DNA of 64,000 bases, taken from positions 3,499 to 67,498 of the forward strand of contig CAYRCL010000034.1 in the NCBI GenBank assembly GCA_964422795.1, given 5' to 3'. Shown here in pieces: positions 1 to 64,000 of the stretch. The notes below the pieces were generated by a model that did not search any database, was not told the origin of the DNA, and saw nothing but the letters and a program-made list of their open reading frames with translations. Numbering within the stretch: the stretch's first letter is position 1; the number at the start of each line of letters is the position of its first letter. Source of the stretch: an uncultured Chloroflexota bacterium. GTDB taxonomy: Bacteria > Chloroflexota > UBA11872. Position numbers and translations under genes: made by a program.

Positions 1-3000
1 CTTTGCGATTGCACGCTTGCTAATGGTGTTCGACTTACTCTTCGCTTTTCGATCCAGCAAATCCGTCGCCTGCTCCGGCGGAAGTAACAGGGTAGCGCCC
101 TTGTTCACTACATCACCCGTTTGAACGATCGGCAACATATTCTTGGCAATAGGGTATTCGTACTCATAAACGTGAGCCGAAACCACACGAACTCGAGTTT
201 GTTCGTCATCATTAAGCACTTCCACCGTGCCATCGATGTCACTCATCGTAGCGACACCCTTTGGAACTCGAGCTTCGAATAGTTCCTCAACACGCGGCAG
301 TCCCCCGGTAATGTCCGTACCGATAGACGCAATACCGCCAAGGTGAAACGTACGCATTGTGAGCTGAGTCGCAGGTTCGCCCATCGACTGGGCAGCAATA
401 ATTCCGACCGCGCTACCTTCAGCAACCTTCTCGTGCCGCGCCAAATCCATGCCGTAACAGACTTGGCATACACCTCGTGGGTTCTCGCACGTCATGGGCG
501 ACCTAACTCGAGCAGTCTCGACGCCAGCCTCATCAATCACTTTGACCAATTCATGGTCTATCAACACGCCTACTGGAACTATGATTTCGCCCGTATTCGG
601 ATGCACTATCGGATCTGCTGGATATCGACCAAAACACCGAGTACCCACTGAATCGAGAACTTCGTCGGGTGCAGCCTTCGCCAGCAGCACGCCACCTCCA
701 GTCTCACAGTCTTCACCCATGACGATTACATCCTGGGCCACATCCACTAATCTCCGGGTAAGGTATCCACTATCAGCAGTTCGGAGAGCCGTATCCGCAA
801 GGCCTTTGCGACCACCGTGAGTCGAAATGAAGTACTCGAGAACGCTCATTCCTTCGCGAAAATTGGCACGGACTGGCATTTCAATAATTTTTCCAGTTGG
901 ATCTGACATCAGCCCGCGCATGCCCGAAATCTGTCGGATTTGGTCAAAGTTTCCCTTTGCTGCTCCAGAGTTCCCCATCATGAAAACCGGACTTAGGGTG
1001 TCCAGATTGGTCTCAACGGAGCTGGAAACGCGAGCCATAGCTTCAGTCCAGCTCTTTACAGTGAGCTGGTAACGTTCCGCATCCGTTATCAATCCCTGCG
1101 CATAATTCTGTTCCACCGTACTTACGCGTTCGTTTGTCTCCCGCATCACCTCATACTTGACTTCAGGAACCTTTAGGTCCCAAATACCCATGGTCACGCC
1201 CGAACGCGTAGCCCAAAGCATGCCCAGGTTCTTAATCTGGTCAGCAACATCACAAGTAATATCCATACCTGCGGTATAGAACACACCTTCAATCACCCTA
1301 CTCAGGCCACGCTTATCAAGGCGCTCGTTAACGAAGCGCAACTCACGCGGGATAGCTTGATTCAGGATTACACGACCTGCTGAAGTTTCAATGAATGCCT
1401 GTTCCCTCTCACCATTTTCATCGACAGGGAAGTCGGTAGGTGAAACACGGAGCCGAATCTTTGCATGCAGATCAACGACACCGTGCTCGAAAGCAAGGAC
1501 TGCATCAGCAAAGTTCGCGAAGACCTTGCCCTCTCCCTTAGCACCGTCTTTAATCTCCGTCAGGTAATAACAGCCCAACACCATATCCTTCGTTGGGCTG
1601 ATAATTGGCGCACCATCTGCCGGCGACAGAATGTTGTTTGTACTCTTGATAATCTCGCGTGCTTCATCCTGAGCCGCCTGGCTTAGCGGAACATGTACCG
1701 CCATCTGATCACCGTCAAAATCGGCGTTGAACGCCGTGCAGACGAGTGGATGAATCTGGATAGCACTCCCGCGGACAAGGATGATGTCAAAGGCTTGAAT
1801 CCCAAGACGATGGAGAGTGGGCGCTCGGTTGAGGAGAACCGGATGATTTCGCGTCACCTCCTCGAGTGCATCCCAAACTACAGGTTCAGGGTGTTCGACC
1901 ATACGCTTAGCACTTTTAATGTTGCTGGCATAACCATAATCAACAAGCTTGCGCATGATGAACGGTTTGAATAATTCGAGCGCCATCTTTGTAGGCAACC
2001 CACACTGATTGAGCTTCAGATGAGGCCCCACAACAATGACCGATCGACCTGAATAATCGACTCGCTTCCCAAGTAGATTCTGACGAAACCTACCCTGTTT
2101 TCCACGTAGAAGATCGCTCAACGACTTATACGGATGGTTAGATGATCCCGTAACAGCACGTCCCCGGCGTCCATTGTCGATCAGCGCATCGACAGCCTCT
2201 TGAAGCATGCGTCGCTCATTGCGCACGATAATCTCTGGTGCACCAAGCTCAACGAGCCGCTTGAGTCTGTTATTACGATTTATTACTCGCCGATAGAGAT
2301 CATTTAGATCACTGGTCGCAAATCTTCCCCCGTCGAGCTGCACCATAGGACGCAGGTCTGGAGGCAAGACTGGCAAGACCGTCTGCACCATCCACTCCGG
2401 CTTACTACCAGAACGGCGGAAAGCCTCAACAACCTTCAATCGCTTTGTTGCCTTCTTACGACGCTGAATTGAGTTTGACTCCAACTCATCCCGCAAGAAC
2501 TGCGCCAACTCATCCAAATCGACTCGACTTATTAAATCAAGAATCGCTTCAGCACCAATACTTGCGGCAAACACGTCACCGCAAGTTCGGGTGAGTTGTT
2601 GGTATCTGGGTTCGGAAAGCAGTTGGTGAAGTTCCAAAGACGCCAGATCCTCGCTCCGTTGCTCAAAAAACTCCTTAGCATCAGCGATTTCCTGTGTTTT
2701 TTCTTCCTCAATACGAGCAGTCACTTGCTCGGTCTCACGTCGCTGGGCAACCTTAGCGCCCTCAAATCGCTCTTGCGCACTGGTCTTCGCCGAATCCATT
2801 CGTGTCGTTATCTCTTCAATAGCGGATGCACCGATAGAATCAAGTTCTTGCACTTCTTTTCCGGACAATTTAGATCCAGCCGTGACATAGGCATTGTCAA
2901 GCCAACTCAGAAGTACATCAGCATCAAGCTTTTTGGCACCCACCGTCTCGAGTTCCGTACGCACCGATGTGATCTCAGTTTTGATCGATTCAATTGTCGC

Positions 3001-3600
3001 TTGAGCCTCATCATCCAAACGTTCCAATTCAGCCTCAAGCTGGGAATCCAGCTGCGCGAATTGCTCCTCTGTTCGATCAAGCTCGTCACTGGCACGTGTT
3101 GACGCGGCCTCCTCAATCTCATCAATTCGACCAGCGAGCTCTTGTTCACTATGTCCAAGAGCCTTGTCACGAACCTCCACATCGAGCTCCGTCACGATGA
3201 ACGAAGCGAAATAGACTATTTTCTCCAGGTCACGTGGCGTAACGTCGATGATTTGACTAATACGACTCGGGGTTCCCTTAAGAAACCAGATGTGCGTAAT
3301 CGGTGCCGCCAGTTCGATGTGACCCATGTGTTCACGACGCACACGCGAACGCGTAACTTCAACACCACACTTGTCACATATGATGCCGCGAAACCTTATT
3401 CGCTTGTACTTGCCGCAGGCGCACTCCCAATCCTTAGTCGGACCGAAGATACGTTCACAGAACAAACCATCACGTTCTGGCTTTAAGGTGCGATAGTTAA
3501 TGGTCTCTGGTTTAGTCACTTCACCATACGACCATGACCGAATCTGGTCAGGTGATGCTAGGTGAATCCGAATAGCACCGAACTTGTTGACTTCTAGCAT
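1..3600 (-). CDS. rpoC: DNA-directed RNA polymerase subunit beta' (C-terminus lies beyond the window start)
   Basis: Translated by hand because it is missing from the ORF track. ATG at 3600 follows AGGAGG and reads [60 protein letters not shown]. The catalytic [10 protein letters not shown] lies at about 1701-1730. It directly follows rpoB. Confidence 0.98.
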
Positions 3601-3615
3601 TTTGTTCGGGTCCTC

Positions 3616-6600
3616 CTAAAGACGGTATTCACGGCCCTGGATGTTGATCCCATCCAGGTCAGGGAGCAAGTCGTGGGCAGTCGCACTGCTTAAAGCAACC
3701 GCTTCTTCAGTCTCGTCGAGGATGTCAACCGCCACGCCCAAGCTCTGAAGTTCCTTAACTAGCACGCGGAACGACTCGGGTATTCCCGGCTCGAGAATGG
3801 TCTCACCCTTAACGATTGCTTCGTAAGTCTTGACACGCCCCAGAATGTCATCAGATTTCACCGTCAGCATTTCCTGCAACGTGTGGGCCGCACCGTAGGC
3901 TTCCAAAGCCCAAACCTCCATCTCTCCAAATCTTTGCCCACCCATTTGAGCCTTTCCACCTAGCGGTTGCTGCGTAATGAGCGAATATGGCCCTGTCGAA
4001 CGGGCGTGGATCTTGTCATCGACCATATGCCCTAACTTCATCATGTAAAGCACACCAACGGTCACCTCTTGATCGAAAGCATCGCCCGTACGACCGTCAT
4101 ACAACACAGCCTTACCCTCCGGAGGCAACCCAGCCTCCTTCAGAGCTTCGCTAATGTCGTCTTCGGTCGCGCCATCAAACACGGGCGTCACCGCTCGAAA
4201 ACCAAGTTTTTCGGCAGCCCATCCAAGATGGGTCTCAAGTGTCTGTCCCACATTCATTCGCGAAGCAACACCAAGGGGATTCAAGATAATGTCGACAGGA
4301 GTGCCATCTTCAAGATGCGGCATATCTTCAGCCGGCAAAATCATGGATATCACACCCTTGTTGCCGTGCCTTCCAGCCATCTTGTCACCGACCATTAATT
4401 TTCGCTTCGATGCCACACTAACCCTGACCATTTCAGTCACGCCGGCCTGCAAATCGTCGCCGTCATCCACCGAAAATCTACGTACATCCAGCACGCGTCC
4501 ATACTCGCCCGCCGGCACGTGTTTCGATGTATCTTTCACCTCACGTGCATCGCGCCCGAAAATAGCGCGCAGCAATCGATCTTCTCCAGAAAGTTCTGTT
4601 TCGCCCTTGGGAGTAATCTTGCCGACCAAGATGTCGTCATGACTTACCTCAGCACCGACGTAAACAACGCCCGTATCATCTAAATTACGCAACGCTTCTT
4701 CATTCTGATTCGGTATATCGCGTGTAATTTCTTCAGGCCCCAGCTTGGTGTCTCTGGCTTCCACCTCATACTTCTCAATGTGAATCGAGGTGAACACATC
4801 ATCCTTGAGCAAGCGCTCGCTCACGACGATCGCATCTTCGTAGTTCCCACCCTCCCAAAACATGAATGCCACTACAATGTTTTGACCGAGCGAAATCATG
4901 CCATCGTCCGTCGCCATACTCTCAGCGATTACTTGACCCGAGCCAACCTTGTCCCCAATCGCAACGGCCGGGAGCTGACTAATACAAGTAGCCGTGTTTG
5001 AACGCTCAAATTTGCGCAGAGGGTAGGTGCTCTCACCGAGCTTATTCCCATGGTCAATCACAATTTCATGCGACTTGACTTCGGTTACCACCCCATCCCC
5101 ATCCGCTAACACCATATGACCTGAATCGCGCGCAGCAATCCGCTCCATACCAGTAGAGACCAAGGGTGCGGTTGGCCGTATAAGCGGAACAGCCTGACGC
5201 TGCATGTTGGCACCCATCAAAGCTCGATTCGCATCATCATGCTCAAGGAAAGGAATCATGGCCGTCGGCACGCTCACAATTTGTTGCGGTGACGTATCGA
5301 CAAAATCAACCTCGCCCGCGTTCGCCTCGTGAATAAGCGGACCATTTCGAACAGATACACGCGCAGATGTTATTTCGTTGTCTTCGTTTAGAGGGACGGT
5401 CGCCTGAGCAATCGTGAACCGTTCTTCCTCATCCGCCGTCATATAGATAATCTCATCCGTCACAACGGGACGGATACGAACCTCCATCTCGTCAGAACCA
5501 GCCGCCTGGCCGATCGCCTTCGCCAAAGCTCGATCAATGACATCACCAGTACGAGCTATCGCCTTACGCTCGCCCCGAGCAGAATACGGCGCCGACACTG
5601 TTCGGCCAATTAGCTGATCCGCGTCCGTCGCTGGAATGCCTGATCGGACACGACGGTATGGGGTCTCAATAAACCCATACTCGTTCATCCGTGCAAGTGT
5701 CGACAACGTATTTATCAGCCCGATATTTGGACCTTCGGGAGTTTCTATTGGACACAATCGTCCATAGTGACTGAAGTGCACATCCCGTACATCGAACCCC
5801 GCACGCTCTCGGGATAAGCCACCCGGGCCCATCGCACTCAGCCGGCGCTTATGTGCCAATTCAGCTAACGGGTTGGCCTGATCCATAAACTGGGAAAGCT
5901 GACTTCCCCCAAAAAACTCTTTGACAGCCCCGGTGACAGGTCGAGTGTTGATGAGCCCAGAAGGAGTGGCCTCCGCCGCATCCTGAATACTCATACGCTC
6001 CTTAATGACACGTTCCATGCGTAGGAGCCCTACACGGAATTGATCAGCCAGTAATTCACCAACCGCACGCACACGGCGATTTCCAAGATGATCAATGTGG
6101 TCAGGAACACCCTGGGTAACGTTCAACCGTACGATTTCGCGGACTATCGACAGTAAGTCAGACGGTTGCATTGTCCTGGTGGTGTCAGCCAGATCGACCC
6201 CCAACCTCTTATTTAGTTTGTATCGACCCACCGGACCCAGATCGTATCGACGAAGATTAAAGAACGTCTGTTCAATGAGGGATCTGGCACTGTCAACCGT
6301 AGCGGGATCCCCTGGACGCAATCGATGGTAGAGCTCGATCAAACCATCCTCAGTGCTGTACGCCAGATCCTTCCGAGCCGCAGCATCACCGATGGTCGAT
6401 TGTATATACGGGTGATCGGGATCAGTATCAACGTCTTTGAAAGCTTCTATCAAAGCTTCATCCGAACTAAGGCTTGGATCAAGAGCCCGCAAAAATGCGG
6501 TGACCGGCATCTTACGCTTCCGGTCGATCTTGACACTGATCATCGATTGATTACTTGTTTCCAGTTCCAACCAAGCTCCTCGTTTGGGAATGAGCTTCGC

Positions 6601-7083
6601 CCCAAAACGACGACGTCCAGTCGATGGATCGACTTCAGCTGAAAAATAGACACCGGGCGATCGAACAAGCTGACACACAACGACGCGTTCTGCCCCGTTG
6701 TATATGAACGTTCCCTGACGCGTCATGCGAGGGAAATCCCCCATGTACACATCCATCTCTTTAATCTCACCCGACTGCTTGTTGTGGAGACGTGCCTTAA
6801 CACGCAAAGCCGTTTGGTAGGTTTTGTCCTGATCCCGGCACTCGTCTTCCGTGTACTTAGGCTCATCAAACGGATCTACAGGAACTTCAAAATGTAGTTC
6901 AAGATTCTTGCCGGTGAAGTCCTGAATTGGCGATATCTCCGCAAAGAGATCGCGAAGATACTCTTCTTCAAATCGCCTGAATGACTCGATTTGCAACGCA
7001 ACTAAATGTGGCATCTTCACAGTGCTCGGCGTGTGCCCGTAATTCCGCTCAACAACGGTCGACGTCATGCCGTTTGATGTCAT
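3616..7083 (-). CDS. rpoB: DNA-directed RNA polymerase subunit beta
   Basis: Motifs [49 protein letters not shown] and the rifampicin region [14 protein letters not shown]. Start moved to ATG 7083, which has AAGGAG upstream. Confidence 0.98.
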
Positions 7084-7148
7084 GTACTGTTTACTCCTTG
7101 CCCAATAGCGAACCAGCAGCGCAGCAACAATAAGGCCCGTCGAACCCA

Positions 7149-7193
7149 GATCGGATTGCACCCTCTGTCATCAACCGGTGATGCAACCCAACC
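7149..7193 (-). promoter_or_regulatory. Stem-loop in the putative rpoB 5' leader
   Basis: On the minus strand, GGUUGGGUUGCAUC pairs with GGUGCAAUCCGAUC (14 bp including G-U pairs that only form on this strand), 66-110 nt upstream of rpoB. Confidence 0.45.
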
Positions 7194-7331
7194 AATACAA
7201 GGTCCGCCATAATCACGAACGCCTAATGTCCCTTAGAGCCGAGGCTAGACTTGATATCAGCGCAACGAATCCAATTCCCGAGAACAAATTTCTATTATGT
7301 AGAAGTCAGGACGGGGCATTGCATGACAAAG

Positions 7332-7355
7332 CCCAGCCGGAAAAAACCAGCTGGG
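7332..7355 (-). terminator. Hairpin, possible terminator of the grpE-dnaJ-prmA-HIT transcript
   Basis: Minus strand CCCAGCUGG-UUUUUU-CCGGCUGGG, a 9 bp stem followed by CUUUGU. The U-tract is weak. Confidence 0.4.
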
Positions 7356-7528
7356 TATGTTCACAAAACTTGAAAGCGTAAAGCTATCGAGATGGCCCCC
7401 ACGGGCAAAGATTAGCATCATGCACGTCGCTTGAAAACCCCGACTCCAGCTTTTTCCATTCAATTAATGATCGGTATCCTGCCGCACTCAGTACTTTAGC
7501 TCCTAGGTTGTAAGCCAAATAGAGCTAA

Positions 7529-7912
7529 TCACCCCAAACGCCCCTCTAATTGGTGGCCACCAAGAACATGAAAATGCGTATGAGCCACACTCTGCGCCCC
7601 ATGAGGCCCGTGGTTAGTTACGACACGATAGCCGGAATCAGCCAATTTCTGTTCCTGCGCCACCAGCACCGCTACAACTGCTAAGCGACCGAGTATCTCA
7701 ATATCTTGAGCCTCTCGAATCATGACGTCGACACTCGAAAAGTGGCGACGCGGAACAACAAGCACGTGACAAGGAGCCTGTGGGTTGATATCTCGAAAGG
7801 CAACAACCTCGTCATCCTCATACAGATAATCTGTTTTGACATCACCCCGCGTAATCGCACAAAAGATACAGGCAACACTTTGCGGGTCGCGATCAATGGA
7901 ATCTTCAAACAA
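7529..7912 (-). CDS. Histidine triad (HIT/Hint) nucleotide-binding protein
   Basis: CIFC N-terminus, AFRDINPQAPCHVLVVP and the HTHFHVL triad. This is the usual position after prmA. Confidence 0.93.
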   Translation of the reverse strand: MFEDSIDRDPQSVACIFCAITRGDVKTDYLYEDDEVVAFRDINPQAPCHVLVVPRRHFSSVDVMIREAQDIEILGRLAVVAVLVAQEQKLADSGYRVVTNHGPHGAQSVAHTHFHVLGGHQLEGRLG

Positions 7913-7930
7913 AACGACCTACCTCCTTCG

Positions 7931-8836
7931 TCACCCAGTACCGCCGAGATTGCGACGGAGAAGCAACGCCCGCCACTCTCCAAGAGACGCCGACCTCTCC
8001 ACACTAAACCCGCACGCCTGGGCGGAAGAAATTACTTCATCAATACGTTCATCTAGAACACCACCAAGCAGTACCGTTCCTGCTTGCGTTACAACACGCA
8101 GGTATATGGACATAAGCTCCAGGTGTACCGCGGCAACAATGTTCGCTACCAACACATGTGCACGCTCCGGAGGATTGATCGTTTTACTAGTAACACTGAG
8201 AACGACACGGTCCCCCACTTGATTTCGAACTATGTTGGCCTCGGCAGGCTGACGAACACGGCCATCACGATCATACGCGTACACTCTTCTAGCACCGAGT
8301 TTTGCTGCAGCTATCGCGAGAACTCCAGACCCAGTACCCACGTCTACAACAACACTATCTGCAACAACGATTTTTTCGAGTTCCTCAAGAGCTAGTCTCG
8401 TCGTGGGGTGATGACCAGTTCCAAAAGCCTGAGCAGAATCAAGAAAAATTGGTATTCGCTCCGACCACTCAGGGGGTGGATCCTCCCATGCCGGAACGAT
8501 TAGGAGCCTCTCACCAACCGCCACTGGCACGTAGAACTCACGCCAACGCGTCAAGTACTCATCGGGTTGCACATAGGACTCAGAAGCAGCACCCACAGTG
8601 CCCGCTCCAGCTAGGCGTAGGAATTCAAGCGTGCGCAGAATCTTTCGTCGGGTCGCACGCTGTGCCTTTCCCGGCCTAACGTACGCATGCGCAGTCAACG
8701 ACCAACCTTCCGAAAAAACCAAAGGACGTGATTCGACCGCATACGAAGAACCAACTAAGTCATACAACCTAGCACTGACATCGTCCAACGCCTCGGACTG
8801 CAACGGCACGCTAATTTGGAGCCACCCCGAGCTCAT
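7931..8836 (-). CDS. prmA: 50S ribosomal protein L11 methyltransferase
   Basis: AFGTGHHPTT, SAM motif VVDVGTGSGVLAIAAAKLGA and ANI motif; follows dnaJ. Confidence 0.92.
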   Translation of the reverse strand: MSSGWLQISVPLQSEALDDVSARLYDLVGSSYAVESRPLVFSEGWSLTAHAYVRPGKAQRATRRKILRTLEFLRLAGAGTVGAASESYVQPDEYLTRWREFYVPVAVGERLLIVPAWEDPPPEWSERIPIFLDSAQAFGTGHHPTTRLALEELEKIVVADSVVVDVGTGSGVLAIAAAKLGARRVYAYDRDGRVRQPAEANIVRNQVGDRVVLSVTSKTINPPERAHVLVANIVAAVHLELMSIYLRVVTQAGTVLLGGVLDERIDEVISSAQACGFSVERSASLGEWRALLLRRNLGGTG

Positions 8837-9939
8837 CTAAACGCGGCACGAACCTTTTCTACAAATCCACGCCCGTCAGAATCACTACCAGCAGGGAGTG
8901 TCACCCCAAGCTGTTCCAAAAGCCCACGTTGATCACGATTCAGCTTAGTTGGCGTAGCTACATGGACAAAGAGGTAATGATCACCACGTCCGGAAGCACG
9001 AAACCTCGGTGCCCCTTTGCTCCGAAGCCGGATGGACGAACCAGTCTGTGTTCCTGCAGGAATCTGAACAGTTACCCGACCATCAACCGTCTCAACCTCA
9101 ATTTCAGCGCCAAGAGCAGCCTCAGAAAAGTTCACAACGACATTACTCACAATCTCATCACCGTCACGTTCAAGCACCGCATGAGGCTGAACCTCGATAG
9201 CAATATAGAGATCGCCGGGCGGGCCACCACGTGCCGCATGATTTCCTTCACCAGTAAGACGCAACTCGGTCCCCGCCTTGAGTCCGGCCGGGATCTTGAC
9301 TTTTCGTTCCACATCGACGCGAACAACACAGTTGCTAGTGCACGTTGGACACTTATCTTCAATGACCGAGCCGGATCCGCCACACCTTGCGCACGGTGCC
9401 ACATTCACAAATTGGCCAAATATCGAGCGCTGAGCCCGTTGGACCTCACCTCTGCCGTCACACCCAGAACACATCGTCGGTTTAGTGCCCGGGGCTGCAC
9501 CACTCCCGGCACAAGTTCCACACGGCTCGAGTCTCCTGTAATGAATAGTCTCTTCAACACCAAAGAGACTGTCCAAGAACTCAAGTTCAAGTCGCACTTG
9601 AACGTCGTCCCCTGCTTGCGCTGCATTACCCTGAGCACGACGGCCTCCGCCAAAAAAAGCATCAAAGACGTCGCCGATACCACCAAAATCGTCAAATTCG
9701 ACGCCGAACGGAGATCCGGAACCACTGTGCCCGAAACGGTCGTAGTTCGCTCTCTTATCTGAATCTTTCAAAACTTCATGTGCTTCATTTATCTGCTTGA
9801 AGCGCGCGTCTGCATCCTCCTCCGCGCTAACATCAGGATGATATCGGCGTGCAAGATCACGAAAAGCTGACCGGATCTCATCCGGTGAAGCATTCCTCGC
9901 AACACCCAGAACTTCGTAATAATCGGGCTTAGCGCTCAC
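8833..9939 (-). CDS. dnaJ: Chaperone DnaJ (class I, zinc finger)
   Basis: J-domain with HPD, a G/F region, four CxxC repeats (the last is CPTCTSNC) and the DnaJ C-terminal domain. Confidence 0.96.
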   Translation of the reverse strand: MSAKPDYYEVLGVARNASPDEIRSAFRDLARRYHPDVSAEEDADARFKQINEAHEVLKDSDKRANYDRFGHSGSGSPFGVEFDDFGGIGDVFDAFFGGGRRAQGNAAQAGDDVQVRLELEFLDSLFGVEETIHYRRLEPCGTCAGSGAAPGTKPTMCSGCDGRGEVQRAQRSIFGQFVNVAPCARCGGSGSVIEDKCPTCTSNCVVRVDVERKVKIPAGLKAGTELRLTGEGNHAARGGPPGDLYIAIEVQPHAVLERDGDEIVSNVVVNFSEAALGAEIEVETVDGRVTVQIPAGTQTGSSIRLRSKGAPRFRASGRGDHYLFVHVATPTKLNRDQRGLLEQLGVTLPAGSDSDGRGFVEKVRAAFR

Positions 9940-10619
9940 TTGGACCCGTCAGTGACGCCCTCGTACTCATCCTGTGACGCAGCTTCACCCGTAGACGGTG
10001 TTTCATCCTCTGATTTCGGACCGGCTTTAACCAAAACAGGCCGTATCACCCGCTCATGCATACGATACCCACTTTGAATTTGATCGATGACCACCTCAGC
10101 CTCCGCACCCTCCGTAACAACCACTTCGTGAAGCTCAACATCAATAGGATCACCCGCACGGCATTCAATCTGTTTTACACCCACTGCTTCCATAACGCCT
10201 CGAAGTTGCGCCTGGATCAGTGCGACTCCATCAATCCAGGTCAACTGCCGCAATTCGTCAGAAATCGCCGCAAACGCACGATCAAACCCATCGAGAACTC
10301 GAAGTAGTTCAAAGGCAAAAGACTGGTTTGCATAATTAGCCAACTCACGAGCATCCTCTCCAGTCCTGCGACGATAATTCGCGAAATCGGCTTGCGTTCT
10401 CGTTAGGCGATTCAAGAGATCTGTATGCCGAGCATTAAGCTCTTCAATTCGGGCTGCCAACACCTTAGGGTCGTCCGTTTCAGTGCTCGCTGATGCCTCA
10501 TCTTCCGATTCCATACCTTCATCCGTCTCGTCCCGAGACGCCGAACGGTGGTCCGTCACCTTCACTTCGGAAGATTCCTGTTCTTCAACATCGTTGGAAC
10601 CAGTTTCATCACTCGACAT
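9936..10619 (-). CDS. grpE: Nucleotide exchange factor GrpE (copy 1)
   Basis: RTQADFANYRRR and GYRMHERVIRPVLVK; acidic N-terminus; GAGGAG RBS. Confidence 0.93.
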   Translation of the reverse strand: MSSDETGSNDVEEQESSEVKVTDHRSASRDETDEGMESEDEASASTETDDPKVLAARIEELNARHTDLLNRLTRTQADFANYRRRTGEDARELANYANQSFAFELLRVLDGFDRAFAAISDELRQLTWIDGVALIQAQLRGVMEAVGVKQIECRAGDPIDVELHEVVVTEGAEAEVVIDQIQSGYRMHERVIRPVLVKAGPKSEDETPSTGEAASQDEYEGVTDGSK

Positions 10620-10870
10620 GTAGCAAGCGATCTCCTCTCATTCGGTGAGTTGCACGGTGAGCACTCACTTATTCGACCTAATCCATCCACTTGGCGTTAG
10701 AGCACACACCATCGGGTCAATTATGCGTCAGCCTGACACGAAATTTGACAGCTCAGCCACCTTACATCTTTTTTATCGCTCTAAAGAGTAGGAATCCGAT
10801 AAATCTCGCAAGCTGCTCTAGGACCCCTGCTATCGACCGCCGCGAGGCGTCAGCTATACAAGTATGTCAC

Positions 10871-13588
10871 CTACGCCCGACTCGGATCGATACGTATTTC
10901 GCCTGGCACCACGACGAAATCCACGGAGGTCAAGACCGTAGATCCGACAAGGATTTCAACGCGCCACGGACCCTCAGGCTTAGCAGTTGCCGGCACAAAC
11001 CAGAACCCAAATTGCGCCTGACTAAATCCTGGTTGAGGCTTAGTAAGAAATATTCCCTGTTGTGCATCGCCAGCGAACCAACGTATGCCAAGGCGAGAAC
11101 CCTCTAACACATCTACAAATTTGACGGCCACGTTGACTCGCTCACCGGGATGGAATTCAAGCGTCGGACCAATTGGAACTTGCCCTTCCCCGAGCTCAAG
11201 CGCCAGAACAACGGTGGCAACCTCAGCTGCCTCCTTCGCCGCCACCTGAGTCTCTTGGCTTTCAGGCGTCGACGTTGCAAGGGCTGGAGGTGTTTCACTC
11301 TCCAGAACGTTAGACCCCAAACGCCAAATAAGCCCATTAGATTCAAGGAGGTATGCACTTCCGTCACTACCAAGAACCAACTCACGGGCCGTATCAAGTC
11401 GAACGTCGCGTGCCGCCCCTCCAGATCCCCCGTCCCCACGAGGATTCCCAGCAATAACCCTAATCGTCCCATCCGGAGCAACCCGTGATATTTCACCAAA
11501 ACCGCTTTCGACGACATAAACGTTGCCAGACGAATCCACAACAACACCCACCGGTTTATCCAATAGGTCCTGCTTCGCTGTCTTGTCCGATGTAACACCG
11601 GAGTCATTAAATCCAGCCAGCGTGTCGATCACACCATCAATGCCAACTCGCCGTACCGCTCCCTCGTGAAGTTGGGTGATTAGCACCGAACCGTCGGGCG
11701 CAATCGCCACACGCTGAGGAAATCCCAACGCCGCCTCAATCGCGGGCCCGCCATCACCAGAACGACCATCAATCCCACTCCCAGCAAACGGACGGATCAC
11801 CCCATCAACTCCAATCACCCGCACTCTGTGGATCGGAGCATCCACCACATACAAAGCTCCTTGGCTATCAAGAGCCAATCCGACCAACTCGGTAAACTGC
11901 GCGTTGCGAGCCGGACCCCCATCACCTCCAGCTCCAGGTTGCGCCGAACCAGCCAGGGTGGTGATAACGCCAGATGGGTCAACCTTACGAATTCGGAAAT
12001 TACCCGTATCTGCGATGTAGAGTGCCCCATCGGTGTCAACTACGAGCGCCGACGGGCGATTGAGTTGGGCACTAGTCGCCGATCCTCCATCCCCTGAAAA
12101 ACCTGGGGCTCCAGTCCCAGCCACTGTTTCGACCGTACCGTCTCGACCTATTCGTCGCACTTGATGGTTCCCGGTGTCCGCGATGAGCAACCGACCAAAC
12201 GCGTCGATTGTTATGCCACGCGGCGATGCAAATGCCGCATCAAGCCGCTGTATACCGTGCCCCGATTCGCTAGACGGATCGGAACCCGCAAAATGCGTCG
12301 CTATCGCATCATCGGGTATTGGAACCCCATGGGGCAACGCCGCCATTGGCGCAACATACCCAATCTCCGTCACCAGTTTTTCTTCACTCTTCGGTACGGG
12401 TGCCAGAGTGCGAACACGACGCGCTCCCTGCTCAATCACGAGCAATCGACCATCAAGCGTAGGTGCTATGTCCATCGGAAGCGTCAAGCGGGATTCAACC
12501 GCAAGCTCACCGGACTCGATGCGCCCGCCTGCCATCCCAGCAATAGTTCGGATTACCCCGAACCGGTCAACACGTCGAATAAGACGGTTATTCCAATCAG
12601 CCACGAGGATTGCGCCGCTTGCATCCACGGCCACGCTTTGGGGCCCATTGAGTTCAGCATCGACGGCAGCGCCCCCGTCACCACCTCTTCCTGCCCGACC
12701 ACCACGTCCAATGATCGTCCCGATCAACCCATCCTTACCAGAAATACGGCGAATTCGATTTCCTGCAAGCTCGGCTATTAATACGTTGCCCTGATCATCA
12801 ATCTCAACATCCACAGGCTGATTTAACGTCGCTTCAAGCGGAGGTCCACCGTCACCATCACTGCCAGGCACACCTGTGCCCGCCACAGTCGTCACATATC
12901 CCTGCGTGTCTATCCGTCGGATGCGGTGCGCAGAACGCTCTGCTATAAACAGATTGCCCTCACCGTCAATCGCCATTCCCGCATTCCCGCTGGTCCGGGC
13001 AAGGAACGCCGGACCGCCATCGCCATCACGTCCGGGTTGACCGTCGCCAAGAACGGTGGAAATGAGACCACTGGGATCGATTCGCCTCACACGGTCGAGT
13101 TCGGCAACGAACAAGATTCCACCTTGATCCACGGTCAATCGGCTGGGATCAGTAAGCGCTGCAGCAAGTGCATATCCGCCGTCTCCGGAATACCCCCGTT
13201 TACCTGTACCAGCTACAGCCTCAATCAAGCCACTTGGATGAATGCGCCGAATTCGGCTAGCACTTGGATCAGACAAATAGATCATCCCATCCGACCCCAC
13301 AGCAACACCGCCCAAACTTCGAAATTGGGCATCTACCGCTAACCCTCCATCACCAGCATCACCAATAGCACCAGACCCAGCGAAATCAAGGATCACGGCC
13401 GGAAGATCAACGGGATGAGGTACGGGCTGAGGCACAGGTGGTACATACGGCGGAACCTTGGGGCTAGCCTTCACAGACAGAGGGAGAGGTGTGCCAGCGT
13501 CAGGCTCCTCCGTTTTACAAGCACCTATCGATGTCACAGCAACCAAAAAGCCAAACACTCGCCGACGGGGAAATCTATAAGCACTCAT
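10871..13588 (-). CDS. Large NHL-repeat (tandem beta-propeller) lipoprotein with a C-terminal beta-sandwich-like domain
   Basis: Signal peptide with RRR and lipobox IGAC; Pro-rich linker; many (V/I)AGTG..G..GDGG.A..A.L..P..(V/L)A.D..G.L.IAD repeats in two blocks; Thr/Pro/Ser linker before the C-terminal domain. Confidence 0.88.
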   Translation of the reverse strand: MSAYRFPRRRVFGFLVAVTSIGACKTEEPDAGTPLPLSVKASPKVPPYVPPVPQPVPHPVDLPAVILDFAGSGAIGDAGDGGLAVDAQFRSLGGVAVGSDGMIYLSDPSASRIRRIHPSGLIEAVAGTGKRGYSGDGGYALAAALTDPSRLTVDQGGILFVAELDRVRRIDPSGLISTVLGDGQPGRDGDGGPAFLARTSGNAGMAIDGEGNLFIAERSAHRIRRIDTQGYVTTVAGTGVPGSDGDGGPPLEATLNQPVDVEIDDQGNVLIAELAGNRIRRISGKDGLIGTIIGRGGRAGRGGDGGAAVDAELNGPQSVAVDASGAILVADWNNRLIRRVDRFGVIRTIAGMAGGRIESGELAVESRLTLPMDIAPTLDGRLLVIEQGARRVRTLAPVPKSEEKLVTEIGYVAPMAALPHGVPIPDDAIATHFAGSDPSSESGHGIQRLDAAFASPRGITIDAFGRLLIADTGNHQVRRIGRDGTVETVAGTGAPGFSGDGGSATSAQLNRPSALVVDTDGALYIADTGNFRIRKVDPSGVITTLAGSAQPGAGGDGGPARNAQFTELVGLALDSQGALYVVDAPIHRVRVIGVDGVIRPFAGSGIDGRSGDGGPAIEAALGFPQRVAIAPDGSVLITQLHEGAVRRVGIDGVIDTLAGFNDSGVTSDKTAKQDLLDKPVGVVVDSSGNVYVVESGFGEISRVAPDGTIRVIAGNPRGDGGSGGAARDVRLDTARELVLGSDGSAYLLESNGLIWRLGSNVLESETPPALATSTPESQETQVAAKEAAEVATVVLALELGEGQVPIGPTLEFHPGERVNVAVKFVDVLEGSRLGIRWFAGDAQQGIFLTKPQPGFSQAQFGFWFVPATAKPEGPWRVEILVGSTVLTSVDFVVVPGEIRIDPSRA

Positions 13589-13594
13589 CCGTAA

Positions 13595-15004
13595 CTAACG
13601 AGCATTGCCTCGAACCACCATCAACATCGTGCGCAACAGTATCCGGAGATCGAAAAGCAATGACCAATTCTCAATGTAGTACACGTCATACCTGGTTCGA
13701 TCCGAGATAGACGAATCACCACGACTCCCGTTAACTTGGGCCCATCCCGTTAGTCCTGCTCGCTCCCGATGTCGGACCATATATCTTGAGAATTCGCCAC
13801 GGAATTTAGCCACATAATCAGGCTGTTCAGGCCGGGGGCCAACCAAACTCATATCGCCCTTAACAACATTGATCAGTTGCGGTAGCTCATCCACCCAATA
13901 TCGGCGCAAAACCCGACCAATGCGCGTTTGGCGCGGATCATCAGTAACAGTCCATGTTCTACCATATTCATCCGCACCATCCACCATTGTGCGGAACTTG
14001 ATTATCGGGAACTCCCGTCCATCCCGGCCAACCCGTGATTGCACATAGAAAGCCGACCCACGCGAATCAAGCTTAATGATTAATGCTGTTAACAACATCG
14101 GAACAGAAGCAAGAACCAACACCGCAGTAGCAACCACTAAATCAAGAGAACGCTTTGCGAGCCTGCTGAGTCCACGAATCCGAACCTCGTTGACAGCAAT
14201 TAGCGGCAATCCGCGCACACCTCCTTCAACAACTGGCGAGACCATCAGCTGGAAGAGATCAGGTAACAACCAGACGTCAGCATACGATGCTTCCACATCG
14301 CCCAAGATCGCGAGCAGATCATCGTGTGACAAAGAAGGGATTGCCACAATAACCTTATCTATCTCATGCTCAGATATCACGCCAGCAAGCAGTTTTAGTG
14401 GGCCAAGCACCGAAACTTCGCAGCCGTCCAACCTGACCTCAGATTCGAAATCGTCGAGAAAACCGACCAGCTCATACCGATGCCCGGAGTCCTCAACCAA
14501 GCGAGAAGCAACCTGCAAACCCTCAACGCCAGCCCCAACCACAATTACACGTTGAACACCAACACCATGGACAGCCAAAGTTTTCAGTACTCGGGCGAGA
14601 GCTGACCGTCCAACAGCTACGAACACAATCCCAATTATCCAGACCAATAGCATGGTCTCACGTACCGGCTCTAACCTGTCAGCAAAGAGAAAGAAGGTTG
14701 CCGTCACCCCCAGCAAACATCCAATCGTGACCATGGCGGCACTGCGTGCCAGCCGATTAAACGGTCCAGCCGCCCGATAGAGTGAGTACATCCCGAGTGA
14801 CAAACCACCCACAATGGAAGACACGATAAAGATCATCGTTACTGGGGTGAGAAAAAGAAATCGGCTTGGAGACACACCATCAAACCAACCAAACCGATAC
14901 CGAACGTAATAGGCAGTAACAGATGCCAGAGCCAAAGCAAATACATCGGCCACGAGCGATATACCAGAGACGATGCCTCCCCAGTTTCGTCGCGTCCACG
15001 TCAT
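13595..15004 (-). CDS. Priming sugar transferase (undecaprenyl-phosphate hexose phosphotransferase, WcaJ/WbaP family)
   Basis: N-terminal TM helices, a Rossmann-like VVGAG segment, and KRSLDL, KFRTM, DELPQLINVVKGDMSLVGPRP, GLTGWAQVNG and DVYYIENWSL. Confidence 0.95.
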   Translation of the reverse strand: MTWTRRNWGGIVSGISLVADVFALALASVTAYYVRYRFGWFDGVSPSRFLFLTPVTMIFIVSSIVGGLSLGMYSLYRAAGPFNRLARSAAMVTIGCLLGVTATFFLFADRLEPVRETMLLVWIIGIVFVAVGRSALARVLKTLAVHGVGVQRVIVVGAGVEGLQVASRLVEDSGHRYELVGFLDDFESEVRLDGCEVSVLGPLKLLAGVISEHEIDKVIVAIPSLSHDDLLAILGDVEASYADVWLLPDLFQLMVSPVVEGGVRGLPLIAVNEVRIRGLSRLAKRSLDLVVATAVLVLASVPMLLTALIIKLDSRGSAFYVQSRVGRDGREFPIIKFRTMVDGADEYGRTWTVTDDPRQTRIGRVLRRYWVDELPQLINVVKGDMSLVGPRPEQPDYVAKFRGEFSRYMVRHRERAGLTGWAQVNGSRGDSSISDRTRYDVYYIENWSLLFDLRILLRTMLMVVRGNAR

Positions 15005-15032
15005 ATCGACAAACTCTTATCCGTTCCACGCA

Positions 15033-15905
15033 TTAGTGGACCATCCTCCTAATTACAGCACCGGCCCCCAGCACAAGAATTGCGCCCGACACCAGACCAC
15101 GCAGGATCCATGGCTCATGTGCATGATGCTCGTGATAATACCGCCACATCGATCGATAAAATTCGAATCTAGTCCGAACTGGCCGCTGTCGTGAGGACTC
15201 ACGTTTCCAGTGCGTCACATGCGCTTCATGAACACACAAGGTTCGCCAACCCAAATTAGCAAGTCTTCGATGCAGATCGAGATCATCGCCATACATAAAG
15301 TATCGCTGGTCGAATCCGCCTACCGCATCAAACACCGTTCTACGGATTAGGAAACATGCCCCCGAAACAGAGTCCACCTCACGTTCACCAGTCGTTGCAA
15401 CTTCCTCGGTGTTGTATGGCTTCTCAATATCAAGGCCAACTACACGCGGGGCACCCAAAAAACGATGAATAGCACTCGCCAGACTCGGGAAATTTCGACT
15501 CGAGGCCGGATCAATTCGACCGCTCGGTAGTATTAATCTGGGTCCGACCGTAGCCACGTCGAGTCGCGACCCCAAGCGCTCAGCCAACACCTGAATTGAT
15601 CTGTCTTCAAGTTCCGTATCCGGATTGAGAAATAAAATCAGCGGAGCACACGTTGCCTCAGCTCCAATGTTATTCGCACGGCCAAATCCAAGCTCCGATG
15701 AACCACGAATGGCCTTAACATTCTTGCGAGCAAGCAACATCTGCCATGTGCCATCACAAAAACCGTTATCAACAACAACAACCTCAATATTCAGCGAACC
15801 GGCTGCATCGCCGAGACTGTCAAGACACCGAACTAAAAGGTCATGAACATCGAATGTTGTTATCACGATGGCTACATCCGGAATACGACTCATAGCCGGC
15901 GACAA
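15033..15905 (-). CDS. Glycosyltransferase family 2 (WbbL/rhamnosyltransferase-like)
   Basis: VVVVDNG, GFGRANN, FLNPD, SGACFLIRR and GGFDQRYFMYGDDLD. Confidence 0.92.
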   Translation of the reverse strand: MSPAMSRIPDVAIVITTFDVHDLLVRCLDSLGDAAGSLNIEVVVVDNGFCDGTWQMLLARKNVKAIRGSSELGFGRANNIGAEATCAPLILFLNPDTELEDRSIQVLAERLGSRLDVATVGPRLILPSGRIDPASSRNFPSLASAIHRFLGAPRVVGLDIEKPYNTEEVATTGEREVDSVSGACFLIRRTVFDAVGGFDQRYFMYGDDLDLHRRLANLGWRTLCVHEAHVTHWKRESSRQRPVRTRFEFYRSMWRYYHEHHAHEPWILRGLVSGAILVLGAGAVIRRMVH

Positions 15906-16825
15906 TATCCAGCAACAAAGCCGGCCATCTTAGAGACATCGCCCACGATCCGGAGAATCGGCATTAGAACAACTGCAAGAATCGGCTTCGCTGACGCGGT
16001 CCGCTGAATCATCACAGGTGCACGCCGTAATACCCTCCAGAGATATCCACAGACCAAAACACCCAACAGCACCTTGGCCACCGCAGACGGAAGACTGAAC
16101 AACACAACGCCCAGCCCGTACGCTCCAAACCTGACAATGTGTCGGTGTACAAGCATCCCGGCATGGCCATCACCTGCCGCGTATTGGAAATATTGTCGAG
16201 CGAACGCTGAAACAGTTGAGCGTGGCCGAATCCCGACATCAGCCTCGGATGCATGACAAAACCATCCACCAGCACGCCAGATCGCGCGATCAAGCCACAG
16301 ATCTTCACCATGAGCCAACCACTCAGGGTATCCTCCTATCCGGTCAATCCATGAGCGACGAAAAAGTGCCGATCCACTGCTCGGCGGATATTTTTTCTCA
16401 TCTATTTCATGCGCCAACGGAAGAACCACCGCCCCAAGAGCAGCTTCAAACGTTGTGCTCGGCGACGCCAAAATATATCCAAACGATCCAGCCGCTAACG
16501 GTTCGGAGTCCAAAGCCGCAACGAGGCCTTCAAGCCAAAAGGGTGATCGTTGAATACCAGCGTCCGTCACCGCTACCAAGGCGGCTCGCGTACTCTTAAT
16601 GGCTAAATTCCGTCCCGCCGCAATGTTCGTACCCGGAGCGCTCCGCACAACAATGCGTGAATCAATAGCAGCACACGCACGGAGAGTGTCGAGAGTCCCA
16701 TCAGTTGAGCCACCGTCAACAATTACGATTTCATCCGCCGGAAATCGCTGACTCAGAAGGCCTTCAATCAAAGCCCTCGCGTCAGCAACCTCATTCTTAA
16801 CCGTTGCACAAACAGCGACACTCAT
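15890..16825 (-). CDS. Glycosyltransferase family 2
   Basis: EIVIVDGGSTDGT, NIAAGRN, TDAG and GGYPE...GED. Confidence 0.9.
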   Translation of the reverse strand: MSVAVCATVKNEVADARALIEGLLSQRFPADEIVIVDGGSTDGTLDTLRACAAIDSRIVVRSAPGTNIAAGRNLAIKSTRAALVAVTDAGIQRSPFWLEGLVAALDSEPLAAGSFGYILASPSTTFEAALGAVVLPLAHEIDEKKYPPSSGSALFRRSWIDRIGGYPEWLAHGEDLWLDRAIWRAGGWFCHASEADVGIRPRSTVSAFARQYFQYAAGDGHAGMLVHRHIVRFGAYGLGVVLFSLPSAVAKVLLGVLVCGYLWRVLRRAPVMIQRTASAKPILAVVLMPILRIVGDVSKMAGFVAGYCRRL

Positions 16826-18036
16826 CTGCGACGCTCGTTCGATCCCGATTCAACAATCCGTGCATAAGCTTTAAGCAATTGAGATCCGACCACGTCGGCA
16901 TTGTGCACAGCCTGCAGATAAGAAAACCCAGCAGCTTTAGCCGACTTGTAGGCACTGTCATCGATCAATATCGCAGTCGTGACACGTGCGAAGTCATCGG
17001 GATGACTTGCAGTAGCAACACCGATCTGTTCCGCAGGCGCTAAACCCACATATCCTTCTGTTCGTGCAACCACAGGTCGACCCGCAGCAAAAGCGGATAG
17101 AACCTTGTAGGGCGCACCTGCTGCTACCGATGTCGGTGACACCGCTATCCAAGCCCGCCTGTATTCGCCCTCGATATCACCAACAATGCCCCCGAGTGTC
17201 GTTCTTGCCGGCACTATCGGCCCGAGAGCCTTTGATCCAGGTCCGATCACGCGCAACTCTGCGCGCGGAAGATTTCGAACAATCCCAGGCCAGACACGAC
17301 CAAAAAACCATTCTGCTGCCAATATGTTTGGTCTGTAACCAAAATTCGCCGCAAACAGGACCGTTGGATTGGCATTACGACCATCTATTCCTGGACATCG
17401 GGACGGCACCCGAACTGGATGGGGGATGTACACCGGCGACTTCGCTCCCAAGTCTCCCAATCGTGAGCAGTCGTTCTCGGACGATCCAACTGAGAGATCG
17501 ACCGTTCGCGCAATCCACTCCTCTACGCGTCGAATTAGCCGCGCTTGACGACCGGCCCAAAAGGACCTCAACCCTGTAGAAACATCTGCCAGTGCGGCTT
17601 GTAGCAACCATTCCACATTGTGAGCATCGTAGATCACACGAGGTCGATCGACATCGCGTGTGACCATAGTGTGGACATCGTGAATTAGTGGTGCGAGCTG
17701 AATCTGAGCCAGATGCACCACATCGTAACGATCACGAGCGAGAAGCATCTGGACACGGCCACGAAGCGTCCACGAGGAATGGCGGGCAATCACGTCAGGA
17801 AGTCCTTGACTGAACCCGGTTTGCAATCGTCGAATCACAGACGGAACTGACGCACGAACACGAACAAATTGACAAATGGAATCCGGAACGGATGTTTCAA
17901 GGCCATCGGTTTGGTCAAGAAATATGACATCCACCTGATGTTCCGCAGCCAAAACCTCCAAAAAGAGACTGTTTCGCAGAGCTGCGCCGTGCGCAGAGGG
18001 CCATGGCGGAGTCGCTGTAACCACAAGCACTCTCAT
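16822..18036 (-). CDS. Glycosyltransferase family 4
   Basis: GT-B pattern with YDAHNVE, F.ANFGYRPN and G..YKVLSAFAAGRPVVA. Confidence 0.85.
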   Translation of the reverse strand: MRVLVVTATPPWPSAHGAALRNSLFLEVLAAEHQVDVIFLDQTDGLETSVPDSICQFVRVRASVPSVIRRLQTGFSQGLPDVIARHSSWTLRGRVQMLLARDRYDVVHLAQIQLAPLIHDVHTMVTRDVDRPRVIYDAHNVEWLLQAALADVSTGLRSFWAGRQARLIRRVEEWIARTVDLSVGSSENDCSRLGDLGAKSPVYIPHPVRVPSRCPGIDGRNANPTVLFAANFGYRPNILAAEWFFGRVWPGIVRNLPRAELRVIGPGSKALGPIVPARTTLGGIVGDIEGEYRRAWIAVSPTSVAAGAPYKVLSAFAAGRPVVARTEGYVGLAPAEQIGVATASHPDDFARVTTAILIDDSAYKSAKAAGFSYLQAVHNADVVGSQLLKAYARIVESGSNERRR

Positions 18037-19109
18037 ACAAGAGCCCTATAGACAGCGAGGGTTTCTCGTGCAGTGCGATCCCATGTAAAACATTGAGCAC
18101 GAAGACGGCCACGCTCACCTAACGACATTCGAAATTCCGAATCGCTAGCAACCCTATCAATTGCTGCAGTAATGTCCTCGGTAACCTCCGGGTCAACAAG
18201 TAGAGCCCCGTCACCTACCAACTCCGGTAGTGCACCGGCGTTCGCTGCAATCACTGGCGTCGCACACGACATAGATTCAAGCGCTGACAGTCCAAATCCC
18301 TCATCTAGAGATGGAACAAGCACAAACTCCGCTTGCTGGAAGAGTCGAGCGAGCACACTGTCACGTACACGACCGATAAACCGTACTAACCCAGACGGAT
18401 TCTCGGATTGAACATCACGCACGATTTGCGAACCACTAAACCCTAGAGAACCAACCAGTAAAAGTCTTCCTTCACGAGCAAACTTCGATTGAGAAAAGGC
18501 GCGGCACGCAGTCACAATATTTTTCCGTGGCTGAATCGTACCGACCATCAGAACAAAGGGCGTTGGCCAAAGACGCTCCTCATTAGGGAACTCGACAGCC
18601 GGCAAACCAGCGGCCTCTGGCACAACTGTAATTCGACTCGCATTTGCGAGCTCTTTCTCCAGCAAACGCGATCTCACATACTCCGAGACCGCGATAACCC
18701 CCTCTGCTTTCCGGAGACTCCGAACAGCAACCTGATAATGATCGAGACTTCGATCCGAATGGGTATAGGGATGTGTGAGAAAAGAGAGATCATGCACAGT
18801 CACAATGGAGGGTCCACCGAATCCGTCTGGAATCCCATGATCCGGCCAGTGCACAAGGCTGGCGCCTCTTAGCTGCATAGGCAATAGAAATCTCTCGGAC
18901 CCATGGCGAGCGGGCACCATAACCCTTTTTGTGGGTAGCGCAGACCTTGATGATTTTGTTTCGAAGGCGTCGACCAGGAGCTTGACGTCAAAATCCGTTT
19001 GGGGAAGGCCAGCCAAGGCTTCCTGCAATCTCCAAATGTATCGCCCAATACCAGCACGGTCATACCGGAGCAACCGTCCGTCAAGCATGACCGATTTCAT
19101 CGTGATCAA
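18033..19109 (-). CDS. Glycosyltransferase family 4 (mannosyltransferase-like)
   Basis: GIGRY, VTVHDLSF, VGTIQPRKN and PSLDEGFGLSALESM (EX7E). Confidence 0.92.
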   Translation of the reverse strand: MITMKSVMLDGRLLRYDRAGIGRYIWRLQEALAGLPQTDFDVKLLVDAFETKSSRSALPTKRVMVPARHGSERFLLPMQLRGASLVHWPDHGIPDGFGGPSIVTVHDLSFLTHPYTHSDRSLDHYQVAVRSLRKAEGVIAVSEYVRSRLLEKELANASRITVVPEAAGLPAVEFPNEERLWPTPFVLMVGTIQPRKNIVTACRAFSQSKFAREGRLLLVGSLGFSGSQIVRDVQSENPSGLVRFIGRVRDSVLARLFQQAEFVLVPSLDEGFGLSALESMSCATPVIAANAGALPELVGDGALLVDPEVTEDITAAIDRVASDSEFRMSLGERGRLRAQCFTWDRTARETLAVYRALV

Positions 19110-20470
19110 CTATTACCCGCACGACGGGCAACAATCACTCCAACAACCGAACCAAACAGATAAACGAGGTGCGGAAAACTCACAATGTGATGATCGAAAA
19201 ATCCAGCAACAGTGAAAGACACCAAAGCCGCATAGAAGGGACCTATGTCTTTGTCGAACCTCAAATGCGAATTGGCTCGTCGTGCAACCCCGGCAATCAA
19301 ACCCAAATGAACAAGCCCCGCAAAAATTCCAGCTCGTTCCATCAGCCAGAGCCATGCGTTGGAAACACCGGCGAATATGTCCGCATGTGGCGCCTCGCCA
19401 TAACCGATCCCAAGCAGGGGGAAGCGCTGAATCACGCGCATAGCTTCCTTCAATTCATTCACTCTAAGCGCGGCTGACCGATCCGAACCAGCGAACCCAT
19501 TCCGAATTCTCAAAAATTGCTCAAGAGGGATCAACAACACCGCTAAACCTAAGCCAGTTGCAAGCACCACAGCAGTACGTGGTCGGTAAACGGCCATCCA
19601 CACCAGGAGACCAGCAACAGCCGCAATCCAGCTTGCACGTGAAAGTGTAAGCGCTAACGCAAAACAAACTAGAACTAGAGCAACAACTCCCGGAAACATG
19701 CGCCGAGATCGGCCCATCATCCATGTCACAACAAACGGAAGGCCCGCGGCCAAAGTGACCCCAAGAACATTTGGATCGACCAAGAGTCCGGTTGCACGTG
19801 GGGTAATTTCGTCCGGAAGAAACCGTGCAACACCACTAGATGGATAACCTGCTACCGCCAAACCTTCTAACGCTTCGAGCCCCGCAGAACCAGAAACGTA
19901 AATCACCAACGTCAATAGTGCTTGTATTGTTGAGGCACCGGTAATCAGCGACACACTGGAACGAAGCACAGACCGCATCCGAACTGCATAAAACACGATT
20001 AAAGGTGTAGCCCCGTAGAGCGCCATCTTTATAGCAATTTGAAATGCCTCGATATGGTTAACATCAACAAGGGCCGCAGCGCCCGCAGCCAGTGGAAGGG
20101 CCACACCAACCACCACGAGAATCTGAAGCCAGACCGGAGCCATATTCCCCGGACGTCGAACACGTTCGATAAGCACGCCCACGAACACCGAACCCACAAT
20201 AACGTCAAGAATTGGCGGCTGAATTCCAAGGCGCTGGGGAACAATTAAGAACGGCGCAATCAAAGCCACAATACAGGCAACAGCCAAACCCACAATCGGC
20301 CTCGCTACGCCGAAAGCAAGACCAACTGCGGCGATGGCGCCAGCGACTGCTGCCGGAGCTTCACGACCACCACTTAGCGTCCCGGCAATCAATGCAGCGA
20401 TGACCAGTGCACTGACAACAGACCGAGGCAAGCGGTACATCTCTCGCCTCACGCCATTCACCCCTAGCAC
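19106..20470 (-). CDS. O-antigen ligase / Wzy_C family membrane protein (possible oligosaccharyltransferase)
   Basis: About 11-12 hydrophobic helices; RATGLLVDPN, LTLSRASW and S..LR.......PLLGIGYG. Confidence 0.85.
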   Translation of the reverse strand: MLGVNGVRREMYRLPRSVVSALVIAALIAGTLSGGREAPAAVAGAIAAVGLAFGVARPIVGLAVACIVALIAPFLIVPQRLGIQPPILDVIVGSVFVGVLIERVRRPGNMAPVWLQILVVVGVALPLAAGAAALVDVNHIEAFQIAIKMALYGATPLIVFYAVRMRSVLRSSVSLITGASTIQALLTLVIYVSGSAGLEALEGLAVAGYPSSGVARFLPDEITPRATGLLVDPNVLGVTLAAGLPFVVTWMMGRSRRMFPGVVALVLVCFALALTLSRASWIAAVAGLLVWMAVYRPRTAVVLATGLGLAVLLIPLEQFLRIRNGFAGSDRSAALRVNELKEAMRVIQRFPLLGIGYGEAPHADIFAGVSNAWLWLMERAGIFAGLVHLGLIAGVARRANSHLRFDKDIGPFYAALVSFTVAGFFDHHIVSFPHLVYLFGSVVGVIVARRAGNS

Positions 20471-20492
20471 AACGACATACCGACGCTGCTAT

Positions 20493-20861
20493 TCAGTCGC
20501 TATCCACGTTCGTATCACTCACATTGGTTGTCTGCTGCTGGGCCTTCCACGAGTCAAATACATCTTGCTCCACCAGTTCACCACCCTCAATAGTGAAATC
20601 ACCGGTAAAGGATCGAGTTGTATCGAAAATAAGATGCAAGCTGATGGTCTTAAAACTCTTACTCCCAATGATTTCCTTGGTCACTGTATAGTGCGACGCA
20701 TAGTCGCCAGGCCCATCAAATTCCGGTGAGAGATCGTTTTCCGCGTCAATACGAACATCAAGAATCTCGTCCGCGAACTTGCTTTTCACATAGAAATGCC
20801 AAGCACTGTCCTGAGATTCGCCCCTATCACCGCCACCAAAGATTCGTCGAAAAAATCCCAT
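20493..20861 (-). CDS. Hypothetical protein
   Basis: Clean 122 aa ORF with GGAGG RBS, co-oriented inside the glycan locus; amphipathic MGFFRRIFGG start. Confidence 0.75.
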   Translation of the reverse strand: MGFFRRIFGGGDRGESQDSAWHFYVKSKFADEILDVRIDAENDLSPEFDGPGDYASHYTVTKEIIGSKSFKTISLHLIFDTTRSFTGDFTIEGGELVEQDVFDSWKAQQQTTNVSDTNVDSD

Positions 20862-20879
20862 ATGCGTCCTCCGCCTACG

Positions 20880-21842
20880 TCAACGCTCGAGCAGTGAATC
20901 GATATAAGCATCTGACACACGACGCGTACGTTGCCTATTGCCGCGTTTTCTTAATGCCCCGTAGAGATGCCGGAACATTGCAAACTGCCCCGCGAGAGTG
21001 GCACGCGCCGCGTTACCTCGAATTTCACGCAACGCACTAAGACCAAGTCTAAGTTGCGCCCAAACGATTCGCCACCAAGCACGTCGCCAAACAGAACCGG
21101 GCAAATTCATAACGGCGACCAACGGGCGGTTACGGGCAACCAAATAACTCGCAACTGCCCCGCCTGCAGTTGCGCTAACCCGGTGACGCACAATAGCGTC
21201 TGGGACATACCAACAGCGATAGCCAGCCAACTGCGCTCTCCAGTCAAGATCTACATCTTCGCAATACATCACCAGATCTTCGTCAAAGCCCCCAATATCA
21301 TCAAATAGCTCGCGTCGGTATCCTGCCGCAGCTGCGCAGGCTCCAAAAACCTCTCGACCTTTGTTGAACGCTGGCCCATCGACTCTCCACACACCCCGAT
21401 TGTTAGGAAGTCCCTCTAAAGAGTACGTGTCGCCCGCCGCGTGTAGGCGCGTAGGGTCATCGTACAAGCGAATACGAGATGCAAGAAAACTAACCGAATC
21501 TTCCACATCAAACGCATGATCAAACGCCGCAAGCCATTCAGGATCCGGGACAGCATCATTGTTGAGCAGAGCGAGGTAGGAACCACGTGCAGACTTTATT
21601 CCCGTGTTCAGTGCAGCAGCGAGACCACGACGTTCCGCAACCTCGATAAGCGAATCTGAGGGCCGATGAACCTTAAACCAAGCAGCTGTATCGTCGTCCG
21701 AACCGTCATCTACTACAAGCACTTCGAAGTCACGAAATGTTTGCGAATCCAGCCCATCCAAAGCCTGTTCAAGAAGATGGCGCCCGTTCCACGTCGGAAT
21801 AATTACGGACCAACGCGGCGGGGCAGATCCGCCATCACTCAC
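20880..21842 (-). CDS. Glycosyltransferase family 2
   Basis: SVIIPTWNG, VVDDGSDD, LLNND and GGFDEDLVMYCEDVDLDWR. Confidence 0.93.
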   Translation of the reverse strand: MSDGGSAPPRWSVIIPTWNGRHLLEQALDGLDSQTFRDFEVLVVDDGSDDDTAAWFKVHRPSDSLIEVAERRGLAAALNTGIKSARGSYLALLNNDAVPDPEWLAAFDHAFDVEDSVSFLASRIRLYDDPTRLHAAGDTYSLEGLPNNRGVWRVDGPAFNKGREVFGACAAAAGYRRELFDDIGGFDEDLVMYCEDVDLDWRAQLAGYRCWYVPDAIVRHRVSATAGGAVASYLVARNRPLVAVMNLPGSVWRRAWWRIVWAQLRLGLSALREIRGNAARATLAGQFAMFRHLYGALRKRGNRQRTRRVSDAYIDSLLER

Positions 21843-22685
21843 TTACGCCAACATTTCCCGAAGATGCTCGGAAAGCGCCTCACTCCACGGCCGCATGGTA
21901 ACCCCAATGGCACGTGCTGTTTCGTTCGCAAGTTCAGAATTGGCAGGCACTATGGCGGCTCGTGGAAACTCGTCTGCCGTGATCTCCTCAAGCCCAACAT
22001 CATGCCGCCCTATACCATCAAGAATCGCGGAAGCCCATCCATACCAGCTTGTCGCACCTTCATTTACAAGGTGGTGGACACCAAACCCATCAGTCTGTGC
22101 CAACTCAAGAATCGCAGTTGCTAAATCACGAGCATGCGTGGGGTTCGCAACTTGATTCCCAACATAACTAAGAGGAGCATCCAGAACCGGGAGGTTCAGC
22201 AATCGGCTAACAAAGTTGGTACCCCATCTACTATATAACCAGCTCGTCCGTACGATGAAGAGCCGGTCGACGACTTGTCGAGCTGCCCGCTCGCCCTGCA
22301 ACTTGGTCCATCCATAAGCATTCAGTGGGCACGGATCGTCATATTCCAGGTACGGTCCAAGTTTCAAGCCATCGAAAACATAATTCGTGCCCACATACAC
22401 CATCACCGCCCCAATTCGCGCAGCGGCGCATGCAACATTCCAAGTTCCGACTACGTTTATCTTGTATGCGTCTGCACGATTCTCCTCACACCCATTAACG
22501 TCGGTGGCCGCAGCAGTGTGAACAACCAGTGCAGGTCTAATCTCCGCTATCGTCTGCTCCACAAGCGGACCATCTGTTATGTCTAGCTGGGATCGCGACA
22601 AGGGAACAGCCTGATCTTTATCTAAACATCTCGTTAGCTCAACACCGAGTTGTCCACCCGCACCTGTAATCAATGTCTTACGCAC
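21843..22685 (-). CDS. rfbD: dTDP-4-dehydrorhamnose reductase
   Basis: LITGAGGQLG, AAATDVNGCE, YVFDG, YGWTKLQGE (YxxxK) and RTSWLY. Confidence 0.94.
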   Translation of the reverse strand: MRKTLITGAGGQLGVELTRCLDKDQAVPLSRSQLDITDGPLVEQTIAEIRPALVVHTAAATDVNGCEENRADAYKINVVGTWNVACAAARIGAVMVYVGTNYVFDGLKLGPYLEYDDPCPLNAYGWTKLQGERAARQVVDRLFIVRTSWLYSRWGTNFVSRLLNLPVLDAPLSYVGNQVANPTHARDLATAILELAQTDGFGVHHLVNEGATSWYGWASAILDGIGRHDVGLEEITADEFPRAAIVPANSELANETARAIGVTMRPWSEALSEHLREMLA

Positions 22686-22692
22686 CGCTTAT

Positions 22693-22917
22693 CTATCCCA
22701 AATCCACAGAGTCATCGTCAGCGAACATTAAGACAACAGCAAAGGCAGCAGTCACCAGTACGACAGTGACCAGTCCGGCGTACTGCATAAAACCGAGAGC
22801 ACGACCAATTGAAAAACCCAGCATTAATATAACCAGCACTGCGGACAAGACTAGGAATGCGCTAACGGCGGGATGCCGAAGCGGATTAACGCGAGACTTC
22901 ACACGTCTCCTTACCAC
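22693..22917 (-). CDS. Small two-TM hypothetical membrane protein
   Basis: Basic N-terminus, two hydrophobic helices and an acidic tail; 7 bp upstream of rfbD. Confidence 0.6.
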   Translation of the reverse strand: MVRRRVKSRVNPLRHPAVSAFLVLSAVLVILMLGFSIGRALGFMQYAGLVTVVLVTAAFAVVLMFADDDSVDLG

Positions 22918-23004
22918 AAGCCGAACCCATCACATTCATCTAGGCGCTATGATAGCAAGGCGGCATTCTAGTTTGATGTAGCTACATAAGGCTCTATTTG
23001 GTCC

Positions 23005-24342
23005 ATGTCGCTCAACCTCAGCACATCGCATCGCGTATTCATCTGGACAATTGGATGCCAAATGAATCGTGCAGACAGTGAACGGATCGAGCACGAACTG
23101 CACAACGCGGGGCACGAATCCGCACTAAATCTCTCTGACGCTACTGCCGTTGTAGTAAATGGGTGTGCGGTGCGTGACAACTCCGACCGCAAAGTGTGGG
23201 GCATGCTTGGCATGTTGAAAGGGATCAAGAAAACCAGACCGCAGCTTGTGGTCGGGCTTACCGGATGCACAGTCCATGCGGATGAGAAAGACCTAAAACC
23301 TCACCTAGAACCCGTAGATGTTCTGTTTGACACGTTAAACGCCAAACCTCTACTCGCCACGCTAGCGCGAAGGACCCCAGCCAACCCCCAAACGCACGAC
23401 GATGTTGAAGCACAACCGAGACCTCCTGCTGGATCTGTCAATCGATTCGTCAACATCATCTATGGCTGCGACAAACGTTGCACCTACTGCATCGTGCCTT
23501 TTCGGCGCGGAGCGCAACGTAGCCGTCCACTGATCGAGATCACCGATGAAGTGCGTCGATACCGAGACGAAGGTGCACGCGAGATCACGCTTCTAGGTCA
23601 AATTGTGAACGCCTATGGCTTCGATATGGACGAAACAAGCCTCCCTGACGTACTTGAGGCCGTCGACAAGATAGACAATATAGACAGGATCCGATTCACC
23701 ACAGCTCACCCACGCTACATGAATCGGCATCTGGCTGAAGCAATGCGTGATATCCCAAGTGTCTGTGAAGAAATTAATCTTCCTGTGCAATCTGGTGACG
23801 ACGAAGTCCTAAAACGCATGGCACGTGGATACAACACGGCGTTTTACCGGGATATCATCGACTTACTTCGTTCAACCATCCCTGACGTGGCTATTTCAAC
23901 AGACATCATCGTGGGTTTTTGCGGAGAACAGGAAACGCAATTCGAACACTCACTTAAGCTCGTAAAAGACTTACGCTTTGACCAAGTCCATGTTGCAGCA
24001 TTTTCACCCCGACACGGAACTGTCGCAGCAGGATGGGTTGACGATATCCCCCACGCTGAAAAGCTTCGTCGTCTTCACTCGATCGAGCACACACAAACGG
24101 CTATAGCTGAAGAACTTAATCGACTCTACGTTGGGACAACACACGAAGTCCTCATTGAAGAGCTGACCCAAGGAAAAGGCGAACGAATGGAACCACGCTG
24201 GCGTGGCCGCACTCGGACAAACAAGCTTGTTTTCATCCCACCCAGTGTCCAGACATCGCCGGGCGAGACCCAACATGTCACTATCCTCTCAGCCACACCT
24301 TGGTCACTGCGGGGGACAGCCCACGCGGTTACCACTACTTAA
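23005..24342 (+). CDS. miaB: tRNA-2-methylthio-N6-dimethylallyladenosine synthase MiaB
   Basis: GCQMN, NGCAVR, radical SAM GCDKRCTYC, STDIIVGF and a C-terminal TRAM domain (GRTRTNKLV). Confidence 0.96.
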   Translation: MSLNLSTSHRVFIWTIGCQMNRADSERIEHELHNAGHESALNLSDATAVVVNGCAVRDNSDRKVWGMLGMLKGIKKTRPQLVVGLTGCTVHADEKDLKPHLEPVDVLFDTLNAKPLLATLARRTPANPQTHDDVEAQPRPPAGSVNRFVNIIYGCDKRCTYCIVPFRRGAQRSRPLIEITDEVRRYRDEGAREITLLGQIVNAYGFDMDETSLPDVLEAVDKIDNIDRIRFTTAHPRYMNRHLAEAMRDIPSVCEEINLPVQSGDDEVLKRMARGYNTAFYRDIIDLLRSTIPDVAISTDIIVGFCGEQETQFEHSLKLVKDLRFDQVHVAAFSPRHGTVAAGWVDDIPHAEKLRRLHSIEHTQTAIAEELNRLYVGTTHEVLIEELTQGKGERMEPRWRGRTRTNKLVFIPPSVQTSPGETQHVTILSATPWSLRGTAHAVTTT

Positions 24343-24355
24343 CAGGAGTCGTGTC

Positions 24356-26146
24356 GTAAGCCCAGCTTCCTACGTCTCACGTCGCACAATCCTATGTGCA
24401 ATGGCGATGACTTCGATCTTGCCAGCCTGCGGCGAACCTCCATCAACCGATATCGCACTTGTAGACCGACCGTATTGGGAGCCAGCACTCACTGTTGCGA
24501 CTCGCGCACTGGATGTGATGCGATCACTAGAAATCAGCACTCGAGAGTTAGCACTTGACTCACAAAGTCCTGATCAGTTTGTTGCGGCGATCGAGGCACA
24601 GTTTGACTCAATCAGTGCACTTTCCCAGGAGCTCATCCCTCTAACCCCACCGGCCTCAGCGAGCGAAGCCCATAAACATTTAACCTCTGCTGTCGATGCT
24701 CTTGTAGACGTGATGCCCAACGTGCGCACCTACAACACTTTGGAGAAGGCGGAGCACCTCGTACATGTAATCACGTTAGCGCAGAACGCACGCATTGCCA
24801 TGTTGGAATTCGTAACAGCCATCGGCGATGGTCAAGCAAGTTCAGGTCTGCGAAAGATCATCGAAGATCTCGGAGAAATTCAACTCGACATTCGTCGGGT
24901 GCCCGTGCGCGCGGTTCTCATTGGTAAGTTCGATAGCGAGGCAGAGGCACGAGCACGTGTTGGGACACGCTTGCCCGACATCCACATGTCCACAGTGTAT
25001 CGAGGCTGGGTCGAATCAGGCCGATACAGCTCATCTGACGAGGCCGACGCGGCAGCACACATTTGGCAAGTTGAAGGATTTGAAACACGTATCGAGGATG
25101 TTCTTGATCTCTCATTCGATCTAACCGAGCTTCAACCGATTGCAGCCGGCACGTGGAATGAGCGCTCGTGGATCACGCGTGCAAACTTCAACATTATGGA
25201 TCTCGCTAGCTCAGACGATGGAACCCTCATAGTCACCGCCGCGCGCGGAGGACAGATCGCTGCTTTTGCCCCTAGTGGCCAACCTCTATGGGCACGGGAT
25301 CTCCGCGTACCACTCGCACGCGTTACGGTAGCCGCCAACGGCTCCCTTGTCGCAGCCCATGGTTTTGACTTGATGCTGCTGGACCGTAATGGCGATGCCG
25401 TGTGGCGATCACCCGCACGTCCGGACAATCAGCTACTGGAAGAAGTTTCCTTCGATTATGCGGCTAATTCGATAATTGCTCGATCTACCAACGCTAGTGG
25501 CATTGGACATGTCTTTGCCTTTAACAAGAACGGACAAATTTGGGGGCCGACAAAAGCGTATATCGGCGCGGTCGGCATTGCGATAAATCCATCGACCGGG
25601 ACCGTCGCAGTTGCATCCTCGAAGCTCGGTGAGAACCAAATCGTGCTAATTAGCCCTTCGGGAAATCTCGAGCAGCGTTTTGGAGTAGAAGGTGAGTTAC
25701 TCACTGTCATAGTTACCACGGATGGCGTACACACCATCGCAGTGACAACTACGGGCCTGCAAATATTTGACAGCACCACCGGAGATTCCTTGTGGAGAGT
25801 TGACTACCCCACAAATTCAGCCGCACGTATGCCTTCAAATAACACATTGGTACTAGCCGGATCTAAAGGCGTTGGCGCATTCTCGATTCACGGAACACAG
25901 CTTTGGACGATACCCGGCCTCGCGGCAACCCGCCTCCTCGTCACGAAGGATTACATCATAGTCCAGACAAATGAACGGACTTTTAGAGTGTTTCGGTCTG
26001 ATGGAACACATCTCGGACAAGTAGTCACTTCATCAGCAATCCAAGCTGCCTCCACAGCACAAGCCGAAAACTTGTTGCTGGCAGCAACCGTGGACAAAAG
26101 CATTGAGGCTTGGCAGCTACCAAACGTTAGCCAAGCTGCCGGATAG
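24356..26146 (+). CDS. Putative lipoprotein: helical region, SPOR-like repeats and a PQQ/WD40-like beta-propeller (start uncertain)
   Basis: SRRTIL...LPAC signal; VLIGKFDSEAEA and VESGRYSSSDEA SPOR-like repeats; repeated G..LW propeller motifs. The codon at SD spacing is GTA 24356 (see findings). Confidence 0.7.
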   Translation, partial: VSPASYVSRRTILCAMAMTSILPACGEPPSTDIALVDRPYWEPALTVATRALDVMRSLEISTRELALDSQSPDQFVAAIEAQFDSISALSQELIPLTPPASASEAHKHLTSAVDALVDVMPNVRTYNTLEKAEHLVHVITLAQNARIAMLEFVTAIGDGQASSGLRKIIEDLGEIQLDIRRVPVRAVLIGKFDSEAEARARVGTRLPDIHMSTVYRGWVESGRYSSSDEADAAAHIWQVEGFETRIEDVLDLSFDLTELQPIAAGTWNERSWITRANFNIMDLASSDDGTLIVTAARGGQIAAFAPSGQPLWARDLRVPLARVTVAANGSLVAAHGFDLMLLDRNGDAVWRSPARPDNQLLEEVSFDYAANSIIARSTNASGIGHVFAFNKNGQIWGPTKAYIGAVGIAINPSTGTVAVASSKLGENQIVLISPSGNLEQRFGVEGELLTVIVTTDGVHTIAVTTTGLQIFDSTTGDSLWRVDYPTNSAARMPSNNTLVLAGSKGVGAFSIHGTQLWTIPGLAATRLLVTKDYIIVQTNERTFRVFRSDGTHLGQVVTSSAIQAASTAQAENLLLAATVDKSIEAWQLPNVSQAAG

Positions 26147-26182
26147 CTGATGTGCCGATTACGCCCGTAACGGCGCTAAGCA

Positions 26183-26738
26183 TCAACGACCGGACTCATC
26201 CCCACCGCACATAAGCTCTACCAGTTCGTTCCGCCGTGCGATTCCGGCCTCAAACGCTACCGGAAACTCGACGAACCTGCGGATGGCACGATCCTCTACA
26301 ACTTCCTGCATCTGCGCAAGCACACGAATTCCGGAACTTTCCCCTCAGAGATACCGCGAAGCACACATTTCAATATACGAGATCGACGGACTCATTAACT
26401 CGTTAAGACAATAGCCAGGCCCATCCGTTCAACAAGTCTGATCAACTCAGCATCCTCGATGTTTTCCACAAACGCCAACTCCCGTGATCAAAATCGCAAA
26501 AGATCAGGGTTCGGAAACCTATCAACAAAGATCGAACGAATAGGCTTAGGGTCAACGTTCCACTCGATAAGAGCTCGCTAATTGGTCCGAAGCAACCGAA
26601 GCACCATCCACTGGGAGGAGAATGTTCCATGGATTGACCGGGAACCGATTTGATCCTGAAGCCGGTAAAACTAAGAAGGCCAACCAGCAGTCATCGAAGA
26701 ACAGGCAGATTCACGAGCTATCTGTCCTGATCATTCAT
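26183..26738 (-). pseudogene. Probable degraded gene downstream of the YkgJ-like gene
   Basis: ATG 26738 overlaps the upstream stop. Protein-like segments (MVLRLLRTN*RALIEWNVDPKPIRSIFVDRFPNPDLLRF*SRELAFVENIEDAELIRLVERMG and GIRVLAQMQEVVEDRAIRRFVEF) are broken by stops and frameshifts. Confidence 0.45.
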
Positions 26739-27492
26739 CGTCGTCATATGACCAATAGCCGTCCACAACAGGGAATGGAGATGCAGGATCAATTCTGTGT
26801 GTCACTGTCCGCAACGTACCGTCTGACGCACGGTGTGCCAGAACCCATACGGGGAGCACATTGACCTCATCCAATTGACCAGAATCACGATCAAGAACGG
26901 CGCGGTGATATGGCTGGAAGACGGGAAGCTCCATATCATCGATTCCTACCGGGCCACTCTCCATCTGGAGCAAAATCTTTTCACAGTAATAGCCGGATTC
27001 CTCCGTACGCATCATCCGTCCGTATGCACGACAGATAGACGGCCGAGCCGCATATATTGAACACCGATCACACTCGAGAAATGGACACGGCGTAGATTGA
27101 TTTCGTAGCGCACCGTTAATCGTTCGGAGATATTCGTCAGTCGTGTCATCCATACCTCGGAGTCTCATCCACACGGGAATCGCGCTCTCCGCATCCAACA
27201 GAAGGGCCTCAGCCTTTCCAACAATTGCTCGCTGCGTTTCGACATCGAGGTTTTCAAGAATCCATGCATGTGCAATACGCCACTCATCGAAACCAGCCAA
27301 AACTTGCTGCCGACAACAATCAGAACAGCCGGAAACACATCGCATACACGGAAGATCGTGTTCAACCAGCTCGGCAAGCCGATCAATCAACCCATATATT
27401 TCTTCAGATTGCTGGCAGTCATCTAAATCGGCATAAGCTCGATCGTACGAATCCATCCCATCGTGATGTTTTGAGGACGCGGGGAAGTTCAT
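26731..27492 (-). CDS. YkgJ-family cysteine-cluster (CxxxCxxCC) protein
   Basis: CVSGCSDCC and CPFLECDRCSIYAARPSICRAYG. Confidence 0.85.
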   Translation of the reverse strand: MNFPASSKHHDGMDSYDRAYADLDDCQQSEEIYGLIDRLAELVEHDLPCMRCVSGCSDCCRQQVLAGFDEWRIAHAWILENLDVETQRAIVGKAEALLLDAESAIPVWMRLRGMDDTTDEYLRTINGALRNQSTPCPFLECDRCSIYAARPSICRAYGRMMRTEESGYYCEKILLQMESGPVGIDDMELPVFQPYHRAVLDRDSGQLDEVNVLPVWVLAHRASDGTLRTVTHRIDPASPFPVVDGYWSYDDDE

Positions 27493-27640
27493 AATCTGGA
27501 TTGCTCTCGCTTACCAACCTAAGGCCTCAGTTTATAGGTCAAAAAGACCGCCTCCTCTGCTATATTCTCAGTGCTGGCCCGGCTGCTCGATGCGTCGGGC
27601 CGCTTTTCATCTACAACTCATCACACAAGACCTCACTTTT

Positions 27641-28846
27641 ATGCCCCTAACTGCTTCCGCCCTAACTGAAGACCGCCGCGACCAAGCCCTCGCGTTGGTA
27701 ACAAGAGCCTTCGATGGCAAAACCTCTTATGACTATTTTGAATCACACCAGAGCCTTGACCCGTTGTGGGACGTCTCACAGAGTCTCGTAATCCAAAATG
27801 ATGCTTCGATCATGGCGCACCTCTGGCTCGCAAAACGGACGCTGCGATACGGCCTAGGACGAATCAACGTCGGCTGTATAGCCGATGTCGCAGTTGATCC
27901 AGAGCATCGACGAAAAGGTCACGCCGGTCTACTGCTCGACGAAGCGATTCAACAGATGCAGCTCAACAACCAACCACTGTCGCTACTCTCGGCTGGAACA
28001 CCAGAGGTTTATTCAAGTCGCGGTTGGCATCCCATACCTACATCAAGACTTGAGGCCGAGCTTCCGAGTGGCAACATCGAGTGGTCCGGCGGTCACACTG
28101 TTCGACCCTTCGAACCGGGCGATCTCCTAGAAGTACAGCGAGCCTACGACGAAATATCGGCCGACCGTGTGGGCCCTCTAGATCGATCCGACGCCTATTG
28201 GACTGCTATGCACCGCTGGCTTCAACATCACCAATCTGGAATTGACGTCCACTTTGATGTCCTTCTTCGCGTAGGGAAGGTTGTGGGCTACGCCATTACC
28301 TCCTTATCCGACCAAGCCGTGACAATCCTTGACGGAGGGATTGAGTACGATGACCTCGCACTTCCACTTTTAAGAACATGGCGTGACCGAGCAACTAAAC
28401 GGAATGTAACCCGAATCACTGGTGAGCTTGACCCCGCGTCAAAACTCTTTGATGTTCTGCGAAAGCGCGCAGCCGGACGTATTGAACCAACGACTCACTA
28501 TATGGTGCGCCTCAACTCACTCCGCCTACTCCTCGAAAGTGCTGTCCCAGAGTTCGTCCGTCGTCGCAGACGCGCCGCACCGCTGCCAGGACCAACCTTC
28601 GTCTTGGATGTTGAAGGACAACAGGTGCGCATTGAAACACCCATAGGAAATATTGTGATTGGCGACCCCGTCGGTGACGAACCAGTAATCAATCTGACTA
28701 ATGCTCAGTTTCTTGATCTGTTTCTTGGCCTCACAAGTGGCCATAAAGTCTTAGACGAAATCGCACCGGACCGACATATAGATGTCTACCTTCGACGCCT
28801 ATTCCCAGCATCACCATTTTCCTATTGGTTGGCTGATCGGTTTTAG
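27641..28846 (+). CDS. Eis-like GNAT N-acetyltransferase with an SCP2-like C-terminus
   Basis: IADVAVDPEHRRKGHAG (motif A), YSSRGW and a second GNAT fold; about 400 aa. Confidence 0.85.
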   Translation: MPLTASALTEDRRDQALALVTRAFDGKTSYDYFESHQSLDPLWDVSQSLVIQNDASIMAHLWLAKRTLRYGLGRINVGCIADVAVDPEHRRKGHAGLLLDEAIQQMQLNNQPLSLLSAGTPEVYSSRGWHPIPTSRLEAELPSGNIEWSGGHTVRPFEPGDLLEVQRAYDEISADRVGPLDRSDAYWTAMHRWLQHHQSGIDVHFDVLLRVGKVVGYAITSLSDQAVTILDGGIEYDDLALPLLRTWRDRATKRNVTRITGELDPASKLFDVLRKRAAGRIEPTTHYMVRLNSLRLLLESAVPEFVRRRRRAAPLPGPTFVLDVEGQQVRIETPIGNIVIGDPVGDEPVINLTNAQFLDLFLGLTSGHKVLDEIAPDRHIDVYLRRLFPASPFSYWLADRF

Positions 28847-28998
28847 CGAACCCTCCCAGACAGTTTGTTGCTTCTGTCGCCTTCCAACCAATTTAGACAT
28901 ACGACAACACGCGTCAGCATCCAACTACTGCAAACCATTGGTGATCCCATTACACAACTAGACTGCGGTTGATCGACGGCAGAATCCTCGCCACACCG

Positions 28999-29787
28999 CT
29001 ATTCGACTAACGAGCAGATTAACGCTGCGGTCTCCTCCACAGCAATGTTGTAGTACTGGCGTCCAAGATCAGCCGTCGCAGCCCCTGCATCATCACTAAG
29101 CCCCGTAATCCGCGCGCCAGGAAACGACCCGTACTGGATGTCCGAGACATTTGAACTACGGGGCGGAAGGGCAGGTAGCAGACTCTGCGGATTCCTCGGA
29201 TCATCCCGATCCGCGTCCTTTACCGGAACCAGGTCCGACCGCACTAGTTCGGGAAGGAGATGCAACATTAATGCGGTCTCAAAATCACCGCCATGCCCAG
29301 GAATACTTACAGGACGATCAGCTTCTACAGCTTCAAGCCTCGGTCTAGCAATATCCCAGTAGGCGGCCGCGGCAACCCGAGCATCCGGATTCACCAACAC
29401 AAAGTCACGAGCAACCTGTTGGATAAGGAGAATATTGCCTCCATGGCCATTAAGAATCAGAACCCGACGAAATCCAGACAACGCCAAGCTCTCAACCACC
29501 TCATACAACACCTGGCTAAACGTTCCACTCCTGAGCGATAGCACCCCTGGAAACGGTCGGTGGTGATCAGAACTTCCGAAGTGCAATGGAGGACTCACAA
29601 TCACATCAACTTCGCCTGCCGCCTCAGCAGCACCCTGAGCCACGGCCATACAACACATGGTGTCCAAACCAACTGGGTTGTGCGGGCCGTGCTGCTCAAT
29701 AGCGGCTGTGGGTAATACGGCGACAGCCTGCGCCGCTCGAGCACCGATTTCATCGCGCGTTAGGGTCGCAAGGTCGGTATAAGACAT
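28999..29787 (-). CDS. Creatininase / creatinine amidohydrolase family protein
   Basis: AIEQHGPHNPVGLD, GSSDHH, ILNGHGGN and HGGDFET. Confidence 0.9.
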   Translation of the reverse strand: MSYTDLATLTRDEIGARAAQAVAVLPTAAIEQHGPHNPVGLDTMCCMAVAQGAAEAAGEVDVIVSPPLHFGSSDHHRPFPGVLSLRSGTFSQVLYEVVESLALSGFRRVLILNGHGGNILLIQQVARDFVLVNPDARVAAAAYWDIARPRLEAVEADRPVSIPGHGGDFETALMLHLLPELVRSDLVPVKDADRDDPRNPQSLLPALPPRSSNVSDIQYGSFPGARITGLSDDAGAATADLGRQYYNIAVEETAALICSLVE

Positions 29788-30000
29788 CGGTTTCATCCTC
29801 AATAGCTAAGCGTCCCAAAAATCCTGCCGCCTAATGCGAGCATGAGCAAGATTTCGTCAAGAATTTTCTCTGCACCGGACCTCACTAAGTCCAAATACAC
29901 ATTGACATAGCAACTGATTAGATACTTGCGCGACCCCTGGCTCCGGATGCGAAGCGGCCGTGTGAACCCCGCTGCTCCCACATATCAACACCAAAGAAAG

Positions 30001-32508
30001 CTAGGTCGCAGCTATCTCCTCCATCTCAGTCTGATCCTGTTTATTCACTACAGGCGCCACCTCCGCGTCAAAGGTAAATTCATCATCTTTCACGTCCACT
30101 GTGACTAAACTTCCAACCGTACATTCTTCCTCGAGCAACATACGCGCTATCACGTTCTCGATCTCGCGTTGAATCGTTCGTCGTAGCGGTCGGGCACCAT
30201 AGTTCGGATCCCACCCGAGTGCAAGAATTCGGTCCTTTGCAGCCGTTGTCAGGACCACCCCAATACCTTGGTCTGAGAGACGTTTAGCCAGCTGCGAAGC
30301 CATGAGCTCTACAACTTCCCTGAGCTGGGATTGTGTGAGTGAATGAAAGATGATGATCTCATCGACACGGTTGAGAAACTCTGGCCTGAATTGACGACGC
30401 AGATCAGCGGTTAAACGCGCTCTCATATCACGATAGTCCCGAGCTTCATCGTCGTCGGAGGCAACGCCGAAACCAAGCTTGTTCTCATTTCGGATGTGCT
30501 GCGCTCCAACGTTCGATGTCATGATGATAATGGTGTTGGTGAAGTCGACAGTTCGTCCATGCCCATCGGTCAGACGTCCATCGTCAAGCACCTGTAAGAG
30601 AACATTGAAGACTTCAGGATGGGCTTTTTCAATCTCATTGAACAGCACGACCTGGTATGGACGTCGCCGCACACGTTCGGTGAGTTGAGCCGCATCGTCG
30701 TAGCCAACATAACCAGGTGGAGCTCCAATCAAACGACTCACAGCGTGCTGTTCTCCGTACTCAGACATATCGACACGTAGTAACGCACTCGAATCGTCGA
30801 ACATGAATTCAGCCAGAGCCCGAGCCAACTCGGTCTTACCAACTCCGGTAGGACCTAGAAATATGAACGAACCTATTGGGCGGGACGGATCACCGATACC
30901 ACTCCTTGAGCGTCGAATAGCATCAGCTACGGCCGATACGGCCTCATCCTGGTTAATGATGCGGCTGTGAATCGCATCCTCCATACCAAGCAACCGTTCT
31001 GCCTCTTCGACAAACATACGACTTACAGGAATCCCGCTTATGCTGGACACAACTTCTGCAATATCGTCGGCGCCAACAGTCTCATCCAAATCCTGCTCGG
31101 CTAACCACTTCTTGCGAGCCTCATTGAGCGTTGACTCGCTCTGCAACACTTCTGACTTTACAGTTGCCGCACGTTCATAATCTCTCTTTCGCCACGCCTC
31201 CTCTTCTTCAGCCTTGAGTTGCTCAATGGCTTTCATCCCCTCACGCAACTCGACGGGCGCATCGAAAATATCAACACGAACTTTCGCTGCAGCTTCATCA
31301 ACCAGATCAATAGCCTTGTCTGGAAGAAATCGATCCGTCAGATACCGATCCGAAAGTTCGGCCGCAGCATTAAGAGCGTCATCAGTAATCTTAAGCCCAT
31401 GATGGTCCTCGTACCGGTCACGAATACCCGCCAATACTTGAATAGTTTCGACCACACTTGGCGCATCCACAAAAACTGGCTGGAATCGACGTGCTAACGC
31501 CTTGTCACGTTCTACGTGTTTACGATATTCATCGAGTGTCGTCGCACCTATAGCCTGCAGTTCACCGCGTGCCAACGCAGGCTTCAGCATCGTAGATGCA
31601 TCGATAGCCCCTTCAGCACCACCCGCCCCTACAGCTTGATGCAGCTCATCGAAGAACAAAACCACCTGACCACTAGACGCTCGAACTTCATTGATCACCG
31701 CTTTGAGTCGCTCTTCGAATTCCCCTCTGAATTTCGCACCAGCCAGCATTGCTCCCATATCGATGGCCAACACATCACGACCACGTAGAAGCTCTGGGAC
31801 ATCACCACTCGCGATACGCTGCGCTAATCCCTCAACGATCGCAGTCTTGCCAACACCAGGCTCACCTATCAGTGCCGGATTGTTCTTGGTCCGACGAGCC
31901 AGAACCTGTATCACACGCTTGATCTCACGTTCTCGGCCAATCACCGGATCCAATTCACCATTACGCGCCATTTCAGTCAGGTTGACGCTGTATTTCTCCA
32001 ACACCTCATAGCGACTCTCTGCACTAGGCGTTGAAGACCGTTGCGCACCACGAATCTCGCGCAAGGCTCTATACACACCCTCCGCATCGATACCCATCGA
32101 CCTAAGAATGCGTCCAGACTCGGTTTCTTGGGACTTTGTAATGGCCAACAGCAAATGCTCATTCCCAACGTATTCGTCACCCAATCGATCCGCTTCTTCA
32201 CCTGCGCTCTGAATAATCGCAATGGTCTGAGGCGTTACAAACAGCTGGCCCTGTGCCACTCCCTCACCTTCGGATTCGGAAGCCACTCGTGGCTTTCCGC
32301 CAAGAACACGTATAACTTCGCCACGCGCCAAGTCCGGTGACACTCTCAAGCGCTGCAAGATTCTCACAGCCAGTGAATCGCTTGTATCTAGCAAAGCAAG
32401 TAGCACGTGCTCAACATCGAGCTGGTTATGACTGCGTTCAAGCATGAAGGATTGGGCCAGCTGAATTGATTCCTGAGCCTTCTCTGTGAACTTCTCAAAA
32501 TTCATCAT
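30001..32508 (-). CDS. clpC: Clp/Hsp100 ATPase, ClpC-type (short middle domain, LGF loop)
   Basis: Double Clp-repeat N-domain; GEPGVGKT and GPTGVGKT Walker A motifs; UVR-length linker (RDYERAA); KLGF ClpP-docking loop. NBD2 Walker B reads LFNE. Confidence 0.85.
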
Positions 32509-32927
32509 GAGATATGTTCATCCTCATCGTGGATGCCTGGCTCCCGAGTCATGCGCCGCAGAGCGCTCCGCAACCGTTCAACTTCGGCCTCGTATTTCTG
32601 GCGAACTCGGTCCAGCAAGAGCCGATGTTCCGCATGCTGTCTTTCATATCGATCACGCATATTCAGGATGACTTCGACACCAGCCAAATTAACGCCCAAC
32701 TCGCCAGTCAGTCTCTGAATCAGCCGCACACGCTCAATATCTTCTTGCGAGAACATCCGAACGTTACCGCGAGACCGACTCGGCAAAACCAACCCAATTC
32801 GCTCGTAATGACGCAACGTCTGTGGGTGTACTTCCGTCATCTCTGCAACAACACCGATAAAGAAGGCCGGCCTCGACCGCATATCTTCAGGTGGCGGCCT
32901 ATCATCGGTTCCGCTGTCGAATATCAC
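32505..32927 (-). CDS. hspR: MerR-family heat-shock repressor HspR
   Basis: IGVVAEMTEVHPQTLRHYERIGLVLPSRSRGNVRMFS and LGVNLAGVEVIL; directly after a DnaJ-class gene. Confidence 0.88.
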   Translation of the reverse strand: MIFDSGTDDRPPPEDMRSRPAFFIGVVAEMTEVHPQTLRHYERIGLVLPSRSRGNVRMFSQEDIERVRLIQRLTGELGVNLAGVEVILNMRDRYERQHAEHRLLLDRVRQKYEAEVERLRSALRRMTREPGIHDEDEHIS

Positions 32928-32928
32928 G

Positions 32929-33864
32929 CTAGTTCACCGTCGTCCGTACTGAGCGCTTAGCACGCAGTTCAGCCATCTCACGAAACAAATCACGCTCACG
33001 TTCAGTCAAGTTTTCAGGGAGCTGCACCCTCACCCGAACAAGCATGTCGCCACGCACTCCGGTATCTGCGCGCGGTAAACCCTGCCCACGCAACCTCAAT
33101 CTGGATCCGTCACGGGTTTCAGGTGGAATTCTCATAGTGAGAGGGGAGTCGTCAAGAGTGGGTATCGAAACCTCGCTTCCTAACATTGCCTCGACAAGTT
33201 CAACTCGTACGTCAGTCATCAGATCGTCCCCATCCCTCTCGAATTTCGGATCTTGCGTAATGCGAACACGTAAGAAAAGATCGCCACGCGAGCCATCAGA
33301 TCTCATACTCCCCTCACCTGAAATACGAAGTCGCTTCCCATCACGAACCCCAGGTGGAATCTTGACATCAATCCTCCGTTGACGGATCGATCCATCTCGC
33401 GACGGAACACGAACCGTGAAAATCCTATGTCCACCTACAAGAACTTCGGCCAGCGAGACCTCAAAATTCTCTTCCACATCAGCGGCAGCGAAAGACGCTG
33501 TGCGCGTCCGTCTGTCTGGCCCGCCGCCAAAAAGCATCTCGAAGAACTCACTGAACCCGACCCCTGCACCTCCGAAGAAATCACCGAAATTGGCCGGCTG
33601 ACCACCACTTTGCCGGAAAGCCTCATCAAAGGAACCTGTACGTCGCCAGTTCGATCCAAACATGTCATAGCGCTTGCGCTTCTCCGGATCGGCCAAAACC
33701 TCGTAAGCCTCATTGATCTCCTTAAACCGCGCTTCGGCCGCCTGATCACCCGGATTTACATCCGGATGGTATTTACGCGCAAGTCGCCGATAGACCGTCT
33801 TGATTTCATTCGGATTTGCGGTCCGTGAAACACCTAAAATCTTGTAATAGTCTTTGTAGTCCAC
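32929..33864 (-). CDS. cbpA: DnaJ class II / CbpA-like co-chaperone
   Basis: J-domain HPD, G/F region with FSEFF and the DnaJ C domain; no zinc finger. Confidence 0.85.
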   Translation of the reverse strand: MDYKDYYKILGVSRTANPNEIKTVYRRLARKYHPDVNPGDQAAEARFKEINEAYEVLADPEKRKRYDMFGSNWRRTGSFDEAFRQSGGQPANFGDFFGGAGVGFSEFFEMLFGGGPDRRTRTASFAAADVEENFEVSLAEVLVGGHRIFTVRVPSRDGSIRQRRIDVKIPPGVRDGKRLRISGEGSMRSDGSRGDLFLRVRITQDPKFERDGDDLMTDVRVELVEAMLGSEVSIPTLDDSPLTMRIPPETRDGSRLRLRGQGLPRADTGVRGDMLVRVRVQLPENLTERERDLFREMAELRAKRSVRTTVN

Positions 33865-33873
33865 TGTGGCCGC

Positions 33874-34389
33874 CTATTGACCTTCCGCCACTGCGACTTC
33901 AACGCAAGCAGCCCGCAGAACGTCGTCACCCCAGCAATAGCCGCGCTGCAACTCATCCGTTATCGTCCCTGGCAAAACGTCTCCTGTCCGTCGAGTTGCC
34001 ACTGCTGAGTGGACTCGAGGATCAAATTCACCTGTAGCATCAACCGTACGAACCCCCTGAGCTTCCAATAACGTACATAGACGCTCATACGTCAACTCAA
34101 CGCCCGTACGCACCGCACCGACATTCGACGAATCATTGAAAGCCAGCAACGCTCGATCGAGATCGTCAACCACAATGAGAAAATCGCGTAGCAACGATGC
34201 CTTCGACCTCTGCACAAGATCATTTGTCGTCCGTTCGACGCGTTTACGATAGTTCTCCATTTCGGCACGCAAACGAAGGACTTGCTTATTCAGCAAGTCG
34301 AGCTCCATCGGTGTCTCAACGAGATCATCACTCACTTCAACCGCCCCACATCCTTCTGCAGAAATCTCCTTCCCTATCTCGTTACTCAT
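33874..34389 (-). CDS. grpE: Nucleotide exchange factor GrpE (copy 2)
   Basis: RLRAEMENYRKR, FDPRVHSAV and GY..GDDVLRAACV. Confidence 0.92.
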   Translation of the reverse strand: MSNEIGKEISAEGCGAVEVSDDLVETPMELDLLNKQVLRLRAEMENYRKRVERTTNDLVQRSKASLLRDFLIVVDDLDRALLAFNDSSNVGAVRTGVELTYERLCTLLEAQGVRTVDATGEFDPRVHSAVATRRTGDVLPGTITDELQRGYCWGDDVLRAACVEVAVAEGQ

Positions 34390-34395
34390 CGACGA

Positions 34396-36312
34396 CTATT
34401 TCTCGTCTGCCGCCTCAAATTCAGCATCTACTACATCATCATCCTGATCTGATGGAGACACCGACTCACTTCCTTCAACAGCATCTGACCCTTCGGGGCC
34501 AGCATCTGGTTCGTGGTACATCTGTTCACCCAGCTTCTGCGAAGCCGTCTCTAACACAGCCATCGCACTCTTCAATTCCTCTAAGTCAGAACCCTCTAAT
34601 GCCTTGCGAACATCTGCGATTGCCGTCTCCGCAGCCTGCTTGTCATCAGCATCAACCTTGTCCTCATTTTCGTTAATCAGTCGCTCCGTCTGGTAGGCAA
34701 GACTGTCAGCGTTGTTCCGAAGTTCCGCTTCCTCAAGTTGACGCTTGTCATCCGAGGCATGCTGTTCGGCTTCCGACACCAAAGCCTCGACCTGGTCCGA
34801 CGTTAGATTGGTCGTTGCAGTTATCGTGATGCGCTGCTCCTTGCCCGTAGCAAGATCCTTTGCAGACACAGCCACGATTCCATTTGCATCAATATCGAAC
34901 GTTACTTCGATCTGCGGAACTCCACGTGGAGCCGCCGGAATCCCTTCGAGGCGAAATCTTCCAAGTGTCGTGTTGTCGCGCGCCATCGGTCTTTCACCCT
35001 GAAGCACATGAATGTCAACGGCCGTTTGCCCGTCCTCAGCAGTAGAAAAATTCTCCGACTTGCCTGTCGGGATTGTCGTGTTTCGTGGGATCAGTGCTGT
35101 CATAACCCCACCCAAGGTTTCAACGCCCAGCGACAAAGGTGTCACGTCTAGAAGAACAACATCTTCAACCTCTCCTGCCAACACACCTCCTTGAATCGCA
35201 GCACCAATCGCCACAACCTCGTCGGGGTTTACACCTTGGCTAGGGTCGTTACCTGTTAACTCGCGAACCAATGCCTGAACCGCCGGCATGCGAGTAGATC
35301 CGCCCACTAGCACAACAGCATTAATCGCGGAAGCCTCGATTCCGGCGTCCGTAAGCGCCTGTTTAAATGGAGCAACACACCGCTGCGTAAGGTCCTGAGT
35401 AAGATTTTCGAATTCGGCACGAGTAATCGTGACGTCCAGATGCTTGGGACCTGTTTGGTCAGCAGTAATGAAAGGCAAACTAATCTGAGCCTGAGGAACA
35501 GACGACAGCTCTTGTTTAGCTTTTTCAGATGCCTCGATGAGACGTTGAAGCGCTTGTGGATCCTGTCTTAGATCAATACCCTCGCTCGTCCGAAACTCCT
35601 CAGCAACGTGATCCACAACACGTCGATCGTAGTCGTCACCCCCGAGATGGGTGTCACCGTTCGTTGCCTTAACTTCAAATACGCCATCACCGACTTCCAA
35701 GACCGTGACATCAAATGTTCCCCCGCCAAGATCCCAGACAAGAATCGTCTCAGCCCCCTTCTGTTCAAGCCCATAGGCAAGGGCAGCTGCCGTTGGTTCA
35801 TTGATAATTCGACGCACGTTGAGACCCGCAACCTCACCTGCATTGCGTGTAGCTTGCCGTTGCGCATCATTGAAGTAGGCAGGAACAGTAATCACAGCAT
35901 CCGTAACAGTCTCACCAAGATATTTCTCGGCATCGGCTTTTAATTTCTGGAGAACAACCGCCGAGATTTCTTCGGGAGCCACCTCTCGTCCAGTCTCAGG
36001 GATCTTGATTCGTGCCTCCCCAGCCTTACCTTCAACCACATCAAATGTGACCGACCCCGCCTCTTCGCCAACTTCATCGAGACGGCGCCCAATAAATCGT
36101 TTTGCGGAATAGATCGTATTCTTTGGATTCATGACCGCCTGCCGCCGAGCGAGCTGCCCAACCAGACGTTGTCCCCCATTCGCAAACGCCACCACAGACG
36201 GCGTGAGACGACTACCCTCGGAATTGGTGACCACCGTCGGATCTCCACCTTCCATCACAGCAACCACCGAGTTCGTGGTCCCGAGGTCTATCCCTATGAT
36301 CTTGCTCGCCAT
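34396..36312 (-). CDS. dnaK: Chaperone DnaK (Hsp70)
   Basis: [27 protein letters not shown] and [10 protein letters not shown]; AGGAG RBS. Confidence 0.98.
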
Positions 36313-36322
36313 CAATTAACTC

Positions 36323-38773
36323 CTATGTTGTTTTGAGAACGGACACCGAACCACTCGTAGTCGGCACCGATATATCACTCATCAATACTGTTGAGATGAC
36401 CTTGTCCATATCACTGACCCAAACAAAACGCATCTGTTTGCGGACCTTTTTGGGGATATCTTCAAGATCTGCCTGATTCTCCGCCGGAGCAACCACCGTG
36501 TGCACCCCAGCACGATGTGCAGCCAGCACCTTTTCTTTGAGACCTCCGATCGGCAACACACGACCTCGCAACGTCACCTCTCCTGTCATCGCGATCTCTC
36601 GTCGCACCTCCCGTCCCGTCACTGCTGAAATGATCGCCGCCCCTATGGTTATTCCAGCCGACGGACCGTCCTTCGGGACTCCACCGACGGGAACATGGAC
36701 ATGGAGATCCCTCTGGGAAAAAAGAGCCGGATCTATTCCCAGGTCATTTGTTCTTGATCTTGCGTATGACAAAGCAGCACGAGCCGATTCACTCATAACC
36801 TCTCCGAGTTGCCCGGTTAAACGAAGCTTCCCACCACCAACAACCCAAGCCGCTTCGACGTCGAGAATCTCACCTCCTACCGGTGTTACTGCTAAACCAG
36901 TCGCCACACCGACTTCTGGATCTCTGGAATCGTACTCAGGAAGAAATTTAGCAGGGCCACGAGCCGCTCGAACCCGGCGGGGCGTCACTCGCTGTGCTGC
37001 ATGTCCATACACAGCAATACGCCGAGCAATCTTGCGACAAACACCCGCCAGCTCACGCTCGAGATTTCTTACTCCAGCCTCTCGCGTGTAGTGTCGGATG
37101 GCTTCGCGAATCGCCCCGTCAGTGAAAGTAATCCCAGAACTCCGCAGTCCATGCTGACGGATTTGCCGAGGCAGGAGAAATCCTTGCGCAATCTGCACCT
37201 TTTCATCCTCCGTATAGCCGCTAAGCTCAATCACCTCCATCCGATCACGCAAAACCTCAGGAATATCCTCAACGGTGTTCGCAGTCGTGATAAAGAGAAC
37301 GCGCGACAGATCAAAATTCACTTCGAGGTAATGGTCCGAAAAGCTTCGGTTATGTTCAGGGTCCAGAACCTCTAATAAAGCGGACGACGGATCACCACGA
37401 AAGTCACGCCCTATCTTGTCAATTTCATCAAGCAGCATCACTGGATTCAGTGATCCGGCACGTCTCATAGCCTGGATGATTCGACCAGGCAAAGCCCCGA
37501 CATACGTACGGCGATGGCCACGAATCTCTGCTTCATCACGGACTCCTCCGAGCGAAATCCGAACAAATTTTCGACTCAGTGCCCGTGCAACTGAGCGACC
37601 AAGACTGGTTTTACCAACACCAGGGGGGCCAACGAGGCAAAGAATTGGAGTGCGAAAGCTAGTAGAAATCGACCGGACCGCCAAAAACTCGAGCACTCGC
37701 TCTTTGACCTTCTCAAGACCATAGTGATCACGGTCAAGGACAAGGCGAGCACGTGACAGATCGGGAGCATCATTAGTCTCTACAGCCCAGGGCAAGCTGA
37801 GCAACCAATCCAGATAGCCTCTAATAACCCCCACTTCGGGAGAAGTCGGTGGCGTAGCCTCAAGTCGCGCTACTTCCTGCCTAGCCTTGGCTTCAACCTC
37901 CTTGGGGAAATCCACATCCTCAATCCGAACGATCAACTCATCAATATCGTCAATCTGCGGGTTCGAGACCCCAAGCTCACGTTGTATGGCTTTGAGTTGT
38001 TCCCGAAGATAGAAATCACGCTGAACCTTTTCAATCCCGTCTTGAATTTCACCCTGGATTTTGTTGCGTATGTTGAGAATCTCCACCTGTTTCGTGAGAT
38101 AAGTCGCGACATGCCGTAAGCGCTCGGCCGGATCAAGCGTTTCAAGAACAGACTGGCGCTCGTGTGGCGACATGTCCGAAGAGAACGTGATGTAATCAGC
38201 AATCCAGCTTGGATCGGCTGTTCGACGAGCCATAGAAACCATCTCAGGAGCAAAAACGTTCGTATCGTCAGCAACAGCCTCGACCTGAGCTACAACCACA
38301 CGACGCAACACTTCAAGTTCAAGTTCGTCAGCTTTCTCGTTAACCAGTGGTGTAACCCGAGCCTGAAGATAATCATCCACCGACTGAACATCTTCCACGT
38401 CCGCCCGATACTGCCCCTCCATGAGAACCTGTACACCACCATCAGGCATACGTAGACGGCGAATGATTTTGGCAACTGTTCCAACATCAAAAAGATGTTC
38501 AGAATCAACCTTTTTACGCGCACGACGCTGCGTCACCAGCACAACCACGTCGTCGGTATCCGCAGCTGCCGAAATGGCATCGACTGACACGGGACGACTC
38601 ACATGCAAAGGCATCGTCAGTTCAGGGAATGCCACCCAATCAGGTAATGGAACAAGTGGCAATAGCTGCGACTCGGGTTTTACTGACGCAACCGTTCGAC
38701 GCGCACCAGAGACTTCGCTTTCAGTTTTATCTGAACGAACAGATCCAGCGTCGCCATTGCCTTGATTAGTCAT
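36323..38773 (-). CDS. lon: ATP-dependent Lon protease (LonA)
   Basis: Lon N-domain, GPPGVGKTS, RRTYVGALPG, catalytic PKDGPSAG and GGLKEK. Confidence 0.97.
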   Translation of the reverse strand: MTNQGNGDAGSVRSDKTESEVSGARRTVASVKPESQLLPLVPLPDWVAFPELTMPLHVSRPVSVDAISAAADTDDVVVLVTQRRARKKVDSEHLFDVGTVAKIIRRLRMPDGGVQVLMEGQYRADVEDVQSVDDYLQARVTPLVNEKADELELEVLRRVVVAQVEAVADDTNVFAPEMVSMARRTADPSWIADYITFSSDMSPHERQSVLETLDPAERLRHVATYLTKQVEILNIRNKIQGEIQDGIEKVQRDFYLREQLKAIQRELGVSNPQIDDIDELIVRIEDVDFPKEVEAKARQEVARLEATPPTSPEVGVIRGYLDWLLSLPWAVETNDAPDLSRARLVLDRDHYGLEKVKERVLEFLAVRSISTSFRTPILCLVGPPGVGKTSLGRSVARALSRKFVRISLGGVRDEAEIRGHRRTYVGALPGRIIQAMRRAGSLNPVMLLDEIDKIGRDFRGDPSSALLEVLDPEHNRSFSDHYLEVNFDLSRVLFITTANTVEDIPEVLRDRMEVIELSGYTEDEKVQIAQGFLLPRQIRQHGLRSSGITFTDGAIREAIRHYTREAGVRNLERELAGVCRKIARRIAVYGHAAQRVTPRRVRAARGPAKFLPEYDSRDPEVGVATGLAVTPVGGEILDVEAAWVVGGGKLRLTGQLGEVMSESARAALSYARSRTNDLGIDPALFSQRDLHVHVPVGGVPKDGPSAGITIGAAIISAVTGREVRREIAMTGEVTLRGRVLPIGGLKEKVLAAHRAGVHTVVAPAENQADLEDIPKKVRKQMRFVWVSDMDKVISTVLMSDISVPTTSGSVSVLKTT

Positions 38774-38779
38774 AAGACT

Positions 38780-38810
38780 AAGTTACATAGTTGAGCCCCT
38801 CACTGTCAAG
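38780..38810 (-). promoter_or_regulatory. Sigma70-type promoter overlapped by a HAIR-like HspR operator; apparently leaderless
   Basis: Minus strand CTTGACA-GTGAGGG-GCTCAAC against the HAIR consensus CTTGAGT-N7-ACTCAAG. TTGACA is followed 18 bp later by TAACTT, which lies 6 nt before the lon ATG. No SD. Confidence 0.7.
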
Positions 38811-39041
38811 TTATCTTACATATACGGGGTCACAACTGGGGCTTTGACTACTTTGAATAGCCGAGGGCCTATACAGCTCTATTCCATCAATAATCACCAG
38901 CCTTCACACAACTCTCGATATTTTCCATTGAACTGGCGACTCACATCAATCCATACAAAAAGCGTAGTGTTTCAAACGAGGTGGGCAGCCTTTCGCGCTG
39001 AGCTTCGCACCGATGATACGGCTGTGTACCTAAACAGCTTG

Positions 39042-39070
39042 TTGACGCACAGCACAGGCTCCCGCACACT
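39042..39070 (+). promoter_or_regulatory. Putative sigma70 promoter of the aro operon
   Basis: TTGACG (39042-47), a 17 bp spacer, then CACACT (39065-70). Confidence 0.55.
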
Positions 39071-39099
39071 CGACCTAACGTTGGTATTAGGACGAACGT

Positions 39100-39180
39100 G
39101 TGAATCGCGATCAGCCAATAAACAGCAACAGCTATTTCGACTTTGCAAAGCCGGCGCTGCCGGACCACCTCCTCATGTGA
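39100..39180 (+). CDS. Putative aro operon leader peptide (26 aa, MNRDQPINSNSYFDFAKPALPDHLLM)
   Basis: GTG start 7 nt after AGGA; clustered TAT-TTC-GAC-TTT (Tyr-Phe-Asp-Phe); stop about 23 nt before an intrinsic terminator. Confidence 0.6.
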   Translation: MNRDQPINSNSYFDFAKPALPDHLLM

Positions 39181-39202
39181 GGACGTGCGAGCAGACGCCG
39201 GC

Positions 39203-39230
39203 AGCAGAGGCCACGGCCTCTGCTTTTTTT
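39203..39230 (+). terminator. Intrinsic terminator (attenuator) in the aroF leader
   Basis: AGCAGAGGC-CACG-GCCTCTGCT stem-loop followed by a T7 run, 58 nt before the aroF start. Confidence 0.85.
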
Positions 39231-39288
39231 GTTTACAGAGCAATTCCAGACAATAGGGCCTAAGGCCACCGAGAATGAGGAAACTCCA

Positions 39289-40320
39289 ATGATCATCGTT
39301 ATGCAGGACGCAGTCACGACCGAACAAATCGCTGCCATCGAGAAGCGGGTCCGAGCCGAAGGCTTGGAGACACGTGTCCTACAGGGTGTGGAAAAGACAG
39401 TGATAGCCCTCATCGGCAAGAGACCGCCCGAGCTCGCGGAACAGATTGAGCGTATGCCTGGTGTGTTTTCAGCAATGCCGATCGGCGAGCCCTTCAAACT
39501 TGCTGCCCGCAGCGAGGCTACGGAAAGTTCAAGCGTGAAGATCGGTGATATCGCAATTGGAAATGGAAAGACGACCGTAATTGGTGGACCCTGCACCGTC
39601 GAAACACGAGAACAACTAATCACCACAGCTGAACATGTCGCAACAGCCGGCGCACAACTCTTACGAGGAGGGGCGTTTAAACCAAGAAGCTCCCCTTACA
39701 GCTTTCAGGGTCTTGGAGTTGATGGACTTAAGCTTCTCGTTGACGCTCGAGAAGCAACAGGCCTTCCCATAGTCACGGAAGTTCTCGACCCCCGACATGT
39801 CGAAGTTGTAACAAACCACGCGGATATGTTGCAGATAGGCACTCGAAACGCTCAGAACTACGTGCTTCTTCGGGAAGTAGGTGCATGCGGAAAACCCGTA
39901 ATGCTCAAGCGTGGGATGGGAAACACCATCGATGAGTGGCTTATGTGCGCCGAATACGTCATGGCTTCTGGAAATCCCGACGTCGTCTTATGCGAACGTG
40001 GCATCCGAACTTTCGAAACATCGTCCCGGTTCACGTTGGACCTGAACGCGATCCCCTTGCTCCGCCGACGAACCCATCTGCCGATCGTCGTAGACCCGTC
40101 GCAAGGCACCGGTCATTGGTTCATGGTCGAAGCTCTATCATTAGCCGCTATCGCGGCTGGCGCTGACGGAATCATTGTCGAAGTCCACCCAACCCCTGAC
40201 GTTGCCTTAATTGATGGCCAACAAAGCCTCAGCCTTGAAAATTTTACAGTTCTAATGGAAAAGCTGAACCCGATGGCAGCCGCATTGGGCCGTCCAACAA
40301 ACGACCCTATCCAGAAATAG
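39289..40320 (+). CDS. aroF: DAHP synthase, type I-beta with an N-terminal ACT-like regulatory domain
   Basis: MIIVM N-domain, IGGPCTVE, RGGAFKPRSSPYSFQGLG, LKRG, LCERGIRTFE and EVHP; start reassigned using the GAGGA RBS. Confidence 0.96.
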   Translation: MIIVMQDAVTTEQIAAIEKRVRAEGLETRVLQGVEKTVIALIGKRPPELAEQIERMPGVFSAMPIGEPFKLAARSEATESSSVKIGDIAIGNGKTTVIGGPCTVETREQLITTAEHVATAGAQLLRGGAFKPRSSPYSFQGLGVDGLKLLVDAREATGLPIVTEVLDPRHVEVVTNHADMLQIGTRNAQNYVLLREVGACGKPVMLKRGMGNTIDEWLMCAEYVMASGNPDVVLCERGIRTFETSSRFTLDLNAIPLLRRRTHLPIVVDPSQGTGHWFMVEALSLAAIAAGADGIIVEVHPTPDVALIDGQQSLSLENFTVLMEKLNPMAAALGRPTNDPIQK

Positions 40321-40322
40321 TA

Positions 40323-41627
40323 ATGGCCCCAAAGTCCACGGTATCGACAACCCGAATCGTAACCCCGGCTGCCCGCCTGCGTGGTGAAATCCAAGTTCCG
40401 GGCGATAAATCAATTACCCATCGAGGACTGCTACTTGGATCGATTGGGAATGGACGTTCGATAATTCGAGGCTGCAGCTTCGGTGCTGACACGCAAGCAA
40501 CCGTTGACGTTCTACGCGCTCTAGGCACCGACATCGAACATTCCAACGGCAATTGCCTGGTAACAGGTCAAGGCCTCTACGGACTCACTGAACCCACAAA
40601 CGTCTTAGATTGCGGAAACAGCGGGACAACGATGCGTTTAACCGCAGGCTTGCTCGCCGGCCGTCCACTTTTCGCGGTACTGACGGGCGACACATCGCTA
40701 CGTTCGCGTCCTATGGAGCGCATCATCAATCCACTCCGGGTTCTCGGCGCACGCATTGAAGGCCGTGCATCGGGAACTCTCGCACCTCTAACCATCAGCA
40801 CCAGCAAGCTGCGCGGGGCCGAACTCGATATCACCGTTGCCAGCGCTCAGGTTAAGTCGGCAATTACTCTCGCAGCGTTGCGAGCCGAAGGAACCACGCT
40901 GATCCGGCAACCTGCTCCATCACGCGACCACACTGAACGGATGCTCCTCGCTCAAGGGGCAAATCTTGCGAGCCTGGGTAATTGCCTCCAAATACATCCG
41001 TCCGAAAAACTCGGGCCACTGGATCTTGAAGTTCCAGGGGATATGTCATCTGCGGCATTTTGGATAGTTGCCGCACTACTCCATCCGGATGCCGAAGTTG
41101 CGATCCACAACGTAGGCCTAAACCGGTCTCGAACCGGACTACTTGAAATACTCCAAGCTATGGGAGGCGACATAGAGATCAGTGAGAGCACTGCAGGACC
41201 AGAGCCGATAGGAACGATTATCGCCAAATCATCAATCCTTACCCCCACCACTGTGCGTGGTGAGATGATCCCTCGTCTAATTGATGAGATCCCATTGCTT
41301 ACACTTGCCGCTGCCAGCGCATCTGGAGCATCACGGATTTCCGATGCTCAGGAACTGAGCCATAAGGAGTCTGATCGGCTCAAGACAACTGCCAACGCAC
41401 TAGCATCTGTTGGATTAAGCATTGAACTGATGCCAGATGGATTTACGATTGCAGGTCCACAACGTGCAGGGAGAGGGGAAATCGACCCCGAAGGGGACCA
41501 CCGAATTGCGATGCTAGCCGCAATCATTGGCATTACAGGAACCGGCCCCGTAACCATCGCCGGAAGTGATTCCGTGAACGTTTCGTATCCCATGTTCTGG
41601 GATGACGTAGCGAGACTCACCGTATGA
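40323..41627 (+). CDS. aroA: EPSP synthase
   Basis: PGDKSITHR, DCGNSGTTMR, SAQVKSA, RDHTERML, KESDR and DHRIAM. Confidence 0.97.
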   Translation: MAPKSTVSTTRIVTPAARLRGEIQVPGDKSITHRGLLLGSIGNGRSIIRGCSFGADTQATVDVLRALGTDIEHSNGNCLVTGQGLYGLTEPTNVLDCGNSGTTMRLTAGLLAGRPLFAVLTGDTSLRSRPMERIINPLRVLGARIEGRASGTLAPLTISTSKLRGAELDITVASAQVKSAITLAALRAEGTTLIRQPAPSRDHTERMLLAQGANLASLGNCLQIHPSEKLGPLDLEVPGDMSSAAFWIVAALLHPDAEVAIHNVGLNRSRTGLLEILQAMGGDIEISESTAGPEPIGTIIAKSSILTPTTVRGEMIPRLIDEIPLLTLAAASASGASRISDAQELSHKESDRLKTTANALASVGLSIELMPDGFTIAGPQRAGRGEIDPEGDHRIAMLAAIIGITGTGPVTIAGSDSVNVSYPMFWDDVARLTV

Positions 41628-42496
41628 GCAGGACTTATGCTGTGATCGGATGGCCGCTGGGTCACAGCCTCTCACCAATCATTCAACAGGCTGCGCTTAG
41701 CTCCATGAACCTAGATGCCAAATACATAGCACTCCCGACTCCACCAGGAGAAGAATCCGCTCGCTTTGACGATCTCCGGCAAGGGAAGCTCGACGGACTG
41801 AATATTACGATCCCGCATAAGCAAACTGCTTTCAATGTCGTAGATGCACACACTTCAGAAGCTGCAGTGCTTGGTGCTGTCAATACCATCGTCCGTGACG
41901 GACCCTACCTACGGGGCCACAACACGGATCTTTACGGATTCGACCAGGCACTGCGAACCTTCGGATCCTTTGACCCAACTGGCGTACAGGCAGTTGTACT
42001 TGGGGCCGGCGGATCCGCCCGTGCAATCGTATACGCCCTCGGGTTAGCCAACGCTCGGTCGATCGTTCTTGCCAATCGCACATCGGTCAACGCGCATGCT
42101 CTTGTTACCGCGATGGCGACGGCCATGGACATGAGCATCGAGGTACGCGCACTCGATGACCAACAACTACAAGAGGACATTGCAGCTTCCACACTATTGG
42201 TCAACACTACCAGTGTTGGAATGGCTGGCGGACCTGCCCCTGACCAATCACCTGTTCCGAAAAATTGGTTGCACGACCAACTATTGGTTTTCGATATCGT
42301 GTATCGACCGGTATTAACCCCGCTGGTTTCTCATGCTCAAGCGGCAGGCTCCCGTACGCTCGGCGGACTTGAGATGCTTGTGCTCCAAGGTGCTGCCAGT
42401 TTTAGGCAGTGGACCAAGCAAGAACCGCCGGTGGACCTAATGCTCAAAGTTGGCAGAAGAGCTCTGGCCAACGATTTACACAATGGAGCGAACTAA
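41624..42496 (+). CDS. aroE: Shikimate dehydrogenase
   Basis: HSLSP, NITIPHK, GAVNT, NTD, LGAGGSAR, DIVY and GLEMLVLQG. Confidence 0.96.
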   Translation: MSRTYAVIGWPLGHSLSPIIQQAALSSMNLDAKYIALPTPPGEESARFDDLRQGKLDGLNITIPHKQTAFNVVDAHTSEAAVLGAVNTIVRDGPYLRGHNTDLYGFDQALRTFGSFDPTGVQAVVLGAGGSARAIVYALGLANARSIVLANRTSVNAHALVTAMATAMDMSIEVRALDDQQLQEDIAASTLLVNTTSVGMAGGPAPDQSPVPKNWLHDQLLVFDIVYRPVLTPLVSHAQAAGSRTLGGLEMLVLQGAASFRQWTKQEPPVDLMLKVGRRALANDLHNGAN

Positions 42497-42499
42497 CCG

Positions 42500-43684
42500 A
42501 TGGGACACCTCCGCTACCTGACTGCTGGCGAATCGCATGGACCCGGATTGACCGTAATTGTGGAGGGTCTTCCGTTTGGAGTACCCCTTGAAGCTCACGA
42601 CATCAATCCCGACCTGTCGCGTCGCCAAGGTGGTTACGGCCGCGGCGGCCGCATGAAAATAGAACGTGACGTGGCAGAGATCAGAAGCGGCGTACGCCAC
42701 GGAGTAACCATTGGTAGCCCGATCACCCTATTGATCGAGAATCGTGACTGGGCAAACTGGGGCGAGAAGATGTCCATCGAACCAATCGAAGCTGAAATCC
42801 CACCAGTCACCAAACCTCGACCGGGTCATGCAGATCTCGCCGGCATGATCAAATACGGAACAAATGATTTACGGAATATTCTCGAACGCTCCAGCGCCCG
42901 CGAAACGACGGCACGGGTAGCTGCAGGAGCGATTGCTCGTAAGTTCCTGTCGGAATTAGACATTCAGATCCGTAGCCGGACTGCACGGATCGGATCGGTG
43001 CCTGACGAACCAGAGTTGGACCCATCCGAGCCATCAACCTGGCCCTGGGATGCTGTGGAAGCATCCCCGGTGCGCGCTATCACGCCGGACCAAGGAGAGG
43101 CAATGGTCGAAGAGATCGACAAAGCCCGTAAAAACGGCACCACACTCGGAGGCATATTTGAGGTTGTCGCTTGGAACATTCCGGTGGGATTAGGAAGTCA
43201 CGTGCACTGGGATCGAAAACTCGACGCAAAGTTGACCCAAGCCATCGTCAGCATTAACGCGGTCAAGGGTGTCGAGATAGGTCCAGCCTTTGCAAACGCT
43301 GCTGCGGACGGTCATGACGTCCACGACGAGATCACTATCGATTCCGAACGCGGTTGGACACGTCTCAACAACAAGGCAGGTGGACTTGAAGGTGGTATGA
43401 CGAACGGACAACCCGTGGTGGTAAGGGGGGCGCTCAAACCTATCTCCACGATGCGTCGCCGGCTAAGAACAGTGGACGTGGTAACCCTCGAGGCAACAAC
43501 CGCCCACTTTGAACGATCGGATGTTTGCGTTGTTCCATCCGCAGGCGTCATCGGGGAGGCCATGGTAGCGCTAGTCCTAGCTGATGCAGTGCTCGATAAA
43601 TTTGGAGGAGACAGCCTTACGGAAACGCAGGCGAGTGTGACACGTTTTCGACAAACCAATTCCGTGTCTCGACCGGATTCATGA
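42500..43684 (+). CDS. aroC: Chorismate synthase
   Basis: TAGESHG, RRQGGYGRGGRM, RPGHAD, ERSSARET and GGLEGGMTNG. Confidence 0.98.
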   Translation: MGHLRYLTAGESHGPGLTVIVEGLPFGVPLEAHDINPDLSRRQGGYGRGGRMKIERDVAEIRSGVRHGVTIGSPITLLIENRDWANWGEKMSIEPIEAEIPPVTKPRPGHADLAGMIKYGTNDLRNILERSSARETTARVAAGAIARKFLSELDIQIRSRTARIGSVPDEPELDPSEPSTWPWDAVEASPVRAITPDQGEAMVEEIDKARKNGTTLGGIFEVVAWNIPVGLGSHVHWDRKLDAKLTQAIVSINAVKGVEIGPAFANAAADGHDVHDEITIDSERGWTRLNNKAGGLEGGMTNGQPVVVRGALKPISTMRRRLRTVDVVTLEATTAHFERSDVCVVPSAGVIGEAMVALVLADAVLDKFGGDSLTETQASVTRFRQTNSVSRPDS

Positions 43685-44229
43685 CAGGGCCTATCGATGT
43701 GGAACGCATCTTCCTTGTCGGCCTCAGCGGAGCTGGTAAATCGATCACAGCAGAGCGAGCAGCCAAATTTCTGGGATGGCTATCAACCGATAGCGACTCC
43801 GAAATCATTCTTCGGGAAGGGCGATCCATCGAATCCATATTTAACGATGATGGCGAAGACGTTTTTCGCCAGACAGAACGTCAAGTCATCCAAGAAATGA
43901 GTGAACGACCATTCCAAGTCGTTGCCCTCGGTGGCGGAGCCTTTGTTGACCCAACCACCCGGAACAGCCTGCTAAAAATCGGCCTTGTGGTGTGGCTCGA
44001 TGTCGACCCTCTTGAAGCTGCACGACGGCTAGAAAACTCCCTGACGACCGAGCCGAGGCCACTTTTGGGGAATAACCCGGCAAAAAGACTTCAGGCCCTC
44101 CAGAAGCTTCGCATGCCTTCCTACAAACACGCGCATTGTCGAATTGATACAAATGGGTTAACCACCGACGAAGTAGCAAACGCGGTTGTTACTGCGGCGA
44201 AAGCTACGCAGACCACCGCGCACATCTGA
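43681..44229 (+). CDS. aroK: Shikimate kinase
   Basis: GLSGAGKS P-loop, GEDVFRQTE, LGGG and RPLL. Confidence 0.94.
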   Translation: MTGPIDVERIFLVGLSGAGKSITAERAAKFLGWLSTDSDSEIILREGRSIESIFNDDGEDVFRQTERQVIQEMSERPFQVVALGGGAFVDPTTRNSLLKIGLVVWLDVDPLEAARRLENSLTTEPRPLLGNNPAKRLQALQKLRMPSYKHAHCRIDTNGLTTDEVANAVVTAAKATQTTAHI

Positions 44230-45293
44230 TGCACGCGCTCGACGGCGTCATTATCGGACCAGGAACACTCAAAACCTTAGGTCCAGTTGTTACAGAGATC
44301 GCCCCTACTAACCGGGTATTTCTCTGCGCCGACAAAACCGTGATGACTCTTCTGGGCAGCCGAATTACAGACATTCTTGAGTCGGCCGGGCTTGAAGTTT
44401 GCAGTCGTAGTTTTGCTGCGGGTGAGAAAAGCAAGTCATTGGAGAGTGCATCTGACCTTTTCAACTGGCTCGCTTATCAAGAAGCAGAACGCCGTGAACC
44501 GCTAATTGCCCTCGGAGGAGGGGTTACAGGCGACCTCGTCGGCTTCGTGGCCGCAACATACAGCCGTGGCATTCCCTTAGTCCAGATTCCAACAACCCTT
44601 CTCGCTCAAATCGATAGCAGTATTGGTGGAAAGGTGGCCATTGATCTGGTAGCCGGGAAAAACCTCGTAGGTGCGTTTTATCCCGCAACCCGAGTTATCG
44701 TCGATCCGGAGGTTCTCGTATCACTCGACCGCCCACAGCTAATTGCCGACTACGCTGAGGTGGTTAAAACCGCCGTACTCTTCGATGCTGATATGTTCGC
44801 GCTTATTGAAAACTCGAAGAGCAGCCTCGACGACCAAGAGCTACTTGCGAACCTCATAGATCGGTGCATTCGGTGGAAAGCCAAGATCGTGGACCAAGAT
44901 CCGTCGGATCGTGGTCTTCGGGCAATACTCAATTACGGCCATACGATCGCGCACGCGATCGAGACCACCAGCGGATACGGAAAATATCGCCATGGCGAAG
45001 CCGTCGCTATGGGCATGGTAGGAGCCGGACAACTAGCGGTGCACACGGGCCGTTGGACCAAATCGGACGCTGATCGCCAAGAACAGCTCCTCCGCGACAT
45101 CGGATTGCCCGTACGCTTTCATGGCTCTACCGTAGACGAACTTTTGGACGCGATTCAACGAGACAAGAAGGTTCAGTCCGGACGGGTCCGTTGGGTCCTC
45201 CCTGATGCAATCGGAAGAGCTTCAATTGACGTCGACGTTGACGATCGGCTTGTCAAAAGCGTTCTCGTCGACCTGATGGAAGATTCGACGTAA
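44229..45293 (+). CDS. aroB: 3-dehydroquinate synthase
   Basis: GGGVTGD, PTTLLAQIDSSIGGK, KNLVGAF, LNYGHTIAHAIE and HGEAV. Confidence 0.97.
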   Translation: MHALDGVIIGPGTLKTLGPVVTEIAPTNRVFLCADKTVMTLLGSRITDILESAGLEVCSRSFAAGEKSKSLESASDLFNWLAYQEAERREPLIALGGGVTGDLVGFVAATYSRGIPLVQIPTTLLAQIDSSIGGKVAIDLVAGKNLVGAFYPATRVIVDPEVLVSLDRPQLIADYAEVVKTAVLFDADMFALIENSKSSLDDQELLANLIDRCIRWKAKIVDQDPSDRGLRAILNYGHTIAHAIETTSGYGKYRHGEAVAMGMVGAGQLAVHTGRWTKSDADRQEQLLRDIGLPVRFHGSTVDELLDAIQRDKKVQSGRVRWVLPDAIGRASIDVDVDDRLVKSVLVDLMEDST

Positions 45294-45368
45294 CTTACGT
45301 CTTCCTTTTTCACACTCAGCCGCCTAGAGGCCTTACCGTTATGTTAAGTTCAATGCGCAATTTCTCAG

Positions 45369-45400
45369 GTGCGTTGTGGTGTCGGACCGTCACAACGCAT
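45369..45400 (+). terminator. Long hairpin after the aro operon (possible terminator without a U-tract)
   Basis: GUGCGUUGUGGUG pairs with CGUCACAACGCAU (13 bp, with G-U pairs valid on the + strand). Confidence 0.5.
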
Positions 45401-45526
45401 AAATCCTCTTATTGTCTGGAACCCAAACTATTCAAACAGTCGGGTGAATTCGTCACACGTCCGCTATCAACCTGCCTTCCGCGAACCTACAATCCTGAGC
45501 GCATAGGATAGCCATACAAATAAATC

Positions 45527-46339
45527 ATGGAAGCACTGGGACGCGCAATCGCCATTGCTATCGCATTGCTCGCCGCATTCAGCGCAGCAGCATGGGTAGC
45601 CGCCTTCGTTTGGTCACTTCAAGACGTACGCCGTCGCACCGAGGACATTTACGTCCAATTGTTTGCATCACTCCTCGTCCTACTACTTGGACCGTTTGGC
45701 GTTGTGTTGTATCTCATCCTTCGCCCCGCTGAAACCTTGAACGACCTGTATCTTCAACATCTTCAAGAACAGTCGATTCTCCAAGAAGTAGTCGAACCCA
45801 GCACCCCGATATCAATCCATAGTGTCGACGGCATCGAGGCACAGATTGGGCAAAACGTATACATCGCCCCAGGTGTACAACTCATAGGCGATGTGCGCAT
45901 CGCAGACGACGTCAACATTTGGCACAACACCGTCATCCGTGCAGATCTTGCTCCCATTTCGATTGGACGCGGGACGAACATCCAAGACAGCTGCGTCCTG
46001 CACGTCGACACCAATCGTCCACTTGTCATCGGCTCCGACGTAACGGTGGGGCATATGGCAATGCTGCATGCCTGCACAATCGCTGACGAATGCTTGATCG
46101 GAATACAGTCCACATTACTTAGCGGATCCGTCATTCATCGACACTCGATCGTAGGTGCCGCCGCCCTAGTCGGAGAAGGCAAAGAATTTGAAGAACGAAA
46201 CTTGATTCTCGGAGTGCCGGCACGCGCCGTACGAACCACTACGGAGAATGAAGTGTTTGAATTGATCGTTGAACGTGCTCGCGAATACCGAGTATCGGCA
46301 GCACGCACACTACGACTCGCACGCACATCAGCAACCTAA
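45527..46339 (+). CDS. Fusion of an N-terminal membrane domain and a gamma-carbonic anhydrase family domain (left-handed beta-helix)
   Basis: Two to three TM helices (WSLQDVRRR...LYLILRP), then hexapeptide repeats with IRAD, NIQD and the three metal-ligand His (LHVD, VGH, MLHA). Confidence 0.88.
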   Translation: MEALGRAIAIAIALLAAFSAAAWVAAFVWSLQDVRRRTEDIYVQLFASLLVLLLGPFGVVLYLILRPAETLNDLYLQHLQEQSILQEVVEPSTPISIHSVDGIEAQIGQNVYIAPGVQLIGDVRIADDVNIWHNTVIRADLAPISIGRGTNIQDSCVLHVDTNRPLVIGSDVTVGHMAMLHACTIADECLIGIQSTLLSGSVIHRHSIVGAAALVGEGKEFEERNLILGVPARAVRTTTENEVFELIVERAREYRVSAARTLRLARTSAT

Positions 46340-46342
46340 ACA

Positions 46343-47500
46343 ATGCGGATTGTCTCTGTCACGCCACTCCAGTGCTCAAACGGATGGGCTACTTGGACCT
46401 TCGTCCGTATCGAATCTGACGACAGCCACGTGGGTTATGGCGAATGCAGCGATTGGCAAATGGCCAACGCGCTGGCAGGCGGCATACATGACCTCGGGGA
46501 AGTGATCATCGGTAAAGATCCAAGACGCGTTCAAGCTCTGACGGCCGACATGACATTCCATCTACGCCAAAACGTCGGTGGTGTCGGGCAGAAAGCTCTC
46601 GCAGGCATTGAGGCTGCACTATGGGATCTCAAGGGTCAGGCTCACGCAACATCAATCACTGACTTACTGGGGGGAGCGACCCGTGACCGCATTCGCCTTT
46701 ATTGGTCGCATTGCGGCTCATACCGCATCAGATATCCGAAATTGCTTGGAACACCACCGATCAATTCATGGTCCGACCTGTCCATACTGGGAAAAGAGGT
46801 GGTTAGCCGAGGATATACAGCGCTCAAAACCAACCCGTTTCTTCCTGGAGATCCCCAGCATTTTCATTTCGCCCAACCAACAGACGGAAACCTGGAACGC
46901 AACGATCTTCGCGTGATAGTCCGCCAAATTGAGACGCTTCGCGAAGCCGTTGGCCAAGAGGTTGATATTTGTTTGGACTTAAATTTCCGATTCCGGCCAT
47001 CAGCGGTGATTAGCATCGCCGAAGCACTTCGACCATATGAGTTGCTCTGGATCGAGTACGACAGTTACGACCGTGACGCACTCTCTTATATCCGGCAGTC
47101 AATCACAACACCCCTCTGCTCCGGTGAAAACCTGGTGACGATGTCAGACTACAATCGCTTTTTCCACTCCGGCTCTATGGATATAGCAATGGTGGACGTG
47201 GCGTGGAACGGGATTAGTCAATCGATTCGCATAGCCGAACTCGCTTCAAACCACGAGATTCAAGTAGCGCCTCACAACTACTACAGCCATATATCAACGT
47301 TTATGTGCGCCCATATGGCAGCTGTGGTGACCAACCTACGGATCATGGAAACCGACGTGGATTCGGCGCCATGGCGAGACGAGCTTGTCACCGTCACACC
47401 GACGATAAAAGACGGCTGGCTTTACCCTCCGAACGAACCCGGACTCGGAACGGCACTAGACGAAGACGCTCTAGCAGCACATCCACCCCGATCCACGTAG
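46343..47500 (+). CDS. Mandelate racemase/muconate lactonizing (enolase superfamily) dehydratase
   Basis: GYGE, IEAALWDLKG, LLGG, GYTALK, metal ligands DLN / WIE / SGE, and APHN. Confidence 0.92.
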   Translation: MRIVSVTPLQCSNGWATWTFVRIESDDSHVGYGECSDWQMANALAGGIHDLGEVIIGKDPRRVQALTADMTFHLRQNVGGVGQKALAGIEAALWDLKGQAHATSITDLLGGATRDRIRLYWSHCGSYRIRYPKLLGTPPINSWSDLSILGKEVVSRGYTALKTNPFLPGDPQHFHFAQPTDGNLERNDLRVIVRQIETLREAVGQEVDICLDLNFRFRPSAVISIAEALRPYELLWIEYDSYDRDALSYIRQSITTPLCSGENLVTMSDYNRFFHSGSMDIAMVDVAWNGISQSIRIAELASNHEIQVAPHNYYSHISTFMCAHMAAVVTNLRIMETDVDSAPWRDELVTVTPTIKDGWLYPPNEPGLGTALDEDALAAHPPRST

Positions 47501-47703
47501 ACGAGCACCCAAAACCGATAGAGGAATTACTGAAACCATAGCTCTCACCATACGGCTCTTGGATTCATCGTCTCATCGCGTGGGCAATGATTGCATCGAT
47601 AAACAAACATGGACGATGCGTAAGAATTCGGTCGTCCCGCCAACTTTGATTTCGACTTCGGTGTAGGCTCTCAGGTCAGTTCATCACAACATTCGGTGAC
47701 CGC

Positions 47704-49038
47704 TTGCAGACCGACGCCACCAAAATCGACCGGACATTACTGGGACGGATTTTCCCAATCGGATCGCACCGAGATTCCCAAGGAATATTGATTATAGGGG
47801 GCGTGCCCGTCACCCGACTCGTTGACGAACACGACTCACCACTGTACGTATTTGACGAAGAAACGATTCGGTCTCAGTGTCGCGCCTACACCACACCCTT
47901 AACTAGCAATTATCCAGATAGCCTCGTGCTTTACGCTGCGAAAGCGCATGCCGACCCGACTGTCGCATCCATCGTAGCCAGCGAGGGACTTGGGATGGAT
48001 ACCGTATCGAGCGGAGAGATCCGGGTGGGCCTTGCCGGAGGAATGCCACCCGAACGTATGGTGTTCCATGGCAACAACAAACTGGAACGAGAGATCGAAT
48101 ATGCATTAGCAGTTGGAATCGGACGAATAGTCGCGGACAGCCTCGACGAACTTGACCTGATTGAAGATGTAGCCAAGCGTCGCGAACAAATTGCACCAGT
48201 CATACTGCGGATCACCCCAGGGGTAGAGGCTCATACACACGACTACATACGAACCGGAGCGATCGACAGCAAGTTTGGACTTCCACTGGAATCGGGGGCT
48301 GCGGAAGCCGCCGTTGAGCGCGCGATGCACGCATCCTGCATTGACTTAACCGGTTTACACGCTCATATCGGATCTCAGGTCTTTGACCTCGAACCCTATG
48401 CGGACACCGTTAACATCATCCTAGATTTCGCGTTGGAGATGAAGCACCGTTATGGTCTGAACCTACGGGACTTCAGCCCAGGAGGAGGGTTCGGGATTTG
48501 CTACGGAGAATCCGATGACCCACCAGATGCTAATGAGTTCGTGACAACAATATCCCACGCCATTGACCAGCGAAACGTGACGCCCAAACCCAGACTCCTT
48601 ATCGAGCCGGGGAGATCAATCATTGCACGTTCCGGTGTAGCCCTTTATCGAGTGGGTACTATCAAAGATATCCCGGGCGTCCGAACATACGTATCGATCG
48701 ACGGTGGCATGGCTGACAACATCCGACCAGCGCTGTACGGCGCTCAATACAGTGCAGTCATCGCAAATCGCGTGTCGGCAAACAAGCTCGAGACCGTAAC
48801 GGTCGCTGGCCGATACTGTGAGTCGGGCGACGTCGTTCTTCGAGACATCACTCTCCCACCGATGGTACGCGGCGACATCCTGGCAATACCAGCGGCAGGT
48901 GCATACCACATGGCCATGGCAAGCAACTACAATCTCGTCGGTCGCCCCGCAACCATACTCGTCAACGACGGAACCGTTCGTGTTACACGACCGCGCGAGA
49001 CAGATGAGGATTTACTGCTCGGGTTTTCCCAACCCTAA
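47704..49038 (+). CDS. lysA: Diaminopimelate decarboxylase
   Basis: YAAKA (PLP Lys), HGNNK, SKFG, HAHIGSQ, EPGRS, CESGD, GAY and SNYN. Confidence 0.96.
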   Translation: MQTDATKIDRTLLGRIFPIGSHRDSQGILIIGGVPVTRLVDEHDSPLYVFDEETIRSQCRAYTTPLTSNYPDSLVLYAAKAHADPTVASIVASEGLGMDTVSSGEIRVGLAGGMPPERMVFHGNNKLEREIEYALAVGIGRIVADSLDELDLIEDVAKRREQIAPVILRITPGVEAHTHDYIRTGAIDSKFGLPLESGAAEAAVERAMHASCIDLTGLHAHIGSQVFDLEPYADTVNIILDFALEMKHRYGLNLRDFSPGGGFGICYGESDDPPDANEFVTTISHAIDQRNVTPKPRLLIEPGRSIIARSGVALYRVGTIKDIPGVRTYVSIDGGMADNIRPALYGAQYSAVIANRVSANKLETVTVAGRYCESGDVVLRDITLPPMVRGDILAIPAAGAYHMAMASNYNLVGRPATILVNDGTVRVTRPRETDEDLLLGFSQP

Positions 49039-49041
49039 ACT

Positions 49042-49527
49042 CTAGCGTGGCGGCGGATCAGCCTGCAGTGCGTCCCTATAAGCATCAATAACACGTTGCA
49101 CTTCCGCTTCATCCACCCCTGGTTGGCGACCATCGCCGATTGCTCGAAACCTATCGGCTAAATTCCATGCAATTTCATCATCCGCCAGGTCCGCATATCG
49201 CGGAACAAGGTGTGCATGCATATGGGGAACGCTTTCACCAAACGCCACGATGTAGGTACGCGGCGCCCCAGTCACGACTTCCAAAGTACGCATGAAATGC
49301 CGCAGCGCTGGGCCAAAATTTTCGCATTCAGCATCGTTGAACCGGGCTGGACCCTGTACATGCCGTTGTGGCTGGAGCAGAAACCACCCAGCCAATGGAA
49401 ACGGAGATCCCGTATGGTGAACCATCCAGAGATCATTCGCAAAAACGACTCCACCAGCCGACTCGGCCTCTCCCGCGTTAGATCGGCAGATTCCACAATC
49501 AGCTTCGTATGACGAGTGTCTCACCAT
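49042..49527 (-). CDS. HIT-family protein
   Basis: N-terminal CxxC, PQRHV and HMHAHLVPR. Confidence 0.85.
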   Translation of the reverse strand: MVRHSSYEADCGICRSNAGEAESAGGVVFANDLWMVHHTGSPFPLAGWFLLQPQRHVQGPARFNDAECENFGPALRHFMRTLEVVTGAPRTYIVAFGESVPHMHAHLVPRYADLADDEIAWNLADRFRAIGDGRQPGVDEAEVQRVIDAYRDALQADPPPR

Positions 49528-49562
49528 AACTTCCTTCCTCTATTTTCTGTCTTCAAACCAAA

Positions 49563-50075
49563 TCATGCCACGGAGTTCGGGTCAAAGACATCTCCACGTC
49601 CATAAGCTGTCCGCCTGATAATTGACGACTCGTCCGTTGACACAACCAATTGGCCATCCACAAGACGTATTGGCAGCCGATCCATCGGGCGCTGAGCCGG
49701 CCCCCTGAGGATCGCACCGCTGATATCAAATTTTGAGAGGTGGCATGGACATTCGAAAATGCCCTCTTTCGGAGGAGGAATCGTACAGCCAAGATGGGGA
49801 CACTGCCGATAGAGCGCAACAAACCCTCTAGAACTACGAACCATATAGAACTTACCCTCCATCCACTGTTTAACCTCGTTAACTTCGTAGTCCGACGGAA
49901 ACCCAGCCACTACGCTCGACTTCGAAGCAACGAAATCCGGTGAGATGATCCGCCTCCACACGATGACACCAACAACCCCTATTGAGGCTAGAAACCCTGG
50001 CACCACAACGCTGCGTCTTGATACACGATTGGCCGCACACCTCTGATCCCCGGCTGACTCAACACCACTAGCCAT
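49563..50075 (-). CDS. Membrane-anchored Rieske [2Fe-2S] protein
   Basis: SRRSVV plus a TM helix, then CPHLGC, CPCHLSKF and GPAQRPM. The start is uncertain; ATG 50075 overlaps the gatD end. Confidence 0.88.
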   Translation of the reverse strand: MASGVESAGDQRCAANRVSRRSVVVPGFLASIGVVGVIVWRRIISPDFVASKSSVVAGFPSDYEVNEVKQWMEGKFYMVRSSRGFVALYRQCPHLGCTIPPPKEGIFECPCHLSKFDISGAILRGPAQRPMDRLPIRLVDGQLVVSTDESSIIRRTAYGRGDVFDPNSVA

Positions 50076-50820
50076 CCCGCTTGCCGACCCCAGCAACACG
50101 CAGAGCGCTCCTATGTGCTGCCCACTCGACCTCATCGTTCAATGGGCCCATCGGTGCACCAGGTGCGACGCGAGCCAGAGCCGATGCGATCAAATGGTCC
50201 GCCAAATGAGGGTTCTTGGGAAGCACCGGTCCATGCAAGTATGTGCCAATTGCAGCATCCGTAATTGCACCTTCCGTACCATCTTCCGAATTGTTTCCGT
50301 GGCCGCAAACGACACGACCCAAAGGCTCTGCATGTGGACCAAGATAGGTTCGCCCACCGTGGTTTTCAAAACCGACAAGGTAATTGGATCCCCATTCACA
50401 CACTACGTTTCCAATGCATCGCCGTACATCTGGTCCAGGGTGAACCGTCTCCGCGTCGAATACACCCAATCCCTTTAATTGGCTTCCATCGGCGGTCCGG
50501 TACCCGCGAGCCATAAGCTGGTATCCACCACAAACAGCAAGCATCCCAGCACCAGCGCCAAGATCCGAAAGAATTTGATCAGCAGTGCGTGACAAAAGGG
50601 CCTTACTCGCCAGCACTTGTTGACGATCCTGGCCACCACCAATCACGTAAAGGTCAGCACTCTGATCCAGACTCTGATCCCATTCCAGAAAACGTATATC
50701 CGGAACGATCCCACGCCACTCACATCTCCGACGTAAACAGACCACATTGCCCCAATCCGCGTACAGATTCATCAAATCCGGGTACAGATAAACAATACGC
50801 AGTCTCGGTCCAGAGCGCAT
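50068..50820 (-). CDS. gatD: Lipid II isoglutaminyl synthase glutaminase subunit GatD (CobQ-like)
   Basis: LYPDLMNLYAD.GN, GGGQDRQQ, AVCGGYQ, GFENHGGRT and TYLHGP; TGATG overlap with murT. Confidence 0.92.
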   Translation of the reverse strand: MRSGPRLRIVYLYPDLMNLYADWGNVVCLRRRCEWRGIVPDIRFLEWDQSLDQSADLYVIGGGQDRQQVLASKALLSRTADQILSDLGAGAGMLAVCGGYQLMARGYRTADGSQLKGLGVFDAETVHPGPDVRRCIGNVVCEWGSNYLVGFENHGGRTYLGPHAEPLGRVVCGHGNNSEDGTEGAITDAAIGTYLHGPVLPKNPHLADHLIASALARVAPGAPMGPLNDEVEWAAHRSALRVAGVGKRDG

Positions 50821-52217
50821 CACGCCACATCCTGCCAATACGGTTGGACCCATCCACGGTGCGCACAAACCTTGCGTACTTCCAACATTGCAGTGTAGGT
50901 AGCAAGAATGACTAGTCGTCGAGGAGTGCCAGCAAGCCCAACATCAAGAGCCGCCTCAATATCAGACTCAACCTCTAGACTCCCTCTTTCTGGCGCAACA
51001 CCTGCGTATTTCAACCGCAGGGCCAGATCCTGGCCACGCTTCCCTCCGACGACAATCCGACGCGGTGCAAGCCCATCAAAATCAACATCCCAAATCCATG
51101 ACACATCTTGCCCATCAGCAACACCATCGTTGAGAAGCATCAGCATGTCTAACGATGAGACCGTCGGACGAAGCAGTTCCAAAATTTGATTCGCTCCGGC
51201 AGGATTCTTGACGAGCAACAGCAGTATCTCTGTCTGCGACGTATCTATTGTTTCAGCCCGTCCAAATGTTGGATCCACCATCTCTACCGCGTGAGCAATA
51301 CCTTCGAGGTTAATCCCTTGTGCCAATCCAGCAGCGACAGCAGCAGCAACGTTATAGGAATTGTAGATTCCGGGAAGACGTGTTGTTATTCGTCTTTCAA
51401 GCTCTGGGGTCACTATTGTGAAATCGGACCCCTGCAATCCCCGCGACTGGAATGTCGTAACACGGACATCCGGATCAGGACGACAAAACTCGCAACGGCT
51501 GCACGTGTAACAGCCAAGGTGGGCATACACCACCCGGCTCCAGTTAAGACGGCCACCACACACGGGGCAACGCTTCGCGTCAGCCCAAGCATCCGGTTTG
51601 CCCTGTAAACCATCCACATCAAGACCAAAGAAAATCACTCGACCACGGTGCCTGCGGGCTACAGCCACAATGGTCGGATCGTCAGCATTGGCCACGATCG
51701 TCGATCGTCGATCAAGTTGGGTGACCGCCGAGGCCCACGCGGTGGCGGTGTGGTCAACTTCACCGTAACGATCAAGCTGATCACGAAACAGGTTCAGAAA
51801 CACTGCGATCGTCGGACTCGCGTCCGGCATTAATGCAGCAAACGCCGCCTCATCAACCTCAAACACACCGTGCAAGTCCTTGAAACCCCGTGTCCGACCA
51901 TCCCACGTGAGCCTCGGAAGCATGGCAGCAGCGAGGCCTCGCTCAAGATTAGATCCGGTCGGATTGCTAAGCACAGCTCGGCCATCAGTTTCGAGAAGGT
52001 GGCTCAACACCGCCGTCGTAGTCGTTTTCCCGTTAGTACCAGTTATTGCCACGCTTGAGGCGAGCCCTCTGAGGTTGACAACCACAAACGAAGGGTCAAT
52101 CGTGATGGACACTAAGCCACTGACGGCAGTACCACCCCCGATCCGAACCAAGCGCGAGAGCCACCCAACAAATCGGCCTGCCAAAACAGCAGCAAGACGG
52201 CGAACAAACATGCTCAA
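50820..52217 (-). CDS. murT: Lipid II isoglutaminyl synthase subunit MurT (Mur ligase plus DUF1727)
   Basis: TGTNGKTTT, FEVDE, NLFRDQLDRYGE, a Cys-rich insert, KNPAG, DVSWIWD and TYTA. Confidence 0.93.
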   Translation of the reverse strand: MSMFVRRLAAVLAGRFVGWLSRLVRIGGGTAVSGLVSITIDPSFVVVNLRGLASSVAITGTNGKTTTTAVLSHLLETDGRAVLSNPTGSNLERGLAAAMLPRLTWDGRTRGFKDLHGVFEVDEAAFAALMPDASPTIAVFLNLFRDQLDRYGEVDHTATAWASAVTQLDRRSTIVANADDPTIVAVARRHRGRVIFFGLDVDGLQGKPDAWADAKRCPVCGGRLNWSRVVYAHLGCYTCSRCEFCRPDPDVRVTTFQSRGLQGSDFTIVTPELERRITTRLPGIYNSYNVAAAVAAGLAQGINLEGIAHAVEMVDPTFGRAETIDTSQTEILLLLVKNPAGANQILELLRPTVSSLDMLMLLNDGVADGQDVSWIWDVDFDGLAPRRIVVGGKRGQDLALRLKYAGVAPERGSLEVESDIEAALDVGLAGTPRRLVILATYTAMLEVRKVCAHRGWVQPYWQDVA

Positions 52218-52252
52218 TTTTCCAGCGCGGATCTTACGAGCGCTACTCTTCT

Positions 52253-53110
52253 ATGATGAAAAGCCCCTCAATTAAGTCTCCAAACACACTGGAGGAGCTT
52301 ATACAGACTGTCCAAACCGCCTACAGTGCGGGCACACGAGTACGCGTCGTTGGTGGCAGCTCACTAACGATATTTGAACCATCGAGCGATCGAACTGCAC
52401 GCCACGTATCGACACAAAAGCTCAACACCTTCAAGGTAGTGCCTCGTGACTACGTCGCCTACGTAGACGCCGGTGTCGATCCAACCGCGCTTGAAACCGC
52501 TCTCAAGCCTTCAGGACTTGTTTGGCCACTACACCGAATCGAGGCACCACAGACAATCGGTGGCATGATCGCATCTGGACGAGCAACAACGATCGACCCA
52601 CTCGACGTGCCAGCGCGACGCTGGATACTGGGCGCTCGCGTGGTCGATGGAACAGGCAAGCTTCTAGCAGTCGGTGGGTCGACCGTTAAGAATTCAGTCG
52701 GGTACGGATTAACGCACGCACTGTGGGGCTCACGAGGCCATCTAGGAGCTATAACACAACTCACTTTACGCCTCAGAAACCGTCGCGAGGGCGACAAAAC
52801 AGCGATGGGCAGCATCGACGCATCGACCTTACAGATGGCCGTAGCACTTGTCTGCTGTGATGACCTCACGTCACACGATGCAACTCTGGCCCTTAACAAT
52901 CTTCCCCACGCATACAAGACCGCCACGTCGGATGACGAAACACGAGTCGTTGCCCTGTACAACGATCGAGATCAGGCCGAGTTTGACGCGAACGCTCTAT
53001 GCGCTAGAGGCGTTGAAGCCCGAGTCGACCCACCGCGCCATACGCCAACCGATTCGGTGCTTGTACAAGCCTCCAGATCCGCCATCGACCCAGCTGGTGT
53101 ATTCGCCTAG
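52253..53110 (+). CDS. FAD-binding oxidoreductase (GlcD/GlcE-like)
   Basis: [32 protein letters not shown] and a C-terminal DPAGVF. Confidence 0.82.
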
Positions 53111-53196
53111 CCAGAGAGCAGAACACGACTTCCGAACAACGCAACGCGAACTCACGAGCGTCCGCCCAACAGGGTTGTCGCCTATACTCAACCCTT

Positions 53197-53272
<76 letters not shown>

Positions 53273-53367
53273 CAGAGTTACTCTTTTGGTTCTTCTAGAC
53301 CAACAGAACAATCCAGCAACTCGCTTAGGATTACCGATAAAGCACGGATAGGTACACGCGAACGCTC

Positions 53368-54540
53368 GTGACCGAACCACTGCCTGGTATCGCCATACGG
53401 GCCGGCAAGCTGTTCGCAGCTAACGACCGGACACTGCTTGACGACCCAGTAGTCATCGTACGCGGACCTCGAATTGAAGAAGTTGGCCCTTCGACCACTG
53501 TACCTATCGGACCTGACGACGCAGTCATAGACCTTCGGCCGTGCACCCTGCTACCGGGACTGATTGATGCGCATGTTCACCTGATGGGACAACACCCCAA
53601 GCATCAGCACCCCGGACCGATCGAGTACCGGGCAATCCGATCCACAAGACAGGTTGAGGACTTATTGAACGCCGGATTCACGACTATCCGAGACCTCGGA
53701 TCCCAGACTTCAGTCGCTCTAAAACGTGCGATTGACGACGGTGCCGTGCGTGGATCACGAATGCTGGCAGCGGGATACGCAATCGCTCGAACCAGTGGGC
53801 CATGGTTCGGCATGGAACCGTCGTGGCGATGGGTCCGACCAGCTGACGGCATCGACGCCTGTCGTCGCGCCGTGCGCCAATCAATCCTTGAAGGATCCAG
53901 TGTGATTAAGATCGGCACGTCGACCGGCCATGGCCAATCTGCTTGGGGCGAAGTTCCCACTTATAGCGTGCCAGAAGTTGAAGTCATCATGCACGAAGCC
54001 CATGCCTAGGGGCTTCGAGTCGCTGCACACGCTATGGGTACTCCTGGTGTTCGAAGTGCTGTGCTCGGCGGCGTTGATACGGTCGAACATGCATACAACA
54101 TCGACGACGACACTCTCGAACTCATCATCGAACGCGGCACCTTTTTAGTACCGACCCTTCGAGCACGAGCATTTCGAACCAGCGCTGAAGACCGGAGAAC
54201 CTATAAAGCCCAAGTCCGATCACTTCGGCAAGCGTACGATGCGGGCGCACGAATAGCCCTCGGAACCGACACCACTGGAGGATCCGAAATGCCACACGGG
54301 CATGAAAACGCCGTCGAGTTCAGTCTTATGGCTGAAACCATGAATCCGGCTGATGCTCTGCTAGCGGGGACTCGGGTAGCGGCCCAAGCCCTAGGCCTTG
54401 AATCTGAGGTCGGGACTGTTGAACCAGGAAAAGCCGCTGACCTTGTGGCTGTACGTGACAACCCACTGAATCGCATCGAATCACTTCAACACATCGAGTT
54501 TGTAATGCAAGGTGGACAGGTCATCCTCAGCCCACAATAA
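53368..54540 (+). pseudogene. Metal-dependent amidohydrolase (Xaa-Pro dipeptidase-like) interrupted by one in-frame TAG at 54007-54009
   Basis: PGLIDAHVH, GFTTIRDLG and IKI, then EAHA*GLRVAAHA, VEHA, GTD and GKAADLV, all in one frame. Confidence 0.85.
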
Positions 54541-54645
54541 AAACGAAATGTCGTCCATCGATAGTCCAACAACATCACAAAGACTACGCCTGTTCAACGA
54601 CAGCGAGCCATACACACTTCAGGACCTCGTCTTCGCGACCTTCAC

Positions 54646-55563
54646 CTAACGACTGCTATGCCTCGCAACAAATTTTTCAGCTTCCATCGCAGCCTGACAT
54701 CCTTCACCGGCCGCTGTGATCGCTTGCCGGAAATAATGGTCCTGCGCTTCCCCTGCCACAAACACTCCGTCAACACTCGTATGCATGTAGCGATCAGCCA
54801 GGATGTACCCGTCATCATCCATTTCCAGCCTGCCCTTAAAGAGTTCGGTGTTGGGGTAATGTCCGATAAACACGAACAATGCATCAGTCGTAAGCTCGTC
54901 CTGTACACCTGACTTAACATTACGAATCCCAATTGAGGTGACCACCTGATCACCACGCACGTCAGTTACCACCGAATCCCACAAGAACTCAATTTTGGGA
55001 TCCTTTTGCGCACGACCCTGTAGATACGGACCCGCTCTCAGTTCGTCACGTCTATGAACAACGGTTACTTTGGAAGCAAATCGGGTGAGAAATAGACCCT
55101 CTTGTAGCGCGCTATCCCCGCCCCCAACAACCGCAACGGGTTGGTCCCGAAAAAAAGCACCATCACATGTCGCACACACGGAGACACCCCGCCCCCAAAA
55201 CTCCTGCTCACCGGGCACATTCAGCAACTTGGGGCTAGCACCAGTCGCAACAATAACCGAACGTGCCTGGTATGTTCTGGATCCCCCAATCAATGAAAAT
55301 GGGGGACTTCGAAAATCCACTTCTGATATCTGATCCATCACCATCTCAGCCCCAAACCTCTCTGCTTGCGCACGCATACGTGCCGTGAGATCGGGCCCAG
55401 TGATTTCCTCAAATCCCGGGTAATTCTCGACATCGTTTGTCGTAGCAATTTGGCCACCAAATGCTTCGCCTGTAAGAACAAGAGTTGAAAGATTTGCACG
55501 CGCAGCATAGATCGCCGCCGTTAGCCCGGATGGGCCAGAACCGATAATCACGACATCATGCAT
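54646..55563 (-). CDS. trxB: Thioredoxin-disulfide reductase
   Basis: IIGSGPSG, GRGVSVCATCDG, VGGGDSA, HRRDELRA and RQAITAAG. Confidence 0.97.
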   Translation of the reverse strand: MHDVVIIGSGPSGLTAAIYAARANLSTLVLTGEAFGGQIATTNDVENYPGFEEITGPDLTARMRAQAERFGAEMVMDQISEVDFRSPPFSLIGGSRTYQARSVIVATGASPKLLNVPGEQEFWGRGVSVCATCDGAFFRDQPVAVVGGGDSALQEGLFLTRFASKVTVVHRRDELRAGPYLQGRAQKDPKIEFLWDSVVTDVRGDQVVTSIGIRNVKSGVQDELTTDALFVFIGHYPNTELFKGRLEMDDDGYILADRYMHTSVDGVFVAGEAQDHYFRQAITAAGEGCQAAMEAEKFVARHSSR

Positions 55564-55673
55564 TGAGCATTCTCGCAGGTGATATAAATCGTCTCGACTT
55601 CACTCTATGGTCGCATGTCATTACGCGCGGATGTAGGAACCTATGAGCACAATGGCAGTAATTTGAAAACAAT

Positions 55674-57158
55674 GTGCTCACTAGGATGAACCGAAGACAA
55701 CTCCTGTACATAGCTCCATCCTCAGGACTATGGGTTCTGCTCGCATCCTGCGGACCGCTACCCATCGATAAGCAGCGGACCTTCGAACCAACGGATACGA
55801 CCTACCTCAATAGCCGTGACCGTCAAATGACCGAAACGTCAAGCAGCGGATCAACAGCTACCGCAAGCCGCGCCGCTAGGCCTACACCAACCGTAACCTG
55901 GACTGTGACTCCCACTACAACTCCGAGAGCGACTCCCACCACAACTCCAAGGGCGACTCCCACCGCGACAGACATCACCATCCCTAACAACCCACGGTCG
56001 GTCAGAACGATCACCCCTGATTCATCACCCAAAGTAATCCGAGTGCCGCTTCGTATCGCAGTGAATCCACGATTCGCGAACCGATCGAGCACACCATTCG
56101 AATCCATAACAACACCTACCGAAATCAAGGCGGAAATCATCGACACGGGGCCTGCGGGACTGGAAAAGCTCAAAACGCTTGCATTAGCAGGCAACCTGCC
56201 AGACCTGCTTGTGGGAGTCCCAGGCGACACCATGTTCAACCTGGAAGCCTTCACCACTCTGTCACCCCTCGATGAAGCCCTGAACACAAAGCACGACTTT
56301 CTCGATGAAATGCTCGCCTTGGGAAAGCTCAACAGCCGTCTACTTGGCCTTCCTATGAGCGCGCATCCAACTTATTTACTCTTTAGTCGTGAACGATTCA
56401 CACGCGCGGGCGTGTACACCCCAGGATTCACCTTTCCCGAATTAGAAGAATCGGCTCGACGGCTAACCGACCGAGAAAGACACGAGTATGGATTCGGAGT
56501 CGTAGCCGGACTCCCCGAACTCGAAACAGTCGCACGATCGGCCGGCAGATTTCCCAAAAGTGGCCACGCCTTACAGGCCTGGCAGTGGTACATCGATCAG
56601 TGGCAGAAGATCCGGACATCACCACCGCCCAGCACCTGGGATGGCCGCGGCGATCCGGCCCATGCCTTAATTCGAGGCCGTGTAGCTACCATGATTGTGC
56701 ACGGCCGTGCTCTGGACCGCCTAATCCAACTTCCTGAAGAAGCCCGGACTGACTGGGATATTGCGCCGATGCCCGCCTGGCCTAACCTACAACGTCGCAT
56801 CCCGTTGTATACAACATTCATCGCTGCACCTGGGCCGACCCCTGAACAGGCCACATTACAGTTGGCGGCACAATTCGCTGGACCCGCACAGCCCCAAACC
56901 CTTAGTTATGGGACTCCGTCATGGATACCAGCACTCGCACCAGCTGCACGCAGCGCAAGGCTCGACTTGCAACACCTGCTCGAAGCACGATCAGCCTGGG
57001 TTCGACCAATGACCGACACCGCGACCTGGCGGACCAGAAACACAGTGCTAAATGCCGCTGTACATTCCAGTCTCACGTATGGTCACCCAGCAAGCCTGAT
57101 AGGCCCACAACTGAACAATGCACCGTACAACTCTGGCACATTTACTGTTCCGCGCTAA
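55674..57158 (+). CDS. Extracellular solute-binding lipoprotein (sugar ABC type) with a Thr/Pro linker
   Basis: MNRRQLL...LLASC signal (alternative start 55686), TP-rich linker, AGNLPDL, GRVATM and WDIAPMP. Confidence 0.78.
   Translation: MLTRMNRRQLLYIAPSSGLWVLLASCGPLPIDKQRTFEPTDTTYLNSRDRQMTETSSSGSTATASRAARPTPTVTWTVTPTTTPRATPTTTPRATPTATDITIPNNPRSVRTITPDSSPKVIRVPLRIAVNPRFANRSSTPFESITTPTEIKAEIIDTGPAGLEKLKTLALAGNLPDLLVGVPGDTMFNLEAFTTLSPLDEALNTKHDFLDEMLALGKLNSRLLGLPMSAHPTYLLFSRERFTRAGVYTPGFTFPELEESARRLTDRERHEYGFGVVAGLPELETVARSAGRFPKSGHALQAWQWYIDQWQKIRTSPPPSTWDGRGDPAHALIRGRVATMIVHGRALDRLIQLPEEARTDWDIAPMPAWPNLQRRIPLYTTFIAAPGPTPEQATLQLAAQFAGPAQPQTLSYGTPSWIPALAPAARSARLDLQHLLEARSAWVRPMTDTATWRTRNTVLNAAVHSSLTYGHPASLIGPQLNNAPYNSGTFTVPR
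55907..55964 (+). repeat. Intragenic 24-bp tandem repeat (about 2.4 copies, encoding TPTTTPRA)
   Basis: gactcccactacaactccgagagc / gactcccaccacaactccaagggc / gactcccacc. Confidence 0.85.
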
Positions 57159-57226
57159 CCGACGGGTACAGACCAATTCGACTCAGCCCGCTATCATCAA
57201 ACCGTTAGCTCACACGCCATATATTG

Positions 57227-58063
57227 ATGCCTGCAATCGCTATCCCTTGGGATCCAAACCTCCTTGCCTTTGGTCCGATCCGAATCACCTGGCATTCGCT
57301 ATTCGCGATCATCGGAATGCTGGTCGGCGTATGGGTGGCGCGTCGCCTCGGGCGCCGCACCTCAATCGCGGACGAGCAGGTCACGACTCTCGCATTCTGG
57401 GCTCTGGGAGGCGGTCTCGTAATGGCACGTCTTTTATATGTCGTTGACAACCTCGATAAATTCTCTGGCAACTGGATTCAAGTGCTTGCCTTCGCAAACG
57501 GTGGAATAACCGTATGGGGGGCTCCACTTGGCGGCACGCTCGCGGTCGCCGGAGCAGCCTGGTGGATGAAATTGAACGTGCCAACCGCGCTAGATATTGG
57601 CGCACCTGGGTTGATCCTGGGCATGGCCATAGGCCGAGTCGGAGACCTCATCAATGGCGAGCACTGGTCACTCCCAACAGATCTTTTCTGGGCAGTCTTC
57701 TACACCCACCCAAACACTGTTGGACAATCAACGCCAGTGCACCCGGCAACAACGTACGAATTGCTTGGGGATCTAATCCTTTTTGTGATCGCGCTTTTCT
57801 TCGCCCGTCGCCACATGAATCGGCTGTATGCCTTCTGGACCATACTGGCTGGCTACGCAACACTCCGATTCGGGCTTCAGTTCCTCCGCATCGACCAACC
57901 GGAGCACCTGTTTGGCCTCCAACAATCGCAATTTATCAGTGTGCTCGTCCTTCTCTTCTTCGTTGCCTGGCTAACCAATAGAATGCGCTATGCGCTAACT
58001 AGTTCAATAGACCCATCGCCAGTGAAATCAAGAAACGCAACTCCTCCAGAACCCGGGAAGTAG
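57227..58063 (+). CDS. lgt: Prolipoprotein diacylglyceryl transferase
   Basis: GPIRITWH, ARLLYV, GGI..WG, IGRVGDLINGE, HPATTYE and RF..QFLR. Confidence 0.93.
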   Translation: MPAIAIPWDPNLLAFGPIRITWHSLFAIIGMLVGVWVARRLGRRTSIADEQVTTLAFWALGGGLVMARLLYVVDNLDKFSGNWIQVLAFANGGITVWGAPLGGTLAVAGAAWWMKLNVPTALDIGAPGLILGMAIGRVGDLINGEHWSLPTDLFWAVFYTHPNTVGQSTPVHPATTYELLGDLILFVIALFFARRHMNRLYAFWTILAGYATLRFGLQFLRIDQPEHLFGLQQSQFISVLVLLFFVAWLTNRMRYALTSSIDPSPVKSRNATPPEPGK

Positions 58064-58312
58064 ATGTCCAAGTGCCAGCGGTAGAGTTGCGTGTATTAAC
58101 CGATTCATTACACCTTTTCGGCTTCACCAATCAACAAGCTGTTCCCACCCACACACATACGCCAGGCGGAATCCATCACGACCACAGTACATGCCTCGTC
58201 GTCACCGCCGTCTTCTTTGCATCCCCACAAACAACTTGCTTCGGCGCGACTTTCCCCAAAACGGACAGTCCTTATATCCGTGCACTATCTACGCATGTGC
58301 GACGATTACCCA

Positions 58313-60316
58313 ATGAGCCAATCATCTAACCCAACCCGCAACGCCGCGTTTCCATTCGCGGCAATAGTGGGACAGGACCGTATGCGACTGTCCCTCCTGT
58401 TAAATGCCGTAAACCCTAGCATCGGTGGCGTACTAATCCGCGGCGAGAGAGGCACTGCAAAATCGACGGCTGTCCGCGGCCTAGCCGCGGTTTTGCCGGA
58501 GATTCTAGTATCAACATGCCGGTACGGATGCGATCCCGACTCGCTGAACCTTTGTAACGAATGCCAGGCGAAACGTGAAAAGAATCTTGATATCGATTCG
58601 ACAACACGCCAAGTAAAGGTAATCGACCTTCCGGTATCAGCAACGGAAGATCGAGTCATCGGGACACTTGATCTCGAAGCTGCGTTATCTAGTGGTCGAC
58701 GTGAGTTCGAGCCAGGCCTACTGGCAGCCGCACATCGAGGTCTGCTTTACGTGGATGAAGTGAACCTGCTCGACGACCATCTTGTAGATACACTCCTCGA
58801 CAGCGCTGCATCAGGCATCAACCTCATCGAACGTGAGGGCGTGCAATATAAACACCCGTCGGAATACATCCTGATCGGAACTATGAATCCAGAGGAAGGG
58901 GACCTCCGACCACAACTCTTAGATCGATTTGGCTTAGCAGCTGAGATTCGGGGCGACTTGGACCCCATAGCGCGTGCTGAGATTGTCCGACGACGCATCG
59001 CATTTGAATCAGACGCCCGCGCCTACTTGCAGCAATGGGATCCATCAAGCAACGAACTTCGTGACCGCATAACGACGGCTCGCCAATTAATGCCCCAAGT
59101 AACGCTGAATGAAGAAATGTTAGCCCTGATCACACACATCGCCGTCGCCATGGATGTTGACGGACATCGTGCCGACATTGTGATGCACAAAACGTCGTCC
59201 ACCATCGCGGCTTGGGAAGGGCGCACCGATGTCACTCAAGATGACGTCCGACGAGCGGCTGAGATCGCACTGCCCCATCGGAGGCGTCGCGACCCATTCA
59301 CCCCGCCGCATCTCGACGACGATGAACTCGACCAAGCTATTCAATCCTTCGATGCAGGACGCAGCACGACCACCAATGAATCAGGTGAGAGCAACACGGA
59401 ACAAACCGCATCGACGAGCGGTGATGATGTGCCGACGTCTTCAAGCGAGCAAGCTCATCAAGCCAGCACTGCAACAAGCGACCGGCATATAGAAGGTGAT
59501 GTGAATCCCGACCCACCGAACCTAATTGCCCCCGAACGAATTTCCACCGCACGTCCAAAGGCAGGGCGTAGAACACAACATGAAGTTCAGGGCCGTCGTG
59601 GACGCTCCGTCCGAAGCCGACCTATGCAACCTGGAGATCCACCTGACGTCGCGATCATCGACACCATTCGCGTTGCCGCCCTGAGAGGGCTAACTAGCCG
59701 CCCGCTATCCATTACCCACGACGACATCCGCATTCGTCGGCGCATGCGAAAGATCGGAAACCTAATGCTTTTCGTCGTCGATGGATCGGGAAGCATGGCT
59801 GCCCAGCGCCGCATGCAGCTAACAAAGTCAGCTGTTCTTGGACTGCTTTCCGACGCCTATCAGCGCCGTGACCGAGTTGGTCTTGTGACCTTTCGAAAAA
59901 CGGAGGCTTATGAAACTGTCCCGCCCACAACAAGTCTAGATCTAGCACACGCACGCATGCGTGAACTTCCTACAGGAGGCCGCACACCGCTCGCCCACGG
60001 TCTTGACCTCGCACGCCGTGTCATCCTTCGTGAACGGTCACGCGATGCGGAGACACGGCCAATCGTGGTTCTCCTAACTGACGGCGTAGCAAATGTCGGC
60101 CTTAACGCCGGATCAGATCCGGTCGACGATGCACTACGTGCCGCACGTCGACTCGCACTCGACCATATCCCAAGTCTTGTGATTGACGCCGACCGCCGTC
60201 GCGCTCGTATTAGTCCATTACCCGAACTGGCTCGTTCCATGTCTGCCACCCACGTCCGCATTGAGGATCTCGCGTCCGGACAACTAACCAACCTAATCCG
60301 ACTAGCCACCGCATGA
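58313..60316 (+). CDS. Magnesium/cobalt chelatase ChlI/ChlD-type AAA+ subunit with a C-terminal VWA domain
   Basis: FPFAAIVGQ, GERGTAKST, YVDEVNLL, GTMNPEEG.LRPQLLDRFG, an acidic linker, MIDAS DGSGSM, GGRTPL and LTDG.AN. Confidence 0.92.
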   Translation: MSQSSNPTRNAAFPFAAIVGQDRMRLSLLLNAVNPSIGGVLIRGERGTAKSTAVRGLAAVLPEILVSTCRYGCDPDSLNLCNECQAKREKNLDIDSTTRQVKVIDLPVSATEDRVIGTLDLEAALSSGRREFEPGLLAAAHRGLLYVDEVNLLDDHLVDTLLDSAASGINLIEREGVQYKHPSEYILIGTMNPEEGDLRPQLLDRFGLAAEIRGDLDPIARAEIVRRRIAFESDARAYLQQWDPSSNELRDRITTARQLMPQVTLNEEMLALITHIAVAMDVDGHRADIVMHKTSSTIAAWEGRTDVTQDDVRRAAEIALPHRRRRDPFTPPHLDDDELDQAIQSFDAGRSTTTNESGESNTEQTASTSGDDVPTSSSEQAHQASTATSDRHIEGDVNPDPPNLIAPERISTARPKAGRRTQHEVQGRRGRSVRSRPMQPGDPPDVAIIDTIRVAALRGLTSRPLSITHDDIRIRRRMRKIGNLMLFVVDGSGSMAAQRRMQLTKSAVLGLLSDAYQRRDRVGLVTFRKTEAYETVPPTTSLDLAHARMRELPTGGRTPLAHGLDLARRVILRERSRDAETRPIVVLLTDGVANVGLNAGSDPVDDALRAARRLALDHIPSLVIDADRRRARISPLPELARSMSATHVRIEDLASGQLTNLIRLATA

Positions 60317-60355
60317 CATCGAGCCGACGACCGTAACCAATCAATTCACGACCGT

Positions 60356-61498
60356 CTAGACCGTACTAAGCACCGCCTCACGGTGGATAGCATAGGGATT
60401 CTCGCGCGTACTGAGAGGGAATTTGAGGACCTGCTGCGTCAGAGCCGCTTCGTGTATCCCCATCACCATCTCGATAACCCAACGCCCGTCGATTCCATCA
60501 CATATGGGACGACGTCTCTGATCCACCGCCTGAAGCAAGTCCCTCACCATGGCAGTGTGCAAGAGTTGAGCCAAATCAGCAGGCTCATTGGAATAAGCCT
60601 CACTATCCCATTGCAGTGGCTCAACCTCTACTGGCTCCCAATTGCTGTCAGCACTCGGATCATCTGCCGGACAACGATTAACAAGGATGGTCTGCTCCGA
60701 GGCCGGACCGCCCCCTCGCAGCGATATCATTCCCGCCGTCCCTCTAAGCTCGATCCCCATCGCCCGATGTCCTCCCTTGACAGCTCGAACCGAACTGAAT
60801 GTGCCAACGACGCCCCGACGAAACACAAAGGACGCAAAAATTTGGTCGCCTGCAATCGGACCAATACCCTCATTGCCCTCATGGACATCCGGAAAGCCGA
60901 CCGGTTGACCTGACTTAAACACATCCGCCTTAACGTGAATCGGATCGCCTGCAATCTGTCGCATCAAATCCATGAAATGCACGCCCAACACAGCCAGATC
61001 TTCGGCCCCACCTCGCCTATCATCGTTCTTCCCAGTCGTATGCATACTTACCAGGCGCCCAATTTCACCAGACTCAACCAACTCAATAACCCTCAGCACG
61101 TTAGGATCAACACGTCGCCGGTGGGCAATCTGGATTCGAGTACTCTTAGAATTTGCAGCTTCGATCACTTTGTCTGCTTCAGCTGGAGTACACACAAAAG
61201 GCTTCTCGCAATAGATCCCTCGCGCCCCAGCTTCAACAGCCGCCATTAGCATCTGGACGTGCATATCAGGTCGTCTTGTACACACGGTAACGAAGTCTGG
61301 CTCGACGGAGCGAAGCATCTCGCCATAGTCACCAAACGCCTCCGAGGCCCCAACTTCGTCTGCCTTCGCGCGCGCCGAATCAACGTCGACATCGGCAACC
61401 GCGATCACGTCAACTTCTGGGGTCAGCCCCCAAGCCCTATCGAGTCCATGACCATAATTCCCAAATCCAGTCGCACCAATCAATGCGGCCCTATACAC
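60356..61498 (-). CDS. Gfo/Idh/MocA family oxidoreductase
   Basis: YRAALIG, IYCEKP, IESGEIG and GVHFMD; GTG start after AAGGAGG. Confidence 0.9.
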   Translation of the reverse strand: MYRAALIGATGFGNYGHGLDRAWGLTPEVDVIAVADVDVDSARAKADEVGASEAFGDYGEMLRSVEPDFVTVCTRRPDMHVQMLMAAVEAGARGIYCEKPFVCTPAEADKVIEAANSKSTRIQIAHRRRVDPNVLRVIELVESGEIGRLVSMHTTGKNDDRRGGAEDLAVLGVHFMDLMRQIAGDPIHVKADVFKSGQPVGFPDVHEGNEGIGPIAGDQIFASFVFRRGVVGTFSSVRAVKGGHRAMGIELRGTAGMISLRGGGPASEQTILVNRCPADDPSADSNWEPVEVEPLQWDSEAYSNEPADLAQLLHTAMVRDLLQAVDQRRRPICDGIDGRWVIEMVMGIHEAALTQQVLKFPLSTRENPYAIHREAVLSTV

Positions 61499-61830
61499 AC
61501 GCCGCCTCCTTCTCAATACTCGAATACCCTTCGCACATTTCGAGCCCAGCATCCTCCGACGAGATTAACAGCTGACGCAACGACCACCGCCATCTATACC
61601 GATGACGAGATCCAGATTCGATTCCAGATGAACGTGGTTCGGAAAACACACCGAACGTTGATGCCCGCAGTAAACAAGGACTTTCGATGTGAATAGCCAC
61701 CTGCTCTGCTATCCCCTGAGAGAGCGATGGAACCACTAGGTAGTCTCCACCACGAACATCGCAACGCGTTATCTGGCAATACGAAAAGCCATGACGTCAC
61801 AAGTTGTATCAACGAAACCCAGAGCCAGGA

Positions 61831-63387
61831 TCACAAACGCCGCCATCGAAAACCATCGGAACGCAGTAAGTCACCCGCCAATCGTGGCCCCCACCGCCCA
61901 GCCTCGTAAGTTGCGACCTCGGGTGCATCGCGATTCCCCCATGCCTCCAGAATCGGCATCACCGCCTGCCAAGCGGACTCAGCCTCATCACGTCGAATGA
62001 ATAGTGTCTGATCACCCAACATGATGTCCAGAAGCAATCGCTCATACGCGTCAGATGACTCCTCCTCAAAATTCCCTCCGTATCCGAACTCCATTCGGAC
62101 CGGTTGAACACGCATCGCTGGACCCGGTCGCTTAGCCTCGTACGTTATTGAAATACCCTCATCCGGCTGTATTCGCATCGCAAGCACATTGGGAGGGATT
62201 CCACTTGGATTTGATTCACCAAAAAGTAAATGGGGCACCGCATTGAATTGGATTGCGATCTCAGTTGCACGCTTAGCCAAACGCTTGCCACTCCGTACGT
62301 AAAAGGGCACATCTTTCCAGCGCCAGTTATCAATGAATAAACGCGCGGCCACGTATGTCTCCGTTTCCGAATCAGCTTTAACACCAGGTTCGTCTCGGTA
62401 AGCACGAACCTCTTTCCCCTCAACAACACCGGCACCATAGGACGCACGAACAACATGCTGGGCAACGTCGGACGGATCGAACTTCCTGAGAGATCGAAGA
62501 ACCTTCATCTTTTCGTCACGGATGGAGTCAGCTTGAAAATCAATAGGTGGCTCCATCGCAACCAATGCCAAAAGCTGCATGATGTGGCTCTGAACCATGT
62601 CACGCAATGCACCAGCCTCTTCATAGTAAGTGCCACGTCCTTCTAGCCCTACCGATTCAGCCACCGTAATCTGCACCGAATCGACATAGCTCCGATTCCA
62701 CACAGGCTCGAAGATCACGTTCGCAAAACGCATGACGAGCACGTTTTGCACGGTCTCTTTCCCGAGGTAGTGATCTATTCGATATATCTGTGATTCATCG
62801 AAAACACCGCTGGCAATGCCGTTAAGCGAACTAGCTGTCTCAAGATCGCGCCCGAACGGCTTCTCAATAACAATCCGAGTTATACCTGAACCGCGATTGA
62901 GCCCAGACTGTCCAATCAAGCGAATAATTTCAGGAAACAGGCTCGGTTGAGTTGCCAGATAAAAAACTCGATTGCCCACGGTGCCGTGTCGTTCTTCAAT
63001 ATCAGCAAGCTCAACCTTGAGATCGTCGTACCCGCCCTGGGACCCAAAATCACCCCGCACGTAATACAAGCATTTCTTGAATTCGTGCCATATATCTAAT
63101 TCGGGAGGACCTGTGCGAGAGAACTTACAAACCGCGTCATACAAGCGGTTCCGATAGCTCTCGTTGTTCATCTCACGACGTCCCAGACCAACCACGGCAA
63201 GGCCCTCAGGAAGAAGCGAGTCACGACCAAGGTTATAGAGCGCTGGAATAAGCTTGCGTGCCGCGAGATCACCAGACCCGCCAAAAATAATTAGGGTCTG
63301 GTTTATCGGAACAGCCTGATTGTCCACACCCCGTAACAATGGATCGATGGGTTGCTCCCCGGCAGACACCTCGTCGACCCCATTCAC
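61831..63387 (-). CDS. zwf: Glucose-6-phosphate 1-dehydrogenase
   Basis: IFGGSGDLA, IEKPFG, YRIDHYLGKE, NWRWKDVPFYVRSGK and AYERLL; start approximate. Confidence 0.97.
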   Translation of the reverse strand: MNGVDEVSAGEQPIDPLLRGVDNQAVPINQTLIIFGGSGDLAARKLIPALYNLGRDSLLPEGLAVVGLGRREMNNESYRNRLYDAVCKFSRTGPPELDIWHEFKKCLYYVRGDFGSQGGYDDLKVELADIEERHGTVGNRVFYLATQPSLFPEIIRLIGQSGLNRGSGITRIVIEKPFGRDLETASSLNGIASGVFDESQIYRIDHYLGKETVQNVLVMRFANVIFEPVWNRSYVDSVQITVAESVGLEGRGTYYEEAGALRDMVQSHIMQLLALVAMEPPIDFQADSIRDEKMKVLRSLRKFDPSDVAQHVVRASYGAGVVEGKEVRAYRDEPGVKADSETETYVAARLFIDNWRWKDVPFYVRSGKRLAKRATEIAIQFNAVPHLLFGESNPSGIPPNVLAMRIQPDEGISITYEAKRPGPAMRVQPVRMEFGYGGNFEEESSDAYERLLLDIMLGDQTLFIRRDEAESAWQAVMPILEAWGNRDAPEVATYEAGRWGPRLAGDLLRSDGFRWRRL

Positions 63388-63394
63388 GAAATGC

Positions 63395-64000
63395 TCATTG
63401 GGCAACAAGGCATCTAAGGTCAAACGCCGCACGGACTGCGCGTTCGATGGTAACAAGACCTTTCGTAGGACTCTCCATATGTAATCGCAGATACCGGCGA
63501 TTCTTGCAAACTAACGATTCGAGATCACCCGCCGCCTGTGCATCCACCAAATTTCCCAAACTGAAGCTTGCTGTAGGAATCTGGACATCTCCTTTATGGT
63601 CTGAGGTGATTTGAAGAAAAACACCTGTGGCCGGCCCACCCTTGTGGAGCTGCCCTGCCGAATGCAAGAACCGCGGTCCGTATCCCAAAGTCACCGCACA
63701 ACGCGTGTGATCGCGCAAGAGCTTCTGAATTGAGCGCAGCAAAGACTCATTCGATGCGACTCGATCGACATAGGCATGAATGGACACATAGTCGTGATCA
63801 GCGACCAAATCCAGCCAATGCGCGATCGCACTAGACAAATCGGGTGCTGCGCTGCCCGTCGCTATCACTCCATCTTCACATGGACCCGTTGGAACCGGCG
63901 GAAACCGGCCCGCAGCCTTGGCTTCGTCCAGGACACGACGGGTGTTTATTTTACTTTCGGACACATCCGGCTCATCAAATGGATTTATGTTGAGTCCATA
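63395..64000 (-). CDS. Glucose-6-phosphate isomerase domain, probably of a bifunctional transaldolase/PGI (5' end outside the window)
   Basis: INPFDEPDVSESK, GYGPRFLHSAGQLHKGGP and AQAAGD; upstream of zwf. Confidence 0.85.
   Translation of the reverse strand, partial: YGLNINPFDEPDVSESKINTRRVLDEAKAAGRFPPVPTGPCEDGVIATGSAAPDLSSAIAHWLDLVADHDYVSIHAYVDRVASNESLLRSIQKLLRDHTRCAVTLGYGPRFLHSAGQLHKGGPATGVFLQITSDHKGDVQIPTASFSLGNLVDAQAAGDLESLVCKNRRYLRLHMESPTKGLVTIERAVRAAFDLRCLVAQ

What the first reader, a model, noticed from the sequence alone, without database searches (positions are those of the whole stretch)
39042..39240. Unannotated Tyr/Phe leader-peptide transcription attenuator ahead of the shikimate operon
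Seen: a promoter-like TTGACG-N17-CACACT, then AGGA and a GTG-initiated 26-codon ORF (39100-39180) whose only aromatic codons cluster as Tyr-Phe-Asp-Phe (39133-39144). A GC-rich terminator with T7 (39203-39230) sits before aroF. Two mutually exclusive pairings are possible. GCCGGCGCUGC (39150-60) with GCAGACGCCGGC (39191-202) leaves the terminator intact. GCUGCCGG (39156-63) with CCGGCAGC (39198-205) invades the terminator base. Established: this is the logic of trpL/pheL-type attenuation, and type I-beta DAHP synthases with an N-terminal ACT domain are inhibited by Tyr/Phe, which fits a leader with no Trp codon. Inference: a ribosome stalled on the Y/F codons would mask the first arm and favour the antiterminator. 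I know of no described attenuator for a whole common-pathway aro operon in Chloroflexota. The antiterminator overlaps only about 3 nt of the terminator stem, so the switch is not certain.
Basis: partly seen in the sequence, partly recalled or inferred. Interest (0 to 1): 0.78.

Follow-up and report, generated by a model that had tools for sequence, protein, structure and literature searches.

The report
Aromatic leader-peptide attenuator before aroF
A short upstream reading frame with tyrosine and phenylalanine codons, a long hairpin and a transcription terminator sit in front of the shikimate-pathway operon of this marine Chloroflexota bacterium; it is very probably an amino-acid-supply switch of a known general kind, but its family is built without the usual competing antiterminator hairpin.

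Summary
Comparison shows it is far more than chance. The same leader precedes aroF in 29 of 29 related loci that have upstream DNA. It consists of a promoter, a uORF of about 26 codons with Y-F-x-F, a long hairpin (P1) that holds the stop codon, and an intrinsic terminator.

A covariance model finds it in 17 of 151 sampled Chloroflexota genomes. It also finds it in 38 of 101 genomes of an actinomycete order, there ahead of a DAHP-synthase-like/chorismate-mutase gene. Rfam has no match. My literature searches found only analogues: C. glutamicum aroR, the Acholeplasma uORFC-13-1 motif and E. coli pheL.

The general interpretation, a ribosome-read Phe/Tyr attenuator, is well supported. The specific antiterminator is real in this genome: with a ribosome on the last Phe codon it is isoenergetic with the terminator. 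It is not conserved, holding in 1 of 69 family members.

Three features are conserved. The last aromatic codon lies about 5 nt before P1. P1 directly abuts the terminator. The terminator core is CAGAG:CUCUG. How read-through is achieved is unresolved.

Earlier reports of this scan found the same kind of leader in other Chloroflexota genomes, several also noting the missing antiterminator.

The parts
39042..39070 (+). Promoter: -35 TTGACG (39042-47), 17-nt spacer, -10 CACACT (39065-70)
   Evidence: Read. The blocks ATTGACGC and CGCACACTC are conserved across the genus. The sister family has TTGAC(G/C)-N17-TATATT or TATAGT at the same place. The consensus scan did not call it.
39089..39092 (+). 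Shine-Dalgarno-like AGGA, 7 nt before the GTG
   Evidence: Read. Function is inferred.
39100..39180 (+). Leader ORF: 26 codons plus TGA, MNRDQPINSNSYFDFAKPALPDHLLM
   Evidence: 28 of 29 related loci with upstream DNA hold the TAT-TT(C/T)-NNN-TT(T/C) frame with an in-frame stop. 22 of those 28 have a start codon that gives 26-27 codons.
39133..39144 (+). Regulatory codons TAT TTC GAC TTT (Tyr-Phe-Asp-Phe). The last one, TTT at 39142-44, is the codon placed about 5 nt before P1 throughout the family
   Evidence: spacer of 5 nt in 69 of 72.
39150..39202 (+). P1: a long imperfect hairpin (-33.3 kcal/mol) whose upper part holds the leader's stop codon (39178-80)
   Evidence: Across 72 aligned leaders all 16 modelled P1 pairs show compensatory changes. 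92% of cells are paired, against 30-46% when partners are slid. The stop codon lies inside P1 in 72 of 72.
39156..39163 (+). It pairs with 39198-39205
   Evidence: It is competitive only in this genome (1 of 69).
39198..39205 (+). 3' strand of that antiterminator (CCGGCAGC). 39203-05 are the bottom three 5'-arm bases of the terminator
39203..39231 (+). Intrinsic terminator: stem 39203-11 with 39216-24, loop CACG, and a T7 run at 39224-30 whose first T closes the stem. Core CAGAG (39205-09) pairs with CUCUG (39218-22)
   Evidence: -16.7 kcal/mol. It has a single copy in the genome. The core shows no compensatory change in 72 aligned leaders.
39289..40320 (+). aroF: DAHP synthase with an N-terminal ferredoxin-like domain, the first gene of the controlled operon
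   Evidence: Pfam DAHP_synth_1 at 1.1e-74 and DAHP_snth_FXD at 5e-17.
40323..45293 (+). aroA (40323-41627), aroE (41624-42496), aroC (42500-43684), aroK (43681-44229), aroB (44229-45293), tightly packed or overlapping
   Evidence: Pfam matches. ORF coordinates.

Best explanation
This is a ribosome-read (leader-peptide) transcription attenuator of the shikimate operon. It senses charged Phe-tRNA and Tyr-tRNA.

Proposed sequence of events:
1. Transcription starts a few bases after CACACT.
2. A ribosome translates the 26-codon leader.
3. When supply is good, the ribosome runs into P1, unwinds it and stops at the UGA in its upper part, 25 nt before the terminator. The terminator forms and most transcripts end at the T7 run.
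4. When Phe or Tyr is short, the ribosome waits on Tyr12, Phe13 or Phe15, above all on the UUU at 39142-44, which sits 5 nt before P1. More polymerases then read through into aroF.

The waiting ribosome covers 39150-55. The freed strand 39198-202 re-pairs with 39159-63 in a shifted register. The helix extends over 39203-05 and takes the bottom three pairs of the terminator.

Shown: the anatomy, its conservation, the pairing of P1, and the energetics. Inferred: translation of the leader, stalling, and the direction of the response.

Because the shifted helix is not conserved, the family probably relies on some other consequence of P1 staying folded next to a stalled ribosome.
For: - Operon content and the divergent lon gene upstream. 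The terminator therefore ends no upstream gene.
- The leader precedes aroF in 29 of 29 related loci with upstream DNA. 28 were found by pattern and L024 by the model. aroF itself is only 51-54% identical in the sister family.
- Signs of coding. The in-frame stop is always inside P1, using UAG 32, UGA 30 and UAA 10 times in 72 leaders. The N-terminal residues diverge while length is kept. Distant leaders keep aromatic clusters through different codons and a quite different P1, for example WYYDF, FSFYYWF, YFSF, FYF, YYWFY and YYYLF.
- P1 covaries.
- In the window, masking up to 39155 makes the antiterminator state isoenergetic with the terminator state: -35.7 against -35.9 kcal/mol, a cost of 0.2 kcal/mol.
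- The same leader family sits ahead of another aromatic-pathway gene in Actinomycetota.
- Precedent: the aroR leader (Phe-Tyr-Phe) raises aroF-operon transcription under Phe limitation in C. glutamicum (passages of PMC11802643).
Against: - There is no expression evidence. The one RNA run holds only two 151-nt contigs, both inside aroF.
- The terminator stays in the minimum-energy fold of the full leader in 69 of 72 family members under every ribosome position tried.
- The shifted helix overlaps only 3 terminator bases and is at best isoenergetic.
- It lowers the cost of opening the terminator base to 1 kcal/mol or less in 1 of 69 members. It lowers it to 4.4-5.5 in about a dozen genus and family members. 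Elsewhere it has no effect.
- The best upstream partner of the terminator's 5' arm lies at no fixed place in 25 leaders.
- Some actinomycete leaders keep only one Phe codon, for example CSVF and CHAF.
- The -10 hexamer is poor.
Confidence: 0.7

Rival explanations
1. The sensor is the same, but there is no RNA antiterminator. P1 acts as a loop-out ruler. A ribosome stalled with UUU in its A site abuts the base of an intact P1. P1 and the terminator share a junction, so the base of the terminator then lies beside the ribosome's mRNA entrance. RNA polymerase cannot enclose the bottom terminator pairs, and it reads through. A ribosome that is not stalled unwinds P1 and ends 25-52 nt upstream of the terminator core, so nothing hinders termination.
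For: - Fixed geometry across two phyla. There are 5 nt between UUU and the first modelled pair of P1 in 69 of 72 leaders, and the stop codon is inside P1 in 72 of 72.
- There are 0 unpaired nt between P1 and the terminator stem in 56 of 69 leaders, and 3 or fewer in 69 of 69.
- The same layout holds in 14 leaders taken without regard to their sequence. The linker is 0-2 nt in 12 of them and the stop is inside P1 in 13.
- P1 keeps its pairs but not its sequence.
- No conserved antiterminator was found.
- The placement of a stalled ribosome's leading edge about 11-13 nt past the first P-site base is recalled knowledge, not a tool result.
Against: - This is pure inference from geometry. No structure or experiment supports it, and I know of no precedent.
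- Tandem hairpins next to terminators work normally in other leaders (recalled).
- It does not explain the conserved terminator core.
- One unbiased leader (L140) has a 5-nt linker.
Confidence: 0.2
2. Reverse logic. In ribosome-free RNA the pyrimidine-rich Tyr/Phe codons pair with the purine-rich 5' arm of the terminator across the base of P1. Untranslated leaders would then read through, and any ribosome on the leader would cause termination.
For: - In RNA truncated before the 3' arm and free of ribosomes, 3 or more of the 5 core bases are paired in 39 of 72 leaders. The figure is 0 of 72 when the flank is masked up to UUU+8.
- The commonest partner is the UUU codon itself.
- In the window, CUUUGC pairs with GCAGAG.
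Against: - In most members the helix is only UUU:AGA, three weak pairs, worth 1-3 kcal/mol.
- Starvation would then lower expression of a biosynthetic operon.
- The full-length fold keeps the terminator in 69 of 72.
Confidence: 0.05
3. A protein- or ligand-binding RNA switch. A factor recognises the conserved terminator core CAGAG:CUCUG, or the P1-terminator junction, and the short ORF is secondary.
For: - The core shows no compensatory change in 72 leaders, while the pairs around it and all pairs of P1 covary.
- The core recurs in 7 of 17 terminators ahead of aroF in an unbiased sample of distant Chloroflexota.
- It has a single copy in the genome.
Against: - The 72 leaders were found with a pattern or model that contains the core, so that count is biased.
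- The unbiased sample also holds CGGAG:CUCCG (2 cases) and other stems.
- Loop length and sequence vary.
- No Rfam family matches.
- The aromatic codons and the position of the stop codon are conserved in a codon-wise manner.
Confidence: 0.07
4. Not a regulator. This would be an independent small gene or small RNA with its own terminator, and aroF would be transcribed from its own promoter.
For: The promoter, ORF and terminator form a self-contained unit. No expression data are available.
Against: - Only 58 nt, including the ribosome-binding site, separate the T run from the aroF ATG, and no promoter-like site was called there. That stretch is not conserved.
- The unit is linked to aromatic-pathway genes in two phyla.
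- The peptide is conserved only in its aromatic codons and in the part that overlaps P1.
Confidence: 0.03

Closest known systems
aroR leader peptide upstream of the aroF operon, Corynebacterium glutamicum (Neshat et al. 2014; seen only as cited in passages of PMC11802643 and PMC4046766)
   Same: A short leader ORF with a Phe/Tyr cluster (Phe-Tyr-Phe) lies ahead of a DAHP synthase operon. Transcription rises under Phe limitation through ribosome stalling.
   Different: - I did not see the aroR sequence or its RNA structures, so homology is untested.
- The enzyme type may differ.
- The present family has the fixed layout UUU, 5 nt, P1, 0-3 nt, terminator, and no conserved antiterminator.
pheL-pheA and trpL attenuators of Enterobacteria (Rfam Phe_leader and Trp_leader; accession and family names recalled)
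   Same: A leader ORF with cognate codons, a hairpin that includes the end of the ORF, and an intrinsic terminator before the first biosynthetic gene.
   Different: - The classical leaders have a strong 2:3 antiterminator that shares a whole arm with the terminator, and their regulatory codons lie inside segment 1 (recalled).
- Here the codons lie 5 nt outside P1, P1 shares no base with the terminator, and the only overlap is 3 nt in this genome.
- No Rfam match at E up to 10.
uORFC-13-1 motif upstream of aroF in Acholeplasma (passages of PMC8632094)
   Same: A uORF with Phe (U-run) codons lies immediately upstream of an intrinsic terminator ahead of aroF. There is a further conserved base-paired element. 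The authors proposed it to be a Phe-sensing attenuator.
   Different: - It occurs in a different phylum and in AT-rich genomes.
- Its consensus was not available to me for comparison.
- No Rfam family matched the window.
pyrBI leader of E. coli (recalled)
   Same: Attenuation without an antiterminator hairpin. The ribosome itself hinders the terminator.
   Different: In pyrBI the leader ORF runs through the terminator and the signal is polymerase pausing at low UTP. Here the ORF ends 25 nt before the terminator.

Membership tests
Classical leader-peptide (ribosome-mediated) transcription attenuators | A short translated ORF with a ribosome-binding site upstream of an amino-acid biosynthesis operon | tested here: met
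   GTG at 39100 with AGGA 7 nt upstream. The ORF is conserved in 28 of 29 loci, with the stop codon varying in kind but not in place. Translation itself was not observed.
Classical leader-peptide (ribosome-mediated) transcription attenuators | A cluster of codons for the end-product amino acid or acids | tested here: met
   Tyr-Phe-x-Phe at codons 12-15. Clusters of 3-5 aromatic codons occur in distant leaders. The cluster is weaker in some Actinomycetota, which keep one Phe.
Classical leader-peptide (ribosome-mediated) transcription attenuators | An intrinsic terminator between the leader ORF and the first structural gene | tested here: met
Classical leader-peptide (ribosome-mediated) transcription attenuators | An antiterminator that excludes the terminator and is favoured when a ribosome stalls on the regulatory codons | tested here: inconclusive
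   In the window there is an 8-bp shifted helix that overlaps 3 terminator bases and is isoenergetic with the terminator. In the family the feature is not met: 1 of 69, 14 of 72 against 19 of 72 for the stop-codon control, and no fixed partner.
Classical leader-peptide (ribosome-mediated) transcription attenuators | Read-through rises when the cognate charged tRNA is scarce | not testable with these tools
   The only RNA run does not cover the leader.
Rfam leader families (Phe_leader, Trp_leader and others) and T-box | A match to the curated covariance model | tested here: not met
   cmscan of 38600-39450 at E up to 10 gave only two chance snoRNA hits. There were no gathering-score hits in three actinomycete loci.
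aroR-type leader of C. glutamicum | Sequence or structure homology to aroR | not tested
   I held no aroR sequence. The primary paper is not in the library, and its supplements, if any, could not be seen.

The most novel reading that the evidence does not exclude
This is a widespread attenuator design of Chloroflexota and Actinomycetota that works without an antiterminator hairpin. A covarying hairpin of 50-70 nt loops out the RNA between the stall codon and the terminator. Only a ribosome stalled on the last aromatic codon (UUU) then sits directly against the terminator's base and sterically keeps RNA polymerase from closing it. A moving ribosome unwinds the hairpin and so removes itself from the terminator. 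The conserved CAGAG:CUCUG core would be a further specific contact, as yet unknown.
Probability: 0.2. Interest if true: 0.8.

Novelty: new variant of a known kind. Interest (0 to 1): 0.5.

Why it matters
Leader-peptide attenuation is a textbook mechanism, and aromatic examples are known (pheL, trpL, aroR). A further example is in itself ordinary.

Three things stand out here:
- One leader family, absent from Rfam and from the papers I could search, controls the entry into aromatic amino-acid synthesis. It occurs in uncultured marine and other Chloroflexota and in cultured Actinomycetota.
- The family keeps exact spacings between the stall codon, a covarying hairpin and the terminator, yet keeps no antiterminator.
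- The terminator stem has a conserved core sequence.

If the geometry rather than alternative pairing carries the signal, this would be a new way for a ribosome to control termination. It could be tested in cultured hosts such as Microbispora or Sphaerisporangium, or in a purified coupled system.

For annotation, the covariance model built here marks a regulatory unit ahead of aro genes in genomes where nothing is currently annotated.

Tried and rejected
1. Known RNA families and T-box: no match.

2. A conserved antiterminator.
- Constraint folding with ribosome masks was run on 24 leaders, 15 leaders and 72 leaders.
- A duplex search for partners of the terminator's 5' arm was run on 25 leaders.
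- The cost of opening the terminator base was computed.
- None of these gave a family-wide antiterminator.

3. Frameshift at the hungry UUU carrying the ribosome across the terminator. The +1 frame is open across the terminator in 43 of 64 leaders and the -1 frame in 26 of 64. Both are closed in most Actinomycetota. Rejected.

4. Re-initiation at a start codon overlapping the stop (AUG-UAG, GUGA). The downstream frame is not kept open. Rejected.

5. A helix between the Tyr/Phe codons and the terminator's 5' arm. It is weak and gives the wrong logic.

6. The terminator core as the complement of 16S rRNA. Only the first 900 nt or so of the 16S are assembled. They hold one GCAGAGG (same sense as the 5' arm) and no CCUCUGC in the rRNA sense. 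No case can be made.

7. Mimicry of tRNA. The anticodon stems of this genome's tRNA-Tyr (CCAGA/UCUGG) and tRNA-Phe do not match the core beyond four bases.

8. Expression evidence. One metatranscriptome run holds two 151-nt contigs inside aroF and nothing over the leader. It shows no start, no end and no read-through.

9. The long frames over the leader (38844-39263 on + and 38941-39327 on -) have no Pfam match and are taken as chance.

10. A class-wide search around the actinomycete genome failed on the machine side. I ran an order-wide search instead.

11. The first alignment (A1) misaligned the terminators of the sister family, so its RNAalifold structure lacked the terminator. I rebuilt the alignment from genus sequences.

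Full report
**What is there.** The stretch 38774-39288 lies between a divergent lon gene (36323-38773, minus strand) and aroF (39289-40320). aroF is followed, tightly packed, by aroA, aroE, aroC, aroK and aroB. aroF encodes a DAHP synthase of Pfam family DAHP_synth_1 with the N-terminal ferredoxin-like domain DAHP_snth_FXD.

- TTGACG-N17-CACACT at 39042-70.
- AGGA at 39089-92.
- A GTG-initiated 26-codon frame at 39100-39180 whose only aromatic codons are TAT-TTC-GAC-TTT (39133-44).
- A 9-pair terminator stem at 39203-24 with a T7 run.

The minimum-energy fold puts a 53-nt hairpin, P1 (39150-39202, -33.3 kcal/mol), directly against the terminator (-16.7 kcal/mol). The leader folds better than all 200 shuffles, z = -4.9. 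No Rfam family matches, T-box included.

**More than chance.** A protein search found aroF in 37 of 41 related genomes, and 30 loci were fetched. One of them (L016) has no upstream DNA.
- All other 29 loci carry the same leader. 28 were found by pattern and L024 by the covariance model.
- This holds although aroF is only 51-54% identical in the sister family.
- The -35 and -10 blocks are conserved. The sister family has TATATT or TATAGT where the genus has CACACT.
- 28 of 29 loci have TAT-TT(C/T)-NNN-TT(T/C) in an open frame. The 29th (L002, the closest relative) has CAT in place of TAT.
- 22 of the 28 have a start codon that gives 26-27 codons.
- One locus pair (L019 and L042) has a terminator 3' arm with two mismatches.

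**Breadth.** A DNA pattern scan of one genome per species gave 44 loci.
- 35 are records titled Chloroflexota or Chloroflexi bacterium.
- 3 are Actinomycetota that carry the full element: Microbispora corallina, Sphaerisporangium flaviroseum and a Jiangellaceae MAG.
- 6 are chance hits that the model does not match, the best at 12 bits.

In the three actinomycetes the downstream gene is a DAHP_synth_1-like domain fused to chorismate mutase CM_2.

A covariance model built from 17 genus sequences matched widely:
- 17 of 151 genomes sampled across the phylum. All sampled members of the window's order matched, plus 6 distant genomes. The tally includes one unpublished genome, G076.
- 38 of 101 genomes of the order around the Microbispora genome. 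This tally includes the unpublished G194.

To escape the bias of searching with the element itself, I fetched 40 aroF upstream regions from distant Chloroflexota, chosen by the protein match alone.
- 17 have a terminator-like hairpin.
- The 14 I inspected all show an aromatic-rich short frame, a 50-72-nt hairpin and the terminator.

The window's DNA occurs in marine metagenomes: 19 DNA runs hold half or more of its sampled words. In three DNA runs that I laid on it, no difference is listed between 38965 and 39313, while aroF shows several in one of them. That is a weak hint only.

**Signs of translation.** In 72 model-aligned leaders the in-frame stop always lies inside P1. It is UAG 32 times, UGA 30 times and UAA 10 times. 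N-terminal residues differ freely while length is kept. Distant leaders keep aromatic clusters through different codons and with an unrelated P1 sequence. Examples are MMALSRWYYDF....FSFYYWFSPPA..RYFSFPSPA..VFYFRCPA..RYYWFYRGIT and ..NYYYLFTKPEGPA. This codon-wise conservation is hard to reconcile with a purely RNA-level element.

**Structure.** All 16 modelled pairs of P1 show compensatory changes. 92.2% of cells are paired, against 30-46% when partners are slid, and 0 of 500 shuffles reach the observed values. That alignment was fitted to the model, which favours the structure.

The five central terminator pairs, CAGAG with CUCUG, show no compensatory change in the 72. The only changes are A to G, giving G.U. 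The 72 were found with tools that contain that core, so the figure overstates. In the unbiased sample, 7 of 17 terminators have this core, 2 have CGGAG:CUCCG, and others differ. The hairpin has a single copy in the genome. I found no partner or reason for this preference.

**The switch.**
- With bases up to 39155 masked, as for a ribosome with UUU in the A site (the footprint size is recalled), the fold with 39156-63 paired to 39198-205 and a 6-pair terminator remnant has -35.7 kcal/mol. The fold with the full terminator has -35.9 kcal/mol.
- The cost of losing the bottom three terminator pairs drops from 7.4 to 0.2 kcal/mol.

Across the family this is the exception.
- The cost is 1 kcal/mol or less in 1 of 69 leaders. 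It is 4.4-5.5 in about a dozen genus and family members and unchanged elsewhere.
- The base opposite A39203 is U only in the window and its nearest relative. Elsewhere in the genus the pair is A.A, G.A or G.G.
- The terminator stays in the full-length minimum-energy fold in 69 of 72 leaders under all masks.
- In RNA cut before the 3' arm, the core is paired in 14 of 72 leaders with the UUU mask, against 19 of 72 with the stop-codon mask.
- The best partner of the 5' arm sits at no fixed place.

**What is conserved instead.**
- The last aromatic codon, UUU, lies 5 nt before the first modelled pair of P1 in 69 of 72 leaders.
- P1 and the terminator stem are separated by 0 nt in 56 of 69 minimum-energy folds, and by 3 nt or fewer in all 69.
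- The unbiased leaders show the same layout: a linker of 0-2 nt in 12 of 14, and the stop inside P1 in 13 of 14.

Unlike trpL or pheL (recalled), the regulatory codons lie outside the hairpin. A ribosome waiting on UUU would leave P1 largely intact and abut its base. A ribosome that moves on must unwind P1 and ends 25-52 nt upstream of the terminator core.

From this I infer, without any test, that an intact P1 beside a stalled ribosome somehow hinders completion of the adjoining terminator. Steric exclusion between ribosome and polymerase at the shared junction is the reading I find most consistent. It is listed as the novel case.

Three alternatives were tried and rejected: frameshifting at UUU, re-initiation, and a helix between the codons and the terminator arm.

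**Comparison with what is known.** Passages of PMC11802643 and PMC4046766 describe the C. glutamicum aroR leader (Phe-Tyr-Phe) ahead of aroF, with transcription enhanced under Phe limitation. I did not see the primary paper (Neshat et al. 2014). Passages of PMC8632094 describe the uORFC-13-1 motif ahead of aroF in Acholeplasma.

Five full-text searches gave no description of such a leader in Chloroflexota or in Actinomycetota other than Corynebacterium. Supplements could not be read and may hold more.

Earlier reports of this scan describe aromatic leader-peptide attenuators ahead of aro operons in other Chloroflexota genomes: 24 findings hold all the search words, and 8 were shown. Several of those shown also say that the textbook antiterminator is missing. 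None overlaps this DNA.

**Verdict.** The general interpretation is supported by comparison but not by expression data. The specific antiterminator is plausible for this species only. The element is a new variant of a known kind. Its open question is how read-through is achieved and why the terminator core is kept.

Noticed in passing
window 39205-39209 with 39218-39222: The five central terminator pairs, CAGAG:CUCUG, are kept without compensatory change in 72 aligned leaders of two phyla. They recur in 7 of 17 terminators ahead of aroF in an unbiased sample. No partner or binding factor was identified.
   Followed up: partly
L033:2293-3231 (-), L035:5330-6334 (-), L066:5585-6592 (+): In Actinomycetota the same leader precedes a protein of 312-335 aa. 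It has a partial, weak DAHP_synth_1 match (21-58 bits) and a C-terminal chorismate mutase CM_2 domain. The enzyme type behind the leader differs between the phyla.
   Followed up: partly
L019:1154-1264 (-) and L042: One genus member has a terminator 3' arm reading CCACCGC instead of CCTCTGC, which gives two mismatches. It is either a natural weakened terminator or an assembly error in a fragmented MAG.
   Followed up: no
L025 and L038, between terminator and aroF: A run of about nine GTCA repeats (CAGTCAGTCAGT...) lies in the spacer between the terminator and the aroF start.
   Followed up: no
window 38844-39263 (+) and 38941-39327 (-): Two long open frames (139 and 128 aa) run over the leader. 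Neither has a Pfam match, and the + frame is not kept open in relatives. Both are probably chance.
   Followed up: partly
window 34396-38773 (-): dnaK (Hsp70) and lon lie head to tail on the minus strand, and lon diverges from the aro leader. The roughly 270 nt between lon and the aro promoter (38774-39041) were not examined for a lon promoter or a heat-shock operator.
   Followed up: no
G000 contig C1:62880-63779: The only 16S rRNA match in the assembly is cut at a contig end (model positions 9-902). The anti-Shine-Dalgarno end could therefore not be read.
   Followed up: no
G001, G005, G018, G023 (same genus): Four of the 23 other genus genomes gave no aroF match with this protein query. Their completeness is 76-93%, so absence is not shown.
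   Followed up: no
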